Below are positions 1-64,000 of a stretch of 64,000 nucleotides of DNA, in pieces. Source of the DNA: a virus. Taxonomy: Duplodnaviria > Heunggongvirae > Uroviricota > Caudoviricetes. The notes under the pieces are model-generated. The model searched no databases. It was not told where the DNA came from and saw only the letters and a list, made by a program, of their open reading frames with translations. The position numbers were made by a program, and so were the translations under genes. The first letter of the stretch is position 1. The number at the start of each line of letters is the position of its first letter. The stretch lies in the IMG/VR virus record IMGVR_UViG_3300042549_006728; one strand, 5' to 3'.

Positions 1-90
1 TCTATTATGTAGTCTCTAACCATACTTTCATCACCAGATATTGATGGTAGGGACAAAACTTCTTTTAAAAAATCTAAATTCATATCTTAT
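1..90 (-). CDS. Hypothetical protein, N-terminal fragment; the gene continues past the window start
   Basis: ATG at 88-90 (minus) opens MNLDFLKEVLSLPSISGDESMVRDYII... and runs off the window edge. A TAnnTTTG-type motif (CATATATTTGTCTAAAAATAAGAT) lies immediately upstream at 91-115. Confidence 0.4.
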
Positions 91-135
91 TTTTAGACAA
101 ATATATGGAATAGATTCCGAATAACCAAATTTTTA

Positions 136-333
136 TTGATTTATTATTTACAAAATAATATTAATACTGATATTTATAATAATAACATTTTAAAAAAACT
201 TAATCAAATGGGTTGCGGTTGTAAAAAGAAAAAACCAGTGGTTACTACTCAAAGTAGTAATCAAAGTACTACTCAAAGTAGTAATCAAAGTACTACTCAA
301 AGTAGTAATCAGTCAAATAATAGTGGTAACTAA
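136..333 (+). CDS. Small repetitive ORF carrying TTQSSNQS x3; coding status doubtful
   Basis: ORF track. It contains a 24-bp tandem repeat x3 and a possible internal start MGCGCKKKK. Confidence 0.25.
   Translation: MIYYLQNNINTDIYNNNILKKLNQMGCGCKKKKPVVTTQSSNQSTTQSSNQSTTQSSNQSNNSGN
241..311. repeat. Tandem repeat, 24 bp x about 3 (agtactactcaaagtagtaatcaa)
   Basis: Three consecutive near-identical 24-nt units are visible in the sequence. Confidence 0.8.
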
Positions 334-750
334 TTAAGTTAATTGATTTGCGGGTCCTCTAGCAGGCTCAACCGACCACGGTGAGCTATCTATTGGATTC
401 GCAACTCCCCTATTTACATCTTTAAGAGGCCAAACAGTAGAAGATCCACCAGCAGGTGCACCTTCATCCTCCTCGTCTAATATTTCTTCATCAGTATAAT
501 CATCAATACCGATACCATATTCAGTTACGACAAGTCCGTACCCACCTTCTTTATCATAGTACCCTAAATAGATATCATTATCATCATACACTACTGTTTC
601 GTATGCATTACTATCAAACCTAAGTCTTTTAGGTTCACCATTAACCCATTTAAGTATTTTCTTATACCAACTTTTAGGATCTTTGATTGTTTCACCAAAT
701 TCCCTAATTAGTATTTTTTTATATTGACTTTCTGTAATTATTATTTTCAT
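334..750 (-). CDS. Hypothetical protein, member of the N-terminal 'ITESQYKKL' motif family
   Basis: The ORF track start is TTG/GTG. The likely true start is the ATG at 748-750, giving MKIIITESQYKKIL. It overlaps the upstream TGA stop in an ATGA arrangement. The protein has an acidic, Gly-rich C-terminus. Confidence 0.6.
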   Translation of the reverse strand: MKIIITESQYKKILIREFGETIKDPKSWYKKILKWVNGEPKRLRFDSNAYETVVYDDNDIYLGYYDKEGGYGLVVTEYGIGIDDYTDEEILDEEDEGAPAGGSSTVWPLKDVNRGVANPIDSSPWSVEPARGPANQLT

Positions 751-1100
751 CACCAATTTCTTTCTTTATTGTTAATAACATTTAGCAATTTAACTTTTAT
801 GTTTTTATTTCCAGTCATATCCATTATTTCCCCTTTTATATCATAGAAAAAACTACCTACATCTGCACTATCAAAAATAGAATCAATATAAATTATTAAA
901 CCAATTTCATTATCAAAAGAAGTTGCAACTTCGACATTTTCTACTATATCCAATATTTCACAATCAACATCCTCATCAGCATAATCCCAATCCTCATCTT
1001 CTGTAGCGTGTTCACACTTATCCCTTAAATTATTTAATGAGATGTCCACTATTTTTTGATAAACAGTTTTAAGTTGGTTTTCAGTTATTAAAACTTTCAT
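750..1100 (-). CDS. Hypothetical acidic protein, N-terminal motif family (MKVLITENQLKTV)
   Basis: ORF with a 4-nt ATGA overlap to the next gene. It shares the N-terminal motif with five other proteins. Confidence 0.6.
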   Translation of the reverse strand: MKVLITENQLKTVYQKIVDISLNNLRDKCEHATEDEDWDYADEDVDCEILDIVENVEVATSFDNEIGLIIYIDSIFDSADVGSFFYDIKGEIMDMTGNKNIKVKLLNVINNKERNW

Positions 1101-1678
1101 TCTATTAATTTTATATAGGATTTATATTGATCTGGCGTCCAATCAGTTGAAAAATCAAATAAAGTATCTCTAGCCATATCCCTCACAAGTTCTGCATCAT
1201 CCAAATCCCAATCCAAATCAGGAAACTGATTGGGGTATGTGTCCACTAACTCTATATCATTAAAATTTCGATCTCTAATTTTAGAAATGACATTTTTTAA
1301 TGCCTCTTGACGTGATCCTGCCCTAACAGTAATTTCATAATCTAAAAATGATCTAGCAGTAATTACAGTTGGTAAGTTAGCCTTTATTACATAAGTACCT
1401 TGAAATTCCAACGGAGTATTTAAAAATGTTTCATATTCCCCATCAGGTAAATCTCTAAATGTTTTTTCATAGTTATGTACTATTGTAGTTGCATCAACAT
1501 CACTCAAATCCCAATTAAACATTAAATCTTCAATAGTTTTATCGGCATTAGTATAGATATTTTTTAATGCCCTCATAATTCTTAGGACTTTTGGAGTGAT
1601 TAAATCTCCAACAGACGATGATTCAGTATCCTCTTTAAATAATTTTTTATATTGTTTTTCAGTTAATTTAATTTTCAT
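1097..1678 (-). CDS. Hypothetical protein, N-terminal motif family (MKIKLTEKQYKKLF)
   Basis: ORF in a tandem array of four motif-bearing genes. Confidence 0.6.
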   Translation of the reverse strand: MKIKLTEKQYKKLFKEDTESSSVGDLITPKVLRIMRALKNIYTNADKTIEDLMFNWDLSDVDATTIVHNYEKTFRDLPDGEYETFLNTPLEFQGTYVIKANLPTVITARSFLDYEITVRAGSRQEALKNVISKIRDRNFNDIELVDTYPNQFPDLDWDLDDAELVRDMARDTLFDFSTDWTPDQYKSYIKLIE

Positions 1679-1679
1679 C

Positions 1680-2060
1680 TTAAACGGTTTTTGTTAAAGT
1701 TAAATCTACACTAGATGATTTAATTGTGAATGTATTTAATTGTTTTTTGACATGTGAAATTATATCATTCATTTGATTCGTGTCTATATTAAAAGTTTTA
1801 CCTGTACTATCTTTTACACCATAACCATCTTCAGTCTCCCATATATTTTTGATTAAAACTCCACCATCATAAAATAAAGTGTTTACCTTTAATTTATAAT
1901 AGTAAACCATATCTTTATACATCACTTTAAGTTGTCCAGAGTATTTACCATATTTCGGATCATCCCAATTAATAGGTACTGCACTAACCTTAGTATTGGA
2001 AACTATAATAGTTTCTATAAGTAAATTATTAAATTGACTTTCTGTAATAACTATTCTCAT
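1680..2060 (-). CDS. Hypothetical protein, N-terminal motif family (MRIVITESQFNNLL)
   Basis: ORF in a tandem array of four motif-bearing genes. Confidence 0.6.
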   Translation of the reverse strand: MRIVITESQFNNLLIETIIVSNTKVSAVPINWDDPKYGKYSGQLKVMYKDMVYYYKLKVNTLFYDGGVLIKNIWETEDGYGVKDSTGKTFNIDTNQMNDIISHVKKQLNTFTIKSSSVDLTLTKTV

Positions 2061-2371
2061 TAATTAGTCTTTTCCTCGTCTTTATTTTTATGTCTTAATG
2101 AACCAATTGTTTCGATTACATTTAAAAATTTACCACCAAAAGTATAACCCGCAAATAAAACCATTGCATATTCTAAGGCATCTATGATAATTTGGAACTT
2201 ATTTAAATCCAATGTATTTTCTTTACTAACACCTTTAAACATTAACACACCTAGTGTAATATAATATGCGATGATTGCCCACAACAGATATACTCTACTT
2301 TGAGAGTACATACCTTTTTCTGTAAGCATGTCTTTAAATATTTTCATAATTAATTTAATTTTATTACTCAT
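2060..2371 (-). CDS. Small membrane protein with 2-3 predicted TM helices (holin-like?)
   Basis: Hydrophobic segments LLWAIIAYYITLGVLMF and AMVLFAGYTFGG; charged C-terminus. Confidence 0.45.
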   Translation of the reverse strand: MSNKIKLIMKIFKDMLTEKGMYSQSRVYLLWAIIAYYITLGVLMFKGVSKENTLDLNKFQIIIDALEYAMVLFAGYTFGGKFLNVIETIGSLRHKNKDEEKTN

Positions 2372-2410
2372 AAAATAAAACGTTTAAATTGTTATTATAA
2401 TAAATATCTT

Positions 2411-2441
2411 TAAAAACAAAAAACCCAACTAATGTTGGGTT
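2411..2441 (-). terminator. Factor-independent terminator (minus strand)
   Basis: Hairpin acccaac-taat-gttgggt followed on the minus strand by TTTTTGTTTTT. Confidence 0.6.
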
Positions 2442-2447
2442 TTGATA

Positions 2448-2738
2448 TTATAAAATTTCTTTTATTTTTTTATTTAAGACAGATTCACTGAGAACACCAC
2501 TATTCCTCCAAATCTGTTTACCCTCTTTAACTAAGACTATGGTAGGTATAGTCCTTATCTGAAATTGAGCGGCGACACTCCTATCCTCATCTATGTTAAT
2601 TTTTACTACTTCAATATCACTATTATTTTTTTTAAAACTTTCTATAATAGGATTCATCATCCTACAAGGTCCGCACCATTCTGCCCAAAAATCAATCAAA
2701 ACAGGTTTTTCTGATTGTAATATAGTTTCTAATTCCAT
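2448..2738 (-). CDS. Thioredoxin
   Basis: WAEWCGPC active-site motif; 96 aa. Confidence 0.85.
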   Translation of the reverse strand: MELETILQSEKPVLIDFWAEWCGPCRMMNPIIESFKKNNSDIEVVKINIDEDRSVAAQFQIRTIPTIVLVKEGKQIWRNSGVLSESVLNKKIKEIL

Positions 2739-2770
2739 CTATAAATTTTATTTAATTATTATTATATTAT

Positions 2771-2799
2771 AAATATAAAAGGGGATTAAAAATCCCCCT
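2771..2799 (-). terminator. Factor-independent terminator (minus strand)
   Basis: Hairpin ggggatt-aaaa-aatcccc with a T-rich tract on the minus strand. Confidence 0.55.
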
Positions 2800-2811
2800 C
2801 TGAAATAATAT

Positions 2812-3237
2812 TTATTTTACTTCTAATACCTCTACGTCAAAAATTAATTTTTTACCTGCCATAGGATGGTTGGCATCAATTTTAACACCTTCCTCATTAA
2901 TTTCGGTAACAACTACGTTTATTGTACCCTTATCTCCAGTAGATTGTAAGAAATCACCTACATTAACTCCTTCAGGTGCTCTGTCATTAGGGATAATTGT
3001 TACTAACCCATCAAGATACTCACCATAACCTTCTTCAGGATCAATCTCGATAGTTTTTTTATCTCCCTTATTTAAACCAACTAAACCTTTTTCAAATCCA
3101 TTGATTAATGTACCCTGTCCTAAAACTATATTTAAAGGTTCTCTACCTTCCGCTAAAGAAGTGTCGAATACTGTACCGTCCTCAAATCTTCCTGTGTAGT
3201 GGACTACTACACCCTTACCATTTTCTACTGTCATCAT
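2812..3237 (-). CDS. FKBP-type peptidyl-prolyl cis-trans isomerase (SlyD/FkpB-like)
   Basis: VVVHYTGRFEDGTVFDTS...LNIVLGQGTLINGFEKGLVGLNKGDKKTIEI is the FKBP domain signature. Confidence 0.75.
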   Translation of the reverse strand: MMTVENGKGVVVHYTGRFEDGTVFDTSLAEGREPLNIVLGQGTLINGFEKGLVGLNKGDKKTIEIDPEEGYGEYLDGLVTIIPNDRAPEGVNVGDFLQSTGDKGTINVVVTEINEEGVKIDANHPMAGKKLIFDVEVLEVK

Positions 3238-3285
3238 TTTATTTTTTTTAAATTATAATGATAAAAAAATAAATAGTAAAGTATT

Positions 3286-3708
3286 TTATAATTTTATTTC
3301 GAACCTATCTTTCATTATTTGAATTTTGTCTTCAGGAACACCATGTTCATTTATACCTTCGTGTCTATTTTCTACAATAATTGAGAACACTTTATAATCA
3401 TACTGTTTTGCCAACTCATAATAACGTTCCATTTCCCATTCTTGTGTAAATGTATTAGAAACTGCAATCTCTCTGTAGAAGTTATCGTTAATCAGTGAAT
3501 CCTTCATATATGTTTCAACTGTATCCTGACAGAATTTATGTGCGTCTTTGATTTTACTAAAATCAAAATTATATTCTCCAGTCTCTTTATCGACAAAATA
3601 TTTGTCCGCCTCACAAACTAAAAAATCGTGTTCCACTAATCTTTTGGCGAATGTAGATTTACCTGAACCAGGTACTCCTCTTACAATATATAAAATTTTA
3701 TCATCCAT
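3286..3708 (-). CDS. P-loop kinase (polynucleotide-kinase-like)
   Basis: Walker A GVPGSGKST close to the N-terminus; about 140 aa; sits beside a phosphoesterase and an RNA ligase. Confidence 0.55.
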   Translation of the reverse strand: MDDKILYIVRGVPGSGKSTFAKRLVEHDFLVCEADKYFVDKETGEYNFDFSKIKDAHKFCQDTVETYMKDSLINDNFYREIAVSNTFTQEWEMERYYELAKQYDYKVFSIIVENRHEGINEHGVPEDKIQIMKDRFEIKL

Positions 3709-3726
3709 TTTATTCTGATTTAAAGG

Positions 3727-4017
3727 TTAACAACTTTCTTGATATTCTTTTCCTCCTTGTGTAATAGCATCTAATACTCTAAATAAAGGAACTAATATAG
3801 TACCATTGGTATAGACTTCTTCTTTATCTTTAAAACTATAATCAATTATAAAATCAATAATCTTAAGCTGCTCATCTGTCAATGTTGTAGAATCTAATCT
3901 ACTTTTTACAGATATATCATTTTTTATTTCTTCTTTGTCCATCTTATTTTGATTTAGGTAGTTTTTATTAGGATACGGATATTGCAATAATAGCGATAAA
4001 AGTAAACCATATGACAA
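3727..4017 (-). CDS. Hypothetical protein
   Basis: ORF only. Confidence 0.4.
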   Translation of the reverse strand: MSYGLLLSLLLQYPYPNKNYLNQNKMDKEEIKNDISVKSRLDSTTLTDEQLKIIDFIIDYSFKDKEEVYTNGTILVPLFRVLDAITQGGKEYQESC

Positions 4018-4047
4018 CTACGATTATTGTTACTAAATTTGGGTTTT

Positions 4048-4230
4048 TCATCTTTTATATATCAAATAAGTTACTACCAAAATAACGATTAAAAGTAATA
4101 CTGGTATCCACAATGGTGCAGTTACCCACCACCAACTCCAATCAACGTGATTAGTTAGTTTTAGAACCATAAAAATAAGGAATAGAATCATACCTAATCC
4201 TATCCCACTTGATGAACTGTTTTCACTCAT
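4048..4230 (-). CDS. Small membrane protein (2 TM, Trp-rich)
   Basis: ORF with hydrophobic segments. Confidence 0.35.
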   Translation of the reverse strand: MSENSSSSGIGLGMILFLIFMVLKLTNHVDWSWWWVTAPLWIPVLLLIVILVVTYLIYKR

Positions 4231-4244
4231 AATTTATTATTTAT

Positions 4245-4901
4245 TTATATTCTTTTTTCGTGATGATCTTTTGGTAAACATAATTTTTTAATTGGTTGAT
4301 TTTTAACAATGGTTAAAATTTCATCCAAAGATAAGGGACATAAATTATTACCATCTACACCCACATCCAATGATTTACCGTCACCCAATCTTAAATTAGT
4401 TGGTAGGTGTACGTGACCATGTAAATGTATTGTACCATCATTCATACTATCCCACGATGCAATTGGGTAGTGCATACAGACAAAAGAGTATTTGTCCATC
4501 AACCCCTTACCCAAAATAGATGGTCTACGAACATCTAAAAACAAATAGTCGTGTGTTGAGGAAAAAATATCTTGTATATCTTCTTTGTTTTTGCGAATGT
4601 GGTGATCGTGATTCCCATAAGTTAAATGAACATTCTTACAGATTATTCTATTACGAAATTCCTCTATTTTCTCAAATCCACCAAAACTCCAATCACCCAA
4701 ATGAATCAATACATCATCTTCACCAACAACCTCATTAATATTATTCACTAATGTGTCATTCATATGATTGAGTGAATTAAACTTACGTGTTAGCTTTTCT
4801 GCACCAACCCAACCAGTTGTTGCAGAACAAATATTTGCGTGATTATAATGTGTATCACTCGTAAAAAATAACCGTTGCCCTTTTTCTAATACTAATTTCA
4901 T
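4245..4901 (-). CDS. Calcineurin-like metallophosphoesterase
   Basis: Motifs DTHYNH, GDWSFGG, GNHDHH and GHVH. Confidence 0.8.
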   Translation of the reverse strand: MKLVLEKGQRLFFTSDTHYNHANICSATTGWVGAEKLTRKFNSLNHMNDTLVNNINEVVGEDDVLIHLGDWSFGGFEKIEEFRNRIICKNVHLTYGNHDHHIRKNKEDIQDIFSSTHDYLFLDVRRPSILGKGLMDKYSFVCMHYPIASWDSMNDGTIHLHGHVHLPTNLRLGDGKSLDVGVDGNNLCPLSLDEILTIVKNQPIKKLCLPKDHHEKRI

Positions 4902-4924
4902 TTTACAAATATATTTATAATTTT

Positions 4925-5575
4925 TTAATATTCCAAACTTTTAGGTAAAAATAATAGGGTTGGGTTCTTCTTTTGAATATCTAAGTTTGGGTATTCCTCT
5001 TTAAATTTCATCACGTCAAACTTCTTAGTGATTAAATGGTACCCATTTTTAGTTGGGATAATAGCTTCAATCTTTGGACCAACTTCATGTCCAATTGGTA
5101 TTCCTACCTCGTCAAATTTAACTTTGGTAATTGGATTACATTTATATTCAATAAATGCCATCATTACTGGACTAGGTATATGACTATCATCGATATCTAT
5201 AATCCACCTCTTCTCGTGAGTTTTAATTTGACCAACAACTGAGTCAAATAAACCTTGTTGTTTATCTACACCATCTCTAATACGTTCTGCCAGTATCGCC
5301 AACATATTAAGGGAAACATCCTTATGGTTTTGTTTCTGAACATGAATATATGCCCTCGCCTTAAACATTTCACAAAGTTGTTTAATCTCGTCATACCTCT
5401 TTTCAAGATGATCAATAGATTCTATACAGTAAGTTTTAATTGTTCTTACTGACTGATGATTATCTCTTTCCCCTTCAGGTTGATCCTTTTTACGTTTAAA
5501 AACATATAACATATAAAAATCACCTTTATCAGTGAAATGTAATAGTGGTTTTATTAATTCTAAGTTATCTATCAT
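4925..5575 (-). CDS. Hypothetical protein in the RNA-repair neighbourhood
   Basis: ORF with a 4-nt overlap to the RNA ligase gene. Confidence 0.5.
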   Translation of the reverse strand: MIDNLELIKPLLHFTDKGDFYMLYVFKRKKDQPEGERDNHQSVRTIKTYCIESIDHLEKRYDEIKQLCEMFKARAYIHVQKQNHKDVSLNMLAILAERIRDGVDKQQGLFDSVVGQIKTHEKRWIIDIDDSHIPSPVMMAFIEYKCNPITKVKFDEVGIPIGHEVGPKIEAIIPTKNGYHLITKKFDVMKFKEEYPNLDIQKKNPTLLFLPKSLEY

Positions 5576-6627
5576 AGTTTCCTAAATTTTGGTTTTAAAG
5601 CACTCCATATAATTTTATCATAATCTTTACCATCCCACATCGCAAACATAATTGCCTTTGCAATTGGATGGTGATTCTTAATATGTTCCGCAAATTCTTT
5701 CTTAGTTGGTTCTACTTCTATATCACCGTATTTACCAAATCTAAAATAATCATAAGTTTTACCTAGTTGGTTATAGTATTGGTACCAATGATACCCCAAA
5801 CTACTGGCGTAAGTTTTAATCTTACCATAAAATTCATCAGGAACATCTTTAAGAAAATCTTCTATTTTACCACCACTAGATAAAATTTCCCATACAGTTG
5901 TAGTTGATACATTTGTCATTATTTTATGTAATCTGAGATATTCTTCACCCTTTATCTTCATTCTGTCACCATTAGAAAATTTAACTACATAACCCTCTTC
6001 ATCATCTTTTATTATATTTTTTAAGGTAGTAAAATCAGTTATGCCATCATATTTTTTAACTACTCTGAATCCTATATTTTGAATTAAATTTTTTAATCTT
6101 AAATCTACATCTTCACTATGTAAGACAACTTCATTTTCGGTTTTAGTATTTATCATACCTAATAACACTAAATCCTCAAAATCATACTGTACCACTATTC
6201 GATTATCATCGTATATGATTTCAAATAAATAAGTATAATCTTTATGTAACTTATCGTAATCATATTTTTGTAATAAATCAAAACCCTTTATAGATTGTTC
6301 AGAAGTGAATGAACCTCTAGTTGCCAATACCCATTGATCACCATAATGAAATAGAATTCCTAATGAACCATCCATTTTATCATAAACGTCAAATTCAGAT
6401 GTGGTAGTATGTTTACCTTCTTCCATATTAAAGAATTTTTTAAATGGTCTACCAACAATATCACCATCGGAATTTGTTACTAATCCCCTACACATCAGAG
6501 TTATATTATCCCATAATGATTCGTATTGTACTTTTTCACTATAATTCCAAATAGTTAGATCCAAAGTAGGGTGAACTTGTTTATGTAATAAACCCTTATC
6601 AAAATATTCATTTAAAATTTCATTCAT
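5572..6627 (-). CDS. RNA ligase (Rnl1-like, ATP-dependent)
   Basis: Nucleotidyltransferase motif I YDKMDGSLG (KxDGSL); 351 aa. Confidence 0.75.
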   Translation of the reverse strand: MNEILNEYFDKGLLHKQVHPTLDLTIWNYSEKVQYESLWDNITLMCRGLVTNSDGDIVGRPFKKFFNMEEGKHTTTSEFDVYDKMDGSLGILFHYGDQWVLATRGSFTSEQSIKGFDLLQKYDYDKLHKDYTYLFEIIYDDNRIVVQYDFEDLVLLGMINTKTENEVVLHSEDVDLRLKNLIQNIGFRVVKKYDGITDFTTLKNIIKDDEEGYVVKFSNGDRMKIKGEEYLRLHKIMTNVSTTTVWEILSSGGKIEDFLKDVPDEFYGKIKTYASSLGYHWYQYYNQLGKTYDYFRFGKYGDIEVEPTKKEFAEHIKNHHPIAKAIMFAMWDGKDYDKIIWSALKPKFRKL

Positions 6628-6650
6628 AATGCAAATATACTATTTTTTTT
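6628..6650 (-). promoter_or_regulatory. Promoter-like TAnnTTTG motif abutting the ATG (leaderless?)
   Basis: Minus-strand reading is AAAAAAAAATAGTATATTTGCATT followed directly by ATG. Confidence 0.4.
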
Positions 6651-6654
6651 TATA

Positions 6655-6685
6655 TAAAAAAACCCACATATGTGGGTTTTTCTAA
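6655..6685. terminator. Bidirectional factor-independent terminator
   Basis: Hairpin aacccacat/atgtgggtt with T-runs on both strands. Confidence 0.6.
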
Positions 6686-6701
6686 ATATATGTTATTTTT
6701 T

Positions 6702-8216
6702 TTAAACATTTTCTAAAACCTTAGTCAATCTTTCTCTAATTTGAGTAAGGGTTGTTTGGTTATAAAATACACCATCTTCATAGATTGCTTTTAAATCACC
6801 AGTATTTTCACCCGACCAAGTTTGTTGATCAACTAATTTATACCCACCTTCACCTGTTGTTACTCTAAGTAATCCAGTTGCAGATTTTTTGGTACCATCG
6901 TCAGTGATTGGATCTTTGAATATTTCACGACCCTCAATTGAGAATGATGGACTTCCTGACTCCGCCATATGTTTAACTTCAACATAGGTTGCTTTCATTG
7001 CGAATCCAAATGTATCACGTGTGTTGTATTGGTAAGTGAATGAACCGATACCCAAAACAACATTTGTTGATGCAAATCCTTTTGCTTCTAATCTAGCGCA
7101 AATTTCATTTGCTCTATCGATTGTAATTGAGTCGCCATAGATTGCTCCGATATGTGGATCAAGTACTTTATAACCTTGTTCGTTTATTGTTCCACCGAAT
7201 ACATCCCAAAGCAATTCAATAACACCTTTAAGTTCAGGCATTAATTCGGTTCCTTTTTCATTACCTAATTTAATTCCACAAATAATATCAACTGGATCAC
7301 CAGAGTCAGGACGAATAACCAATTTACCATCACGACTCATAATTTCTTCTTTCAAAGTAACTACGTGTTCAGTACATACTTTCCACAAGTCCCATGTATC
7401 GGATACTACTGAAAGGATTCCAGTTGGGTATGTTTCTAATAATCTACGGAATGTTTCTATTTCATCTTCTTTACCACCAGCACACATTACTGAATGTTCT
7501 GTCGCATTTACTGAACCACCAACAAAACCTTCTTCACCGTAATATTTACGAGCCCCATAAATTGCTGGAAGTGAATCTGTTCCTGAGAATGATGTTAGAT
7601 GTCCAATACCTGATGAAATAGTTGCATCGATTGAGTCTAATCCTCTCATTGAGAAGTCGTGTCCTTGCCAATCAACAAACCAAGCTCTTTCAGTATCGGT
7701 TTTTTCTTGCCAAGATGTTAATACCTTTCTGTAGTTATGTGCAATGGTTGCTGAAGTCATTGGTTTCCAAAGTAAGTTAGAGATAATCGTCTCCAAATAA
7801 TTAGTTACCCAATAAAAATCAGGATGTGTATTGTAGATTGTTAACACAGGAATCTTTTCCCCAATTACAGAACCCTCCTCAATTGACTTTACCTTAATAG
7901 GTAAGTATTGTAAATCCCAAAGAGCTTCAAAATGTGATACATCATAATCTGTGTTAAGATACATAGATAATTCTTTTTTCATTTCTCCACAAACATGTTC
8001 TTTTGGTTGGTGGAAGAAATCTTTCTCGAATGATTCATGAATTATTTTCATAACCATTTGTTGACCAAAAGACACTATCTCTTTACAGTGTTTTGGTGCG
8101 TGTTTCAAACTTCTAGGTGTGAAATTTGAATAGACTAATGTTGTACCCTTTGGATACTGCTGATGATGTCCTGTTTTGTAACCATCTGTTAAAAGTAACG
8201 GATTGATGTTTCTCAT
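6702..8216 (-). CDS. nadV: Nicotinamide phosphoribosyltransferase (NAMPT/NadV)
   Basis: LLTDGYKTGHHQQYP N-terminus; 504 aa; family hallmarks are present along the full length. Confidence 0.9.
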   Translation of the reverse strand: MRNINPLLLTDGYKTGHHQQYPKGTTLVYSNFTPRSLKHAPKHCKEIVSFGQQMVMKIIHESFEKDFFHQPKEHVCGEMKKELSMYLNTDYDVSHFEALWDLQYLPIKVKSIEEGSVIGEKIPVLTIYNTHPDFYWVTNYLETIISNLLWKPMTSATIAHNYRKVLTSWQEKTDTERAWFVDWQGHDFSMRGLDSIDATISSGIGHLTSFSGTDSLPAIYGARKYYGEEGFVGGSVNATEHSVMCAGGKEDEIETFRRLLETYPTGILSVVSDTWDLWKVCTEHVVTLKEEIMSRDGKLVIRPDSGDPVDIICGIKLGNEKGTELMPELKGVIELLWDVFGGTINEQGYKVLDPHIGAIYGDSITIDRANEICARLEAKGFASTNVVLGIGSFTYQYNTRDTFGFAMKATYVEVKHMAESGSPSFSIEGREIFKDPITDDGTKKSATGLLRVTTGEGGYKLVDQQTWSGENTGDLKAIYEDGVFYNQTTLTQIRERLTKVLENV

Positions 8217-8236
8217 TTTTTATTTTTATTTATTTA

Positions 8237-8713
8237 TTATTCAAAGTTAGTGATAAAAAAGTTATCAGTCAAAAGATTTTCAATATTTTCATATAAAGGT
8301 ATATTATATCTTTCACAAACTATTTCAACATTACCCTTTCTCCAAAAACCTTCTGGACAACAAACCAATAGTTTCCCACTAGACGCATATAATCCTAATT
8401 CCAATAAAGATATCGGTGATTTTGAATCAGGTAATAAGTAAAGGATTATAATATCCGATTTATTAAGTGCGTCTAATTCCCAATTAACTTGTTGATAGAA
8501 CTGTGGGTTTTCTATTTTTTGTTCCCAAGAAGAATCCCATTCGTCTCTGCGTGGGTTTAGAATAGTATAAGGTATGTCTTTTAAAATTACAGTTACTTTC
8601 GTTTGCCAATCTTCTGAATTACCCATTTCAATTGTACCCGCCAAAAATACTTTAGTAAACCCTTTTTTACTATTTTTAACTACTGACTGAGGTGCTTTAA
8701 TTACATTTTTCAT
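8237..8713 (-). CDS. Hypothetical protein (nucleoside 2-deoxyribosyltransferase-like fold?)
   Basis: ORF with a weak FLAG...LELGxA pattern. Confidence 0.4.
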   Translation of the reverse strand: MKNVIKAPQSVVKNSKKGFTKVFLAGTIEMGNSEDWQTKVTVILKDIPYTILNPRRDEWDSSWEQKIENPQFYQQVNWELDALNKSDIIILYLLPDSKSPISLLELGLYASSGKLLVCCPEGFWRKGNVEIVCERYNIPLYENIENLLTDNFFITNFE

Positions 8714-8875
8714 TATTGTTTTTTTATATAAAATTTTCTATTAGGTTCATCATAATCTAAAGACATATCTCTAATTAGTGCCGAATATACCCAATTACAT
8801 AACATTTCATTAGGACATATACAGACTAACTGATCATTTATTATTTCTCCATTATCAGGATCAATATCATTATAT

Positions 8876-9130
8876 CTAATCTCTATCATTTAGTTCTGTG
8901 ATTACTTTTATTCTTTGTGTAGGAACTTCTATTATTGATTTATCGCATGATTTGATAGTAGTAATACCACTATCACTACTACTTACTGAAGTACAATCCA
9001 TTTCCGTTCCATCAGTGAAAACAACGTGTTGATCACATTTTTTATCATCTTCAATTATTAGATATAAAATGATACCATAACCTAATGATATAGTTAATGC
9101 AATTAGTATAATTCTTGTTATTCTATTCAT
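8876..9130 (-). CDS. Small membrane-anchored protein
   Basis: N-terminal TM helix and a Cys-containing ectodomain. Confidence 0.4.
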   Translation of the reverse strand: MNRITRIILIALTISLGYGIILYLIIEDDKKCDQHVVFTDGTEMDCTSVSSSDSGITTIKSCDKSIIEVPTQRIKVITELNDRD

Positions 9131-9132
9131 AA

Positions 9133-10014
9133 TTAAAATACATTAATTTGTGTTAAATAATCTTTGTTAACAGTATAGTCTGAATTATATTCTACATCAT
9201 AATTTGATCTTGAATTAGTACAATATATGTGTTTAATATGCTGACTTAATTCATATAATCCGTTTGAGAAAATACCGTGAGTTATTGCTAATGAAACATT
9301 TGCCAATGGTCTTTCTTTATGTATTGCCTTAGCGATTTCGATAAAGGTTCTTCCACCGTCACAAATATCATCAACAATTAAAAAGTCATTAATTTTAGAA
9401 TCGATAAAATCTAATGGAACATGAGTACTTAAAATTTTACCACTTTTAATGTCTCTATGTTTTGACGCAATTAAAATATCTCTATCGTATTCTAATTTTT
9501 CTGCCAAATTATAAACCTTTTTCAATGCTCCCGCATCTGGTGAAACCAAAGTAAATGAATCAACTGCATTCCTTAGACTAATTTTATTATATTCTGTTAA
9601 TGCAACTTTGATGAACCAAGAATTATCTGAAACTATTAAGTTGTTAATACAGGCAGGCGCTACATCACTATGAACATCAATACATGTTACTGATTCATAA
9701 TTTTGTGCATTTATAATAGGTGCAATAACATCTCTTAAATAAGATGTACCACCAGTTACAAATTGTCTATCACTTCTCGCCCCTAATATGTATGGGATGT
9801 ATAAATGTATTTTCTCCACTTTTAGATTTCTAAGTGCCTTAGTTGCACATAATATTAATTCTAAATCTTTAAAAGAATTAAACCTAGACTTAATGGTTAC
9901 TTCTTTTATAGGAAAAGTATGACTCCCAATAACGATATCTTGTTGTCCATCAGGAAATTTAGATATCTTATATTTTATATTACTATTTTCTAAATTTTCT
10001 AAATTTAATTTCAT
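9133..10014 (-). CDS. prs: Ribose-phosphate pyrophosphokinase (PRPP synthetase)
   Basis: FPDGQ, ARSDRQ and the PRPP-binding loop LIVDDICDGGRT. Confidence 0.8.
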   Translation of the reverse strand: MKLNLENLENSNIKYKISKFPDGQQDIVIGSHTFPIKEVTIKSRFNSFKDLELILCATKALRNLKVEKIHLYIPYILGARSDRQFVTGGTSYLRDVIAPIINAQNYESVTCIDVHSDVAPACINNLIVSDNSWFIKVALTEYNKISLRNAVDSFTLVSPDAGALKKVYNLAEKLEYDRDILIASKHRDIKSGKILSTHVPLDFIDSKINDFLIVDDICDGGRTFIEIAKAIHKERPLANVSLAITHGIFSNGLYELSQHIKHIYCTNSRSNYDVEYNSDYTVNKDYLTQINVF

Positions 10015-10026
10015 ATATGTTTTTTA

Positions 10027-11628
10027 TTAAAGTGGTAAAGTAGTAAAATCTATTTTATTATTTTTATCTCTACTAAAGATGATATGTTGTGCCCTACCAT
10101 CATTATGGATGATAACATGTGTCTGTAACCAACCACTAGGACCATTATTATACCCAACTCTTAGTTTTGTACTCGTACCTACTGCCAATGCCCCATCTTT
10201 ACGTCCTGGTGAGTGATAATGTCCAACAACAATTTTAGTATTCAATTTACGAAATTGTTGTAAAGAACCTCTACTACCATTAGATCCAACGTCACCATGT
10301 TGTCCTAGTTCCCAATTCTTCACTTTGTAAGAATCATTTCTACCTAATGTGATAAATTTAGGGTATCTCTCATTGATGATGTCAGGTATTACACCTTTAA
10401 CGTCACTAGGATTTTCACCGTATTGTTTTAAAAGTCTGGAACTTAAATCCATATACAATGGTGCGTTTTTAAATGTAGGTTGTTTTTTCCAATCCTCATT
10501 TTTTAACCATCTATCTACAAAGTCATCATGATTTGATCTAACTATAACCACATTTTCAAAATCACTAAATCTATCTAGTTGATCCATCATAGTGAATATT
10601 TCTTTACCTAAATCATTAGTCCCATTCATTTCTTTACCATATTGTACAAATGGATCTTTCATCTGGTGGTGACTTATAGAGTCTCCATCAAATACATCAT
10701 GTAGAATAACATGTTTAGGGACTAAATCTACCATTAAATCAAATGTAGATTCTAATACATCTTCATCGTGATGTCCGTAGTGAAGGTCACCTAAAATTAT
10801 CGCAGATACGGATGAATTTTTATTAACGACACCTTTTTCTACTCTATTATATAAGTCTGAAAAATTACCACTCTTATCATCGGCAGTTACTTGTCTGACA
10901 AAAAATGTATCTTCATCTTTAATTTCCACAATAACAAAACCAAAAGTATGATGAAATTCACCTTTCTTACCTGATTTAGAATCAGTGTAATTCTTTTTAG
11001 TTATTGATCCTGTCGTTAACATCATCTTAGGTTTTTGTTTAACTAAAACAGGTATTGTCTCCATATGTACCTTTGGTGAACCAAAAATACAAGAATTAAT
11101 TCCACTCAAACCTTGTAATCCTGTCATAGGATCAACTGCGGTTGGTTGTATTTTAACATCTGATAGAATAGAAACATATTTATGTATGTCATGTCTATTA
11201 GCATCTAAGTACTTAACTATCTTACTATCCCAAAATTCGTTATTTTCTTGATTACTAGTCCATACAGATGTTGGATTTTTGTATCTACCTGCAATAACAT
11301 GTATATCAGCACCCAAATGATTTGCGTATGCCTCCATATTGGTGAGTAATCCGTTATGGACAGGTGTATTATTTTGTGCCCAAGTAATTAAAAATATCTT
11401 TTTATCTTTATCATACTTTTTTAATTTGGCAGCCTCAAATTGTTCCGACTCTTTATCTACTTTCTCTTTGAAATTAAATTTCTCCGAACACCATTTTCTT
11501 ATAGTCCTTTCCGATCTATCGAAATACTCAATTAGAATTGACATTCTCTCATCCCACTTTAAGTTTTTGTCAGTGTAGATGGAATAAGCATGTTCTATGT
11601 CTTTTTCTGTTACATCTTTAAATTTCAT
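10027..11628 (-). CDS. Metallophosphoesterase-domain protein with an unassigned N-terminal domain of about 270 aa
   Basis: GDLHYGHHD, LHDVFDGD and SNHDDF motifs in the C-terminal half. A PxHxG-like element in the N-terminal half may relate to NAD salvage. Confidence 0.65.
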   Translation of the reverse strand: MKFKDVTEKDIEHAYSIYTDKNLKWDERMSILIEYFDRSERTIRKWCSEKFNFKEKVDKESEQFEAAKLKKYDKDKKIFLITWAQNNTPVHNGLLTNMEAYANHLGADIHVIAGRYKNPTSVWTSNQENNEFWDSKIVKYLDANRHDIHKYVSILSDVKIQPTAVDPMTGLQGLSGINSCIFGSPKVHMETIPVLVKQKPKMMLTTGSITKKNYTDSKSGKKGEFHHTFGFVIVEIKDEDTFFVRQVTADDKSGNFSDLYNRVEKGVVNKNSSVSAIILGDLHYGHHDEDVLESTFDLMVDLVPKHVILHDVFDGDSISHHQMKDPFVQYGKEMNGTNDLGKEIFTMMDQLDRFSDFENVVIVRSNHDDFVDRWLKNEDWKKQPTFKNAPLYMDLSSRLLKQYGENPSDVKGVIPDIINERYPKFITLGRNDSYKVKNWELGQHGDVGSNGSRGSLQQFRKLNTKIVVGHYHSPGRKDGALAVGTSTKLRVGYNNGPSGWLQTHVIIHNDGRAQHIIFSRDKNNKIDFTTLPL

Positions 11629-11682
11629 AATGTTTTTTTTTAAATTTAATTATAATTTTATTAAAAATCAATAGATTAGATT

Positions 11683-12417
11683 TTATAATTCAAATGTGGG
11701 TTTTAACCAAAGTCCTCTACTGAATATTAATTTAGTAAAACCTGGTATTCTTTGTTCCACCATACCAAATAAAGTTAATGTCGCCACAGTATCATGTTTC
11801 ATCATTTTTAAAACTTCCTCTCTGATTCTTTCTGCAGATACAACATCTTTAAGTTTATCCATTATTTCAGGTTGTTCCATAGCCCTAAAAATAGACTGGT
11901 GTATGAAGAATCCTTTAGTGATAGAAAATCTTAATGCCCTAAGAAATCTGAGTGGATCATCCATCATTGTTTGTTCGGCAGGTAAAGGAGTTTTTAGTAG
12001 TCTCGCACTTAAATGACCTTTACCGCCAAATAAATCAATTAGATTCCCATTTTCATCTTCCGCCATCGAATTCAATGTGAAATCTCTTCTAATTAGATCA
12101 TCTTCTAATGTCCCTAATTCTAAAATAGGTTGTCTAGTCCCTTCTTTGTAACCGACCTCTTTTCTTGCGAGAACAAAGTCCGCAACTAATCCTTCGTTAA
12201 CATCACCTTTAGGAAATTTAGCTCTGATAGTGAACATCTCTGGAGTAGAAAGGAATATAGTAAACTCTTTATGTTCCATCCATTGTTTCATTATTTCGAA
12301 ACCTTCATCTACTGTTCTATCTATGTTGTCGAGTACAAATGTGAAGTCAATATCTTTAGATTCAACACCTAAGATACTATCTCTTACACAACCACCAACT
12401 TTATATATCTGAGGCAT
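11683..12417 (-). CDS. tRNA nucleotidyltransferase (CCA-adding) / poly(A) polymerase head-domain protein
   Basis: GGCVRD...DIDF class II nucleotidyltransferase motif; 244 aa. Confidence 0.7.
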   Translation of the reverse strand: MPQIYKVGGCVRDSILGVESKDIDFTFVLDNIDRTVDEGFEIMKQWMEHKEFTIFLSTPEMFTIRAKFPKGDVNEGLVADFVLARKEVGYKEGTRQPILELGTLEDDLIRRDFTLNSMAEDENGNLIDLFGGKGHLSARLLKTPLPAEQTMMDDPLRFLRALRFSITKGFFIHQSIFRAMEQPEIMDKLKDVVSAERIREEVLKMMKHDTVATLTLFGMVEQRIPGFTKLIFSRGLWLKPTFEL

Positions 12418-12419
12418 AA

Positions 12420-12656
12420 CTATTCAGGTAATAATCCAACTCTCTCAATGAGATTCCAAACTCTTTCTTTGTATTGATCAACTGTTTCATCACCAATTTC
12501 AGTTATTCCACGATCAGTCATTTCAGCTAGATAATCTAAAAGTTCTCTAGTAACTTTATCGATATCTTCGATAGATAGTTCACCTCTCTTAACTCCGTTT
12601 TTTAGGATTTGGTACTTTACCATAACCATTTTAGAAACTTTTACACCCATAGTCAT
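12420..12656 (-). CDS. Hypothetical protein
   Basis: ORF only. Confidence 0.45.
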   Translation of the reverse strand: MTMGVKVSKMVMVKYQILKNGVKRGELSIEDIDKVTRELLDYLAEMTDRGITEIGDETVDQYKERVWNLIERVGLLPE

Positions 12657-12900
12657 TTGTTTTATTTTATCAAAGATATATATAATACTTCAATCTGCCA
12701 AATTTTTTGGTTATTTATATTGGTTATAAATAAGGTGATAGTGATGGAGTACCCGTCTCGCTCCAATCTTAAGTGCTTAATCGTAGTTTTACGAGGCCTC
12801 GGCACTGTCCTTTTCAGGGGGTGATGAATTCCTGATCCACTCTGGATTGTCGACATCCGTTGAGTGGGGAAAACCACTATCAGTATTTTAATTGTTTATG

Positions 12901-12974
12901 TGGTCCTTGTTGGAATCGAACCAACCACCTACTGATTATGAGTCAGTTGCTCTAACCGAATGAGCTAAAGGACC
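12901..12974 (-). tRNA. tRNA-Met (anticodon CAU)
   Basis: Hand-folded cloverleaf: acceptor GGTCCTT/AAGGACC, D GCTC-ATTCGGTTA-GAGC, anticodon loop CTCATAA, T-loop TTCGATT. Confidence 0.8.
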
Positions 12975-13135
12975 AATTAGCGGAGATTTCATCCCATCCA
13001 TTGATCACCCAAGGACTCGTTTCTAATGTATTTGGCACTCCGCCATTGTAAGTTTTCTGTTGCTTACGCCCTCATTCGTGGACTTCCGACATCCCAATGA
13101 GTTTTACCGTCCTATCGGAGTCAGGTAACCGCTTG

Positions 13136-13227
13136 TAGTCAGGACAGGACTCGAACCTGTATGTACAGTTATACAGAACTGCACATCCCTGTATGGATAT
13201 TTGCGTCTACCATTTCGCCACCTGACT
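13136..13227 (-). ncRNA. tRNA-like element with canonical acceptor, D and T arms but an atypical central module
   Basis: AGTCAGG-TG-GCGAAATGGTAGACGC ... ACAGG-TTCGAGT-CCTGT-CCTGACT-A. The middle carries two hairpins, one of them CAGTT-CTGTATA-AACTG. Confidence 0.45.
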
Positions 13228-13418
13228 ATAAAAACACACTCTTCAGCTTTCTACTTCCAGCTCCGAGAAATTATATATAACTTAGCCCATCTCACCGCTG
13301 TATGGGAACTGAAGTTTATGTGTCTTAAGGTTGAGAGCCTCTGTGTTGTAATGTTAATTCTACATTTACATTATTTATTACGTTTAATTCCTTTCTCAAG
13401 GGAACAACACAATAATTA

Positions 13419-13494
13419 TAGATAGGGTGGGATTCGAACCCACAATGAACAACCTTAAAAGGACTCGGCACCGTGCCTCATTACGCTCCTACCT
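13419..13494 (-). tRNA. tRNA-like, 76 nt, anticodon arm unresolved (loop contains UUUUAAG)
   Basis: T-arm GTGGG-TTCGAAT-CCCAC and acceptor AGGTAGG/CCTATCT. I could not fold a canonical anticodon stem. Confidence 0.3.
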
Positions 13495-13500
13495 ACACTG

Positions 13501-13577
13501 AACTACCCATAGGACTCGAACCTACAACCCTTCGGCCTTAGTGACCAATGTGCAAACCAATTTACACCATAAGTAGT
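13501..13577 (-). tRNA. tRNA-like with anticodon loop CACUAAG (possible CUA anticodon, A33 atypical)
   Basis: Acceptor ACTACTT/GGGTAGT, D GTGT..GCAC, anticodon stem TTGGT/GCCGA, T-arm GTAGG-TTCGAGT-CCTAT. Confidence 0.35.
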
Positions 13578-13673
13578 TAATCAAGAAAACATATCAGAAA
13601 TTACTGGTACCAAATCTCACTGCGATATATGATACATCTTCTTGTTAGGATTGGTTAATTACTCCTATCTTTG

Positions 13674-13745
13674 TACTCCCACGGAGAATCGAACTCCGAT
13701 TTTCAGGATGAAAACCTGATGTCCTAACCGTTAGACGATGGGAGC
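13674..13745 (-). tRNA. tRNA-Glu (UUC)
   Basis: Acceptor GCTCCCA/TGGGAGT, Glu-like D-arm TC-GTCT-AACGGTTAGGAC, anticodon stem-loop TCAGG-TTTTCAT-CCTGA. Confidence 0.7.
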
Positions 13746-13964
13746 AAATTGTGACAACCTTTGGGTTCGATTGTCACTTTTACGTGAAAGGAGTGATCAG
13801 ACCCTCTAACATCACGAGTGTAAGTTTTTCACATTAAACTATCTCTACAAAACGTCAGTTTTTATCGCCCTTAAACTGAATAAACGGTTTGACACTTTGT
13901 ATCCCCTTTTTTAAGTGCGTGATACATCTTCTCTCAAACTGAACTCTACTGAGAACACTCCCTG

Positions 13965-14036
13965 CGGTCTATGAGAGAATCGAACTCTCGGCACATCCGT
14001 GACAGGGATGTATGTTAGCCACTACACTAATAAACC
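13965..14036 (-). tRNA. tRNA-Asp (GUC)
   Basis: Acceptor GGTTTAT/ATAGACC, anticodon stem-loop CATCC-CTGTCAC-GGATG, T-arm GAGAG-TTCGATT-CTCTC. Confidence 0.75.
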
Positions 14037-14261
14037 AAGTTTCCCCACTCTGAGATTACAAGTGAGTAGTCGTATCGGTTTTTTTTCTATTTGAAAAACC
14101 TGATGGGCATCCCCGTTGAAAAAGTCAGCTCTATACGTCAGCAGTGCAGAACCTCGCTACTGTTATTCTGAATCGATTGCCTTAGGGAGGCGTTTTTTAA
14201 CCCTATCCATTGTTAAATGAGTCTTGGATAAAAGACTACTGAGTATCTCTTACTCATTATG

Positions 14262-14418
14262 TAGTTGGGGTAGGACTCGAACCTACATAAACACTTTGAA
14301 ATTTACCTACGCACCGTGAGGTAGTGTTCTTCATCATTTGCATTGCCTAACCATTGATCGATTTTACGTTTCGGCTGCCGTGCGTGTCAATAAGCGTCTA
14401 CCATTTCGCCACCCAACC
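14262..14418 (-). ncRNA. tRNA-like element with an insert of about 105 nt between the D-arm and T-arm
   Basis: GGTTGGG-TG-GCGAAATGGTAGACGC ... GTAGG-TTCGAGT-CCTAC-CCCAACT. The acceptor pairs cleanly. Confidence 0.45.
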
Positions 14419-14466
14419 ATACTACATCTCCTTTCGATTCTATAAGGAATCTACTCCGTTCTGTTG

Positions 14467-14540
14467 TACACCCGCCAGGATTCGAACCTGGGACCTATTC
14501 ATTAGAAGTGAATTGCTCTATCCAGCTGAGCTACGGGTGC
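14467..14540 (-). tRNA. tRNA-Arg (UCU)
   Basis: GCACCCG-TA-GCTC-AGCTGGATA-GAGC-A-ATTCA-CTTCTAA-TGAAT-AGGTC-CCAGG-TTCGAAT-CCTGG-CGGGTGT. Confidence 0.85.
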
Positions 14541-14759
14541 AAATAAAAGATGATAAATGGATTTATCAGGAATCTGGCTATAACCATAAACACTTCCTAT
14601 AATTTCTATACTATTGTCATTAGCGTATATGAGCTTCACACACCATTAGAGAGTCGGGTTGTTACATCAATACAATTAAGATCGAATACCTTTCCTTAGT
14701 GTGTACCTTTGCGTCACGTCTCTCCACGCTTACCATTCTACGCTTTGTATCATCTTTTG

Positions 14760-14843
14760 TACTCGAATCGGGACTTGAACCCGAACGGGCAATTGCCCAC
14801 AAGATTTTAAGTCTGGCGTGTCTACCGATTCCACCATCCGAGC
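14760..14843 (-). tRNA. tRNA-Leu (UAA), type II
   Basis: GCTCGGA-TG-GTGGAATCGGTAGACAC-G-CCAGA-CTTAAAA-TCTGG, then variable arm GGGCAATTGCCC, then T-arm. Confidence 0.85.
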
Positions 14844-15021
14844 TTATGAGGGTGAGAAGTCCTCTGTGTTGTGAGTTTTAGAACCAAAGGAACCGCACCC
14901 ATCCATCCTTTCTCAAGGGAACAACACAATATTCTTTATAACCAATATGTCAATGAACTTATTTTCTTTTTCAAAGTTAAATATAAAAAACCAAATTGTC
15001 AATTATTTTTAAACTTTTTTT

Positions 15022-15282
15022 TTATTTCCTTTTTGATAATATGTCATCAATCTTCTGTAATGTTTCTGGATCTGTTATTGGTAAAAGAGAAATAATATCT
15101 AATCGTGTTTTCATTTCTTCTTTTAACCCCCAACCACTACCACAGGTTTTTGCTTGTTCACCAAACATATTAATAAACTGATCCTCAACAACACTTCTCA
15201 ATGGATAATCACCACCAAAAGGTACTTTACTTCTGTCAATAGGACCTATTTTACAAAACCAATATTCTAAATTATTTTCCAT
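15022..15282 (-). CDS. Hypothetical protein
   Basis: 86-aa ORF inside the tRNA island. Confidence 0.45.
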   Translation of the reverse strand: MENNLEYWFCKIGPIDRSKVPFGGDYPLRSVVEDQFINMFGEQAKTCGSGWGLKEEMKTRLDIISLLPITDPETLQKIDDILSKRK

Positions 15283-15374
15283 TTATTTTATTTTTTGTAG
15301 TTAGAGTAGAACTCTAACCTACGACTTAGATATTATGAGGATCTAGATATACCACTGTTCTACCCCGATATATA

Positions 15375-15644
15375 TTATTTCAATAAACTTATAACATACG
15401 GTTTAAATATGGTTAATTTAGTTCCGTCTGAATTATAATACCAGACAGAATCCTTGTTCATACCGTATATCGTATCAGTATATGCAACTGCTGGTCGAAG
15501 TTCTTGTGTTACATTTACTTCATTCCAATCAACTTGTCTTTCGATCATGACTGGAACTTGACCTTCAATTTTGTACTTATAAGTTTTACCTTTACAAGAA
15601 AGGAATAAAACCGTTAATACTGTTGTATAAAATACCTTTTTCAT
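15375..15644 (-). CDS. Putative lipoprotein
   Basis: Signal peptide with lipobox MKKVFYTTVLTVLFLSC. Confidence 0.5.
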   Translation of the reverse strand: MKKVFYTTVLTVLFLSCKGKTYKYKIEGQVPVMIERQVDWNEVNVTQELRPAVAYTDTIYGMNKDSVWYYNSDGTKLTIFKPYVISLLK

Positions 15645-15658
15645 AACTATTTGTTTTG

Positions 15659-15775
15659 TAGTCAGAACAGGATTCGAACCTGTGTTTACACTTTACTTGT
15701 ATTAGTTGTGTCCGATAGATTGGGTATCAATACATTTCCCGCACCACCTGCTCTTAACCACTGAGCTACCTGACT
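15659..15775 (-). ncRNA. tRNA-like element with a type-I D-arm and an insert of about 65 nt replacing the anticodon arm
   Basis: AGTCAGG-TA-GCTC-AGTGGTTA-GAGC-A ... ACAGG-TTCGAAT-CCTGT-TCTGACT. Confidence 0.45.
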
Positions 15776-15869
15776 ATTTTATTTAACGATTCGGAAACCA
15801 ATATTCCCCTATATAGTAACCATTTTCATTACACCATTGTTCTAATTCATTCATAATTTTTATTTTTTG

Positions 15870-15994
15870 TAGTCAGGACAGGATTCGAACCTGTATGATA
15901 ACTTATGAGCAGTCTTAACGGGTCTTTCGAGGTTACTCGCGTTATCTTTACTATTAACCTTTATTCATGCGTCTACCAATTCCGCCACCTGACT
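15870..15994 (-). ncRNA. tRNA-like element with a central insert of about 74 nt
   Basis: AGTCAGG-TG-GCGGAATTGGTAGACGC ... ACAGG-TTCGAAT-CCTGT-CCTGACT. Confidence 0.45.
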
Positions 15995-15999
15995 ATTTG

Positions 16000-16194
16000 T
16001 TAATCTTGTCTTGAGTTAATATAACCAAATACATTTTCACCAAAAACAGATTTCATTGCCGTTTCAAAAATGTAATGGTTGTAATCATTGTCTTCATAGT
16101 ATTCTTCATCATTATCAACGAAATCAAGGTATTCTTGACAGATTTTTTTTAATTCATCTAAATTTGGTTTTTCTAATTGATGTGGTTTTTCCAT
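16000..16194 (-). CDS. Small acidic hypothetical protein
   Basis: ORF only. Confidence 0.4.
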   Translation of the reverse strand: MEKPHQLEKPNLDELKKICQEYLDFVDNDEEYYEDNDYNHYIFETAMKSVFGENVFGYINSRQD

Positions 16195-16210
16195 GTTATT
16201 TTATTTTTTG

Positions 16211-16292
16211 TAGTCAGGACAGGATTCGAACCTGTAACATAACAATCGCTTTCAACCTTCTAGTTAGCGTCTACCAATTCCGCCACCTGACT
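16211..16292 (-). ncRNA. tRNA-like element of tRNA length with no foldable anticodon arm
   Basis: Same acceptor, D and T sequences as the 15870 element. The 31-nt middle (TAACTAGAAGGTTGAAAGCGATTGTTATGTT) has no 5-7-5 hairpin. Confidence 0.45.
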
Positions 16293-16336
16293 ATATTAAA
16301 AAGGGAGTGATGTTAACGACTCACCCCCATTATTTA

Positions 16337-17284
16337 TTACTTAATGTTTAGGAATGTTCCTGATCCACCTGCTACAGTAGTTGGTAATTTTCCATCCCAT
16401 TTCTGAGCCTTTAAAAACTCAACGTATAAAGGTGTAATCTCTTTTTGTTTGAGTTTCATTGTTAAGGCAGATGCTTGTGCATCAATCACTGATTTCGCAG
16501 AATCACCTCTAGCAATTGCAATTTTCTCAAACGCCTCTGCCTGTGCAACCAAAGTACGTTGCTGAGCCGCCTGTGCCTCTTGTACCGCTTTAGTTTTACC
16601 TTCGATAGCTTTTTGTAGTGACTTAGGTGGGATAATATTAGTACGTAACTGAGATACTGTAAACCACTTAGATACTCTTTTATTACACTCCACTATGATA
16701 GCTGATTCAAATTCTTCTCTTTTATTAAAGATTGCGTCAACTTCCCAACGATTGGCTACATCATTAACAGATGATACGATAGCGTTCTTTAACCATCCCT
16801 GCTCAATCTCTTTAATGTCTAATCGAAGGTTGGTAAACATATCCCCAATCGCATCTTCTCTAAGTGAATAGTTAAAAGACGGTTTGATTGTTGCGGCAAA
16901 CCCACCTTTTGTGATAACTTGTTGTGCATCGTACTCAATGTGTTGTTGAAACAGTGGGAATTCTTTTACTTGTTCCGTCCAATCGTTATAAACAACCCAT
17001 CCTGTTTTGTACTGATACTTTGCAACACCTCTTTCAGAACCAGTTAAATTAACTTTAAGTCCTTTGTTACCCGCATCAATTCTCTCAATTGCGAATGGTT
17101 GTAATAATCCAACCAAAATCGATAAAAATAAAATTCCGATAGGTTTTACTAACCACTTTGAGTTAAAATTGTCACTATCATCACCCCATCGATCCTTTCC
17201 TGTAATATACATTACATCTTTTGTTGTAAACGCAGTAAATACTGCGACTAATAACCCAATAATAAAAATACTAAATCCAATCAT
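16337..17284 (-). CDS. SPFH/band-7 (prohibitin/HflC-like) membrane protein
   Basis: N-terminal TM helix and a coiled-coil AQAEAFEKIAIARGDSAKSVIDAQA band-7 C-terminal region. Confidence 0.6.
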   Translation of the reverse strand: MIGFSIFIIGLLVAVFTAFTTKDVMYITGKDRWGDDSDNFNSKWLVKPIGILFLSILVGLLQPFAIERIDAGNKGLKVNLTGSERGVAKYQYKTGWVVYNDWTEQVKEFPLFQQHIEYDAQQVITKGGFAATIKPSFNYSLREDAIGDMFTNLRLDIKEIEQGWLKNAIVSSVNDVANRWEVDAIFNKREEFESAIIVECNKRVSKWFTVSQLRTNIIPPKSLQKAIEGKTKAVQEAQAAQQRTLVAQAEAFEKIAIARGDSAKSVIDAQASALTMKLKQKEITPLYVEFLKAQKWDGKLPTTVAGGSGTFLNIK

Positions 17285-17475
17285 TTTTCTTTGTTTTTGT
17301 TTTTAAATAAAATACTTGCGGTTATGCCTACTAAATATATAAGGACTCCTACCAACCCGACAAACCCTAAAAGTTGGAGGTACCCGTTAACTTCTCTATT
17401 TACGATGTACTCACCGTAAAGTGATATGATTACTATAAAACCTAACCACATCAATACTAATTTAAAATAATTCAT
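17281..17475 (-). CDS. Small membrane protein (2 TM)
   Basis: ORF preceded by a TATATTTGTAAAAAAAA motif. Confidence 0.45.
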   Translation of the reverse strand: MNYFKLVLMWLGFIVIISLYGEYIVNREVNGYLQLLGFVGLVGVLIYLVGITASILFKNKNKEK

Positions 17476-17477
17476 TT

Positions 17478-17505
17478 TCTTTTTTTTACAAATATATGTT
17501 ATTTA
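17478..17505 (-). promoter_or_regulatory. Promoter-like TAnnTTTG motif
   Basis: Minus-strand reading is ACATATATTTGTAAAAAAAAGAAA followed by ATG. Confidence 0.45.
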
Positions 17506-17838
17506 ATCCATAACTCCTAATTTATTTTCTAAAAAATAACATTCTTTTAAATCATAAAAAATTCCATTGGTTGATTCAATCTGAAATGTAGGCTGGAATG
17601 CCATATATTTTATCTCACCTTTAGACTCTGGTTTTTCCATTGTCCTAGTACCTTTAACTGAATGATCCGCAATATATATTAATGACTTTTCTGTGTCTTC
17701 ATCAAAAATAAAAGACTGTTGTACAGATATACGTTTGACTATACCTTTGGCTCTACCGTATTTACTTTTATAAACAAATTCTCTACCAACATACATCTCA
17801 TTAAAGGTATCTCTTAATTTACTTAAATTTTCTTCCAT
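17503..17838 (-). CDS. Hypothetical protein
   Basis: ORF only. Confidence 0.5.
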   Translation of the reverse strand: MEENLSKLRDTFNEMYVGREFVYKSKYGRAKGIVKRISVQQSFIFDEDTEKSLIYIADHSVKGTRTMEKPESKGEIKYMAFQPTFQIESTNGIFYDLKECYFLENKLGVMD

Positions 17839-17841
17839 ATA

Positions 17842-18204
17842 TTATATTTTTTTTACTAATACTGATACTGTTCCGATATTTTTTTTAGATATCTTTTCAA
17901 AACAGGATAAACTCAAATCAATGTGTCTATTACCACCGTTACTAACATCAGTTATCTCAACGGTATCTATTTTATTATTTGTGGTGTTGGTTACTTTTAA
18001 AAGACTACCCTTTGTTATTCTGTCACCATATACCCTACCGACATTTAAATTCAGATCCCTTATTAAATCGTTACTTACTGCCGCAGTTGAGTGTTTTCGG
18101 TATACTTTTTTATGTTTAGTGGTATCATACCAAGTTGCCCTACATTTATATTCATTTGTAGTTAGTAACATTAATGTAGTACACATTATTAAAATTTTAA
18201 TCAT
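17842..18204 (-). CDS. RlpA-like double-psi beta-barrel (3D-domain) protein; possible lytic transglycosylase
   Basis: ATWYDTTKHKKVYRKHSTAAVSN...VTNTTNNKIDTVEITDVSNGGNRHIDLS. The likely true start is the internal MIKILIMCTTL signal peptide. Confidence 0.55.
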   Translation of the reverse strand: MIKILIMCTTLMLLTTNEYKCRATWYDTTKHKKVYRKHSTAAVSNDLIRDLNLNVGRVYGDRITKGSLLKVTNTTNNKIDTVEITDVSNGGNRHIDLSLSCFEKISKKNIGTVSVLVKKI

Positions 18205-18529
18205 ATATTTTTTTATGTTTAGATTTTCTATTATATAAATTTTTAGGTGTTTCTGACCTAGATACAAAACGACCATCAAAAAATCCTGCCTCAATTTGTT
18301 GATAACGCATTTGAGTTCTTACCATTTTATGTTGATCATATTTTTTCATACTAATCTATTATATATTTTAAATGACATAAAAAAAATATCTATGTAAAGA
18401 AAATTTTTACTAAAATTAATACCAAATAATGAATTATCCAAAGATCTATTAAAAATATCCCCATCGTAATGGAATAAATGTAAAACAAAACCGTTCCAAC
18501 TACTCCATTCACTACAAAATATTATAAAA

Positions 18530-19135
18530 TTATTTATTTTCATCCTTATCTATATTTAATTCACATCTAATTTTGTTTGAGGAGTTATCCTTTCTATGAG
18601 TGAAATGTGTATGAGAGTCAACTGTCATAGTATTTCTATCAGGATTATTCTTCCACTTTTCATGTCTTATAACTTGTACAATATCAAACGCCATTCTACA
18701 ACTATCATCAACAGATGGGTGATGAATACCCCAAGAACCATTACTATTCATCGTTGTATCATTTATTAATAAATTACGAGGTTGTACCAACATCATATCT
18801 ACATTATCTCTAATTCTATGATACCTAGAATAATCGGTACTTAATTTAACATCCTTTAATTTCTTCCATTCTTTTTTATCACACCAACGATTCAATTTCT
18901 TATCAACTGAACCATTTATTAATGCCTTTCCGTTTTTGATTTCGAGAATTTCACCTTGTGGTGTTCTATCACCGACTTCAGGTTCTTTAGTAGGTCTACA
19001 TACATCCTCCAAATATATTTCAAATGTAGGGTGTTCTTTTATAACGTTAAATTGTCCTATACCTACTCTAGAATAGAAATCTAACGCTTGTTGTACCAAC
19101 CAAAGTTGTTCATCTGTTAATTCTAATTTATTCAT
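18530..19135 (-). CDS. Hypothetical protein
   Basis: ORF only. Confidence 0.5.
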   Translation of the reverse strand: MNKLELTDEQLWLVQQALDFYSRVGIGQFNVIKEHPTFEIYLEDVCRPTKEPEVGDRTPQGEILEIKNGKALINGSVDKKLNRWCDKKEWKKLKDVKLSTDYSRYHRIRDNVDMMLVQPRNLLINDTTMNSNGSWGIHHPSVDDSCRMAFDIVQVIRHEKWKNNPDRNTMTVDSHTHFTHRKDNSSNKIRCELNIDKDENK

Positions 19136-19514
19136 CTTTTTTATATTTTAAATATTGTTTAACATATTCATATGTAGACTCAAATGAAAAACATATAGGG
19201 TTACCATTCTCATCGTGTGCACCATATGATTTTACAGGGTCTTTCTCAATTATTTTTCCAGTTTCTTTATCAAATGTAGGCATCGAAGACCAATCTTTAG
19301 TACCCCAATCATTCTCATATATAAACCAAGTAATCCAATCAATACCTTCATCTGTATAATGAGAACTTAATGTTGCATTTAACATTCCTTCTACTTTGGT
19401 TTCCAATCGATATTTACCTTCAAAAAAATCAAAACCCATTCCGTATAACTCACTAAAATCTTCACTTAGACTTTTATATGACATCAGTACCCCTAAAAAT
19501 TCTTCGTATTTCAT
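19128..19514 (-). CDS. Hypothetical protein
   Basis: ORF only. Confidence 0.5.
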   Translation of the reverse strand: MKYEEFLGVLMSYKSLSEDFSELYGMGFDFFEGKYRLETKVEGMLNATLSSHYTDEGIDWITWFIYENDWGTKDWSSMPTFDKETGKIIEKDPVKSYGAHDENGNPICFSFESTYEYVKQYLKYKKDE

Positions 19515-19795
19515 ATTAATTTTGTTTTTAACAATATTTTACCTTCACCTTCTTTAGATCTTTCGATAGACTCAATCACTAAACCTTTTAAGTCTTCATG
19601 TATATATTCCATATCCATATCAACACTAATAAAAGGTCCACCAGATGGATCAATCGCATGATAATTTAAAAAATTACCTTCTTCGTCCACATTGAATAGG
19701 TATCGGTAATAGTCACCACCCTTCATTTCAAACGTATCACCTTCTCTAATAAAAAGTATTTCGTTTCTATATCTGTTTATAAATTTATATTCCAT
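19511..19795 (-). CDS. Hypothetical protein
   Basis: ORF only. Confidence 0.45.
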   Translation of the reverse strand: MEYKFINRYRNEILFIREGDTFEMKGGDYYRYLFNVDEEGNFLNYHAIDPSGGPFISVDMDMEYIHEDLKGLVIESIERSKEGEGKILLKTKLI

Positions 19796-19814
19796 CTTTT
19801 TTATTTTTTATTAT

Positions 19815-20567
19815 TCATAAACCTCTTTCTTTCATTAAATCAACATATTCTTTTTGTTTCTCAATTAAAATATATTGTCTATTATTATTTTTTGCTGCTA
19901 GTCCTGTAGTCCCCGTTCCAGCAAAACAATCTAAAACAACCTCACCTTCTTTTGTTGTTAATAATAAACAAGTTTCAGGTAGGGCTATGGGAAATCCTCC
20001 GTGCCCATATTGTGATTTAGTTTCTTTTCTACCAAAATCATTTTTGGATACTTTATTACCTTGATTAAATGGTATTTCCCAAACATTACCCACATTTTTT
20101 GTTTTGAAGATAGTAGGATTTTTATTATATGCTCCATCTTTATTTAAATCAACACCAGCCGATGTATGTCTTAACATAAACACATACTCAACCTGATTGG
20201 TTAATTGTCTATTAGAATTACAAGGTTGTTGATTAAATCTATACCATATTACCGTATCGTGTAATTTATACATCAATTCTTCTGTTGCAATATTTAATAT
20301 CTCAAATGCTCTAGTAGTTACTTCACTATCATTTATTACATTTAACCATAATGTTCCTGTTGGTTTAAGAACTCTCTTACATTCAATTAACCACTTCTTA
20401 GTCCATCTAATATATTGGGCATAAGAATTGAAATATGCTTCATAAGCAAATCCCTTCCAATAAGGAGGTGATGTGATAATACAATCAATACTACCATCCT
20501 TTAATTTTTTTAATTCTTCTATACAATCCCCTTCTATTATTGATTGGTGATTTACTTTTTTTTCCAT
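19815..20567 (-). CDS. DNA methyltransferase (N6-adenine / N4-cytosine, beta class)
   Basis: ITSPPYW catalytic motif and C-terminal FAGTGTTG SAM-binding motif. Confidence 0.8.
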   Translation of the reverse strand: MEKKVNHQSIIEGDCIEELKKLKDGSIDCIITSPPYWKGFAYEAYFNSYAQYIRWTKKWLIECKRVLKPTGTLWLNVINDSEVTTRAFEILNIATEELMYKLHDTVIWYRFNQQPCNSNRQLTNQVEYVFMLRHTSAGVDLNKDGAYNKNPTIFKTKNVGNVWEIPFNQGNKVSKNDFGRKETKSQYGHGGFPIALPETCLLLTTKEGEVVLDCFAGTGTTGLAAKNNNRQYILIEKQKEYVDLMKERGL

Positions 20568-20737
20568 AATTACCTTTTATTTTTTAATTCTTCTTTTAAT
20601 GATTCGTAAATATCAGTTAACAGATTTACATCATGTAATTTTTTTACAGTTTCCACTGTGTCTTGATTAACGGTTGAAGATATTAATACGTTATCTTCAT
20701 CATCAAGTAGTTGTAGTTTAATTTTCATATTTTTTAA

Positions 20738-21118
20738 TTATCTATTTTTAAATTTTTCATATTCTTCATCACAAAGAGTTCTGTACCAACCAAGATCCTT
20801 TCTCAACTCACCTGGTTTTCCTGTTTCTTCACAAATTTCATAACTTTTTCTCTCTGCCTCAGTTATTTTTTTGAATATTTCATCACTACCTCCATTGATG
20901 TAGAATCTAAGTCCACCAAATTTTTCTTTTACTTGACAAGTTTGTTTATCCCAACCCAAAGTTATTAGATCTTCAATTAATTCCTTTATCAATTCAAACC
21001 AACCATTATTAACATCAAAAAAGTTACAATCTTTAATGGGTTCCCTATCTGAATAGAAACCGTTTTCTAATCCCCCAATGGAAACTAAAAATTCGTTCAT
21101 TTGTTCATTAGTCATCAT
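20738..21118 (-). CDS. Hypothetical protein
   Basis: ORF only. Confidence 0.5.
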   Translation of the reverse strand: MMTNEQMNEFLVSIGGLENGFYSDREPIKDCNFFDVNNGWFELIKELIEDLITLGWDKQTCQVKEKFGGLRFYINGGSDEIFKKITEAERKSYEICEETGKPGELRKDLGWYRTLCDEEYEKFKNR

Positions 21119-21133
21119 ATTTTTTATTTAAAG

Positions 21134-21424
21134 TTAAAGATTATTTTTGTCTTTGTCAAATTCATCTAGATTATCATACAATCCGTTTTCCTGATCCATT
21201 CTCATAATTTCGGATAGATGAAATTCTTGACATTTTTTCAAATCAATCCCATGATTTAATCCTGAAATAAAATCATCCTTTTCCCAACCAAAAGAACCCT
21301 CAGAGAAATATAACCCTAAAACTATACCTATCTCATTTCCTATATCAGAAGAATCCCCATTATCATATGGTAGGTTAGATAACCTTTCAGAAATTTCTTT
21401 ACAAACTGTTAAAAAATCACTCAT
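21134..21424 (-). CDS. Hypothetical acidic protein
   Basis: ORF only. Confidence 0.45.
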   Translation of the reverse strand: MSDFLTVCKEISERLSNLPYDNGDSSDIGNEIGIVLGLYFSEGSFGWEKDDFISGLNHGIDLKKCQEFHLSEIMRMDQENGLYDNLDEFDKDKNNL

Positions 21425-21521
21425 AACTTAATAAAAATTTCTACCACAATGAATCATAGAATTAATTTTTTCTTTTTCTAAAAAATTAATGTAGTTAATT
21501 ATCTTTTTTAGTATTTTCATA

Positions 21522-21782
21522 TCAAACAATTAATTTATCTATTACTATACCTTTTTCATTTAATTCTTCGATTAAAAGTTCTAAGAATGAATCAACACCA
21601 TCATATACGGTTGGTTTTTCATCTTTTTCCTCCATATCCTCAAATTTATAATATAATTTTTTCTTTGTATTATAAACCATTTCCCACAATACCATCGCCA
21701 TATCAGTTGATTTAGTCATCCTCTCAAATTCCATTCTATCATCGAAATCTGTTAAATCAAATTCTAATTTTGCCTTACTCAT
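21522..21782 (-). CDS. Hypothetical protein
   Basis: ORF only. Confidence 0.45.
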   Translation of the reverse strand: MSKAKLEFDLTDFDDRMEFERMTKSTDMAMVLWEMVYNTKKKLYYKFEDMEEKDEKPTVYDGVDSFLELLIEELNEKGIVIDKLIV

Positions 21783-21793
21783 CGTTTTCCATT

Positions 21794-22342
21794 TTATATA
21801 TTTAAAAATTTTATTATTCTTTCTTTAATCCCACTTTGTTTAATACCTTCTGTACTCTTAGGTGTCAACACAAAATTATCAAGTCCCCAATCTCTCCAAT
21901 TCTCACCATTCTTACCCATATCCAAATCATCAACTGCAACCCAATGAGTTATTTCTGGATGATTATGTAGATATTGTTTTATTTCAATTGATCTAGTTTG
22001 TTCTAAATCCCATTGTGGTGACCACATAAAATTGTTTCCATGAACGGTACATTCACTTAACATCGGTGTTAAGTCTATTGGTGGTTTAATACCTCTAGTT
22101 ATATACATTTCTTTCATTTGTTCTAATGTACCCCATCTTTTCCAGTCTGAAGAGATAACTAATTCACATCCTGTTTCCTCAATAATTTTTTTGAGTACTT
22201 TAATTGCCTTATCGTCAAAATTATCCATTCTTACATCTAAAGGGGTTTCGGGATTACTATCGTATCCTTTTTTCTTAAACCTACCTCCCCAGTTGTTTGC
22301 CAAACATATCACACCATCGTGATCTAAAAATATTACTTTCAT
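21794..22342 (-). CDS. HAD-superfamily hydrolase (5'(3')-deoxyribonucleotidase-like)
   Basis: VIFLDHDGVI matches HAD motif I (DxDGx). Confidence 0.55.
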   Translation of the reverse strand: MKVIFLDHDGVICLANNWGGRFKKKGYDSNPETPLDVRMDNFDDKAIKVLKKIIEETGCELVISSDWKRWGTLEQMKEMYITRGIKPPIDLTPMLSECTVHGNNFMWSPQWDLEQTRSIEIKQYLHNHPEITHWVAVDDLDMGKNGENWRDWGLDNFVLTPKSTEGIKQSGIKERIIKFLNI

Positions 22343-22343
22343 A

Positions 22344-22781
22344 TTAAACTGTGTGTTCTATTTGTACTCTTACACAATCTTGTGGTAGTCTATGTAAGTG
22401 TAAGTAATTATTTATATAACCCATAATATTTGCACTACCAACTGCGTTAGCGGAATGAGTTACTACTCTAACAACTGTCTTACCATCCAGCCATTGATTA
22501 ACTAACCATTTGGCACAATCGTATCCAGTCTTTTCTGTAATGTTATCATAGTTGATTGTATAATTCTTAACTACACCATAATGCCATTCCTGCATTGCAG
22601 AATCACCCAAATCGTGATCTAATGAAATTAGATCAATGTTATCCAATCCTACCGTATTTACTTTTTGGACGAACTCATCATAAGAACGAACAACTGTCCA
22701 TTCCTCAATACCATCAACCCATTCATTATTAGGACTTAACGGTGTCCTAACGTCATCTAAATATATTCTATACTTTTCCAT
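22344..22781 (-). CDS. Hypothetical protein
   Basis: ORF only; carries an LDHDLG motif. Confidence 0.5.
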   Translation of the reverse strand: MEKYRIYLDDVRTPLSPNNEWVDGIEEWTVVRSYDEFVQKVNTVGLDNIDLISLDHDLGDSAMQEWHYGVVKNYTINYDNITEKTGYDCAKWLVNQWLDGKTVVRVVTHSANAVGSANIMGYINNYLHLHRLPQDCVRVQIEHTV

Positions 22782-22790
22782 ATTTTTTAT

Positions 22791-23099
22791 TTATAAATTT
22801 ATTTTATTATCCAAACAATATTTTATTATGTATTCCCTCAAATTAACTATAGATTCTTTAAAATCAATTTTTTCGAAATCATTCGACCATCTTTCAGACT
22901 TTTTATCATCCTCTAATAATTCAAAACAACTTTTATTAATTTCAGAAATAAGTTGTTTTAATATAATAGTTTGATCACTTTTTTGTTTATTTTCAACAAC
23001 CTCATCCTCCAATTCCCTACAATAATCGATCAAACTATCAACTGGTTCTAAATCCATTAAATGTTCATTACCTTTGAATATCTGATTTATTGATCTCAT
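22791..23099 (-). CDS. Hypothetical protein
   Basis: ORF only. Confidence 0.45.
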   Translation of the reverse strand: MRSINQIFKGNEHLMDLEPVDSLIDYCRELEDEVVENKQKSDQTIILKQLISEINKSCFELLEDDKKSERWSNDFEKIDFKESIVNLREYIIKYCLDNKINL

Positions 23100-23788
23100 A
23101 GAAATACTATTTCATTAGTAAACATATCCCATTCTACATTAACGGGTTTATTTCTGAATTCATATCTACCATTAAGAACTGCCGCATTTATATAGTGAGT
23201 ATTACCATCGAATACATAACCATAACCTTCGTGAATATGTCCAAATATATGTATTTTAGGTTTCATATCCTCCACAACTTTTAATAGTTCTTCACAACCA
23301 ACATTTACATTATCATAATAAACATAATCTAATTTACCGTATGGTGGACCATGTGTGATAAGTATATCAGTATCTTTAGGAATCATATCCCATTTTTCTT
23401 TTATCTTTTCACCTCTAGGTAGATTAAATGCCCAATTATGGAACTCTGGTTGCCAAGGTGATCCATAAATAACTAATTGTTGATCTTCTTCATCATACAG
23501 ATCCAATCTTTCGTCTTGAAGGTACTCAATAGTTTTATATCCTGTTAATAAACCTCTTATTTTTTCGTTATCATCTTGAAACCCAAAATCATGATTACCC
23601 GCAATAAATACTTTGGTATCATAATTATCTATTTCATCAAACCACTTCATAAAGTTTTCAATCTCTGTTATATATCCCCTACTAGTGATGTCACCACCAC
23701 AAATAAGTAAATCACCACCAGGAAGAAAATCTTTTATCTGTAAATGTTTGGTGTGTGTATCACTAATAAATGTTATCTTTTTTTTCAT
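23096..23788 (-). CDS. Calcineurin-like metallophosphoesterase (Ser/Thr phosphatase-like)
   Basis: Motifs DTHTKH, GGDITSRG, GNHDFG and GHIHEGYG. Confidence 0.8.
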   Translation of the reverse strand: MKKKITFISDTHTKHLQIKDFLPGGDLLICGGDITSRGYITEIENFMKWFDEIDNYDTKVFIAGNHDFGFQDDNEKIRGLLTGYKTIEYLQDERLDLYDEEDQQLVIYGSPWQPEFHNWAFNLPRGEKIKEKWDMIPKDTDILITHGPPYGKLDYVYYDNVNVGCEELLKVVEDMKPKIHIFGHIHEGYGYVFDGNTHYINAAVLNGRYEFRNKPVNVEWDMFTNEIVFL

Positions 23789-23790
23789 AC

Positions 23791-24534
23791 CTACTTCTTT
23801 TTAAATTGTTCAAACCATTCTTTAAATGCTCCAAAGTATTTGAATTCTTTTTCACCAAATGTATATGCAGCTCTTACCATTTTTTCAACTTCTTCCTCAC
23901 TATACATTCTTTCAGCTTGCCATTTAGCACCTTCAATAAAACACTCTTTTGATGCATCACATATATCAATACCATTTATAACATAAACTCCTTCAATATA
24001 TCTTTTCTTAGCTGCTTCTTCAAGTGTTTCTTGTTTAGGTCCAGTATTACAAGTGCAAATATCCTTAATACAACCATACTCTTTTATATGTTCGCATTCT
24101 TGTTTAGGTTCTTCTTGTGGAATGATGATTTTGTATCCCACAAAAGGTTCAACCGTAAAATCAGAATATCTTTTCTGAACAGAAACGTGCTCACAACTCG
24201 GATTCTTAACAAACCATTGTAAAAAAGTATCATCAATAACTTGTACACCATCTTTGATTAAGTCTTGGTCGGTTGTTAGGATGATTTTTTTAAAAGTAAT
24301 ATCTTCAAATTGAGTATCAATAAATGAATACTTTTGTACGTTACCACCCCCCTTATAAAGAGAACTAATCTTAACAACCCAATCATCTTCTTTAATTTCT
24401 TCATCAGAAGTGATATAGATGTTTTGATATTCTGAACCATTATAAAAATCAAAGTTCCTAGTAAGTTTTAATTCACCACTCACTTTAAATAACCTACTTG
24501 GTTTATCTGTTGGTACTAAATGTATGTTTTTCAT
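23791..24534 (-). CDS. Hypothetical protein ending in a ...SEEEV...WFEQFKKK tail
   Basis: ORF. The C-terminal roughly 40 aa are homologous to the protein at 33053-33274. Confidence 0.5.
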   Translation of the reverse strand: MKNIHLVPTDKPSRLFKVSGELKLTRNFDFYNGSEYQNIYITSDEEIKEDDWVVKISSLYKGGGNVQKYSFIDTQFEDITFKKIILTTDQDLIKDGVQVIDDTFLQWFVKNPSCEHVSVQKRYSDFTVEPFVGYKIIIPQEEPKQECEHIKEYGCIKDICTCNTGPKQETLEEAAKKRYIEGVYVINGIDICDASKECFIEGAKWQAERMYSEEEVEKMVRAAYTFGEKEFKYFGAFKEWFEQFKKK

Positions 24535-24535
24535 A

Positions 24536-25036
24536 TCAAATCTTTCTAAGTATTAAACAACCATCTGAATCAAGTTTTGGATTACCTGTAGTTATACACT
24601 CACCTTTTCTGTTTACACCATCACAAGTAGGATCTAAACATTCTTCAACTATCTCAACATCCCATTCAGTTTGTTGTAGTGATGTAATATATTCACCCAA
24701 TGTTTCCTTATGATCTTGAAACTTTAATGCCTTGTTCCAACAATTCATCATATCTTCTAAAGTGAATAATTTATTTTTATTCAATTCGATTGATTTTTGG
24801 AATCCTTGTTTGAATGATCCGTAGTTATCTCCAACCTCATTATTATTGTTTGACCATTTATGACTATTCACGTCAATCCATTCTTCAGCCAACTCATCCA
24901 AATCATAACCACGCTCAATTGATTCACAGTTTTTAACAGATAACCTAGCATAAGGTGCGTTCTCATCTGTAGCATACATAATGTTGTTTACTAATAGCAT
25001 CCAACCATTATCTAATTTATTTAGTTTTGTTTTCAT
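24536..25036 (-). CDS. Hypothetical protein
   Basis: ORF only. Confidence 0.5.
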   Translation of the reverse strand: MKTKLNKLDNGWMLLVNNIMYATDENAPYARLSVKNCESIERGYDLDELAEEWIDVNSHKWSNNNNEVGDNYGSFKQGFQKSIELNKNKLFTLEDMMNCWNKALKFQDHKETLGEYITSLQQTEWDVEIVEECLDPTCDGVNRKGECITTGNPKLDSDGCLILRKI

Positions 25037-25412
25037 ACCTTTTAATTTTTTCTAACTCTTCCTTCAATACATCAACTTCGTATTCCCATTTTTCCATATC
25101 ATAAAGATGATCATTATATTGACATCTTTTGACATTGAACTCCATAATATAGAGTTCTCTTTCTACGTCTTTTATAGTTCTTTTATTCATAATGTTTAAC
25201 CAAAAAAACCACCAAAGTATAAAATAGAAGTATAAATTAAAACACTGATAAATGTCACAAAAAAATCATGATCACCAGTTTTTGGTTTACCGTGCAAGTG
25301 TGCACCGAATAATAAGTTTGTCCCCAAAAGTATTATCATTAAAATTTGACTCATTCCCATATTAAAATTTTAGTTAATACAAAACTAATAATTATTTTCC
25401 AATAAAACAAAT

Positions 25413-25793
25413 TTATTTGAATTTACCAACTGGACATTCATCAATAAGTTGTTTTAGTTTGTCTTTTAACTTGTTGAACTCTTTTCTACCTTTTATCAAT
25501 GTTTTACACTTTGGATAAAATCGTATTGTGTCTTCAAATTTTTCAGTTTCAATTTCAAAATCAAAAATAATATTTTCAATATTCTTATAATACCCAATAT
25601 CAATATCAAACCAAGGAAAGTTTTCACCCCAATTTTTATGTCCCCAACAAGATTGTGTTGTCCCAATGTTGTTATAATTCAATAAAACAATTAATTCTCT
25701 AATACCCTCATCAATACCACAACCCAATCCATCGGTAATTATTTTTGATTTCTCATCTATTTTTTTATATCTATCATTCATAGGATAAAACAA
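25413..25793 (-). CDS. Hypothetical protein
   Basis: ORF only. Confidence 0.45.
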   Translation of the reverse strand: MFYPMNDRYKKIDEKSKIITDGLGCGIDEGIRELIVLLNYNNIGTTQSCWGHKNWGENFPWFDIDIGYYKNIENIIFDFEIETEKFEDTIRFYPKCKTLIKGRKEFNKLKDKLKQLIDECPVGKFK

Positions 25794-25809
25794 ATTAATA
25801 ACTAAAAAT

Positions 25810-25860
25810 ATAACAAATGATAAACAACATTAAAACGATTGTTTATCATCGGACGTTATA
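25810..25860. repeat. Intergenic repeat R1, copy 1, carrying the palindrome GATAAACAA-N11-TTGTTTATC
   Basis: Identical 51-bp copy at 27838-27888. Confidence 0.8.
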
Positions 25861-25885
25861 ACCAATACTACGAAAGTGTTCCAAA

Positions 25886-26083
25886 TTAAGTTTTTTCAAG
25901 TAATGAATTATCCAATTCTATATCTAAACCAAATAGTGATTTTTCAATTACTTCACGTATTGTTAATGTTGGTTCATCTTTCATAATATTTAAACAAACT
26001 AACATTAACTCATTTGTTCTATCAGTTTGATTGGTGAATTTAATCACATAATCAATAAATTTTAAATCATCAAAATGTTTCAT
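25886..26083 (-). CDS. Hypothetical protein
   Basis: ORF only. Confidence 0.4.
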   Translation of the reverse strand: MKHFDDLKFIDYVIKFTNQTDRTNELMLVCLNIMKDEPTLTIREVIEKSLFGLDIELDNSLLEKT

Positions 26084-26085
26084 AA

Positions 26086-26454
26086 TTAATTAAGTATTAT
26101 TTCACCACACATTCTTTCATTATTTATAAATTCCTCACCATCAAACAATTTATCACTGAATTTAACACCAGCACCAATAATTTCACCTTCTTTTCTTTGA
26201 ATAAAATGTTTTAATTCAAAAATATCATTACGATAAATAAAGATTCTATCAATCTCATTTTCAAAAATAACATCATATTTATCATCAAAAATACTTGTAT
26301 CAACAATGTCTAATAAACTAGTTGGTATTTTTATAATATTTTGTCCATTCATTAAACACGCTTTACTGATTTGTGCCGAAATTTGATTTGATTTAGTTAG
26401 TAATAACTGTGATGTTATCTCACCAGTTAATTTAATTTTCCAAGATGTTTCCAT
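26086..26454 (-). CDS. Hypothetical protein
   Basis: ORF preceded by the promoter cassette. Confidence 0.45.
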   Translation of the reverse strand: METSWKIKLTGEITSQLLLTKSNQISAQISKACLMNGQNIIKIPTSLLDIVDTSIFDDKYDVIFENEIDRIFIYRNDIFELKHFIQRKEGEIIGAGVKFSDKLFDGEEFINNERMCGEIILN

Positions 26455-26464
26455 AATTTTTCTT

Positions 26465-26538
26465 TTTTTTTTACAAATATACTAATTATTTTTCATTTAA
26501 TCAAGTTTTATCTTAAAATCACCGTACTGGTTATAACC
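26465..26538 (-). promoter_or_regulatory. Promoter cassette R2, copy 1 (TAGTATATTTGTAAAAAAAA plus upstream element)
   Basis: About 75 bp near-identical to 27075-27148. The TAnnTTTG box sits 20 nt upstream of the ATG. Confidence 0.5.
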
Positions 26539-26554
26539 AATACTACTTTTGTTC

Positions 26555-26935
26555 TTAGATGTTAGTATCTGAGTTAAAACTTTTTAAAATTTCTTGACAT
26601 TTCCTCCAAGAAAAACAATCTTCACCCTCATAAAACCAATCATCAGTTTTAAAATTTGGATGTTTCTTATCATTATCATACTCTTCACCAAAATCTCTGG
26701 TTAATGAATATACCTCATTGTTAATAATTAAAGTAACTGTCATAGTACCAATCCACGCACCTTTCATATATTCATCTTCAATGATCCTATTGGTTGATGT
26801 TACGTTAACTGAATCTGGTTCGTGTTTGAATATGACTTTAAAATCATCTTTTATCATAGTTTCCAGTGATTGTGGGGAACCTTCCATTAACCCATATAAT
26901 CTACTTACAATAAATTCTTTGTATTTGTTTTCCAT
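26555..26935 (-). CDS. Hypothetical protein
   Basis: ORF only. Confidence 0.45.
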   Translation of the reverse strand: MENKYKEFIVSRLYGLMEGSPQSLETMIKDDFKVIFKHEPDSVNVTSTNRIIEDEYMKGAWIGTMTVTLIINNEVYSLTRDFGEEYDNDKKHPNFKTDDWFYEGEDCFSWRKCQEILKSFNSDTNI

Positions 26936-27074
26936 TGTTTTAGTATTTCTTTAATAACATCTTCCCATTGATTGGTTTCGGTTATATGTTTAATTTTGTT
27001 TTCTGAAAAAGAAGATACTTGTCTATGACCTTCTTTATCAGTAATAATAATCTCCATTTTAGATTCCATAATCT

Positions 27075-27148
27075 ATTTTTTTTTACAAATATACTAATTA
27101 TTTCCCAATTAGTCAAGTTTTATCTTAAAATCACCGTACTGGTTATAA
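27075..27148 (-). promoter_or_regulatory. Promoter cassette R2, copy 2
   Basis: Repeat of 26465-26538. It precedes a short ORF start at about 27070 that is absent from the 60-aa ORF track. Confidence 0.45.
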
Positions 27149-27247
27149 CAACGTGTATATTCAAGTTTGCATCAGCATTTGTGCATAATTCAAATTTAAT
27201 CAAAGCAAACCTGAAATATACACGCATCCGTTATACACAATATTTTT

Positions 27248-27436
27248 TTACCCACCCAAAACCCATTTCATTAACGCATTCATTGAGTGTTGTTCATTTT
27301 CACCATTAATGTGTTCTTGTATATTTTCAATAGTTACATCATCGTATTTATTTGGATTTCTAACCTTATCCATTAATAATTCAAGATGTCTTAACATTTC
27401 ATCGTATTTTTCTCTAATTTCGGTTTCCGTTCTCAT
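27248..27436 (-). CDS. Hypothetical protein
   Basis: ORF only. Confidence 0.4.
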   Translation of the reverse strand: MRTETEIREKYDEMLRHLELLMDKVRNPNKYDDVTIENIQEHINGENEQHSMNALMKWVLGG

Positions 27437-27768
27437 AATTTTTCAACCCATTCTAAATTTTTAGTTAATGTCCATAAACAATTAACATCATCTACATCTT
27501 TACTAACAAATCTTTCTGTTATATCTTCACCAGTGTCAACATTCTTTACAGATTTTATTTTTAAAAATGGATTTTGACCAACAAGTTCAACTAATAAATC
27601 AGATGGTTTTGGTGTTGGTTCTTCTTTGAAGATGTTTTTGAAAAACTCTTTATGTTCACCACTAATTTCAAGCGAATTTATTTTACTTTCACGTTCTTCT
27701 GTTAATGAATAATCTTTATCATTACCTTTTATTAAGTAAACACCATTCTTTAATTCTTCTTTTTCCAT
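27433..27768 (-). CDS. Hypothetical protein
   Basis: ORF preceded by a TATATTTGTAAAAAAAA motif. Confidence 0.45.
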   Translation of the reverse strand: MEKEELKNGVYLIKGNDKDYSLTEERESKINSLEISGEHKEFFKNIFKEEPTPKPSDLLVELVGQNPFLKIKSVKNVDTGEDITERFVSKDVDDVNCLWTLTKNLEWVEKL

Positions 27769-27774
27769 AATTTA

Positions 27775-27805
27775 TATTTTTTTTACAAATATACTAATTT
27801 ATTTT
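27775..27805 (-). promoter_or_regulatory. Promoter-like TAnnTTTG motif
   Basis: AAATTAGTATATTTGTAAAAAAAATATAAATT followed by ATG. Confidence 0.45.
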
Positions 27806-27837
27806 TAATTTATCAACCCTCCCACAAAATACTGTGT

Positions 27838-27888
27838 ATAACAAATGATAAACAACATTAAAACGATTGTTTATCATCGGACGTTATA
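27838..27888. repeat. Intergenic repeat R1, copy 2
   Basis: Identical to 25810-25860. Confidence 0.8.
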
Positions 27889-28145
27889 TTCAATTAAAAA
27901 TTACTAACATAAGTAGAAAAATTACTATAAAAAGTTGTATTGTGTAATTATTTGTTGTTATGTAGTCATAACCAAGATTGATTGTTACTTCCTCATTTTC
28001 CCAATCATCCCACTTTTTATATAATTTTTTTATAAATTTAATCATAATTTTTAACTAAATATAACAAGGTATATGTGAAATACCTCATAAAGTTTCTACT
28101 AAATTTTAAAGTTCTGTGGTAAGGTACTTCACATATACCCGACCG

Positions 28146-28340
28146 TTATAAAACATTATAGTTGTTTTTTATTTTACTCCATAATTTTCCAAAAGCATTA
28201 CCCATATTTCTATCATTAAAATCAATTGCACCTTGAATATACGCATCATTTACAATTTTCTCTAGTTCATAGTATGTAAATGAATATTTTTTTGATTCTT
28301 GCTTTACTATTTCTTTCTTTCTAAATAATTTTCCTATCAT
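28146..28340 (-). CDS. Hypothetical protein (start trimmed to the internal Met)
   Basis: The ORF track start overlaps tRNA-Leu. The internal MIGKLFRKK start at 28340 avoids that overlap. Confidence 0.35.
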   Translation of the reverse strand: MIGKLFRKKEIVKQESKKYSFTYYELEKIVNDAYIQGAIDFNDRNMGNAFGKLWSKIKNNYNVL

Positions 28341-28405
28341 AATAAACGTTTTATAACAACAAATATAGATATTAATTTCTATATAAACAAATTTTTTTAA
28401 AAATA

Positions 28406-28480
28406 GTACCAAAGGTGAGATTCGAACTCACAAACCTTTGTTTCTAAGACAAAGAGGTATACCGATTCCCGTCACTTTGG
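28406..28480 (-). tRNA. tRNA with anticodon UAG (Leu by anticodon) and a short variable arm (atypical)
   Basis: Acceptor GCCAAAG/CTTTGGT, anticodon stem-loop TTTGT-CTTAGAA-ACAAA, T-arm GTGAG-TTCGAAT-CTCAC. Confidence 0.6.
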
Positions 28481-28486
28481 CATTTT

Positions 28487-28559
28487 GAGCAGGTAGAGAG
28501 AATCGAACTCTCGTCCTCTGATTGGAAGTCAGACATAATAAGCCACTATACGATACCTG
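28487..28559 (-). tRNA. tRNA-Gly (UCC)
   Basis: Acceptor GCAGGTA/TACCTGC, anticodon stem-loop TCTGA-CTTCCAA-TCAGA, T-arm GAGAG-TTCGATT-CTCTC. Confidence 0.8.
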
Positions 28560-28560
28560 C

Positions 28561-28595
28561 ATTAAGATTATTTTCTCTTAATCTTTTTTTTTAAT
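28561..28595 (+). terminator. Hairpin plus T9 run (plus-strand terminator-like)
   Basis: taagatta-ttttctc-ttaatctt followed by ttttttttt. Confidence 0.4.
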
Positions 28596-28731
28596 TTAAT
28601 AAATTTTATTAATCTTATTAAATTAATAGAATTTTTTCTAGACTCGATAATATTAAAATTATCTTTCGATGATCTACCAGAACCCGTCATTACCTCTCTC
28701 ATACTTATTTATTTTACTTTTTATTATTTGT

Positions 28732-28804
28732 GGATACATCTCGGCTTCGAACCGAGGACTCCTGAGTGCAAATCAGGTGTGATAGCCAGCTTCACCAATG
28801 ACCC
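28732..28804 (-). tRNA. tRNA with anticodon UGC (Ala by anticodon); the acceptor stem has two mismatches and no G3:U70
   Basis: D GTGA-AGCTGGCTA-TCAC, anticodon stem-loop CCTGA-TTTGCAC-TCAGG, T-arm CTCGG-TTCGAAG-CCGAG. Confidence 0.55.
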
Positions 28805-28810
28805 AAATGG

Positions 28811-28885
28811 TTGCGGGACTGGGACTCGAACCCAGAACTTCGGCTTATGAGACCGACGAGATAACCAATTTCTACATATCCCGCA
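28811..28885 (-). tRNA. tRNA-Met, initiator-like (CAU)
   Basis: CTCGTCGGTCTCATAAGCCGAAG anticodon arm and a ...CCCGCAAC 3' end, as in bacterial tRNA-fMet; T1:A72 base pair. Confidence 0.8.
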
Positions 28886-28918
28886 ATTTTTAATTACACC
28901 GAATTCGGTATAATTGAG

Positions 28919-28993
28919 TTCCCCCGACAGGATTCGAACCTGTGGCCCGTACATTAAAAGTGTAATGCTCTAAACCAACTGAGCTACGAGGGA
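28919..28993 (-). tRNA. tRNA-Lys (UUU)
   Basis: TA-GCTC-AGTTGGTTTA-GAGC-A-TTACA-CTTTTAA-TGTAC...CAGG-TTCGAAT-CCTG. Confidence 0.8.
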
Positions 28994-28999
28994 TTGTTG

Positions 29000-29071
29000 A
29001 GGTTTCGCTCAGATTCGAACTGAGGACACTTGATTACAAATCAAGAGTTTTACCGACTAAACTACAAAACC
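29000..29071 (-). tRNA. tRNA-Thr (UGU)
   Basis: Acceptor GGTTTTG/CGAAACC, anticodon stem-loop CTTGA-TTTGTAA-TCAAG, T-arm CTCAG-TTCGAAT-CTGAG. Confidence 0.8.
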
Positions 29072-29077
29072 TAATTG

Positions 29078-29151
29078 TCACCCGTATGGGATTTGAACCC
29101 ATGATCTTTTCCGTGAAAGGGAAACGACTTAAACCGCTTGTCCAACGGGCG
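29078..29151 (-). tRNA. tRNA-Glu (UUC), second copy
   Basis: Acceptor CGCCCGT/ACGGGTG, anticodon stem-loop TTTCC-CTTTCAC-GGAAA, T-arm ATGGG-TTCAAAT-CCCAT. Confidence 0.7.
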
Positions 29152-29159
29152 ATATTTAG

Positions 29160-29232
29160 TAGTCTCTGTAGGGTTCGAACCTACGACAACTTGCATGTAA
29201 AACAAGTGCTCTACCAACTGAGCTAAGAGACT
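29160..29232 (-). tRNA. tRNA-Val (UAC)
   Basis: Acceptor AGTCTCT/AGAGACT, anticodon stem-loop CTTGT-TTTACAT-GCAAG, T-arm GTAGG-TTCGAAC-CCTAC. Confidence 0.8.
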
Positions 29233-29233
29233 G

Positions 29234-29309
29234 TGGCGGTCCATGACGGTTACGATCCGTCTACTCTACCGTGACAGGGTAGGATGATAAGCCATTTCAC
29301 CAATAGACC
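29234..29309 (-). tRNA. tRNA-Asp (GUC) with encoded CCA and a non-canonical T-loop (ATCGTAA)
   Basis: Acceptor GGTCTAT/ATGGACC, D GTGA..TCAT, anticodon stem-loop CTACC-CTGTCAC-GGTAG, 3' end ...G-CCA. Confidence 0.6.
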
Positions 29310-29311
29310 AT

Positions 29312-29459
29312 TTAAATGATAATCAGGATTAGATTATATACGTGCTCTACCAACTGAGCTACCGCCGCCCCGAAGGACAACGGACAGGATTCGAACCTGC
29401 GACACCGAGCTTAAAAGGCTAATGTAATTGTTGCTGAAACAATCCTTTTATTATCATTT
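29312..29459 (-). ncRNA. Y RNA-like / circularly permuted tRNA-like RNA (YrlA-type candidate)
   Basis: Terminal stem AAATGATAAT...GGATT pairs with AATCC...ATTATCATTT, with an internal bulge. Internally the RNA order is T-arm GCAGG-TTCGAAT-CCTGT, then the hairpin CCGTTGTCC-TTCG-GGGCGGCGG (acceptor-like stem capped by a UUCG loop), then D-arm TA-GCTC-AGTTGGTA-GAGC. A second hairpin ATTGT-TTCAGCA-ACAAT is also present. Confidence 0.55.
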
Positions 29460-29460
29460 G

Positions 29461-29546
29461 AGGAAGAGGTAGGATTCGAACCTACGGTACCTTTCAGTAC
29501 GCTAGTTTTCAAGACTAGTACAATAAACCAACTCTGTCACTCTTCC
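29461..29546 (-). tRNA. tRNA-Ser (UGA), type II
   Basis: Acceptor GGAAGAG/CTCTTCC, anticodon stem-loop CTAGT-CTTGAAA-ACTAG, variable arm GTAC-TGAAAG-GTAC. Confidence 0.8.
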
Positions 29547-29569
29547 AATTTTTACCAATACGTCAAAGA

Positions 29570-29606
29570 ACTAAAAACAAAAAACCCTAAGTTCTCACTT
29601 AGGGTT
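29570..29606 (-). terminator. Factor-independent terminator (minus strand)
   Basis: aaccctaag-ttctca-cttagggtt followed on the minus strand by TTTTTGTTTTTAG. Confidence 0.6.
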
Positions 29607-29754
29607 TCCATTATATAGTATTTAAATTTTTAAATGTTATCTATTACAATATACCCTAAGATCTGGTTGCAGCGAATCCGCTCCCTCCATTTTCGTCTTA
29701 ACGACCTCTAATCTGTATGTCATTGTATTTTTCATTGAAATTTTTACCTTTTTA

Positions 29755-29820
29755 ATTAAATATACATAAAGTTACGAAAGTTTCTTCAAAAAGTCAAATA
29801 ATTTTTAATTTTTTTTAAAA
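29755..29820. promoter_or_regulatory. Repeated AAAGTTTC..AAAAGTCAAATA..TTTTTTTT element (minus-strand TTGACT -35-like), copy 1
   Basis: About 65 bp similar to 31845-31910, with a shorter version at 46322-46364. Confidence 0.35.
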
Positions 29821-29835
29821 TTTATTTTATTTAAG

Positions 29836-29909
29836 AGGTCAGAGAGGGATTCGAACCCCCGAATAATGGATTTGCAGTCCACCCCTTTAAACCACTCAGG
29901 CATCTGACC
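29836..29909 (-). tRNA. tRNA-Cys (GCA)
   Basis: Acceptor GGTCAGA/TCTGACC, anticodon stem-loop GTGGA-CTGCAAA-TCCAT, T-arm GGGGG-TTCGAAT-CCCTC. Confidence 0.7.
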
Positions 29910-29978
29910 ATTAGTTCACTAAACTATAATTTGCTCGATAAACTATATCTGTTTATTGTAGCAAAAATAAGTTTATTG

Positions 29979-30051
29979 TACACTCTGAGAGATTCGAACT
30001 CCCATCTTATAGTCCGTAGCCATATGTTCTGATCCGTTGAACTAAGAGTGT
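29979..30051 (-). tRNA. tRNA-Arg (ACG)
   Basis: Acceptor ACACTCT/AGAGTGT, anticodon stem-loop TATGG-CTACGGA-CTATA, T-arm GGGAG-TTCGAAT-CTCTC. Confidence 0.75.
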
Positions 30052-30053
30052 AT

Positions 30054-30128
30054 TGGTAGGGATGGGTGGAGTCGAACCACCGAGACAACTGTATAAGAGT
30101 TGCATGTTCACCGTTACATCACATCCCC
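30054..30128 (-). tRNA. tRNA-Ile (UAU), encoded CCA
   Basis: Acceptor GGGGATG/CATCCCT, anticodon stem-loop CAACT-CTTATAC-AGTTG, T-arm GGTGG-TTCGACT-CCACC, then ACCA. Confidence 0.7.
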
Positions 30129-30135
30129 ATTTTTG

Positions 30136-30223
30136 CGGAAAGAATAGGATTCGAACCTATGGTACCCTTACGAGTACAACACCTTAGCAGGGTGCCTCAA
30201 TAAACCAACTCTGACATCTTTCC
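30136..30223 (-). tRNA. tRNA-Ser (GCU), type II
   Basis: Acceptor GGAAAGA/TCTTTCC, anticodon stem-loop GCACC-CTGCTAA-GGTGT, long variable arm. Confidence 0.8.
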
Positions 30224-30228
30224 ATTTG

Positions 30229-30302
30229 GGTGTATGACGGGAATTGAACCCGTGACCTTTTGATTCACAATCAAACACTCTAACCAACTGAGCTACATAC
30301 AC
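30229..30302 (-). tRNA. tRNA-His (GUG)
   Basis: Acceptor GTGTATG/CATACAC, anticodon stem-loop TTTGA-TTGTGAA-TCAAA, T-arm ACGGG-TTCAATT-CCCGT, discriminator C. Confidence 0.8.
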
Positions 30303-30304
30303 AG

Positions 30305-30375
30305 TTGTCTCCCAAGGATTCGAACCTCGATTCAGTGGTCCAAAACCACTTGTCCTGCCTTTAGACGAGGAGACA
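30305..30375 (-). tRNA. tRNA-Gln (UUG)
   Basis: Acceptor TGTCTCC/GGAGACA with U1:A72, anticodon stem-loop AGTGG-TTTTGGA-CCACT, T-arm CGAGG-TTCGAAT-CCTTG. Confidence 0.8.
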
Positions 30376-30438
30376 ATTTAAAATTATTCACTACCCAAAT
30401 ATCGAATTTTTTACTACTTTTGGGAAGTTAATAATTAG

Positions 30439-30513
30439 TCTGGGTAGCGAGACTCGAACTCACATTATGTCCACATCCCAAATGTGGCGGCTTACCAATT
30501 AGCCAATACCCAG
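30439..30513 (-). tRNA. tRNA-Pro (UGG)
   Basis: Acceptor CTGGGTA/TACCCAG, anticodon stem-loop CCACA-TTTGGGA-TGTGG, T-arm GTGAG-TTCGAGT-CTCGC. Confidence 0.8.
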
Positions 30514-30520
30514 TTAAAAG

Positions 30521-30594
30521 TGGTGATGGGTGGAATCGAACCACCGACAACCTAGATCTTCAATCTAGTGCTCTACCAACTGAGCTACATCACC
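30521..30594 (-). tRNA. tRNA-Phe (GAA)
   Basis: Acceptor GGTGATG/CATCACC, anticodon stem-loop CTAGA-TTGAAGA-TCTAG, T-arm GGTGG-TTCGATT-CCACC. Confidence 0.85.
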
Positions 30595-30599
30595 ATTTG

Positions 30600-30672
30600 C
30601 ACATCTCCAAGGATTCGAACCCTGATCAAACGATTTGGAGTCGTTTATGCTAAACCATTACACCAGAGATGT
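30600..30672 (-). tRNA. tRNA-Trp (CCA)
   Basis: Acceptor ACATCTC/GAGATGT, anticodon stem-loop AACGA-CTCCAAA-TCGTT, T-arm CAGGG-TTCGAAT-CCTTG. Confidence 0.8.
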
Positions 30673-30756
30673 GTATAAATGTTCAGGAAGACTTTTTGTT
30701 TTCAAATTTCCGATCTTGATTTTTTTATTTTGCTGAAATCTTCCTTTTAACATTTG

Positions 30757-30839
30757 TGAGGGTAGTAGGATTCGAACCTACTCAGTCATAGACAACAGAT
30801 TTACAGTCTGCCCCAACTCTCCAACTTTGGCGTACCCCC
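30757..30839 (-). tRNA. tRNA-Tyr (GUA), type II
   Basis: Acceptor GGGGGTA/TACCCTC, anticodon stem-loop GCAGA-CTGTAAA-TCTGT, variable arm, T-arm GTAGG-TTCGAAT-CCTAC. Confidence 0.75.
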
Positions 30840-30855
30840 ATTATTAATTTAATCA

Positions 30856-31395
30856 CTAAACATTTATTAAACCCGCATGTATTTCTGAATGACAATTAGA
30901 ACACACTAAAATACATTTATCTACTTCATATTTTAATTTTTCGAAGGATAAACTTTTACCTGATATTGTAAAATCTTTACTATTAGGATTTAAATGGTGG
31001 AATTCTAACGCATTAAAACATTTGTTATATCCACAAATTTGACACTTACCACCTTTATATTCTACTAATCTAATTTTCACTCTCTTTCTCCATAAAATAA
31101 CAGATTCAGAAGATGTCATTGTTTTAATTCTATCTTTAGTTTTAATATATTTTTTTAAAGTATCAAAAGAACGTTTAGTTATTTTAGATACTTTTTTTAT
31201 TGAACCTAGTTCATCATATAATTTTTGATATAATTCAATGTCCTCTTTAGTAGTTTTTTGATTATTATCACCTAAACCATTCATTTTACAATGATAAGAA
31301 ACTGTAGACATTGCACACCCTAAAATCTTAGTTATCTCTTTATACGTTTTACCTTCTTTTCTTAATTCTAAAATTTTTTTCGAATACCTTTCCAT
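30856..31395 (-). CDS. HNH homing-type endonuclease with an N-terminal HTH
   Basis: CQICGYNKCFNALEFHHLNPN...CSNCHSEIH HNH motif. It sits between two tRNA blocks. Confidence 0.75.
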   Translation of the reverse strand: MERYSKKILELRKEGKTYKEITKILGCAMSTVSYHCKMNGLGDNNQKTTKEDIELYQKLYDELGSIKKVSKITKRSFDTLKKYIKTKDRIKTMTSSESVILWRKRVKIRLVEYKGGKCQICGYNKCFNALEFHHLNPNSKDFTISGKSLSFEKLKYEVDKCILVCSNCHSEIHAGLINV

Positions 31396-31472
31396 AAGAT
31401 TAACATTTTTAATTAATAAATATGGTATAATACTAATAATTTAATTTTAAAAAATCAATAGGTAAAAAATTG

Positions 31473-31559
31473 CTGACGGGGTGGGATTCGAACCCACGGT
31501 GGAGAAATTCTCGTCGGATTAACAGTCCGATGCGTTCGGCCTACTACGCGAACCCGTCA
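31473..31559 (-). tRNA. tRNA-Asn (GUU) with an unusually long variable region
   Basis: Acceptor TGACGGG/CCCGTCA, anticodon stem-loop TCGGA-CTGTTAA-TCCGA, variable region of about 16 nt, T-arm GTGGG-TTCGAAT-CCCAC. Confidence 0.65.
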
Positions 31560-31598
31560 TTTACTTTCATAACAATATGTCAAAGAACTTTTGTTCTG

Positions 31599-31674
31599 TC
31601 GGTATGGTAGGGATCGAACCTACGAATCTTCTCGATATCAGCGAGATGCCTTAAACCAACTTGGCCACATACCG
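31599..31674 (-). tRNA. tRNA-Ile (GAU)
   Basis: Acceptor CGGTATG/CATACCG, anticodon stem-loop TCTCG-CTGATAT-CGAGA, T-arm GTAGG-TTCGATC-CCTAC. Confidence 0.8.
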
Positions 31675-31680
31675 TAATAA

Positions 31681-31713
31681 ATTAAAAAACCCCAACTCAT
31701 TTCTGAATTGGGG
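31681..31713 (-). terminator. Factor-independent terminator (minus strand)
   Basis: ccccaa...ttgggg hairpin followed on the minus strand by TTTTTTAATTT. Confidence 0.55.
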
Positions 31714-31964
31714 TTCCACTTTGGTTTTATTTAATATCTACTTAAAATTTATCCATAATATACCCCAATCCGCCGCTATACGGTTGACACCATTGACTAA
31801 AATTAATATGTATATTATTTGTTTTCATTTTTACTGTTATAATTAAATATATACAAATATAGGAAAGTTTCATTTAAAAGTCAAATATATTTTAAAATTT
31901 TTTTTTATTGGTAATATGGTACGTATTTTGTTAAGGTTATTTTCTTAATAACTAACACCGTAAA

Positions 31965-32005
31965 AATATAAAACCCCCTTACACTAATAAGGGGGTTTAT
32001 TTTTA
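31965..32005. terminator. Bidirectional factor-independent terminator
   Basis: aaccccctta-cactaat-aagggggtt followed by tatttttaat on the plus strand; the minus strand is also T-rich. Confidence 0.65.
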
Positions 32006-32028
32006 ATAACCAACAAAGTTTATTACTA

Positions 32029-32196
32029 CTTAACTTCGTTTGAAGTTGCTTCTACTGAAGTACTATCACTAGTAGTTACATTAGAAGTTGCTTCTGAAGT
32101 TGCTTCTGTACTTGCGTTTTCAGATGCTTCTGTTGAGTTACCTCCGCAAGACACTAACAATGACATTACGGTTAATACTAAAAAAATTTTTTTCAT
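32029..32196 (-). CDS. Small lipoprotein with EATS low-complexity repeats (below the 60-aa track cutoff)
   Basis: Minus-strand ATG at 32194-32196 opens MKKIFLVLTVMSLLVSCGGNSTEASENASTEATSEATSNVTTSDSTSVEATSNEVK, with a lipobox LVSC. Confidence 0.4.
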
Positions 32197-32347
32197 TTTA
32201 AAAAATTTAATTTAATTGTTATTAAGGCTTTTCACCCATCGGAGATTATAAGTATCTCTAACTTCTTTTATGTTACAAATTTAACATAAATATATTAAAT
32301 GTCAAAATATTATAACACTATTGTTAAATATTTTAACATATTTTAGG

Positions 32348-32650
32348 TTATTCCTTACCATATTTTTTTCTTAAATATTCTCCCCAATCTGACTGTTTCC
32401 TTCCATTTACAAAGAACCATCCTAAATTTAGTTCAAACCATTTAATAAATTTATTTACTAAAATCATAATTAAAAAATTTAAAGTTACTACAAAAAATAC
32501 AACATATGGTAATAAAGGGATCCAACTGATAACTTTACCATACCATTTTAAACTATCCTTCATTACCCCTTCACAAACCAATATATACTGGATGAATAAT
32601 AGAAAGAAAATAAATAAAAAAACAACTGTTATTCCAATAATCTCAAACAT
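32348..32650 (-). CDS. Membrane protein (3 TM)
   Basis: ORF with hydrophobic segments. Confidence 0.45.
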   Translation of the reverse strand: MFEIIGITVVFLFIFFLLFIQYILVCEGVMKDSLKWYGKVISWIPLLPYVVFFVVTLNFLIMILVNKFIKWFELNLGWFFVNGRKQSDWGEYLRKKYGKE

Positions 32651-32658
32651 AACTAATC

Positions 32659-32892
32659 TTATTCTGATTTTTTAATAATTTCACAATCAACTAAATATTT
32701 AGAAGGTATTGTGACTCTGTGTTTTCCTCTAGGTGGTGAAAGTTTAATTAAATGACTATCATCCGCTTCTAAAATTAAACAATCATTTGTTTTTTCAATT
32801 ACAAACCAAATTTTAGTTTTATCATTATGACTGTAAAATCTTTTAGATGTAAAAGTTACAACATCACCAACAATACATTCTTCTTCTGTCAT
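32659..32892 (-). CDS. Hypothetical protein
   Basis: ORF only. Confidence 0.4.
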   Translation of the reverse strand: MTEEECIVGDVVTFTSKRFYSHNDKTKIWFVIEKTNDCLILEADDSHLIKLSPPRGKHRVTIPSKYLVDCEIIKKSE

Positions 32893-33052
32893 ATCATTTC
32901 TTTTTTTGTGAGTTTAACACGTATTACTTCTCCACCTTCAAAATTTTCAAAAATATTTTGTGTAAAAACATTACCTATTTTTATAGATTTATCTTTTGTA
33001 AAAAATGATGTTATTTTACCTCGTTTACTTTTCATATATATGTAAGGCATAG

Positions 33053-33274
33053 TTATTTCTTTTTAAATTGTTCAAACCACTGTGTTAACGACATTCTTTC
33101 TCCACCACCTAAGAAATATTCTGTATGTTTAAATAAAATATCATATACTTCTTCCTCACTATAACTATTTTCTTTACATTCTGTATAACCACGTTTGAAT
33201 GCAATTCTTTCCATCAATTGATTTTCATCTGAGTAAAAATCTTTTGCAAGTTCTTCAAGTGTTTCTTGTTTCAT
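33053..33274 (-). CDS. Hypothetical protein with a C-terminal ...SEEEV...WFEQFKKK tail
   Basis: ORF. The tail is shared with the protein at 23791-24534. Confidence 0.45.
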   Translation of the reverse strand: MKQETLEELAKDFYSDENQLMERIAFKRGYTECKENSYSEEEVYDILFKHTEYFLGGGERMSLTQWFEQFKKK

Positions 33275-33735
33275 AACTTTTCTTTTACAAGTTCAATTAG
33301 TTTTGTTAGACAAGCAAGTTCTGCGTCTTCGTATGTTCTATATATGTCAGAATATTGACCTATATTATTTTCCCAACCCCACTCTTGTTCAGTTAGATCT
33401 TTTGGGTTTCCATAAAATGTGTTATAGGTAAAAACAAATTTAGGTTCTGTGGTACAATCGGTTAACACTTCGGGAAATATCAGGTACTTCTCTCTAAACC
33501 ATCTAAATGCTTGTGAGTATGTTGGTGCTGCAACTCTAAGTGAATTAAAATCGTTGACATAAAACTTGCTACTTTGTGTACCATTAATTCTAAATCCTGA
33601 AGAATACAATCTTACCGTATCTGTTATGCTAAAATTTTGTTCATCAAATCCTGACCATATAGCAAAACATGATCCATCATATCTAAGTTGCTTCATTCTT
33701 AAAGCTAACTCATAAGGTACAAATTCTTTTTCCAT
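33271..33735 (-). CDS. Hypothetical protein, paralogue A (MEKEFVPYELALRMK...)
   Basis: Tandem paralogue of 33739-34167. Confidence 0.5.
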   Translation of the reverse strand: MEKEFVPYELALRMKQLRYDGSCFAIWSGFDEQNFSITDTVRLYSSGFRINGTQSSKFYVNDFNSLRVAAPTYSQAFRWFREKYLIFPEVLTDCTTEPKFVFTYNTFYGNPKDLTEQEWGWENNIGQYSDIYRTYEDAELACLTKLIELVKEKL

Positions 33736-33738
33736 AAC

Positions 33739-34167
33739 TTATTTATTTTCTACAATTTCAATTAGTTTTTCAAGACAAGCAAGTTCTGCTTCAGGATAAG
33801 TATCAAATGTTGGATGACCATTGTTTATAGTAGCAACTATATAACCACTAATTTCAGTTTCATTACTAATAGTAGATTTGATTACACACAACCACTTATC
33901 ATTATAAATGTTGATTGAAGGATATAAATTATGCTTCTCTCTAAACCATCTAAATACTTGTGAGAATGTTGGTGCTGAAATATAGTGTTCAGGTATCTCT
34001 GAATTTTTACAAGTTCTATATCCTGTTAACAAATATTGTTCATTATCATCAACCATAATAGGTCTGATTTCGGCAGATTCTTTTTGATAAAAACCAAAAC
34101 AAGGTTCATCAAATCTAATTGCTTTTAATCTTAATGCTCTATCATAAGGTACAAATTCTTTTTCCAT
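33739..34167 (-). CDS. Hypothetical protein, paralogue B (MEKEFVPYDRALRLK...)
   Basis: Shares N- and C-terminal blocks (...AELACLxKLIE) with 33271-33735. Confidence 0.5.
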   Translation of the reverse strand: MEKEFVPYDRALRLKAIRFDEPCFGFYQKESAEIRPIMVDDNEQYLLTGYRTCKNSEIPEHYISAPTFSQVFRWFREKHNLYPSINIYNDKWLCVIKSTISNETEISGYIVATINNGHPTFDTYPEAELACLEKLIEIVENK

Positions 34168-34407
34168 ACTTTTATATATTTAACGGTATTTTTCAGAAAA
34201 TTCTTCATCTACTAATTCAGTAGGATATTCATCCACAATATGACGTTTCCACCAAGATATGATATATAATTTAATTTTTTTTATCATAATTACTAATGTT
34301 GATTACTGTATAGATTTGCCAATATTAGTCTAACCATTCTGAATTCTCTAACTTTTTTCAAATTCAGATCGTACTTATCGGCAATATATTTTAAATGAGG
34401 ATACGCC

Positions 34408-34590
34408 TCACTTATTGTCATTTCCCCTATTCGCATATTCTTCATAATCTTCTTTATTTACACAAACATAAACATCCTGATACCAACCAAAAACACATTC
34501 ATCATACATTTTATATGGTTTGAATTCATCCCAATTAAAGTTATCGATAGTGTCATAATATGACTCATTAGGGAAACGTACTCTAGTCAT
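34408..34590 (-). CDS. Hypothetical small protein
   Basis: ORF only. Confidence 0.35.
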   Translation of the reverse strand: MTRVRFPNESYYDTIDNFNWDEFKPYKMYDECVFGWYQDVYVCVNKEDYEEYANRGNDNK

Positions 34591-34828
34591 TTAATTAGGG
34601 TATTTTTTAACATACTCCACCATTAAATTAGATAGGTATTTCATATTTCTCGATAATTCTATTTTTCTAACTTGTTCTTCTGCAGTTAGTCTTTTATGGT
34701 TACTTCTACCATTTCTGTTTAACCATTCTTCAAACATTCTTTCGTAATATCCTTCTGGTGGCATAGTCTTTTATTTTAAAACAAATATATAAATTATTTT
34801 TGAATAAACAAAGTAATTTAAAAAATAA

Positions 34829-35398
34829 TTAATCCCACCATCTTTCGATGTGATTACTAATTATATTAAATAACAATTTATGACATCTTTCTTGATTCTC
34901 ATGTGCAATTTCCATCGCAATTAATTTTTTATCCTTTTCCTCAATAGGACGGTTATATCTATTTATTACTCCACTTAAAACTTTTTTATACTGTATCGGA
35001 TACTTTTTGAAGTATTCGTCAAAATTTTCAGATATTAACTCATCTTCCATTGTATAATATTCCTCAGTCTCGTCAGTAGGTACAAACTCAAATTTAGATT
35101 TATGATAATCCATATATTCCATACCATAAGTGTCATCCTGCTGAAGTTTTATTAGTCTAGATACTAACAACATACGTTCCGCATCACGTTTGGCTTCAGT
35201 ATGGAAATTCCTATCACCTATATATTTCGCCTGATTCTCAATTTTAACTCTAAGAATCTCATATATGAAAAAAGAATCCCAATCCCTATCTTTCCAAATA
35301 GTAGGGAACCATTTCCATAGGTTTTTTACACCTTTAATAAAGTCTTTATGGTAGTATCTTGCTTCAAACCTCCACCAATATCTTATTTTATCTATCAT
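34829..35398 (-). CDS. Hypothetical protein
   Basis: ORF only. Confidence 0.5.
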   Translation of the reverse strand: MIDKIRYWWRFEARYYHKDFIKGVKNLWKWFPTIWKDRDWDSFFIYEILRVKIENQAKYIGDRNFHTEAKRDAERMLLVSRLIKLQQDDTYGMEYMDYHKSKFEFVPTDETEEYYTMEDELISENFDEYFKKYPIQYKKVLSGVINRYNRPIEEKDKKLIAMEIAHENQERCHKLLFNIISNHIERWWD

Positions 35399-35571
35399 AT
35401 TAAAATTTATTAGGTTTTAAAAAACTAATTATAAATCCGTAAAAGTAAATGTATTTTACATAACCTTGCATTTGACTAAATGTGAATTTATTTGAAATGG
35501 ATAATCCATACCCAAATATTCTGAACCAAAAAAGTCCACTTCCTTTATACCAACTAAAAATTTTTTTCATA

Positions 35572-36066
35572 TTATACCATTAAAAATTGTTTCCATTCTT
35601 CTTTAATTATACCATTCATTCTTTCTATGAATTGGATGTATGTCGGAGTAAATGGTTTTCTTAAAAATACCATATCCGCTTCTTCAGGTGTTCTATCATC
35701 TTTTTTTAGATTGCATATTCCACAACAAGTAACTAAATTTTTCCAACTATTATCCCCACCTCTAGACTTAGGAAGAACATGATCGATAGTTAAATTTTTA
35801 TTTGTTCCACAGTATACACATTTATGTCCATCTCTCCTAAAAATATTAAATCTACTTAAAGGAACTTTTTTATATGGCATATAAATAAATCTATTTAATC
35901 TTATAACTGAAGGTCTATTAAAATTCTTAAAACTCGATATGATAGGGTTAGACTCGTCAGAATATACTATCTCCGCCTTTCCCTTGTAAACTAATTTAAA
36001 CCCTCTATTAAGTGTGGTTACATTTAATGGGGTATAGTCATTATTTAAAACTAATACCTTTTCCAT
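35572..36066 (-). CDS. HNH endonuclease
   Basis: HKCVYCGTNKNLTIDHVLPKSRGGDNSWKNLVTCCGICNLKK. Confidence 0.75.
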   Translation of the reverse strand: MEKVLVLNNDYTPLNVTTLNRGFKLVYKGKAEIVYSDESNPIISSFKNFNRPSVIRLNRFIYMPYKKVPLSRFNIFRRDGHKCVYCGTNKNLTIDHVLPKSRGGDNSWKNLVTCCGICNLKKDDRTPEEADMVFLRKPFTPTYIQFIERMNGIIKEEWKQFLMV

Positions 36067-36081
36067 AAAACTCTATTTTTT

Positions 36082-36702
36082 TTATAAATGGGATTGTAAA
36101 ATATCCCTACAATACATTTCTAAATTTGGGTACTCATTTAACACTTCTTTATTTAAAACCATACCCCCACTAAACTCTAATTCAGATTTGACAACATGTG
36201 TTTGGTTAAATTCATCATTCAATAGTTGGTTATATATTCTAACCCTCTTCGTGTTGAATAAATCTGTTTCTTCCCCCAATTTATAATCTGGTGCCCCAAA
36301 ATACCCAAAAGACGCATAAGGGTGATCCTTTAAAATATTTTTTATTTCACCTACTAATAATGAGAATATTTTAAAGGGGATATTCTCTTTAGTTTGGTAA
36401 CTATATTTATCATAAAACTTTTGTCCTTTATCTGCCAATCTTTGTTGTCTTACATAAAAATCAGTATTAAGTTTGGGGAAAAAAGAAATAAGGAAATAAT
36501 CATATTCATACTCCTCTATATGTACAATGTATTTGTATTTAGGAGTATGAAAAGTATACACTCTTAATTTTTTATACTTATTATCAGTCTTAGGATTTTG
36601 TGTTTGAACATATCTCCAACCAAACTTATCCCTAAGTTCATCCGATTGTTCTTGTGAAAATTTAATTTCGTTTAATATCCTTTTAATTTTTTTCTGTAAC
36701 AT
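36082..36702 (-). CDS. Hypothetical protein
   Basis: ORF only. Confidence 0.5.
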   Translation of the reverse strand: MLQKKIKRILNEIKFSQEQSDELRDKFGWRYVQTQNPKTDNKYKKLRVYTFHTPKYKYIVHIEEYEYDYFLISFFPKLNTDFYVRQQRLADKGQKFYDKYSYQTKENIPFKIFSLLVGEIKNILKDHPYASFGYFGAPDYKLGEETDLFNTKRVRIYNQLLNDEFNQTHVVKSELEFSGGMVLNKEVLNEYPNLEMYCRDILQSHL

Positions 36703-36880
36703 GATCTCTCTTCACCTTTAATTTCTCATTATATTCTGGCGAATCGAAAACTACCAAATCCCAATTACCGTAAAACTTTGGGTTAGTCATAGGACATTCA
36801 TTAGATTCCATAAGTTCTTTGTTAAACTTATCTGACATTTCTTTCGTATAATTTACAACAAATGGAAGTTTTGAGTTCAT
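36683..36880 (-). CDS. Hypothetical small protein
   Basis: ORF only. Confidence 0.4.
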   Translation of the reverse strand: MNSKLPFVVNYTKEMSDKFNKELMESNECPMTNPKFYGNWDLVVFDSPEYNEKLKVKRDHVTEKN

Positions 36881-36949
36881 AATCTTTTTATCTATAAAGT
36901 AAAATTAATAAAAAAATCCGAATCTGCCAAATTTTTTTATATAAATATT

Positions 36950-36985
36950 TGTTAAAAATAAAAAAGTCCCGAATTAACGGGACTT
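36950..36985 (-). terminator. Factor-independent terminator (minus strand) immediately downstream of the tmRNA
   Basis: aagtcccg-aattaa-cgggactt followed on the minus strand by TTTTTTATTTTT. Confidence 0.6.
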
Positions 36986-37051
36986 TAAAGGGCCGATAGG
37001 ATCACTATCAACTTCCACCACTTCGTTTTTAAGGAACAAAGAAACCTAATG

Positions 37052-37449
37052 TGGAGATGGAGGGAGTCGAACCCTCGTCCAATCAAATTGCCATTAAAAA
37101 TTCATTCACAAGCTTAGTTCATTTTTCTTAATGAACAAAATATTTGGTTTTATTTATAACATGGTTACCAACAACCCTGTTTCGATAATTGTTTAGAGAG
37201 TTTTACCGTCAACTCTATTTTTTACACCTTTCTGTTTCTAGGTAAGTGTGACCCACCGATTAAACTAATTCCATTAATTCAATCTCTTCAACCACCGCTG
37301 AGCGAGTGATAGAAGTTGGGATACTCATCATATCCTCTGTGTTGTATGCGTTTGCATTTATATTTTGATAGGTGTTTAAGGGTTTCCATCTAACCCTGCT
37401 TGCATCATTTCAAACTCAACCTTTGACTGTCAAATCCAAAACCATCCCC
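37052..37449 (-). ncRNA. ssrA: tmRNA (SsrA)
   Basis: 5' end GGGGATGGTTTTGGATTTGACAG..., 3' end ...GAGGG-TTCGACT-CCCTC-CATCTCC-A. Acceptor GGGGATG/CATCTCC with G3:U70. GCA-AAC-GCA-TAC... resume frame at about nt 95. About 398 nt. Confidence 0.8.
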
Positions 37450-37589
37450 AGTTTTCAAAGAACTTTTCTTTATTTTATCTTTAGTGTATAATATTCTATC
37501 CATCCATTCTCTATCATCATAACGATCTTTTTCTCTATATTTTTCGTCTTCGTATATTTTTTTAGATGCTCCCATATTTAACACTTATT

Positions 37590-37615
37590 ATATATATACA
37601 AATATATATACTTTT
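37590..37615 (-). promoter_or_regulatory. Promoter-like TAnnTTTG motif upstream of the tmRNA
   Basis: Minus-strand reading is TATATATTTGTATATATATAATAAG. Confidence 0.4.
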
Positions 37616-37643
37616 TTCCATAAAAACAAATATTTATAATAAA

Positions 37644-37976
37644 ATGTCATTAAAATTTTTAAATATAATAAACGAAGAAAAAGAAAGTTGCAAATATCAG
37701 ATTCGTGATATAGGTGGTGACGTATATTATAAAAAATGTAAGGGTAATTCTAAATGGATCTTTACTGATGAGGTGGACTTCTTAAAGAACTCTAAAAAAT
37801 CTAATATAGAAAAATGGGAGAAACCTAAAGAAAAAAAATCCAAAATTAGACAATTAGATGTCCCACAAAAAAAAGGGAATAAATTAGAAGATTTAAAAAT
37901 CTATTATACTAATCTATCCCCAGATAATTATGAAATCAAAATAGAAGGTGGTAAAATTATAATTCTTCCATCTTAA
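37644..37976 (+). CDS. Hypothetical protein (plus strand; start moved to the internal ATG)
   Basis: The ORF track starts at 37566 inside the tmRNA promoter region. The MSLKFLNI start at 37644 is more plausible. Confidence 0.4.
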   Translation: MSLKFLNIINEEKESCKYQIRDIGGDVYYKKCKGNSKWIFTDEVDFLKNSKKSNIEKWEKPKEKKSKIRQLDVPQKKGNKLEDLKIYYTNLSPDNYEIKIEGGKIIILPS

Positions 37977-38235
37977 TTTCTAAATCTTTAAAAGAATCAT
38001 AATCGAATAAATCACTTTTCAAAAGATCAAAAACATCTTTAATCATTTTACCTTGCGTTTTATGATCTAAACCCTCACAAGCAATTTTAGTAGTCATAAC
38101 TAATCCACTAACCATAATTGATAATAACTCAAATTTTGTTGGTCCTGAATCACCTTCATACATTTCAAAATTTAAATATAATCTACCGTCTTCTTTTACT
38201 TCAGAAACAATAGTAACTTTTTTTTTACCTTTCAT
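37957..38235 (-). CDS. Hypothetical protein
   Basis: ORF only. Confidence 0.45.
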   Translation of the reverse strand: MKGKKKVTIVSEVKEDGRLYLNFEMYEGDSGPTKFELLSIMVSGLVMTTKIACEGLDHKTQGKMIKDVFDLLKSDLFDYDSFKDLEIKMEEL

Positions 38236-38236
38236 C

Positions 38237-38725
38237 TTAAACGATTTCTTCGATTATACCAATTAATTCACTAACAACTAATAAAGTTGTTGCAACAATT
38301 AAGTTATATGGTATAAAACAATACCCAACTATCCTAACACCAGATTTAATAAAAGATATTATCTGATGCCACTTTTGATTTGGTATCTTATCAATGTCTT
38401 TATCACTTTTATAATATTCCACTTTTTGTATCATTTTATCCCTATAAGAATTTAATGGGTTCTTTTTACCCGTCAATTCCTCATAAAAAGGATTTAACTC
38501 ACCAGTTTGTGGATCGTGTGTGGGAATCTCAAAATTAGTTTTCCAATTAGAAGATTCATTATCATTTAAATTAGATGCGATTTCAATATTACTTAAAACT
38601 ACCCCAACATTTTCATAGTTAGGTACTGGTGTATTAAGTATCTCTTCTGATAAGACATCAAATAATCTTTTAACATCCTCACCAATAAATTCTAATCTTC
38701 TTTTATAATCATTTTCTCTTTTCAT
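38237..38725 (-). CDS. Hypothetical protein (C-terminal TM)
   Basis: ORF only. Confidence 0.5.
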   Translation of the reverse strand: MKRENDYKRRLEFIGEDVKRLFDVLSEEILNTPVPNYENVGVVLSNIEIASNLNDNESSNWKTNFEIPTHDPQTGELNPFYEELTGKKNPLNSYRDKMIQKVEYYKSDKDIDKIPNQKWHQIISFIKSGVRIVGYCFIPYNLIVATTLLVVSELIGIIEEIV

Positions 38726-39104
38726 AAGGTTCTTTCATTTGAATTTTAATCATCAAACTTGTTACTTCTTCAGGTGATAACCAACCCTCAACCTCTATAC
38801 TATCATCAGAAAGAGGAAACCCTACCTCAAATGTTTTAACACCATCACCATATAAACCTTGACCACCACCAATTACAGAAGCATAGTGTCCATTGTCGAA
38901 ATTTAATACCGACTGAACTGCACCTTCCATCCATTCATTTCCGTGTTTCCCAAATTTTAAATCGGAAAACGTTTTAAGATCGTTAGGATATAATTCTTTA
39001 ATGAAATTAAAATCATAACCCATTTCATTATGTAAAATACTAAATTTTTCGTAGTTAGGTTTACCACTCAAATAATCTAATAATTTTTGTGTCAGTTTTT
39101 CCAT
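38709..39104 (-). CDS. Hypothetical protein
   Basis: ORF only. Confidence 0.5.
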   Translation of the reverse strand: MEKLTQKLLDYLSGKPNYEKFSILHNEMGYDFNFIKELYPNDLKTFSDLKFGKHGNEWMEGAVQSVLNFDNGHYASVIGGGQGLYGDGVKTFEVGFPLSDDSIEVEGWLSPEEVTSLMIKIQMKEPYEKRK

Positions 39105-39154
39105 AGTTTAAAATTATTGGTAAATATAAGTAAAATAGTTTAATAAAAAAAATT

Positions 39155-39580
39155 TTATTGTAAATTATTAATCTTATCATAAATTTTATGGAGTGTATTA
39201 TCTATCTGAGATTTAATCTGATTTTCATACATTATCCTTTCCTCATCCACTTTTTTATCAAAATGGTTAACTAATTTAACTATATCTTTTTTGGGTAATG
39301 TAATTACATAATGATATACGTGATTAGTTATTTCAACTTTACTATCTTCCATTATCACAAAAATATCAATAGTTTTATTCACTAGATATCTCTTATTAGA
39401 TAATGGGGCAATTGTATATTTAGTATCTTTGTGATTTATAGTCTTTCTAACTATTGCAGTACATATAGCTTCATAACCTGTATATTCAAACTTATCTTTA
39501 AAAATAGATGCTTCAAATAATTTATAGTTAACAACTATTTTTTTAAGTTTTTTTCTTAAATAATTTTTAAACCAACCCAT
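39155..39580 (-). CDS. Hypothetical protein
   Basis: ORF only. Confidence 0.5.
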   Translation of the reverse strand: MGWFKNYLRKKLKKIVVNYKLFEASIFKDKFEYTGYEAICTAIVRKTINHKDTKYTIAPLSNKRYLVNKTIDIFVIMEDSKVEITNHVYHYVITLPKKDIVKLVNHFDKKVDEERIMYENQIKSQIDNTLHKIYDKINNLQ

Positions 39581-39581
39581 A

Positions 39582-40487
39582 TTATTTATTTTCTTTATAA
39601 AGTTTCAATAGTCTTTCTTTAGCGTAATCACAATAATCCTCAACTAAATCAATCCCTATATACTGTCTTCCCATTTTAGATGACGCATACGGTGTAGTTC
39701 CTGTACCTGAAAAATTATCTAAAACAATATCATTCGGTTTAGAATATAAGTCAATAAAATAATTTGCGAACTCTGTTGAGAAAGTTGCTTCGTGTCCTTC
39801 TACTTTACCATCATTATTTTTAGCCTCTATAAAATTATAATAGGTATTAAAATATTTTTGTCCTGTTTTAGAAAGTGACGATACTATTTTATTGGTGGCA
39901 AAATTAGGTGTTTTCGCAAATATATAAACCATCTCAACAATTCTAGTTAACCTATTTGGTTGACCACTTAATGGTACACAAGATTTCTTTTTCCAAGCTG
40001 CGGTATCATATATCTCTAATGAAGTGTTTTCAAATACTTCGTTAATTAATAGATAGGGTAACGATGGATTAAATGTAGTGTAACTATAATTAAATACGAT
40101 TACACCATCATCAGTTAATATCCTTTCATATTGTTTAAAAACATCTATTAACCAACTAATGTATTCTTTAACAGGTTGGTTATCCTTTATAAGGTCTTTC
40201 GCACCTGGATATTTATGATTATCTTTTCTTATAGATGCTAAATAGGGTGGAGATGTTAAAATTAAATTAATACTCTTATCTTTAATTTTTTTCATTGTCT
40301 CAACAGTATCTCCACAGTATATCTGATTGGTTATTAATCCAACATCTACAGAATTAACAACATTAGTTACTTCTTCAGTAGTGTCAACAATAACGTCATT
40401 TTGTTTATCGATAATAATTTTTTCCATAGTAATTTCATCAAACAAACTTAATTGTTCATTTTTTCTTTTTTTAGGTATTCTTCCCAT
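39582..40487 (-). CDS. DNA methyltransferase (N6A/N4C, beta class)
   Basis: LTSPPYL catalytic motif and C-terminal FSGTGTT. Confidence 0.8.
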   Translation of the reverse strand: MGRIPKKRKNEQLSLFDEITMEKIIIDKQNDVIVDTTEEVTNVVNSVDVGLITNQIYCGDTVETMKKIKDKSINLILTSPPYLASIRKDNHKYPGAKDLIKDNQPVKEYISWLIDVFKQYERILTDDGVIVFNYSYTTFNPSLPYLLINEVFENTSLEIYDTAAWKKKSCVPLSGQPNRLTRIVEMVYIFAKTPNFATNKIVSSLSKTGQKYFNTYYNFIEAKNNDGKVEGHEATFSTEFANYFIDLYSKPNDIVLDNFSGTGTTPYASSKMGRQYIGIDLVEDYCDYAKERLLKLYKENK

Positions 40488-40492
40488 AATAA

Positions 40493-41401
40493 TTAAAATA
40501 TATGTTTAAATAAATCTAACTGAGTCCCATATGGTGGTAATATATATTTGTTTTCACCATAATTCATAATGAGGATTTCTTGACCCATATTTTGTTTAAC
40601 CCCACTTTTAGCGGCTGCCGCCTTTGCAAACTCTTTTGTTTCCCAAACATAATCGTTTTTAGGGAACCATTCCCTAAGTAATGGGAAATCATAATAACTT
40701 AAAGAGAATTTACCCTTTATAGATTTTAACGAAATTGCTAACCTTTCGTGATCACTTCTATCAAAATCATGATTAGAATAATAATTTTCTGTTTTCCAAT
40801 AAGGTGGATCCACATAAAAATAAGTTGTTTCTGAATCATACTTCTGTATTACATCATTAAAATCTAAATTTTCAACAAATGAAATCCTATCAAAGTGTTC
40901 TCTATATTTTGGATCTTTTAATTTGTCCATAAAAATTAAAATCTTACATCTATATTTACCTTTATAATCCATATAATTAGATGTTTCAGGTTTAGATCCA
41001 GAAAATATTTGTGTTAAGACATACACATATTTTGCAGCAATTTCATATTTATTTTCTTCAGTAATTGGAATACCAAAGGAACCGAATAATTCCTTTTGGT
41101 ATTCCGCAAACATTTCTGAATAAATTTGAGGTGTTTCTGATATACCTAATTGTTGGCAAGGATAGTTTGAAAGTTCATCCCATAACCTATCATAGTCTTT
41201 ACAACAATTTAATAGATTCGCATTTAACCCATTAAAATCATTATAGACAACTGTTTTAAGATTTGGGTACTTTTTCAAATCCATCTTAAAGAATACCCAA
41301 AACATACCACTAAATGGTTCAACATATGTTTCTATGTCTTCTGAAATAAATGGAACGATCCATTTAGATATTCTCGCCTTACCTCCAATATAACTTATCA
41401 T
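40493..41401 (-). CDS. Dam-family DNA adenine methyltransferase
   Basis: MISYIGGKARI...VEPFSGMF N-terminus and a VDPPY motif. Confidence 0.8.
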   Translation of the reverse strand: MISYIGGKARISKWIVPFISEDIETYVEPFSGMFWVFFKMDLKKYPNLKTVVYNDFNGLNANLLNCCKDYDRLWDELSNYPCQQLGISETPQIYSEMFAEYQKELFGSFGIPITEENKYEIAAKYVYVLTQIFSGSKPETSNYMDYKGKYRCKILIFMDKLKDPKYREHFDRISFVENLDFNDVIQKYDSETTYFYVDPPYWKTENYYSNHDFDRSDHERLAISLKSIKGKFSLSYYDFPLLREWFPKNDYVWETKEFAKAAAAKSGVKQNMGQEILIMNYGENKYILPPYGTQLDLFKHIF

Positions 41402-41610
41402 TAGTCTCTTCTACTTTTTTCGATATGCATTTTTATTCTCTCAACTTTTTGAAGTAGGAATTCTCTATCTTCACTACTGAGTTCAATGGTTTCTGACCAT
41501 TTCATTCCTAACACACTCATCAACTCCCAATTCTTTTCTTGTATCGATAAAGTGGGATCTGTAGCGAGTTTATTTATCGTATTTTCATTATTTGACTGCA
41601 TCTTCTTCAA
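41401..41610 (-). CDS. Hypothetical small protein
   Basis: ORF only. Confidence 0.4.
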   Translation of the reverse strand: MKKMQSNNENTINKLATDPTLSIQEKNWELMSVLGMKWSETIELSSEDREFLLQKVERIKMHIEKSRRD

Positions 41611-42013
41611 TTTGTTTTTGTTCTAAAAGTACTGAGATACTTTCTTTTATTGACTGGTACGTATCTATACCGTATTTTCTTAATACCCCACTAAATGTAC
41701 TTACATCAGGATTGATAATTGTAATTTTATCTTTATCCATATCATATACAATCTTAGCTAAAAGATCATTTACGACATATTCTTTTTGGGTGTCCTCCAA
41801 CTGATCAAATATTGGTTCGTTAACTTGAATTATGATATCATAATCAGTCATATATTTTACAATATCTTGTGATTTATTTACCAAACCAAAATCTTTCTTT
41901 ATTTTGTTATTAGATAAGATTTTAATTTTAATAAATTTAGGAATGGAACTTTCATTAATGTGTTTTTGAAACAATTCCAAAGTGTCTTCAAAAACTTCTT
42001 CAAATTTTGACAT
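41588..42013 (-). CDS. Hypothetical protein
   Basis: ORF only. Confidence 0.5.
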   Translation of the reverse strand: MSKFEEVFEDTLELFQKHINESSIPKFIKIKILSNNKIKKDFGLVNKSQDIVKYMTDYDIIIQVNEPIFDQLEDTQKEYVVNDLLAKIVYDMDKDKITIINPDVSTFSGVLRKYGIDTYQSIKESISVLLEQKQIEEDAVK

Positions 42014-42068
42014 ATTTTTTTATTTTTTAATTATTAATGGACAATATTAATCATTTATTTTCATAATA

Positions 42069-43064
42069 TCAAATTTTTAATGATTTTATTTTTTCTTTTT
42101 CTTCTTTATCTATATTTGAAGGTATGTCAACCCATATTTCTAATAACATATCCCCTGTCATATTATCCCTTACAAACCCTTTATTAGGAACTCTTAACAT
42201 TGTACCTACTTTAGTACCTGAAGATATTTTAAATCTTATTTTTTTATCCATAGTATCTACCTCAATAGAATCATTACCTAATACTAAATCCTTATAGGAA
42301 AGATTTACTTTCTGGTATATGTCTAATCCCACCCTTTTAAATTTTTCATGTAGAATTTGTACTACATTAATTAATAAGTCACCTTCTAAACCATTCCTAA
42401 TTGCGTTACCCATATTATAAACTCTCAATGTTTCACCATCCATAATTCCTTTAGGTGTATCAAATTCAAATGTCTTATCTTCTTTAATTACACCATTACC
42501 TACACAGGTACCACATTTTTTTGTAATTATATTCCCTTCACCATTACACTTAGGACAGTGAACAGTACTCTGCATTTTACCAAATGGGGTATTCTGAACT
42601 TGATTAACCATACCAATCCCATTACAAGTGTCACAACTAATACTATCACCACCAGTCCCACCACAAGGTGTACATTTTACAAATTTTTTATATATAATTT
42701 TTTTATTCGACCCATTATATATTTCTTCTAAAGTGAGTTTAAGATTTATCCTTATGTCCCCGCCTTTGGATCTCCTATTCTTAATACTACCGTAAAAAGA
42801 GGATAATATGTCTTCCATATTATCACCAGCAAATGGATTAGTCCTACCATCTGCAGTACCAAACCTATCATAATTTAATTTTTTTTCTTTATCGGACAAT
42901 ACCGAATACGCTTCCGCAATAGATTTAAATTTTTCTTCTGACTCTTTATTATCTGGATTTAGATCTGGATGATGTTCTTTAGATAGTTTCCTATACGCCT
43001 TTTTTATTTCAGTTTCATCGGCATTTTTACCCACACCTAAAATATTATAATAATCTTTACTCAT
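42069..43064 (-). CDS. dnaJ: DnaJ (Hsp40) co-chaperone
   Basis: J domain [30 protein letters not shown] and a CxxCxGxG zinc-finger repeat region. Confidence 0.85.
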
Positions 43065-43118
43065 TCTTTATATTTATTTTTTATAAATTATAAGTATTTT
43101 TAATTAAAAAATAAAGGT

Positions 43119-43769
43119 ATGGTGTATAGAATTATTATTACCCAGAATGGTAAGAAAAGAAAAATACTTTATGAGGGGAGAAATGAGAATACTGCAAAGG
43201 AAAAATACTTTTCCTCAAAAGATGAAAATATAGTTTTATTACCTAAAAAAAACAATACATATAAGAAAATTAAACCAGTGAGTTTTGAAATTCTTTTATT
43301 GAAAGAAAAGGAATGGAATGATGTGGATTACTTTGATAGGGATGACTTAGGTAGAACTATACCTGTAACATTAAATAGTGATAAATGGAACTTAATACAT
43401 AAATCAGAATATTTTTATGAGGAGAAATTTAGTGTGTTTGGTTATAAAGAAAGGATGGACACTAAAAAAATATTAAAACTTTTTTTACTTAATAGAACTA
43501 AAGAAGATAAAATTAAACAAGTTAATTACATTAACAATAAATTATTAATATATCAGAATTATGATTTTGATATAATTATCTGTAAAAATTCTTATGATAC
43601 TAAAAGACTATACAATGTCCTTATTGAATTTTGTGAAACGAATAATGTGGATAACATTTTATTTACGGGATCAGTAAATAAAAAAAATAGGACTAAAACT
43701 TATAAAAGAATTGTAGAAAAAACTGGGTGGACAATTAATAAAACTTATAGATCATCCACCCGTCCTTAA
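43119..43769 (+). CDS. Hypothetical protein (plus strand)
   Basis: 216-aa ORF in a strand-switch region. Confidence 0.5.
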   Translation: MVYRIIITQNGKKRKILYEGRNENTAKEKYFSSKDENIVLLPKKNNTYKKIKPVSFEILLLKEKEWNDVDYFDRDDLGRTIPVTLNSDKWNLIHKSEYFYEEKFSVFGYKERMDTKKILKLFLLNRTKEDKIKQVNYINNKLLIYQNYDFDIIICKNSYDTKRLYNVLIEFCETNNVDNILFTGSVNKKNRTKTYKRIVEKTGWTINKTYRSSTRP

Positions 43770-44243
43770 TTATTCTACTCCCACTTGAAATTTATTTGAT
43801 ATATCCTCAATTAAATCATTAAGTCTATCAAACTCACTCTCATCTTTAATGTGGACAGGGTTAATACACTTAATTTCTTCCTTATCATCGGTAGGTAAAA
43901 AGAATAGTCTAACTTCATCCCCTTTATTTTCCAAATAGGTTCTCACACTCTCACCATAAGTTTCTATCATCTCCCTATTGGCAAATAAATCTCTCTGTAA
44001 GTAAAAAACTAAAATTAAAGGTGTGTAACTACTATTTTGTGTTTTAAATTTCTCTAACGTAACGTATTCGATATCCTTAGTCGATACATCATATGTTTCA
44101 CTTAACATATTTTCTTTTTGAGTTCTATCTTCTTCACCAACCGCATCTTTACATTCGATAGGATTTCCGTTATCATCATTTACATAAATTAAATAATGTC
44201 TAATCCCTTTTTCTAATCTGTTATTTTTAGTAACAATTTTCAT
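43770..44243 (-). CDS. Hypothetical protein
   Basis: ORF only. Confidence 0.5.
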   Translation of the reverse strand: MKIVTKNNRLEKGIRHYLIYVNDDNGNPIECKDAVGEEDRTQKENMLSETYDVSTKDIEYVTLEKFKTQNSSYTPLILVFYLQRDLFANREMIETYGESVRTYLENKGDEVRLFFLPTDDKEEIKCINPVHIKDESEFDRLNDLIEDISNKFQVGVE

Positions 44244-44307
44244 AAATTATATTTTGTCAATTTTATTATTTTAAATAATTTTAATAAAAATATTTTAAAC
44301 TGTAAAT

Positions 44308-44349
44308 GTTATAAAATAAAAAAGGGAAAGTATTTCTACTCTCCCTTTT
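44308..44349 (-). terminator. Factor-independent terminator (minus strand) closing the rsr transcription unit
   Basis: aaaggga...tcccttt hairpin followed on the minus strand by TTTTATTTTAT. Confidence 0.55.
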
Positions 44350-44865
44350 AAATTTTGGTGTCGGAATGGTGATCCTTCTTTTATTTTCGGTGGTAGAGTA
44401 CCCACCCTAAGTATTTTAATCCGTTCTAGTTCGGATGTCTTATTATTTAGTTGAGACAAAACCAACTACTATTTTTTACTTGTAGTAAACAAGAGGTATG
44501 TTTTACGACCTAAAGTGTAGGGGTTTCCTACGTTTAAACTCTCCTATGGTCGCCACTTTATATTTTTTTTCGAGTAAAGTGGTAAAACTCTGATCTATCT
44601 GCTTTTTTTCTAGTAAGTGTTTGCAGAAACCATTCGTTTATCGGACTTAAAGGGAATTCGTATATTCCCAATCCATTACACCTAATAACATTGTGGTATC
44701 GGAATTGTCTGACACTTTACATAACTCTGAGTGGTCCCCCGCTTTCACGGTTTACACCCTTATGGTTATATGGGTTATCAAAGCCCCTCTTTCTTAGCTG
44801 AATTGTAGTTTTTTAATTTTGCTGCAATTATTCCTTAGCTACCACAAATATTTTCAAAGAACTTA
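44350..44865 (-). ncRNA. Structured non-coding region 3' of rsr; candidate Y RNA locus
   Basis: About 516 nt with no long ORF, between the rsr stop and the terminator. Local GC enrichment and multiple perfect hairpins (GGGAAT-ATACGA-ATTCCC, GGTGG-GTACTCTA-CCACC, CCACTTTA...TAAAGTGG) plus a GTCCGA motif. Confidence 0.35.
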
Positions 44866-46281
44866 TTATACAGTTATTACACTATATCTTTTATCATTAA
44901 CAGTATCCATCATTATGGATTCTGGTGTCATATTTTTACCCCCTAATAGAGACTTTAGTATTGATGGACTAAATCCCGAAACTAATGCAGTTCCGTTTTT
45001 ATCAAACTCAACTGGAAAGTTACCACCACTAGAATTTAAATTCCAATATACTACATTAGGCATTTTATATCCTGCCTCTTTATACATTTCCTCAATCATC
45101 GATTGTGCACCCAAACTATTTCTTCTAGTTGCCTGATTGAATTGCATATCAGATAAAATTAATATCTTAGTCGGCATAAATTCCTCACTAATATTATTGT
45201 TTTTTGCCTGAGTTAGAATTAAGTTAAATACTTTTTCTAAATTAGTACTCATACCCCAATCTGAACTTATTAATTGTGATAGTCTTTGTTCTAAACTACC
45301 TTTTAAATACTGTAATTCAGGACTTTCGGAAAATGTAATAAATGCATCTTTGAAGTTACCTTCACTTCTTTCAGAAATATACATACCTAATGATACTGCA
45401 ATATCCATACAAGTTAGGTTTGGGTTACCTCCCGCTGGACATTCCATAGACCCTGAAACGTCAACAACTGGTAAAATTCTTTCTTCAGATCCCTCCATCC
45501 AATTAGGTAGTGACTCCCACTGTTTACTATTTACTACTTCATCACCACCCATCTTCATAGATTTTATAATGTCGTATGGGTAAACCGCACCTGCATTAAC
45601 TTTTGCAGTTCCTTCAATTAGAGAATTTTTATACTCCTCATATCTTTCAATATCATTTCTTTTAAATGATTTTTGGTATCTTGATGATGCCAATGAAGGA
45701 ATTTTTGAGTAGTCGATTGATTCCCAATCTTTTGAACACATCTTAGTTTCTACAACATTAGTTAAATCAACTAACATTTTTCTATATTGTTTAGGAGTAG
45801 TTTTAAATAATCTTCTAAGTTTATTTGCCACTTCACCTTTTCTAGGCATCCATTTTGCACAAAGTCCATCACCGTTAGTTAATGCGGTTTTGATAATTTC
45901 AAACATTTCATCCTCTAATTCGGTACCCATAAGGACTAATATATCATCCCATCTACCAAACTCTGAAATAAAATTTATATTTTTTCTAAGTGTTATAGGT
46001 GAGTTGACAGATAGATACTCAATAACGTCTCTAAATACTTTTCTTTCACCCGCACCACTTCTAATATCTCTAACCCAAAAAAGTATTTTTGTTGCCACTA
46101 AAGGATTTTCTAAAAAGGCTTGATTAAAAAGTTTATTAACCAATTCTTTAGATTTTCCTCTCATCGCCCCAATAGCGAAAAATAAATCCACACACTTATT
46201 AAGTGTCGTAGGATTGGTAACCATACCATTATCGGTTAATGTTACATTTTGTTCTTCCGTATTAGTTAACTGAGTGTCCAT
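44866..46281 (-). CDS. rsr: Ro60/Rsr orthologue (TROVE domain plus von Willebrand A domain)
   Basis: LFFAIGAMRGKS aligns with LFALAIYTQRRDGM; YPYDIIKSM with HPFHILIAL; ERILPVVDVSGSM with KRFLLAVDVSASM at the MIDAS site. The C-terminal vWA block order matches human Ro60. Confidence 0.75.
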   Translation of the reverse strand: MDTQLTNTEEQNVTLTDNGMVTNPTTLNKCVDLFFAIGAMRGKSKELVNKLFNQAFLENPLVATKILFWVRDIRSGAGERKVFRDVIEYLSVNSPITLRKNINFISEFGRWDDILVLMGTELEDEMFEIIKTALTNGDGLCAKWMPRKGEVANKLRRLFKTTPKQYRKMLVDLTNVVETKMCSKDWESIDYSKIPSLASSRYQKSFKRNDIERYEEYKNSLIEGTAKVNAGAVYPYDIIKSMKMGGDEVVNSKQWESLPNWMEGSEERILPVVDVSGSMECPAGGNPNLTCMDIAVSLGMYISERSEGNFKDAFITFSESPELQYLKGSLEQRLSQLISSDWGMSTNLEKVFNLILTQAKNNNISEEFMPTKILILSDMQFNQATRRNSLGAQSMIEEMYKEAGYKMPNVVYWNLNSSGGNFPVEFDKNGTALVSGFSPSILKSLLGGKNMTPESIMMDTVNDKRYSVITV

Positions 46282-46321
46282 AATCTTTTTTTATCGTTTG
46301 TGAATGTAAATATATATACTA

Positions 46322-46364
46322 TTTTTTAAAAAGTCAAATATTTTTTTAAAAAAATTTAAATTTT
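46322..46364 (-). promoter_or_regulatory. Sigma-70-like promoter-like element upstream of rsr (TTGACT-N17-TATATA)
   Basis: Minus-strand reading is ATATTTGACTTTTTAAAAAATAGTATATATATTTACA. It shares the AAAAGTCAAATA core with 29790 and 31880. Confidence 0.35.
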
Positions 46365-46991
46365 TTAATTGTCGAACCAAAAAACTATTCTAATATCCTT
46401 AGGATCACCTAATTCCAAAAGAGTGTCTACAACTGTCCTAAAAAAATAAGTTCCTATCCCTATCTGATCTAATTCATTATCTGTCATATTATAATAATGA
46501 CTTTCTATAATTTCATCTAAGTATAAAAAATTATGTGAATGTCCATCCATATCCCATTGATCACTTAAGTTACAAATTTCTTCAGATACATCATCAGGTA
46601 AACCTCTATCCATATCAGCTATCAAATCCATAGAACTATCTCTAACACCTGCTAACGCACCAAACAAACTATAATTTCTACCATTATACGGTTGATCGGT
46701 TCTGGGATCAGATAATTTACCGTATACATGTATTTCTTTTGAGTCATCAGAAAATAAATCTACTAAAAATTTATTAAAAACAAATTCTTCTATTTTATTA
46801 GAAGGTTGACCACCTTTAAAATATTTTTTTATCATACGATTAGATTCTTCCTTAGTCAAACCTAAATTATGTTCCATATACTCTTCAGCTTTCTCTAAAC
46901 TGTAGTCATAGAAAAATTCATTACCGACCTTTTCCCATTTATTAGTTTTAGTATTTCTTTTTTCTGCAAACATATGTACATCACAACCCAT
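46365..46991 (-). CDS. Hypothetical protein
   Basis: ORF preceded by a TATATTTGTAAAAAAAAATATT motif. Confidence 0.5.
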   Translation of the reverse strand: MGCDVHMFAEKRNTKTNKWEKVGNEFFYDYSLEKAEEYMEHNLGLTKEESNRMIKKYFKGGQPSNKIEEFVFNKFLVDLFSDDSKEIHVYGKLSDPRTDQPYNGRNYSLFGALAGVRDSSMDLIADMDRGLPDDVSEEICNLSDQWDMDGHSHNFLYLDEIIESHYYNMTDNELDQIGIGTYFFRTVVDTLLELGDPKDIRIVFWFDN

Positions 46992-47037
46992 AATATTTTT
47001 TTTTACAAATATAATAAAAATTTTATTATAAACAAAT

Positions 47038-48048
47038 TTATTTATATAATTCTTTCAGATAATCCATATTCTTTTTAAGAACATTTTTACCCATAAATTT
47101 TTCAGTAAACTTTTCGTGTCTATTATATAACATAATACCGTTATAATCTGGAGATTCACCTGAAAATATATCTATATACCTATATTTAGGATTCGATGTA
47201 CTTTGTTTAGCGACATACGCTCTTCTTTTAACTTGAACTAAATAAATTTCACCTTCTTTTTCCATAATAAGATCGATACCATATATCATATCAATAAAAT
47301 TACCATTACAACCTTCATAGAGTAAAACGTACCCATCTTCTTGTAAAAGTTCTTTAGTTAAGTTTTCCACATAATCACCTATCTTAGTATTATTTTTAGT
47401 GTTGTATGTGAAATCTTCATATTCGTCTAAAGTAAAATATTTTTCCAATAATTTAGTTAAGGTTTTACCTTTTATAGTTAATAAGAAATTTTTGATTTCA
47501 GTACTATTCATTTTAGATAATTTTTCTATTTGACCACCCTTAATGAACAATGTAGTTAAAAGTTCTGCTAAATCACTATAATTTGTATTTAATTTATTAA
47601 CATAACTCCAATCACCATTTTGATCTTTAACTAAACAACAATTATTTAATTTCTGTGTGTAATATGTTCCATCAGATTTTTTTATGATATCTCCAATTAT
47701 ACCAGTCCTATGTAAATATTCTAATGGTTTCTGGTACATACCATTTAAATTTTCACATTCGAATGCATCTCTCAAAACTGTATAGATATTATCTTTCATA
47801 TCTAGTCCATCCTTATCACATACCCAACTACTCAGTTTTTTTATATTGTCACAAACTAATTTTTCATTACCATAAAATCTTTCACAACAATAGTATTCTA
47901 TCATTCTATTTTCAATGATAATATCAGCTTCCTTACGTTCCTTGTCCTCAAATTCAACACTTGGGTGACTCAATCCATTATCAAATGTTTCTTTATCATC
48001 ATTTAAAAGGTAATCCATAAAATCTTTGTGGGTACTATTTTCTTCCAT
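47038..48048 (-). CDS. Hypothetical protein
   Basis: 336-aa ORF. Confidence 0.5.
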   Translation of the reverse strand: MEENSTHKDFMDYLLNDDKETFDNGLSHPSVEFEDKERKEADIIIENRMIEYYCCERFYGNEKLVCDNIKKLSSWVCDKDGLDMKDNIYTVLRDAFECENLNGMYQKPLEYLHRTGIIGDIIKKSDGTYYTQKLNNCCLVKDQNGDWSYVNKLNTNYSDLAELLTTLFIKGGQIEKLSKMNSTEIKNFLLTIKGKTLTKLLEKYFTLDEYEDFTYNTKNNTKIGDYVENLTKELLQEDGYVLLYEGCNGNFIDMIYGIDLIMEKEGEIYLVQVKRRAYVAKQSTSNPKYRYIDIFSGESPDYNGIMLYNRHEKFTEKFMGKNVLKKNMDYLKELYK

Positions 48049-48100
48049 ATTATATTTTTTTATATGTATAATGATATGGAATTTTTAAGTAATTGTCAAA

Positions 48101-48322
48101 TTACTTGATTTCGAAAACAAATGTGATTCCTGCTATGTTAATTTCTATCACATTATTGTGGATGAAGTTGGTGAGGTTATTATTTGTATTATAAAATAAT
48201 TCCTCATCTAACTTTTTATGTATTTCCGCATCTAACTTATATTGGATTGTTAATCCTTCCGTTGGAATTGACTCATTTTCCACACATTCATTTGCTATTT
48301 GTAAAACTTTGTCTAAATTCAT
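48101..48322 (-). CDS. Hypothetical small protein
   Basis: ORF only. Confidence 0.4.
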   Translation of the reverse strand: MNLDKVLQIANECVENESIPTEGLTIQYKLDAEIHKKLDEELFYNTNNNLTNFIHNNVIEINIAGITFVFEIK

Positions 48323-48323
48323 A

Positions 48324-48515
48324 TTAAAATATTTTCAAAAACTTTTCCCAAGTTCGTTTAAAAAACGACTTTTTTATTTTTTTTACTTTACCACCATTAA
48401 ATTTAATGTGGTTACCTAATCCATTTTTTATTTCTTTGATAAAGTTTTCTTTTTTGAGTTCTGTCTTTAAGTTGTCCAACCTAATGTCAGATTCCACCTT
48501 TTTTAATTCGTTCAT
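48324..48515 (-). CDS. Hypothetical small basic protein
   Basis: ORF only. Confidence 0.4.
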   Translation of the reverse strand: MNELKKVESDIRLDNLKTELKKENFIKEIKNGLGNHIKFNGGKVKKIKKSFFKRTWEKFLKIF

Positions 48516-48527
48516 ATTTAATAATAG

Positions 48528-48929
48528 TTAAAATATTCTAACAAGTGAAGAAAATAAGGTAGGAAATAATGGTTTTGGTAAATCATTTATATCAAACCAA
48601 CCCCAATCTTGATTTTCTTCGTTTAAATCGCAATCATATTCTTGATCACAAAACCCAATAAAAAAATGATAAGGGTACCCCATTTCCCATTGAGTTTCGA
48701 ATAATATATATTTAATATTATCAGATTTTATATTAGTCTCTTCGTATAACTCTCTTTTAACCCCATCTAATTCTGTTTCACCATTTTCTATTTTACCACC
48801 AAATAAACTCCAAGTATTAGGAAAACTTCCATTTTTTCTTCTTTGCCCTAATAAAAATCTATTTGTTGTGGTACATATTAATAAAACTCCACCATATATT
48901 TTTCTTTTCATTATAAACTTTCTTGCCAA
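48528..48929 (-). CDS. Nudix hydrolase
   Basis: Nudix box GGKIENGETELDGVKRELYEETNI. Confidence 0.75.
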   Translation of the reverse strand: MARKFIMKRKIYGGVLLICTTTNRFLLGQRRKNGSFPNTWSLFGGKIENGETELDGVKRELYEETNIKSDNIKYILFETQWEMGYPYHFFIGFCDQEYDCDLNEENQDWGWFDINDLPKPLFPTLFSSLVRIF

Positions 48930-51166
48930 TAATAATATTTATCCATTGCGGTTGCAGGTCTTATTGTACCCCACCCATAAACTTCATTATAGGGTGATCC
49001 ACCACCACACCTAGGTTTCAAATTTTTAGGTTTAGTAACTCTTTCCTCAAAGTGTAAATGAGCACCATGAGATTTACCAGTATTACCCATTAACCCTATC
49101 GGATCACCTACTTTTATTTCCTGCCCATTTTTTACATATATCTTAGCTAAATGACCATATGCGGAATATATTCCCCCACCATGATTTATAGATACGAAAT
49201 TACCGTAACCACCACAAACAGATGCGTAATCCACAACACCTGATTTATTACAAACTATAACATTTTTACCATAACCATATGGTCCAACAACATCATAACC
49301 GTGATGTGGTTTTCCCCACCTATTTGCAGTTGGTAATGAAGTCTTTTTACCTGATGAGGCACTCGCAACTTTTTTACCTAATACAGGTTTTGGTAGAGTT
49401 TTTTTATCAGGTTCAGTTTTTTTATCAGGTTCAGTTTTTTTACTATTACCACTTTTTATTTCTCCCGTTTCCATATCGATGAACGAACTTAATTTCTGTA
49501 GTATCGGTTTATCTGGCAATCCAACATGTACATGATGGTATGTACCACTATCCCATCTTGATATTTCCCCAATCGGTGTCCCTAAATCAACTTTTTGTCC
49601 TTTAGATATTTTTAAATTCTGTAAATGCGTATAAAATATATCAGGATACCCATTTTCACCTGTAACAGTTACTTGTGCACCATAAACTTTACCATCATGA
49701 TCGTTTTGGTTTCCACCTATTTTACTAACAGTACCCTTTGTTATCGAATAAACAACACTTCCAGGTTTTCCAGGTATATCCGTAGCGTTATCCGATTGCC
49801 AATTACCTAATTTTCTACTACCATGATTTGCAGGACCATTTTTATCAATTTTTACACTTTTACCTATAATATATTTACCACTTCCAACAAATTCATCGTC
49901 TTCTGTTTGTGCGTCATAACCTGGTTTACCCTCTCTAACCCATTCTTTACCTTTATGTTTAAACGCAATTTCAACATAATCGTTTAATGATCCTGTTTTA
50001 TCTAAACCTGTATTTTTATCACAATCAGATAACATTCTATTAACATAATTTAATCTATAACTATCCTGATTAACCCAATTTCTAAATGCGTTACCATCTG
50101 CAGTACTTTTTATGTGTTGATTATACAATTTTCGTTCATCCACAGTTAATGTACAATTATCATCTTCTATTGAACCCCCTCCATATTTTTCAATATGTTT
50201 AGGGTTAAGTGTACCATTATATTTAAGGATTTCTATTACCAGACCACCCGTACCCCAAGTTTTTAATTCACCAACTTCAGAAGCAATTGACATTGCAGTT
50301 ATATCATTATTTTTTAATTTTGATACCACATTATTATATCTCCCATTAGTCAAAGTTTTAACAGTAGCATTTAATCCTGAATTATATGTCTTATAATTTC
50401 TTACACCTGGACTAGATCCTGAAGGACATGTTCTACAACCTGTAGGTGTATAACCAACACCATTTTTTAAACAATTATAATAACAACCTTCATTTGCCTG
50501 ATCTCTATATGTTGTAGCAAATGGATTATACGTTGATTCTGATGATTCTCCACTTCTCCATGCAAAGAAGAACATCATTTTTTCACATGTGACTTTTGTT
50601 CCAATAGATTTTAATATATCTTGATAAAATTTAATATCCATAGATGGTGGTAAAATAACTTTTCGTCTATTACCTTTATTATTTTTACCAAAATTACACG
50701 CCTCTAATGTTTTAAACACTTCTTCTTCTGAATCATCTATTACCGCCACATCACTGTTATCCTCAACTTCTGCTACGTCACTATTTTCATTATCTACTAC
50801 TGCGATATCACCACTAACAAAATCACTGTCAATACCACTATCGAATCCAAAAACATTAGGTAATACTTTATCCCTAGGGTTAATTTTAAAATCTACATAA
50901 TCCTCTATGATTTTTTCTATCTGTTTCCTTTCCTCAGATGAATATTTAGTGGAATCTAAATAAACTACCCCATGTTCAATTTTATCGACATAAACATCTT
51001 TTGTGATTTTATTCATTGCGAAATAACCTGTTAAATGGGTTAGAGTGTCTAAAATATCATGACTAACATCTTTTTCATCTTCAGGATTATTAAATATAAA
51101 AAATTGTTCATTTAATAATTTAACTAATTTACTATATTGACTTTCTGTGACTAAAATTCTTTTCAT
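48911..51166 (-). CDS. Large virion-associated peptidoglycan hydrolase with two M23/LytM peptidase domains and the N-terminal motif (MKRILVTESQYSKL)
   Basis: C-terminal HGYDVV...GKSHGAHLHFEE, plus an upstream second M23-like block YTHLQNL...GTYHHVHVGL. It also contains a repeated KKTEPDKKT linker. 751 aa. Confidence 0.8.
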   Translation of the reverse strand: MKRILVTESQYSKLVKLLNEQFFIFNNPEDEKDVSHDILDTLTHLTGYFAMNKITKDVYVDKIEHGVVYLDSTKYSSEERKQIEKIIEDYVDFKINPRDKVLPNVFGFDSGIDSDFVSGDIAVVDNENSDVAEVEDNSDVAVIDDSEEEVFKTLEACNFGKNNKGNRRKVILPPSMDIKFYQDILKSIGTKVTCEKMMFFFAWRSGESSESTYNPFATTYRDQANEGCYYNCLKNGVGYTPTGCRTCPSGSSPGVRNYKTYNSGLNATVKTLTNGRYNNVVSKLKNNDITAMSIASEVGELKTWGTGGLVIEILKYNGTLNPKHIEKYGGGSIEDDNCTLTVDERKLYNQHIKSTADGNAFRNWVNQDSYRLNYVNRMLSDCDKNTGLDKTGSLNDYVEIAFKHKGKEWVREGKPGYDAQTEDDEFVGSGKYIIGKSVKIDKNGPANHGSRKLGNWQSDNATDIPGKPGSVVYSITKGTVSKIGGNQNDHDGKVYGAQVTVTGENGYPDIFYTHLQNLKISKGQKVDLGTPIGEISRWDSGTYHHVHVGLPDKPILQKLSSFIDMETGEIKSGNSKKTEPDKKTEPDKKTLPKPVLGKKVASASSGKKTSLPTANRWGKPHHGYDVVGPYGYGKNVIVCNKSGVVDYASVCGGYGNFVSINHGGGIYSAYGHLAKIYVKNGQEIKVGDPIGLMGNTGKSHGAHLHFEERVTKPKNLKPRCGGGSPYNEVYGWGTIRPATAMDKYYYWQESL

Positions 51167-52074
51167 ATTACTGTTATTAATCTTAATAATTTTCTTTTAA
51201 ATGATTCACCTAAAATATTAAATTTTCTTTCTAAATCAATTAAGAATCTATCGGTTGATTTTATCTTTGGTAAATTACCTTCTGTATAATAGAAACACAT
51301 TATTATTTTGTAAAGTTCACTTTTTCTATCATCTGTGAGATTAGTTATCTCTTTTAAATATTCATCTGATTTAAAATTTATCATAGTTTCTGCAAATATA
51401 TACATTGGTAACCCCTTTAAGATGTCAATAAAATCATTGTAGTCTTTAGGTTCCGCTTTTGATATCATACTTCCAGCTTGTTGTATAAATGCATTTATTT
51501 CAAATGATTGCGAAATATATAACATATATGCGATCCTATCAACTGCGTCCCCATTAATATCTCCATTTTTGTAGACTTCTTCACACCCTTTAATTTCTTT
51601 TGGTGTTTCTAAATTCCTATTTACCCATTCATATACATGCATAAACTCATGTGATAAAAAAGATGAAAAATAATAATGTAGTGTACCATAATCAATCTCA
51701 TCTCTATTTTTAGGTAATTTCATTATAACGTCAAATTCAACATCTAAAATATTATACGTATCATCATCATTTTCTATTATTTGAGTATAGAAAGGATTAT
51801 ACCCCATACTAACATCTGCAAAATCGTCATCTATATCATCAATAATCACTGTCATTATTATACTATCAATTGGTACATCTTTATAAAAATCTTTCCCCTT
51901 AAGTTTTAATGATAATTTTTTTAATGTGTAGACATCCTCTTCCACATCTTGTTTCATAATAGTGGGTAGTAATTCGTCAGTTACATAATCCGCCCAATTT
52001 TCAACAGTTTTAGAATAACCTCTATTTTCTTTGAGTATTTTTTTATATTGACTTCTATTTACAATTACCTTCAT
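51163..52074 (-). CDS. Putative zinc metalloprotease (HExxH) with the N-terminal motif (MKVIVNRSQYKKIL)
   Basis: HEFMH motif, followed by a downstream E. Confidence 0.5.
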   Translation of the reverse strand: MKVIVNRSQYKKILKENRGYSKTVENWADYVTDELLPTIMKQDVEEDVYTLKKLSLKLKGKDFYKDVPIDSIIMTVIIDDIDDDFADVSMGYNPFYTQIIENDDDTYNILDVEFDVIMKLPKNRDEIDYGTLHYYFSSFLSHEFMHVYEWVNRNLETPKEIKGCEEVYKNGDINGDAVDRIAYMLYISQSFEINAFIQQAGSMISKAEPKDYNDFIDILKGLPMYIFAETMINFKSDEYLKEITNLTDDRKSELYKIIMCFYYTEGNLPKIKSTDRFLIDLERKFNILGESFKRKLLRLITVI

Positions 52075-52128
52075 ATTTAGTATACTTTATAAATAAATAT
52101 CAATTTTTTTAATAAAAAAGTAAGCATT

Positions 52129-52449
52129 ATGGAATTATTATTATTAATTTTAGTTAGTTACGGGATTTCTAACATCATTGTATACGGTACAATATTCGAA
52201 AGTTTAAGAGAGACTGCCGAAGTATATAACCCTAGTTTTTTTGGTAAACTCTTAGGTTGTATGATGTGTACCCCTTGGTGGGTTGGATTTTTCTTATCTT
52301 TAGGTTCGCAATTAAGTGGATTCACCCAATTTTCACCATTCTACCATTATGGTTTAGAATTTGCACCAGTATCGATTTTCTTAGATGCCTGTTTAATATC
52401 AGGAACTTCTTGGTTAATCCATACTATTCAGGAAAAATTAGAGGTATAA
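52129..52449 (+). CDS. Membrane protein (plus strand)
   Basis: ORF followed by the terminator at 52446-52480. Confidence 0.45.
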   Translation: MELLLLILVSYGISNIIVYGTIFESLRETAEVYNPSFFGKLLGCMMCTPWWVGFFLSLGSQLSGFTQFSPFYHYGLEFAPVSIFLDACLISGTSWLIHTIQEKLEV

Positions 52450-52480
52450 AAAAAGAGGGTTTTAAACCCTCTTTTTTTTA
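52446..52480. terminator. Bidirectional factor-independent terminator
   Basis: aagagggttt-t-aaaccctctt followed by ttttttatt. Confidence 0.65.
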
Positions 52481-52924
52481 TTCTTCAATTAAGACATTTT
52501 CTTTTGTAGGTGGTAGTTCAACACCATTATGTATTTTTGGTGTATTACTAATATCTTTTAAAGTTGGTTCATCAACTGTTTCCATAACAAACCTTAGTTT
52601 TTCTAATTCGTGTAAGGGTTTTTCACTAAATAAAAATTTAAGTTCTTCTATCTTAGCCTTTAGTAATGTCAATTTATTTTCTTTTTCAATATTGAAATCT
52701 ATTACAAATTGTACATGTTCTATAACTCTATCAATAGTCCCACTATTTTCTTGTGAGAAAACCATAAAATAATTTTTATTATTGTTACTTGGTTTATAAG
52801 AAACAGTATCGGACTCAAACATATCCCATCCATCTAATAAAACGACATCTACAACAGGTAGATCTTTTACAAATCTAATACCTGTCACATAAGGTCTCAT
52901 CTCATTTAATTTTTCGTGAAACAT
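52478..52924 (-). CDS. Hypothetical protein
   Basis: ORF only. Confidence 0.5.
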   Translation of the reverse strand: MFHEKLNEMRPYVTGIRFVKDLPVVDVVLLDGWDMFESDTVSYKPSNNNKNYFMVFSQENSGTIDRVIEHVQFVIDFNIEKENKLTLLKAKIEELKFLFSEKPLHELEKLRFVMETVDEPTLKDISNTPKIHNGVELPPTKENVLIEE

Positions 52925-53119
52925 TTATAAGTTTATTAATACTGTTATTATTGTCGTAATAAAATAAGAAATAGATATACCTAAAACTAAAAGGGGTAAC
53001 TTTTCCATTATAAACCTTTCTTCGGTTCTTACATTACGCATCAAAAAGAATGTATTTCTTACTATATTTAATGTAGATAGTACGAATAAAAATAAATATA
53101 TGTTATTAAGTATATCCAT
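52925..53119 (-). CDS. Small membrane protein
   Basis: ORF only. Confidence 0.4.
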   Translation of the reverse strand: MDILNNIYLFLFVLSTLNIVRNTFFLMRNVRTEERFIMEKLPLLVLGISISYFITTIITVLINL

Positions 53120-53125
53120 ATCTAA

Positions 53126-53308
53126 TTAATCGTTAGCTTCAGTTTTTTTACTGGATACATCAACTCTGATGTCTTGACAAAGATTTTTAATGTCTTGACA
53201 AGTTTTTCTTACTCTAGTTCCTGCCGCCTTATTTTTTTTGTCATAAAATTTAGTTACGTCCTCATTAAGTTCAGAAACTAATTTAGTTAATTGTTCATAC
53301 AATTCCAT
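53126..53308 (-). CDS. Hypothetical small protein
   Basis: ORF only. Confidence 0.4.
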   Translation of the reverse strand: MELYEQLTKLVSELNEDVTKFYDKKNKAAGTRVRKTCQDIKNLCQDIRVDVSSKKTEAND

Positions 53309-53319
53309 TTTAATTTATT

Positions 53320-53562
53320 TTAAACATTGTTATTATTTTCAGTTTTATCATCCAAATTAGCCAAAGTACCTAAATAATCACTTAACATCTGTATTTTATT
53401 ATTTGTTACTGTGATAAATGATAATACAGAATCAAACTCGTTCTTTTTTGAAAGAAAATTTTCTTCTTTATTAAGAATTCTATTTAATTCTAGTTCGTAA
53501 GTGTCTCTTTGGGATACTAAGTCAGATAAAACTATTTCCAAAAATTTTATTTTTGTATTCAT
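53320..53562 (-). CDS. Hypothetical small protein
   Basis: ORF only. Confidence 0.4.
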   Translation of the reverse strand: MNTKIKFLEIVLSDLVSQRDTYELELNRILNKEENFLSKKNEFDSVLSFITVTNNKIQMLSDYLGTLANLDDKTENNNNV

Positions 53563-53602
53563 ATATATACCAATATAGTTAAAAGAAGATTAAAAATCAA
53601 TA

Positions 53603-54070
53603 CTAAATCACATTTTTTAATTTTTTATTCAAACTTTTTTCAAATAATTTATACAATTCAATCATTATATCCATATCAGATCTTGATTTTAGTCTATAAT
53701 AGTTAAAAGATAAGTTAGGTAAGTTATCTATCTTTTCTAGATTTTTATCTTTGTCTTTATAAAATAATTCATCGTAAAAGAAAAAAAAGTAATTTTTTAA
53801 ATCATCAGTATCATTAAAAACTATTTTTTCTTTTTTAAAATTATCCATTACTTTTTTGAAACACCAGTTGTAATGTTCTATCTTTTGGGTATCGTTACCG
53901 ATATATTCGTCACCCATATATGTGTCGGAAATTAATTTATTTAATGTTTTAATGACATCATAATATAAATTACATTTTTCATATTTAACATCATTCGCCT
54001 TATACAATAGATTCATTTGTTCGTATGTTAACGGATCTATCATATAACTCATAAATTCAGAACTATTCAT
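53603..54070 (-). CDS. Hypothetical protein
   Basis: ORF only. Confidence 0.5.
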   Translation of the reverse strand: MNSSEFMSYMIDPLTYEQMNLLYKANDVKYEKCNLYYDVIKTLNKLISDTYMGDEYIGNDTQKIEHYNWCFKKVMDNFKKEKIVFNDTDDLKNYFFFFYDELFYKDKDKNLEKIDNLPNLSFNYYRLKSRSDMDIMIELYKLFEKSLNKKLKNVI

Positions 54071-54159
54071 AAGATAAATATAATATAATTTATAGAATTA
54101 TAAAGATAATAACATATCAATTAATTATTGTTGGGGAAACGTATCTTTTTTTTATTTTG

Positions 54160-54912
54160 TTATTTATTTTGAACCCATTTCATATATTCTTCTATTACCC
54201 ACATATCTTCTAAAACAGTGTCTTGTATACTATTGAACAGTTGAGAGAAGTGTTTATTTAAACTTTCGTTGGATAAATTTTTAAACGTAGGAATGTTCAT
54301 ATATCCACTATCTATTATTTCTTCATATTCACCTCTTTTCAATATTTGTTTGGCATTAAATTCAGCTAAATCATCATCATGTGTAATAAAATCCCAACCT
54401 ATACCTTTTCCTGTATCATTAAAAACACCACAATAAAAAATTACATGTGGTAAAGTATTCGATTCAAAATACCCTATTATTGAGTAGGATTCTTCCGCAA
54501 GTGACTCACTTAAATCCATCATTAACCCTACTTTAAATTCTCCATCACCAACTTTAAATAATATTTTACCATTAAAATTATCATTAAAATATTTTAATAA
54601 TAATGCTGATAACATATCTTTATCGTTAATGTCTAAAGTACCGTATTCAATATTTGATACGTCATCTTTAAATAATATATCTTTATATTTTATAAAAAAT
54701 TTATATAGTGAGTATATCTTATCTAAATCATTTACTCCTGTCATTTCAGAAACTTTAATCATCTTTTCGCCATCACTTAAATCAAATTCCTTTGTAGAAT
54801 ATGTACTCTTATCATCATCTACAATATTAAAAGTTTTAAGGATTGCCTTTTCTTGTTTAGAAATATCTAAATTGTCTATAACGGATTCAGTAATTAATTT
54901 TTTAAACTTCAT
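54160..54912 (-). CDS. Hypothetical protein
   Basis: ORF only. Confidence 0.5.
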   Translation of the reverse strand: MKFKKLITESVIDNLDISKQEKAILKTFNIVDDDKSTYSTKEFDLSDGEKMIKVSEMTGVNDLDKIYSLYKFFIKYKDILFKDDVSNIEYGTLDINDKDMLSALLLKYFNDNFNGKILFKVGDGEFKVGLMMDLSESLAEESYSIIGYFESNTLPHVIFYCGVFNDTGKGIGWDFITHDDDLAEFNAKQILKRGEYEEIIDSGYMNIPTFKNLSNESLNKHFSQLFNSIQDTVLEDMWVIEEYMKWVQNK

Positions 54913-55017
54913 ATTAATAAATATTACTTAAATTAAAAAACCGTCAGACAATAAAGGTTGATTTAAAAAAGTCATTAAAAATTTGGTGGATTCAATTTAA
55001 ATTAGTAATTTAGTTCT

Positions 55018-55434
55018 ATGAAAACTATCCTTTTAACCCTATCGTTATTTTTTGTGAATTTAGTTAGTTCACAAGTTATTAAAATTCAAGTGTCTGAGGT
55101 TATGGATACCTATGGTTACGACACAAGTGTGACAAATTTTTTAAAAGACACAACCCTTATCTTTGAGACAAGAAAAGTTAATGGTGTTTATAATATCGAT
55201 TTAACACATAAAACTTTTATCCACATAAAAGATAATGTAGTTGAGAGTGAGGGTGAGATATCCTTTGAATGTAAAAATGGGGTTATATCGGTTAATTTTT
55301 TATTTGATGGATATAATATTTGGATGGTTATTAATACCGATATATATAATGAACAAGTAACTTGGTTCTCAGTATCCAATAATTTTATTGACTTAACTAA
55401 ATTTACAGGATTTATAATTGTGAAAGGTTCTTAA
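55018..55434 (+). CDS. Secreted hypothetical protein (plus strand)
   Basis: Signal peptide MKTILLTLSLFFVNLVSS; a terminator follows. Confidence 0.5.
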   Translation: MKTILLTLSLFFVNLVSSQVIKIQVSEVMDTYGYDTSVTNFLKDTTLIFETRKVNGVYNIDLTHKTFIHIKDNVVESEGEISFECKNGVISVNFLFDGYNIWMVINTDIYNEQVTWFSVSNNFIDLTKFTGFIIVKGS

Positions 55435-55440
55435 AATAAA

Positions 55441-55470
55441 AAACCCATCTTTTGATGGGTTTTTTTATTA
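55441..55470. terminator. Bidirectional factor-independent terminator
   Basis: aacccatc-ttttg-atgggtt followed by ttttttatt. Confidence 0.65.
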
Positions 55471-56865
55471 AGATTTAGATGGTATTTTAGGAGTAGTAGT
55501 TAAAGCTGCCCTTGTCTGAATATCAGGTTTAATATACGTATCGTAAAACCAATTCCATATAGTGTATTTTGGGTTTTTAGAATCGACAGGTTGATTCCAT
55601 ATTTTAAGTTTTTCATCCGTAACAAATTGTTGAGACTCAATAAATCCTTTTAAAGACTTTAATCCGACAGATGCTTCAGAAAATAGACTTTGTATCATCT
55701 TAGAATTACCCCAAGAAAACTGTAATGGACTTCTTCCTATGAAAGCTAATGAATGCCATATGTTCACAACAAATAGTACCATACCGTTATTGTCTCCCCC
55801 TCCCGCATAGAAACCTAATTTTTTTGCGTATGGGTTTTCAGTGGACGGATTAGAAGGTACACCTACAAATTTACTAAAAGTATCACTGTCTTTAAAATCT
55901 AATTTATATGTAATACCATCTGGAGTTTTATATACTTCCTTTAAATATTGTCTCGCAGTTACCGATTGGTTATTACCTAATACTCTACTTTTTTCTTCTT
56001 CCGTAATTAATAATTTATTCATATTCTTAGATGACTCATATAACCTTTTAAAATTATTAGTTTCTTCACCATAGTTATTAGTTTTACCCATAGAATCTTC
56101 ATATGAATAATTGAATAATTTTTTCATTTTATCCATATCTTCATTAATCATACTCTTATTTTTATGGGATATTACAGTACCTTCGTTAATAGAATCGTCC
56201 CATCTTACTTTATATGTTTGGTTACCATCTGTCATTAAGAATACATTACCGTCTGTTTTATAACTTTCTGGAATCAATACTTTCATATCATACTCAGATT
56301 CAAATTCATTTTTAAAGTTTAATCTTTTCATTTTTTTTGTTTTTGATTCGTTTGTTACTCTAACTTTAGGAGTTAAGTGATACTCTTCTGGTTTTCCGTA
56401 TTTATGTTTAATATATTTTTTACTATTATCTTTTAATGTTTCATAGGTTTCATCTTCTTCATCAGTTTCACCAAAACCATCATGTGTCCCAAATTCTTTA
56501 TCGTATTCAGAAGTATCATTTAATTTATCCATTCTTTCTGAAAAAGATTTAAATACTTCAGTATCCTCATTATCATACTTCAAACCTAACATTTTACCAG
56601 CACCAAGATCTTCTATTTCATATGCTTCTTCGTATTCTGATCTATTATATTTAGGTGATTTAAAATCATCCTCATTATCAAATTTATAATAATCTGACAA
56701 TTTTTTATCGAAATTCTTAAGGGCATCAGAATTAAATTCCCCACTTTTAGATCTAGCATCCATTGCCTTAGCCAATCCCGCAGGTTGTTTATCTTCCCTT
56801 ATAGTAATTTTACTTTTTTTAGTTAAGAATCTTCTTTCCATTTTTCTTTTATTTATAAATATCAC
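55468..56865 (-). CDS. Hypothetical protein (465 aa)
   Basis: ORF only. Confidence 0.55.
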   Translation of the reverse strand: MIFINKRKMERRFLTKKSKITIREDKQPAGLAKAMDARSKSGEFNSDALKNFDKKLSDYYKFDNEDDFKSPKYNRSEYEEAYEIEDLGAGKMLGLKYDNEDTEVFKSFSERMDKLNDTSEYDKEFGTHDGFGETDEEDETYETLKDNSKKYIKHKYGKPEEYHLTPKVRVTNESKTKKMKRLNFKNEFESEYDMKVLIPESYKTDGNVFLMTDGNQTYKVRWDDSINEGTVISHKNKSMINEDMDKMKKLFNYSYEDSMGKTNNYGEETNNFKRLYESSKNMNKLLITEEEKSRVLGNNQSVTARQYLKEVYKTPDGITYKLDFKDSDTFSKFVGVPSNPSTENPYAKKLGFYAGGGDNNGMVLFVVNIWHSLAFIGRSPLQFSWGNSKMIQSLFSEASVGLKSLKGFIESQQFVTDEKLKIWNQPVDSKNPKYTIWNWFYDTYIKPDIQTRAALTTTPKIPSKS

Positions 56866-56932
56866 TTTTTTATAAAAAATTTTGGTAGATTAAAATATTT
56901 ATACTATATTTGTTCTTATAAAATCAAACATT

Positions 56933-57208
56933 ATGAAAAAGTCAATTTTAATTATCGCAATGATTACCCTTTCTAATTTAGGGTTTAGTCAAACTATCAG
57001 TAATCAAAATAATACTGATGTAAATACAAAAAATTTAGTTGTAAATGATTTAGGTTATGACCCTAAAGTTTTAGGTGATAAAACTGTAGAATCACTTAAC
57101 GGTAAAAGTCAAGAAGAAAAAGAATGGTTTAAAAATACTTTTGTTCATAAAAGAGGTCAATTTAAAATCCCCTCTACACCAATAGTAGACCCATACTCTG
57201 AAAGATAA
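56933..57208 (+). CDS. Small secreted protein (plus strand)
   Basis: Signal peptide MKKSILIIAMITLSNLGFS. Confidence 0.45.
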   Translation: MKKSILIIAMITLSNLGFSQTISNQNNTDVNTKNLVVNDLGYDPKVLGDKTVESLNGKSQEEKEWFKNTFVHKRGQFKIPSTPIVDPYSER

Positions 57209-57227
57209 TATCTAAGTCTTGGGTGGA

Positions 57228-57659
57228 TTAAAGACTATTAAAATAATCTTCCCAAGCTTTATCTGTACCACTATCCATAGTACAAAAATAAGGAAGACTT
57301 TTCATTGGTCCACTATATGATATTAATGCAATACTATCAACAGTTGCATCAATTTCATTACTAAATCTATCACCTAAAGATTCGATAGGTACTATATCTA
57401 ACATAAATTGTCCTTCATCACCTGCATTTCCTGCCACATTATCCATAGCACCAGCAACACTTCTAGTTAAAAGAAGTCTTTTTATTCCTTTAGGTAAATT
57501 ATATTGTTGATTATATGTTAAACCATTTTCTCTAAAAGATGTATTCCTTTCAGTGTTTTTACAAAAAATATTTAATTCGGCACCAACTGGTTGTTCATTT
57601 AATAATCTTTTATTCGCCTCCATTATCATTTCTCTCTTTATTTTATCAATTCTACCCAT
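57228..57659 (-). CDS. Hypothetical protein
   Basis: ORF only. Confidence 0.5.
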   Translation of the reverse strand: MGRIDKIKREMIMEANKRLLNEQPVGAELNIFCKNTERNTSFRENGLTYNQQYNLPKGIKRLLLTRSVAGAMDNVAGNAGDEGQFMLDIVPIESLGDRFSNEIDATVDSIALISYSGPMKSLPYFCTMDSGTDKAWEDYFNSL

Positions 57660-57660
57660 T

Positions 57661-58950
57661 TTACTTCAATTTTAAATTACCTTTTTTTATTATTTTACTC
57701 TCACTATAAAATTCTATAGCTTCGGGACTTTGGTTACAATAAGGGAAAGTTTTACATTTTTCTTTTACCCTCACTTTTTGATATCCTAAATTAGTCATAT
57801 CTGGTTGTGTTTTTTTAACGGGTACTTTACCAGGACCCTTATCTGTTAACATAAATTTACTTTTTCCCCAACCTGATGTCGCATAAGTAGCGTTTGACGA
57901 AGCTCCAGTTGCTTCTTCAACTGAATTATCATCACACACACAATTTTCTTTAAGACTATCACACTCATCACAGTAATTAACTACCTCATCCTCAGAAATC
58001 ATTTTAGATTTATTTGGTTTATTAAATCTATTACTAAATAATCTATTAATTGGTCCACCAGCTCTACCTACAAAAGATCCTGAAGATGATGCACCTGTGC
58101 CCTCATCAACCTCACCTTCTTCTGAATCAAAATCCTCTACCTCATTTTCGTCTTTATATCTTTGGAAGTCCTCTATTTCCTTTTTTCTTCTTTCTTGCTC
58201 TTCTTCTTTTCTTTTTCTAATTACATTAAAAATATCATCTTTACTAAATCTCTTTTCAGATTTCTGTTTTAATTGATCCCTAAGACTTTTAGTTATTTCA
58301 TTATAATCTAAATCTTCGTTCATACCACCTTTAAATGATATTTCAACCCCATCTACAGTAATCTTACCTTTATTATGTAAATCTTTCATTTCTTTTTTAG
58401 AAAGTCGTAACGATTTTTTATTCTTTTGGTTTTTATCACCTATCGATATTATCCCATATTCAGAGTCACTATAAAAATTAGGTGTTTCTGATATATGATC
58501 CATAGCTATTTTTTTAGCTTCTTTTTTATCATCACTGTGTTCCATCTCTATCTTAGTACCAATAAAGATTTCTTTCCTTATATCTTCTATATCTAAATTA
58601 TGTTTCTCAGCAATTTCTTTCTCAGTTAAATTATTTTTAGATTCACTAAATCTTATCTTTTTTAAATCTGGTGTTCCTGATGATGATGCCGCAGCTTTAA
58701 ATTGTTTACCAATTTCTGACATACCCTCCTCTAAATTTTCTTCACCAAGTTTAATTCTCATTAAACCAATAAGATTTTCTAATTTATCTAATTTGTCATC
58801 TGGTAACGAATGCATTTTATTTAATTGGTTATACATTTTAACTGCCACTTTTAATTGACCAGAATTTTTACATGAAAGAATAACATCCTTAGTTCTTTCA
58901 TAATCACCCATCATTTTATTAGTATCCATCATTTTATTGAGTTTATCCAA
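57661..58950 (-). CDS. Hypothetical protein (429 aa, charged, Cys-rich C-terminus)
   Basis: ORF only. Confidence 0.5.
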   Translation of the reverse strand: MDKLNKMMDTNKMMGDYERTKDVILSCKNSGQLKVAVKMYNQLNKMHSLPDDKLDKLENLIGLMRIKLGEENLEEGMSEIGKQFKAAASSSGTPDLKKIRFSESKNNLTEKEIAEKHNLDIEDIRKEIFIGTKIEMEHSDDKKEAKKIAMDHISETPNFYSDSEYGIISIGDKNQKNKKSLRLSKKEMKDLHNKGKITVDGVEISFKGGMNEDLDYNEITKSLRDQLKQKSEKRFSKDDIFNVIRKRKEEEQERRKKEIEDFQRYKDENEVEDFDSEEGEVDEGTGASSSGSFVGRAGGPINRLFSNRFNKPNKSKMISEDEVVNYCDECDSLKENCVCDDNSVEEATGASSNATYATSGWGKSKFMLTDKGPGKVPVKKTQPDMTNLGYQKVRVKEKCKTFPYCNQSPEAIEFYSESKIIKKGNLKLK

Positions 58951-59189
58951 AATTGTCTTTTAATCCACAATTCTTTATATAATTGTACTAAAACGTCTTT
59001 ATTAATATCTAAGATATCTTTTCTTAAATTTTTACCTTTTAGTTCTTTTTGTATTATTTTTAATACTTTTTTTTCTAAATCATCACCAAAAGCGTTTTTT
59101 ATTTCTTTTCGTATCATAACCCCAATTTGATTTTCATCAGTTTGAGTTAAAGATTCTTTAATAGTATGCCTTAAGTGATTTTTATCCAT
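58929..59189 (-). CDS. Hypothetical protein
   Basis: ORF only. Confidence 0.45.
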   Translation of the reverse strand: MDKNHLRHTIKESLTQTDENQIGVMIRKEIKNAFGDDLEKKVLKIIQKELKGKNLRKDILDINKDVLVQLYKELWIKRQFWINSIK

Positions 59190-59234
59190 ATAAAATATTT
59201 CTATATAAATATTAAGAAAAAGTAAAAGATGTAA

Positions 59235-60020
59235 TTATTTATTTTTAAAATTCGATAAACGATAAAGATATTTCAACCCAACTTGTCTATTTGTATTACC
59301 ATCTATCATCAACATATGTTTTTTATATTGAACTGCAAATGCTAAAGATACTGCATTTGGGATATCTTGATTGAAACTACTTTGGAATCCTCCACCCAAT
59401 AACAATCCCCATTTACTTTGTTTCTCTGGTGTTGGTAAAGGTAAACTATTTATGTCCATTGAGTCGACAATTAACCATTCAGGGCCAATAAGTCTAGATT
59501 TCCATATACCTCTATCTGTTTCTGTCATAACAATCTGTAGAGGTAATTTACCAAAAGTAAATTCACCTTTATAGAATGCAGTTTTTCTATTGACAAAACC
59601 ATTCCATGTGATAAAACTATTCTTTTCATCAGGATAGTTTAATTTTAAGTCTATTCTATTGGTGTCATTTTTATTAACTGACCCAAAACCTTCTGTCACT
59701 TTACCTTCTAACGTAACTATAGTATTGTTTATCATTAAAAGTCTCTCATCTTGTTTTTTAATCAATCTAAATAAATCTTCATTCTGTTCTTTTAACTGAT
59801 TATTTAAATCTTTTTCACTATTAAAATAATTAACTAATTTTGCGTATTGACCGTCTGATTCTTTAGTGGTTTTATCCATACTTAAAATCACCTTATTACC
59901 GTTATTGATTTCATCATATAATTTTTTTTGCATCTGGTTGTATTTAACCCAACCAAATAGCATTAAAATTATTATCACAACAGATAATACTATCAATAAT
60001 ATATCTTTAATATTTTTCAT
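59235..60020 (-). CDS. Membrane-anchored hypothetical protein
   Basis: N-terminal TM helix. Confidence 0.5.
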   Translation of the reverse strand: MKNIKDILLIVLSVVIIILMLFGWVKYNQMQKKLYDEINNGNKVILSMDKTTKESDGQYAKLVNYFNSEKDLNNQLKEQNEDLFRLIKKQDERLLMINNTIVTLEGKVTEGFGSVNKNDTNRIDLKLNYPDEKNSFITWNGFVNRKTAFYKGEFTFGKLPLQIVMTETDRGIWKSRLIGPEWLIVDSMDINSLPLPTPEKQSKWGLLLGGGFQSSFNQDIPNAVSLAFAVQYKKHMLMIDGNTNRQVGLKYLYRLSNFKNK

Positions 60021-60547
60021 TACATTGCACCACTTTCTTCTTCTTCACCAGTTTCAGCGTTTTCTAATGGTTCAGGACCAGTCTCTTCATTTTCTTCGTC
60101 CCTTGTATCGTTTTTATATTCTTCTGCAATTTTAGTAGCCCATTCATTTGCCCAAGATTCATAATAAGCAACTAACTTTTGAATTTGTGTAAGTGTTTGA
60201 TCATTTAATTGTAACAAATCTGCAGTAATATAAACACCTCTTGTGTCATCTAAAGAATAAAACCATTCAATACTACTATCAGTAAACTTACCACTGAACT
60301 CAACATTTTGTGCCTTAGGATATAATCTAAATCTATTAAATTTAACTCTAGGTGTTACAGTATCTCTGAATTTCTTTTCTTCTTCAGAAAGTTCTGATGG
60401 ATCCAAATCCTTATCTTCTTTAGATTCGTCAGCCTCTCTAAGGAGTCTACTTTTTTGTTTATTTTCTCTGATAAGTATATTTTTTCTATTTCTATCAGAT
60501 TCTCTAATTAACTCTAACATTTTTTTAGTTACATCGTGTTCACTCAT
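60020..60547 (-). CDS. Hypothetical acidic protein
   Basis: ORF only. Confidence 0.5.
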   Translation of the reverse strand: MSEHDVTKKMLELIRESDRNRKNILIRENKQKSRLLREADESKEDKDLDPSELSEEEKKFRDTVTPRVKFNRFRLYPKAQNVEFSGKFTDSSIEWFYSLDDTRGVYITADLLQLNDQTLTQIQKLVAYYESWANEWATKIAEEYKNDTRDEENEETGPEPLENAETGEEEESGAM

Positions 60548-60557
60548 ATCTTTTTTT

Positions 60558-61166
60558 TTAATTTTCTATTAATTCTTTAAAATTTTTAAATTCCCAACTA
60601 GGATTTAAATCTGTACTATCTTTATAATAGTTGCTTCTGTACGTTATTCCTTCAAAATACTCCACACCATCTATAAATGTATTATGTCCAACACAATTTT
60701 TAGGTATTTCATATTTTTCGCAAAGATATTTAACTAAATTTGCGCAAGAGATAATTTGTTTTTTAGTGTATGAGTCCCAATACGTAAACCCACGCCACCT
60801 TTTTTCAAATACATTCTTACTTTTATTATAAATATTGCCAACCCAATTAAAATACTCATTGTTGAGTAAATCTTTTTGTAACCAACCTTGATTTTCTATC
60901 AAAATAGATATTATTTTCTTATCCATAGATTTATTCTCTAAAAAATCTGAGTACATCGATGGGTTAAAGTGTTGAACTATTTCACCATTCTTAAAAATAG
61001 TAAAGGTGGAGGTTTTTTTATAATCTCCACCCATTCTAGTTTTCCAACCTTTTATATGATAATCTTTTTCAGAAAAACTGTTACCTATAACAATTTGTCT
61101 TTTATTAAACTCAGTCTTATAGAAATTTTTTTCATCTAACTCATATTTTTCTAAGTTAATATCCAT
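60558..61166 (-). CDS. Hypothetical protein
   Basis: ORF only. Confidence 0.5.
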   Translation of the reverse strand: MDINLEKYELDEKNFYKTEFNKRQIVIGNSFSEKDYHIKGWKTRMGGDYKKTSTFTIFKNGEIVQHFNPSMYSDFLENKSMDKKIISILIENQGWLQKDLLNNEYFNWVGNIYNKSKNVFEKRWRGFTYWDSYTKKQIISCANLVKYLCEKYEIPKNCVGHNTFIDGVEYFEGITYRSNYYKDSTDLNPSWEFKNFKELIEN

Positions 61167-62140
61167 TAATCTATTCTTTTAATATCACTTCTTTTATTTT
61201 TAGTCCCAACTGGAGGAGAATTTTTTTGTTCTTTATATTTTTTTAAGGCGTTTTGTAATAACTCATTAGGACTTTGTTCTTCTTTAATTAGTGCATTAAA
61301 AAAAACTTCAGCATCTTTTTCACTTAATTCTTTATCAATACTCTCCATATCGGTAATTAACTTTTCTTCATCATCTAACCCATCGTTTAATGTATTGTCC
61401 CAAACGCTCATATCGTCTTCGTCATCTTCGTCTTCAATTGGATCTACATAGTAAGGTGTAAATGCTAATGCGGAAGGTTCATCTTCAATATCCTCTTTTG
61501 TTGGTATGGGTAATTTACCTTCTTCCCTCAATCTATTAACTCTACCCCAAACTTCCTTTTGTATGTCATAATATTTACTTACTACATCGTCACCTACCAC
61601 CTCTTCCATTTTAGTAGTGGTATCATCTATTGTTTCTTTTATTTCTTTAGTATCGACTGTATCCTCATTCGTTGAATCTACTTTTTCGTATTTAACAAAA
61701 AAGTGTAGTGATGTTAATGATATTATTGGTAATAAACCACCTTCTAAAAATGCCAACCATCTTTTCATAGAAGGTATGTCTGTTGGATCAGATCCTACCA
61801 ATTCCCACATAGGACCAGTTAACTCAACCCAAGATTTAAATAGCTCACCATTGGGGTCTATTTCTTTATATGAAAAGAATATATTACCTATCATTTGGAT
61901 TAATGTCACAATACCAAACATAAACCAAACACCACCCTTAATTTTATTAGTTGCCGCAACTAATGCAGTCATAGCACCAACCTCAATCGCAACTGATAAA
62001 TAAATTGCCCAATTTAATGGGTTTGCGATATTATACCAAGTAACTACGTGCGAAATAGAAATTGCCGCAACTAGTAAAATCGGTACTAAAAACATTGCCC
62101 TATTAGGATTATTTTTAATCCATTCCCAGATTTTTTTCAT
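61166..62140 (-). CDS. Polytopic membrane protein with an acidic C-terminal tail
   Basis: About 5 TM segments in the N-terminal half. Confidence 0.5.
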   Translation of the reverse strand: MKKIWEWIKNNPNRAMFLVPILLVAAISISHVVTWYNIANPLNWAIYLSVAIEVGAMTALVAATNKIKGGVWFMFGIVTLIQMIGNIFFSYKEIDPNGELFKSWVELTGPMWELVGSDPTDIPSMKRWLAFLEGGLLPIISLTSLHFFVKYEKVDSTNEDTVDTKEIKETIDDTTTKMEEVVGDDVVSKYYDIQKEVWGRVNRLREEGKLPIPTKEDIEDEPSALAFTPYYVDPIEDEDDEDDMSVWDNTLNDGLDDEEKLITDMESIDKELSEKDAEVFFNALIKEEQSPNELLQNALKKYKEQKNSPPVGTKNKRSDIKRID

Positions 62141-62165
62141 TATAATTGATGTTATTAGTTTACTA

Positions 62166-62495
62166 TTATTTTTGGAGTTTTTTGATATTTTCCTTTACAA
62201 CCATGTGTAACTCCATTAACTGTTCACTTCTGTTTTTTTCAGATATATAATCATCATATTCAGAATGTACTTTTAATTTCTCAACTCTGATTACTTCCGA
62301 AATATCTTTGATGGTGTCTTTTTGTCCATTAATGACAAAATTTAAACTATCAATAACTTTAGAGTTATGTATTTCCTCTTTTTGTAATTTTTTTACTTCA
62401 CTAGATTTAATACAAGACCTAAAGAAGAAAATAAATAACAATGTTGACAAGATGTGAATCTTATACTTTTTCAAAAATTCGATAAAATTTTTCAT
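62166..62495 (-). CDS. Hypothetical protein (N-terminal TM)
   Basis: ORF only. Confidence 0.45.
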   Translation of the reverse strand: MKNFIEFLKKYKIHILSTLLFIFFFRSCIKSSEVKKLQKEEIHNSKVIDSLNFVINGQKDTIKDISEVIRVEKLKVHSEYDDYISEKNRSEQLMELHMVVKENIKKLQK

Positions 62496-62540
62496 ACTTT
62501 TTTTTTAATAAATATAATATTTTTTACTTTTAAAGTAAAT

Positions 62541-62567
62541 AGAAAAAAAATGGGGGATAATCCCCCA
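62541..62567 (-). terminator. Factor-independent terminator (minus strand)
   Basis: tgggggat-aa-tccccca followed on the minus strand by TTTTTTTTCT. Confidence 0.55.
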
Positions 62568-62570
62568 AAT

Positions 62571-63368
62571 TTATATGTTAAATATTCCACCCATATTATT
62601 CCTAATTTTTCTGATGGCACCCTCTTTTATTTGTCTGACTCTTTCTTTTGTAAGTCCTACCTCATCTCCTATCATTTCCAGTGTCATAGGTTCACCATTA
62701 ATACCGTAATAACAATTAATTATCTCAATCTCTCTAGCGGATAAACCTCTAATTATTCGATTCATTTCTTTAGCTTTAAGATATTCTTCTTCCTCAGTGA
62801 AAATGTCTGGTCTTTTAAAGAAATTATCTTCTAATAGATTAATCATTTCTTCACCATCCTCATTAATAGTCATATTATATGATATACAAATAGGTGTAGA
62901 TATTTGTTCTACTTCATCATTTTGAGGATTTCTTTGGTTTTCTTTTTCAAAAGATTCTATTTGTTTCTTTATTTTAGATAGTTTATTTATAATATTACCT
63001 GGTAATCTAACAGTTCTAGAATTATCATTCAAAGATTGTAATATAGATTGTTTAATCCACCATATCGCATATGATATAAATCTGAAACCTTTAGTATGAT
63101 CAAATCTTTTTGCTGCCGTAATTAATCCATAATTACCTTCAGAAATTAAATCTGCAATTGGTAATCCTTGATTTTGGTATTCCTTAGCCACTTTAATAAC
63201 AAATCTTAAATTTGCCTTAACTAATTGGTTTAGGGCATTTTGATCCCCATCTTTAATTCTCTTTGCTAAACTAACTTCCTCATCTATTGTTAAGATATCT
63301 GTTTTTCTAACGTCTTTTAGGTATAGGTTTAATGAATCTTCTGTTAAGTCAATATATTTATTTGTCAT
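62571..63368 (-). CDS. Sigma-70 family RNA polymerase sigma factor
   Basis: Region 2 LISEGNYGLITAAKRFD and region 4 LTLEMIGDEVGLTKERVRQIKEGAIRKIR. Confidence 0.8.
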   Translation of the reverse strand: MTNKYIDLTEDSLNLYLKDVRKTDILTIDEEVSLAKRIKDGDQNALNQLVKANLRFVIKVAKEYQNQGLPIADLISEGNYGLITAAKRFDHTKGFRFISYAIWWIKQSILQSLNDNSRTVRLPGNIINKLSKIKKQIESFEKENQRNPQNDEVEQISTPICISYNMTINEDGEEMINLLEDNFFKRPDIFTEEEEYLKAKEMNRIIRGLSAREIEIINCYYGINGEPMTLEMIGDEVGLTKERVRQIKEGAIRKIRNNMGGIFNI

Positions 63369-63391
63369 AAGTAAACTTTGTTTTTTATTTG

Positions 63392-63883
63392 TTATTTATT
63401 TTTTATTTGATCCCTTAATTTTGCGGCAGTTTCGTAATCTTCTTTATCCAATGCTTCTTTTAATTCTTCTTCTATACTTTTTTCAGTAAAACCTTTAAAA
63501 CCATAATCTGTAATCTCATCAAAAATCCCATTCTTAATGTTTTTTAAAGTCTCTTGTATTTGTTCAAAGGGTAGTATATTAAGTTGTTTACCAAATAACG
63601 CCTCCTCAAAACTCTTATCTTCTAAATTCGCTGCGTAAAACCCAGGTGTCATCTCAAATACAATATACGATTTCTTACCCATATCTAGTAACTCTTTTAT
63701 CTCTAATAGATTGAAGCTACTTTTAAATGTGGCAATTATTAATCCTGATCCACTAACAAAATTAACATTAGTTTCTGAAATAATAGTTAAATCCTCCTTT
63801 AACTCCTCTATACTATTGAGTCCTACAACACAATAAGTTTTTAAAAAATTTCTTTCCATATCTACAACATTAAATATCAACAA
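63392..63883 (-). CDS. Hypothetical protein with a C-terminal UVR-like motif
   Basis: ORF ending ...YETAAKLRDQIKNK. A TTATATTTGTCAC motif lies about 50 nt upstream. Confidence 0.5.
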   Translation of the reverse strand: MLIFNVVDMERNFLKTYCVVGLNSIEELKEDLTIISETNVNFVSGSGLIIATFKSSFNLLEIKELLDMGKKSYIVFEMTPGFYAANLEDKSFEEALFGKQLNILPFEQIQETLKNIKNGIFDEITDYGFKGFTEKSIEEELKEALDKEDYETAAKLRDQIKNK

Positions 63884-64000
63884 AAATCATACACATTATT
63901 TTATAGTGACAAATATAACAATTTCTATTTGATTTGCAAAGTAGAAATGTCATTTATTTTTTCTACTGTAACAATTTTGTCAGCCCAGTCCTGAACTATG

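What the first reader, a model, noticed from the sequence alone, without database searches (positions are those of the whole stretch)
44308..46364. Phage-encoded Ro60/Rsr orthologue followed by a structured non-coding region: candidate Ro-Y RNA ribonucleoprotein locus
ORF 44866-46281 aligns block by block with Ro60. The blocks include LFxAI..R.G, YPYDIIKSM against HPFHILIAL, and the vWA MIDAS VVDVSGSM with the downstream vWA order. In Deinococcus and Salmonella, and in some mycobacteriophages, rsr is co-transcribed with Y RNAs encoded just 3' of it. Here a roughly 516-nt stretch with no long ORF lies between the rsr stop and a minus-strand terminator. It is full of perfect hairpins and carries a GTCCGA motif, exactly where Y RNAs would be expected. 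Elsewhere in the window are tRNA-like RNAs, a CCA-adding enzyme, RNA ligase plus PNK, and a tmRNA. Together these suggest an elaborate RNA quality-control or decoy system carried by the phage.
Basis: partly seen in the sequence, partly recalled or inferred. Interest (0 to 1): 0.9.

Follow-up and report, generated by a model that had tools for sequence, protein, structure and literature searches.

The report
Phage Ro60-like protein with giant Y-like RNA
A large marine phage encodes a distant structural relative of the Ro60 RNA-binding ring and, right after the gene, a conserved ~490-nt structured RNA built from two copies of a stem motif. That motif follows this gene family in many phages, so the RNA is probably the protein's partner.

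Summary
ORF 44866-46281 (-) is a 471-aa protein, followed by a ~516-nt ORF-free stretch ending in a terminator.

The downstream stretch is a structured RNA with strong covariation. It has two domains, 44846-44692 and 44682-44357. Each is closed by the same module: outer helix, A-rich bulge, inner helix (GGAAU or CGAAUGG), UUnCWGCAA, then YG(A) on the return strand. It matches no Rfam family, including Y RNA and YrlA.

The module recurs directly 3' of DUF2828 genes in many phage lineages with different helix sequences: 56 hits against 1.15 in shuffles. In Felix O1-like phages it sits in spacers between tRNA genes. These include Bas63, whose gp130 is reported to counter the Ppl defence. The window holds two more copies in its tRNA array. 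One, 29456-29317, carries a YrlA-type tRNA-like core.

Best reading: a divergent Ro60/Y-RNA-type ribonucleoprotein with an unusually large two-module RNA. Binding and function are untested.

The parts
46309..46337 (-). Promoter-like site (TTGACT-17-TATATT) upstream of the Ro60-like gene
   Evidence: Consensus scan, 10 of 12 matches. It is a pattern match only.
44866..46281 (-). Gene for a 471-aa Ro60-fold protein: an alpha-helical (HEAT-like) ring plus a C-terminal vWA domain with an intact MIDAS. Family DUF2828+DUF7788 / PHROG 850.
44847..44865 (-). Conserved leader (GUUCUUUGAAAAUAUU) between the stop codon and domain 1
   Evidence: Conserved in alignments A1 and rna.aln. No conserved internal promoter was seen.
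44692..44846 (-). RNA domain 1 (155 nt). It is closed by helix a (UGUGGUA/UACCACA), the bulge GCUAA, and helix b (GGAAU/AUUCC). UUGCAGCAAAA lies on the 5' side and GA on the 3' side. The interior holds a GAAA-capped hairpin (44750-44739) and a possible pseudoknot.
   Evidence: Module scan. RNAalifold gives 28 pairs, 17 with double changes, including in helices a and b. The MFE fold recovers the closing stem.
44357..44682 (-). RNA domain 2 (326 nt). It is closed by helix a (GGUGU/ACACC) and helix b (GAAUGGU/ACCAUUC), with AAAC-CGAAUGG-UUUCUGCAAAC on the 5' strand and CG on the 3' strand. A clade-specific hairpin (44674-44643) is inserted in the bulge. About ten internal helices.
   Evidence: Alignment A3 and the count of structure pairs: 12 helices, 95.1% paired, 24 pairs with double changes. 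The long-range helix a covaries: GGUGU/ACACC, GAUGU/ACAUC, AAUGU/ACAUU.
44313..44349 (-). Intrinsic terminator hairpin plus U tract ending the gene-RNA transcription unit
   Evidence: Terminator scan. A hairpin plus U tract is present in every aligned relative, with different stems.
29317..29456 (-). Second-site RNA of the same module family, filling the spacer between tRNA-Ser and tRNA-Asp. The stem (UGAUAAU/AUUAUCA, AAAA, GGAUU/AAUCC, UUUCAGCAAC, UG) encloses a permuted tRNA-like core: T arm 29400-29384, a closed 9-bp acceptor-like stem with a UUCG loop 29383-29362, and D arm 29359-29344.
   Evidence: Module scan. Sequence. Rfam YrlA RF02553 scores 33.2 bits, E=6.1e-6 in the local search, covering model positions 24-84 and below the gathering score of 69. 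MFE fold.
30677..30755 (-). Short stem-only module (79 nt) filling the spacer between tRNA-Tyr and tRNA-Trp: AAAUGUU-AAAA-GGAAGA-UUU-CAGCAAA ... UCUUCC-UG-AACAUUU
   Evidence: Covariance model R1, trained only on modules from other phages, scores it 43.9 bits, E=3.5e-10 over the whole window on both strands. Module scan.

Best explanation
The gene encodes a Ro60-fold RNA-binding ring of the DUF2828/DUF7788 branch. The ~490-nt RNA transcribed directly behind it, from the same promoter to the same terminator, is its cognate Y-RNA-like partner.

The RNA consists of two tandem modules. Each is closed by a stem formed from the two ends of the module. The stem is interrupted by an A-rich asymmetric bulge next to a (C/G)GAAU helix, and is followed by a UUnCWGCAA stretch. 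This stem-bulge-stem is inferred to be the docking site for the protein, by analogy with the 5'/3' stem and CGAA-type motif of bacterial and phage Y RNAs. The elaborate interiors are inferred to recruit or block another factor, such as a host exoribonuclease like PNPase or a tRNA-handling or defence protein.

Co-transcription would give stoichiometric assembly. Two modules could carry two rings. Two further RNAs with the same stem, released from the tRNA array by tRNA-processing enzymes, would be additional ligands. One of them has a tRNA-like core.

The likely biological role is control of RNA decay or repair, or countering a host defence during infection.

Shown here: the fold, the RNA structure, the motif and the gene-RNA linkage. 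Inferred: binding, stoichiometry, effector and phenotype.
For: Protein:
- Whole-chain structural match to Ro60 proteins and to nothing else.
- MIDAS residues invariant.

RNA:
- Covariation-supported structure.
- Sequence conservation at least as high as that of the protein.

Linkage between gene and RNA:
- Wherever a locus is long enough, the window-type RNA lies immediately 3' of the gene on the same strand, down to 55% protein identity.
- The closing-stem module was found 56 times in 76.9 kb of DUF2828-downstream sequence (87 non-redundant loci). It was found 16 times in 1,062 kb elsewhere, and 1.15 times on average in dinucleotide shuffles.
- A relaxed test is positive in 46 of 86 loci, against 2.7% of control windows.
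- 36 of 37 hits of model R1 are on the gene's strand.
- Helix sequences differ completely between clades while the unpaired motifs stay the same.

Resemblance to Y RNAs:
- Modules in wV8, Bas63, Cronobacter phage S13 and mycobacteriophage Tourach enclose T arm, closed acceptor stem and D arm in the YrlA order.
- The Tourach RNA aligns end to end with Rfam YrlA at 23 bits. The window RNA at 29317-29456 matches the YrlA core at 33 bits.
- Domain 2 carries ACGAAUGG at the bulge/helix junction, which resembles the YrlA motif GNCGAAN0-1G (PMC4201824) and the CGAA motif of the Thermus phage Yrl RNAs that bind phiRo60 (PMC12135203).

Function in a homologue:
- Bas63 gp130, 40% identical, is reported to resemble Ro60 and to counter the Ppl defence (PMC11482910).
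Against: - No experiment or expression data is available for this phage. Binding is inferred from adjacency and analogy only.
- The RNA in the finding has no Rfam Y_RNA or YrlA match and no tRNA-like domain. At 155+326 nt it is far larger than known Y RNAs.
- The CGAA-like element is present in domain 2, but it is GGAA in domain 1 and AGAA in Felix O1-like modules.
- Some family members have no gap after the gene, for example KVP40 and about a quarter of the metagenomic loci.
- The module also occurs inside tRNA arrays, so it may serve tRNA-related functions independent of the protein.
- The Bas63 phenotype comes from a preprint and concerns the protein only.
Confidence: 0.62

Rival explanations
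1. The RNA is a cis-acting 3' UTR element of the DUF2828 mRNA. It could be a stabiliser against 3' exonucleases or an autoregulatory operator that the protein binds to control its own mRNA. It would not be a trans-acting partner that forms a functional RNP.
For: No conserved internal promoter was seen, and the RNA starts a few nucleotides after the stop codon, so it is part of the mRNA. In most clades the first module begins 3-60 nt after the stop.
Against: - 490 nt with about 20 covarying helices is far more than stabilisation needs.
- The same module occurs detached from the gene in inter-tRNA spacers, where tRNA processing would probably release it as a free small RNA. This is seen in the window, in wV8 and Bas63 and in L038.
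- In L145, and in the L146 group, promoter-like sequences lie between the gene and the modules or between modules.
Confidence: 0.15
2. The modules are independent phage non-coding RNAs of the tRNA world, such as decoys or regulators for host tRNA-targeting nucleases, tRNA-modifying enzymes or ribosome-linked factors. They would work without the Ro60-like protein. The adjacency would then reflect only a shared RNA-gene island and transcription unit.
For: DUF2828 genes sit next to tRNA arrays in many phages. Modules lie between tRNAs, and some carry tRNA-like cores. The window also encodes a CCA-adding enzyme, an RNA ligase and a tmRNA.
Against: - The module is tied to the gene itself, not merely to tRNAs. 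In the window-type clade and many others there is no tRNA within kilobases, yet the module follows the stop codon.
- Strand and position bias are strong.
- In the only experimentally studied systems, Ro60-fold proteins bind RNAs of this stem-bulge-stem plus tRNA-like design (PMC4201824, PMC12135203).
Confidence: 0.18
3. The region is not a functional RNA. It would be a missed protein-coding gene (alternative code or frame) or hairpins arising by chance in AT-rich DNA.
For: The window is 29.6% G+C. Short ORFs of 31-56 aa can be drawn in the region.
Against: - Indels among relatives are not multiples of three, and substitutions are paired across helices.
- The slid and shuffled controls fail.
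- The motif appears 56 times against about 1 in dinucleotide shuffles.
- An independent covariance model gives E=3.5e-10 for a sister copy.
Confidence: 0.02

Closest known systems
Ro60/Rsr (TROVE + vWA ring proteins) with Y RNAs. Examples: Xenopus Ro60 (1YVP), D. radiodurans Rsr-Yrn1-PNPase (RYPER), Salmonella rsr-yrlBA-rtcBA.
   Same: - Whole-chain fold: helical ring plus vWA with MIDAS.
- Partner-type RNAs encoded beside the gene on the same strand.
- RNA ends paired into a stem interrupted by a bulge that carries a conserved purine-rich motif.
- Some family RNAs carry tRNA-like T/acceptor/D modules.
- An RNA-repair gene neighbourhood in some phages, for example RtcB near the gene in a Listeria phage.
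   Different: - No TROVE Pfam match, and 12-18% identity.
- The protein is about 50-60 aa shorter.
- It belongs to a separate and very large family: 6,807 50%-identity clusters.
- The RNA in the finding is 490 nt in two domains and lacks the GGUCCGA bulged helix and a tRNA-like domain.
- The conserved CWGCAA element was not found in the published motif descriptions consulted here (PMC4201824, PMC12135203) or in the Rfam YrlA consensus.
YrlA (Rfam RF02553), the tRNA-mimicking bacterial and phage Y RNAs (Chen et al. 2014, PMC4201824)
   Same: - Architecture of terminal stem, then T arm, closed acceptor stem and D arm. This is seen in the window RNA 29317-29456, wV8/Bas63 module 4, S13 and Tourach.
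- An A-rich run before the 3' strand of the stem.
- CGAAUG in domain 2 resembles GNCGAAN0-1G.
   Different: - Scores are 23-33 bits against a gathering score of 69.
- In the window RNA only the tRNA-like core aligns. The stem part does not.
- The RNA at 44357-44846 gives no YrlA hit at all.
Thermus phage phiLo phiRo60 with Yrl1/Yrl2 (PMC12135203; PDB 9KOP, 9L5Y)
   Same: - Adjacent stem-bulge-stem RNAs carrying a CGAA motif.
- Binding in several stoichiometries and complexes with host PNPase, which is a plausible model for a two-module RNA.
   Different: - phiRo60 is deposited as a TROVE domain-containing protein.
- Its RNAs lie upstream of the gene and are small.
- Nothing is known about CWGCAA there.
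Bas63 (Felixounavirus) gp130, reported to counter the Ppl defence (PMC11482910)
   Same: - Same protein family: 40% identity over 471 aa, E=4e-119.
- The same RNA module, in four copies right after the gene.
   Different: - In Bas63 the modules are short (70-140 nt) and interleaved with tRNA genes. In the window they are fused into one large RNA directly behind the gene.
- The authors only speculated that some of the annotated tRNAs might be Y RNAs. They did not identify the spacer RNAs.

Membership tests
Ro60/Rsr (TROVE family, Pfam PF05731) | Significant match to the TROVE domain profile or to Ro60 sequences | tested here: not met
   No TROVE hit. vWA_Ro60 E=0.068, 13.5 bits against a cutoff of 27.7. 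The PDB sequence search finds only a 42-100 aa MIDAS-region match to Thermus phage TROVE, E about 2e-3.
Ro60/Rsr (TROVE family, Pfam PF05731) | Ring of alpha-helical repeats closed by a C-terminal vWA domain | tested here: met
   [not shown]
Ro60/Rsr (TROVE family, Pfam PF05731) | vWA MIDAS motif (DxSxS ... T ... D) | tested here: met
   D274, S276, S278, T346 and D378 are invariant in 139 sequences.
Ro60/Rsr (TROVE family, Pfam PF05731) | Binds a Y RNA on the outer ring surface and misfolded RNA ends in the central hole | not testable with these tools
   Needs biochemistry or a structure of the complex.
DUF2828/DUF7788 (PHROG 850, annotated 'RNA-binding protein' or 'Ro-like RNA binding protein') | Matches to both Pfam profiles above their cutoffs, and full-length homology to family members | tested here: met
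   DUF7788 176.6 bits and DUF2828 116.5 bits. PHROG 850 525 bits. 708 of 711 matching phage records cover at least 80% of the query. Mycobacteriophage 'Ro-like RNA binding protein' 33% identity, 2e-77.
Y RNA (Rfam RF00019) / YrlA (RF02553), for the RNA at 44357-44846 | Covariance-model match | tested here: not met
   Neither family is reported at E<=10 in an 801-nt search, nor at the gathering score.
Y RNA-like RNAs (functional class) | Encoded next to the Ro60-type gene on the same strand | tested here: met
   Directly 3' of the gene in the window and in all relatives whose loci are long enough. The module is enriched 48-fold downstream of the genes.
Y RNA-like RNAs (functional class) | Ends paired into a long stem with a bulge or internal loop carrying a conserved protein-binding motif (GGUCCGA, GNCGAAN0-1G or CGAA) | tested here: inconclusive
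   Each domain is closed by a covarying two-part stem with an A-rich bulge. Domain 2 has ACGAAUGG, but domain 1 has AGGAAU and Felix O1-like modules have AGAAGACC. Whether this is the binding site is unknown.
Y RNA-like RNAs (functional class) | tRNA-like module (T arm, acceptor-like stem, D arm), as in YrlA | tested here: not met
   No T-arm-like element and no tRNA or YrlA hit in 44290-44870. The feature is met by the sister RNA at 29317-29456.
Y RNA-like RNAs (functional class) | Small size (about 70-200 nt) | tested here: not met
   Domains of 155 and 326 nt, joined by 9 nt with no terminator between them.

The most novel reading that the evidence does not exclude
The stem-bulge-stem plus CWGCAA module would define a previously unrecognised, very widespread family of Y-like RNAs. 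These would be the cognate ligands of the DUF2828 branch of Ro60-fold proteins, which has thousands of phage lineages. They include Felix O1-like, T4-like, Listeria, Staphylococcus and Mycobacterium phages.

The family would range from 65-nt hairpins released from tRNA arrays, through tRNA-mimicking forms, to the 490-nt two-module RNA of this marine jumbo phage. The large RNA may scaffold two rings plus a host factor. The resulting RNP would be a general phage counter-defence or RNA-decay control device, as hinted by Bas63 gp130 acting against Ppl.
Probability: 0.45. Interest if true: 0.85.

Novelty: new variant of a known kind. Interest (0 to 1): 0.72.

Why it matters
Ro60-Y RNA particles are best known from animals and a few bacteria. 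Their role in phages has only begun to be studied, with the Thermus phage phiLo work in 2025 and a Bas63 knockout screen in 2024.

This locus suggests three things:
- The DUF2828 proteins, widely annotated only as 'hypothetical' or 'RNA-binding', have the Ro60 fold.
- They come with a recognisable, covarying RNA signature that is absent from Rfam.
- That signature identifies candidate partner RNAs in model phages such as Bas63 and other Felix O1-like phages, S13 and mycobacteriophages, where the idea can be tested genetically at once.

The window's version is the largest and most elaborate seen here. It is a good candidate for structural work on how one RNA could organise several rings or recruit host enzymes. 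It would also correct annotations, because small CDS are currently called over these RNAs.

Tried and rejected
- Rfam at the gathering score on the whole window, and at E<=10 on 44150-44950, gave only chance-level hits (sroB, ctRNA and similar, E about 1-6). No Y_RNA, YrlA, tRNA, ROOL, GOLLD or HEARO.
- blastn of the gene plus RNA against 50,697 GenBank phages matched only inside the gene. The window-type RNA is therefore absent from cultured phages at the sequence level.
- nhmmer with the RNA profile found nothing in the more distant DUF2828 loci L007-L017 and in most of L098-L177. The link between clades appeared only at the level of the structural motif.
- A single-sequence AlphaFold run was useless (pLDDT 43).
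- A second search of the protein collection with an alignment returned the same close relatives and was wasted.
- Profile search against PDB sequences did not improve on the single sequence.
- RNase P RNA, 5S rRNA and group I/II introns were considered because of short motifs (AAGUCC, CGACCAUAGG). They were rejected because no covariance model supports them.
- An internal promoter at the gene's end was considered. The TATAAT overlapping the stop codon is not conserved in relatives.
- AcrIIIA1, a phage protein-RNA anti-CRISPR, was checked as a possible relative and is unrelated.
- Model R1 does not find domain 2 or the 29317-29456 RNA, because their interiors are too long for it.
- The supplement of Chen et al. 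2014 with the YrlA alignments was not available.
Full report
**1. What is there**

The window is AT-rich (29.6% G+C) and looks like part of a large phage genome.
- It has 28 tRNA genes in minus-strand arrays at 12.9-16.3 kb and 28.4-31.7 kb, and a tmRNA at 37049-37449.
- It encodes a tRNA nucleotidyltransferase at 11683-12417 (PF01743, phrog_24229), a T4 Rnl1-type RNA ligase at 5572-6627, a phosphoesterase at 4245-4901, NAMPT, a DnaJ-like protein and DNA methylases.
- No polynucleotide kinase was found.
- The closest relatives are metagenomic viral contigs of up to 226 kb in IMG/VR. In the protein collection they sit on contigs of up to 288 kb, many from marine samples.

The finding's ORF is 44866-46281 on the minus strand, 471 aa. 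Upstream lies a promoter-like TTGACT-17-TATATT at 46337-46309. Downstream there is no ORF of 60 aa or more until the next gene, which starts at 44243. A terminator hairpin with a U tract lies at 44349-44313.

**2. The protein**

By sequence it is not a TROVE protein.
- Pfam gives DUF7788 (5.8e-52) and DUF2828 (1.7e-33). vWA_Ro60 reaches only E=0.068, below its cutoff, and there is no TROVE hit.
- PHROGs places it in phrog_850, 'RNA-binding protein' (2.8e-157).
- A sequence or profile search of the PDB finds only a short MIDAS-region match to the Thermus phage phiLo TROVE protein (E about 2e-3).

The family is very large.
- It has 6,807 clusters at 50% identity with E<=1e-3.
- It occurs in 711 GenBank phage records, including KVP40-like vibriophages, Cronobacter phage S13, Felix O1-like phages and phages of Campylobacter, Listeria, Staphylococcus, Enterococcus and Bacillus. 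It also includes mycobacteriophages, where it is annotated 'Ro-like RNA binding protein'.

An AlphaFold model built on 139 diverse homologues is confident (pLDDT 94.8, pTM 0.93).
- The six best Foldseek hits in the PDB are all Ro60/TROVE structures, aligned over the whole chain (E 8e-9 to 3e-6, TM 0.57-0.64, 12-18% identity). Every other hit covers only the vWA domain.
- The MIDAS residues D274, S276, S278, T346 and D378 are invariant.

The protein therefore has the Ro60 architecture, but it belongs to a separate, distant family. It is 'Ro60-like', not an 'orthologue'.

**3. The RNA behind the gene**

Six IMG/VR relatives with 80-83% protein identity share the ORF-free stretch at 86% column identity. 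Two conserved 15-17-mers then recovered more copies. An nhmmer profile finds the RNA in 33 loci (18 distinct sequences). Wherever the locus is long enough, the RNA lies immediately 3' of a DUF2828 gene on the same strand, even where the proteins are only 55-62% identical to the window's.

Conservation starts a few nucleotides after the stop codon and ends at a terminator. No conserved internal promoter is visible, so the RNA is most simply the 3' part of the gene's transcript.

The RNA has two domains.
- *Domain 1* (44846-44692) is closed by UGUGGUA/UACCACA and GGAAU/AUUCC.
- *Domain 2* (44682-44357) is closed by GGUGU/ACACC and GAAUGGU/ACCAUUC.

The covariation evidence is as follows.
- For domain 2, a 12-helix, 66-pair structure is 95.1% paired across 17 sequences, against 31-48% when the 3' partners are slid by 1-3 columns. 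24 pairs change on both sides, against 12.9+/-1.9 in shuffles (0/500) and 1-9 in slid controls.
- For domain 1, 17 of 28 RNAalifold pairs carry double changes, including in both closing helices.
- The long-range helix of domain 2 covaries as GGUGU/ACACC, GAUGU/ACAUC and AAUGU/ACAUU.
- The single-sequence MFE fold recovers both closing stems (z = -2.64, 0 of 100 shuffles as stable).
- Some clades lack whole hairpins, so the interior is modular.

Rfam 15 reports nothing relevant. There is no Y_RNA, YrlA or tRNA hit, nor any of the large phage-associated RNAs, even at E<=10 in an 801-nt search.

**4. A shared module**

Both domains are closed in the same way:

helix a – A-rich bulge (NAAAR/C) – helix b (GGAAU or CGAAUGG) – (U)UUnC(A/U/G)GCAA(A/C) – interior – helix b' – YG(N) – helix a'.

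A simple scanner for this pattern gave these results.
- It found 56 instances in the 900 nt downstream of DUF2828 genes (87 non-redundant loci, 76.9 kb). It found 16 in the remaining 1,062 kb on both strands. That is 0.73 against 0.015 per kb.
- It found 1.15 on average (range 0-3) in 20 dinucleotide-preserving shuffles of the same downstream regions.
- The instances come from many clades with unrelated helix sequences, for example UGGGUAG/CUACCCA with GAAUC/GAUUC, GUUCAUA/UAUGAAC with AGGUG/CAUCU, and GUUUGUA/UACAAAC with AAAUGC/GCAUUU.
- They typically start 3-60 nt after the stop codon.

Loci that the strict scanner missed mostly carry variants of the same thing, for example GGUUCC-UUA-CAGCAA ... 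GGAACC, often in tandem. A relaxed test is positive in 46 of 86 loci against 2.7% of control windows. The two tests together cover about three quarters of the loci.

A covariance model (R1) was built from seven short modules of other phages only.
- It finds a copy in the window at 30679-30753 (-) with 43.9 bits, E=3.5e-10.
- In 99 other loci it gives 37 hits at E<=0.01, and 36 of them are on the gene's strand.

**5. Link to Y RNAs and tRNA mimicry**

In the Felix O1-like phage wV8, the gene (gp047) is followed by a tRNA array. Four modules lie in that array, in spacers between and after the tRNA genes (L179 4745-4822, 4911-4980, 5307-5386, 5394-5531). The fourth encloses a perfect T arm (GAAGGUUCGAUUCCUUC), a closed 7-bp acceptor-type stem and a D arm (GUGUAAUGGUAGCAC), in that order.

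The same design appears in three other places:
- a module after the gene in Cronobacter phage S13;
- the middle of three tandem stem-plus-UAACAGCAA RNAs in the 378-nt gap after the 'Ro-like' gene of mycobacteriophage Tourach;
- the window itself at 29456-29317 (-), which exactly fills the spacer between tRNA-Ser and tRNA-Asp. This copy has a T arm, a 9-bp stem with a UUCG loop and a canonical D arm.

This order, T arm then closed acceptor stem then D arm on a terminal stem, is the defining architecture of YrlA RNAs (PMC4201824). Rfam's YrlA model supports the link at sub-threshold level:
- It matches the core of the window RNA at 33.2 bits, E=6.1e-6 in the local search, over model positions 24-84, against a gathering score of 69.
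- It aligns end to end with the Tourach RNA at 23.1 bits.

In addition, domain 2's ACGAAUGG at the bulge/helix junction resembles the YrlA motif GNCGAAN0-1G. It also resembles the CGAA motif used to find the Yrl RNAs that bind the Thermus phage Ro60 in vitro (PMC4201824, PMC12135203).

The RNAs associated with DUF2828 genes therefore look like a divergent sister group of YrlA/YrlB. The RNA in the finding is an unusually large member, with two modules and no tRNA-like part.

**6. Functional hints**

- Bas63, a Felixounavirus, has gp130 at MZ501086 80319-81734, directly upstream of its tRNA array. It is 40% identical to the window protein over the full length (E=4e-119). The four modules are present behind it.
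- A knockout screen reported that gp130 resembles Ro60 structurally and counters the Ppl defence system. Its authors speculated that some annotated tRNAs might be Y RNAs (PMC11482910). The spacer RNAs found here are better candidates.
- In Thermus phage phiLo, Ro60 plus Yrl RNAs form complexes with host PNPase and slow it (PMC12135203).
- In a Listeria phage the gene lies 1.3 kb upstream of an RtcB ligase gene. To my knowledge this recalls the Salmonella rsr-yrlBA-rtcBA operon.
- DUF2828 genes are next to tRNA genes in many phages.

**7. Interpretation**

*Shown:*
- a Ro60-fold protein;
- a covarying two-domain RNA co-oriented with the gene and contiguous with it;
- a module shared with RNAs that follow this gene family across distant phages, and with two more RNAs in the window;
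- partial YrlA likeness of some members.

*Inferred:*
- the protein binds the closing stems;
- the two modules allow two rings or a ring plus another factor;
- the particle modulates host RNA decay or repair, or blocks a defence system.

I give the partner-RNA reading about 0.6. The main alternatives are a purely cis-acting 3' UTR element and tRNA-world RNAs that act without the protein, at about 0.15-0.2 each. A hidden ORF or chance structure is excluded for practical purposes.

**8. Novelty**

Phage Ro60 homologues with Y-like RNAs are known: mycobacteriophage YrlA, and phiLo Yrl1 and Yrl2. The DUF2828 family is already loosely labelled 'Ro-like' or 'RNA-binding'.

I found three things neither in Rfam 15 nor in the papers searched:
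- the conserved stem-bulge-stem plus CWGCAA module as the RNA signature of this protein family;
- its presence in inter-tRNA spacers of model phages;
- the 490-nt two-module form seen here.

That makes this a new variant of a known kind, with good experimental handles.

Noticed in passing
window 29317-29456 (-): A YrlA-like RNA fills the spacer between tRNA-Ser and tRNA-Asp. It has a module stem, a T arm, a closed 9-bp acceptor-like stem with a UUCG loop, and a D arm. Rfam YrlA scores 33.2 bits (below the gathering score of 69), and only the tRNA-like core aligns.
   Followed up: yes
window 30677-30755 (-): A 79-nt stem-only module fills the spacer between tRNA-Tyr and tRNA-Trp. A covariance model trained on other phages finds it at E=3.5e-10.
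   Followed up: yes
L185 (Bas63, MZ501086) 30065-30913; L179 (wV8) 4745-5531: Four modules lie in the tRNA array right after the Ro60-like gene, in the spacers between tRNA-Glu, tRNA-Met and tRNA-Asn and after tRNA-Asp. Small minus-strand CDS (bas63_0137, bas63_0138, wV8 gp048) are annotated over two of them and may be mis-calls. The region is conserved in at least 237 Felix O1-like records.
   Followed up: partly
L178 (mycobacteriophage Tourach) 4405-4790: The 378-nt gap after the 'Ro-like RNA binding protein' gene holds three tandem stems, each followed by UAACAGCAA. The middle one has a T arm, a closed stem and a D arm, and aligns weakly with YrlA (23 bits). A terminator follows.
   Followed up: partly
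L011-L013, L015 (about 100-400 nt after the gene); L181 (S13) 3369-3611: Unusually long or odd tRNA-like genes (90-121 nt, one with a 4-nt anticodon) sit directly after DUF2828 genes in some clades. They may be further tRNA-mimicking partner RNAs rather than tRNAs.
   Followed up: no
L032, L020, L049 (between stop codon and domain 1); L145 about 80-105 nt after the stop: A conserved ~45-nt insert (…CCUAUAGGUGAUGAAAGAUACUCGG…) precedes domain 1 in some relatives. In L145 a promoter-like TTGACT-17-TATATT lies right after the stop codon, which suggests independent transcription of the RNA in that clade.
   Followed up: no
window 44772-44786 and 44713-44719 (-): In domain 1, the loop of the GGG(G)…CCC hairpin (UUUGAUA) can pair with UGUCAGA downstream of the next stem-loop. 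Both pairings are conserved in relatives, so a pseudoknot is possible.
   Followed up: partly
window 13135-13227, 15659-15775, 15870-15994 (-): Atypical tRNA calls: one 93-nt gene with a 4-nt anticodon (UACA), and two of 117 and 125 nt that match the tRNA model only with large insertions. They could hold introns or be tRNA-like RNAs.
   Followed up: no
window 37049-37449 (-): A phage-encoded tmRNA (113 bits) with a long predicted tag peptide, ANAYNTEDMMSIPTSITRSAVVEEIELMELV.
   Followed up: no
window 6702-8216 and 9133-10014 (-): NAMPT and a phosphoribosyltransferase-domain protein (PF00156) that may correspond to PRPP synthetase. Bas63 carries a similar pair (bas63_0079 and bas63_0080). This suggests an NAD-salvage or counter-defence module.
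   Followed up: no
L183 (Listeria phage LMTA-34) 1474-4479: The DUF2828 gene lies 1.3 kb upstream of an RtcB-type 'tRNA splicing ligase' gene, with a metal-dependent phosphohydrolase gene between them. This echoes the bacterial rsr-yrl-rtcBA arrangement.
   Followed up: no
window 43550-43600 (-): A weak hit of module model R1 (16.4 bits, E=0.06) inside the plus-strand ORF 43119-43769. It is probably chance.
   Followed up: no
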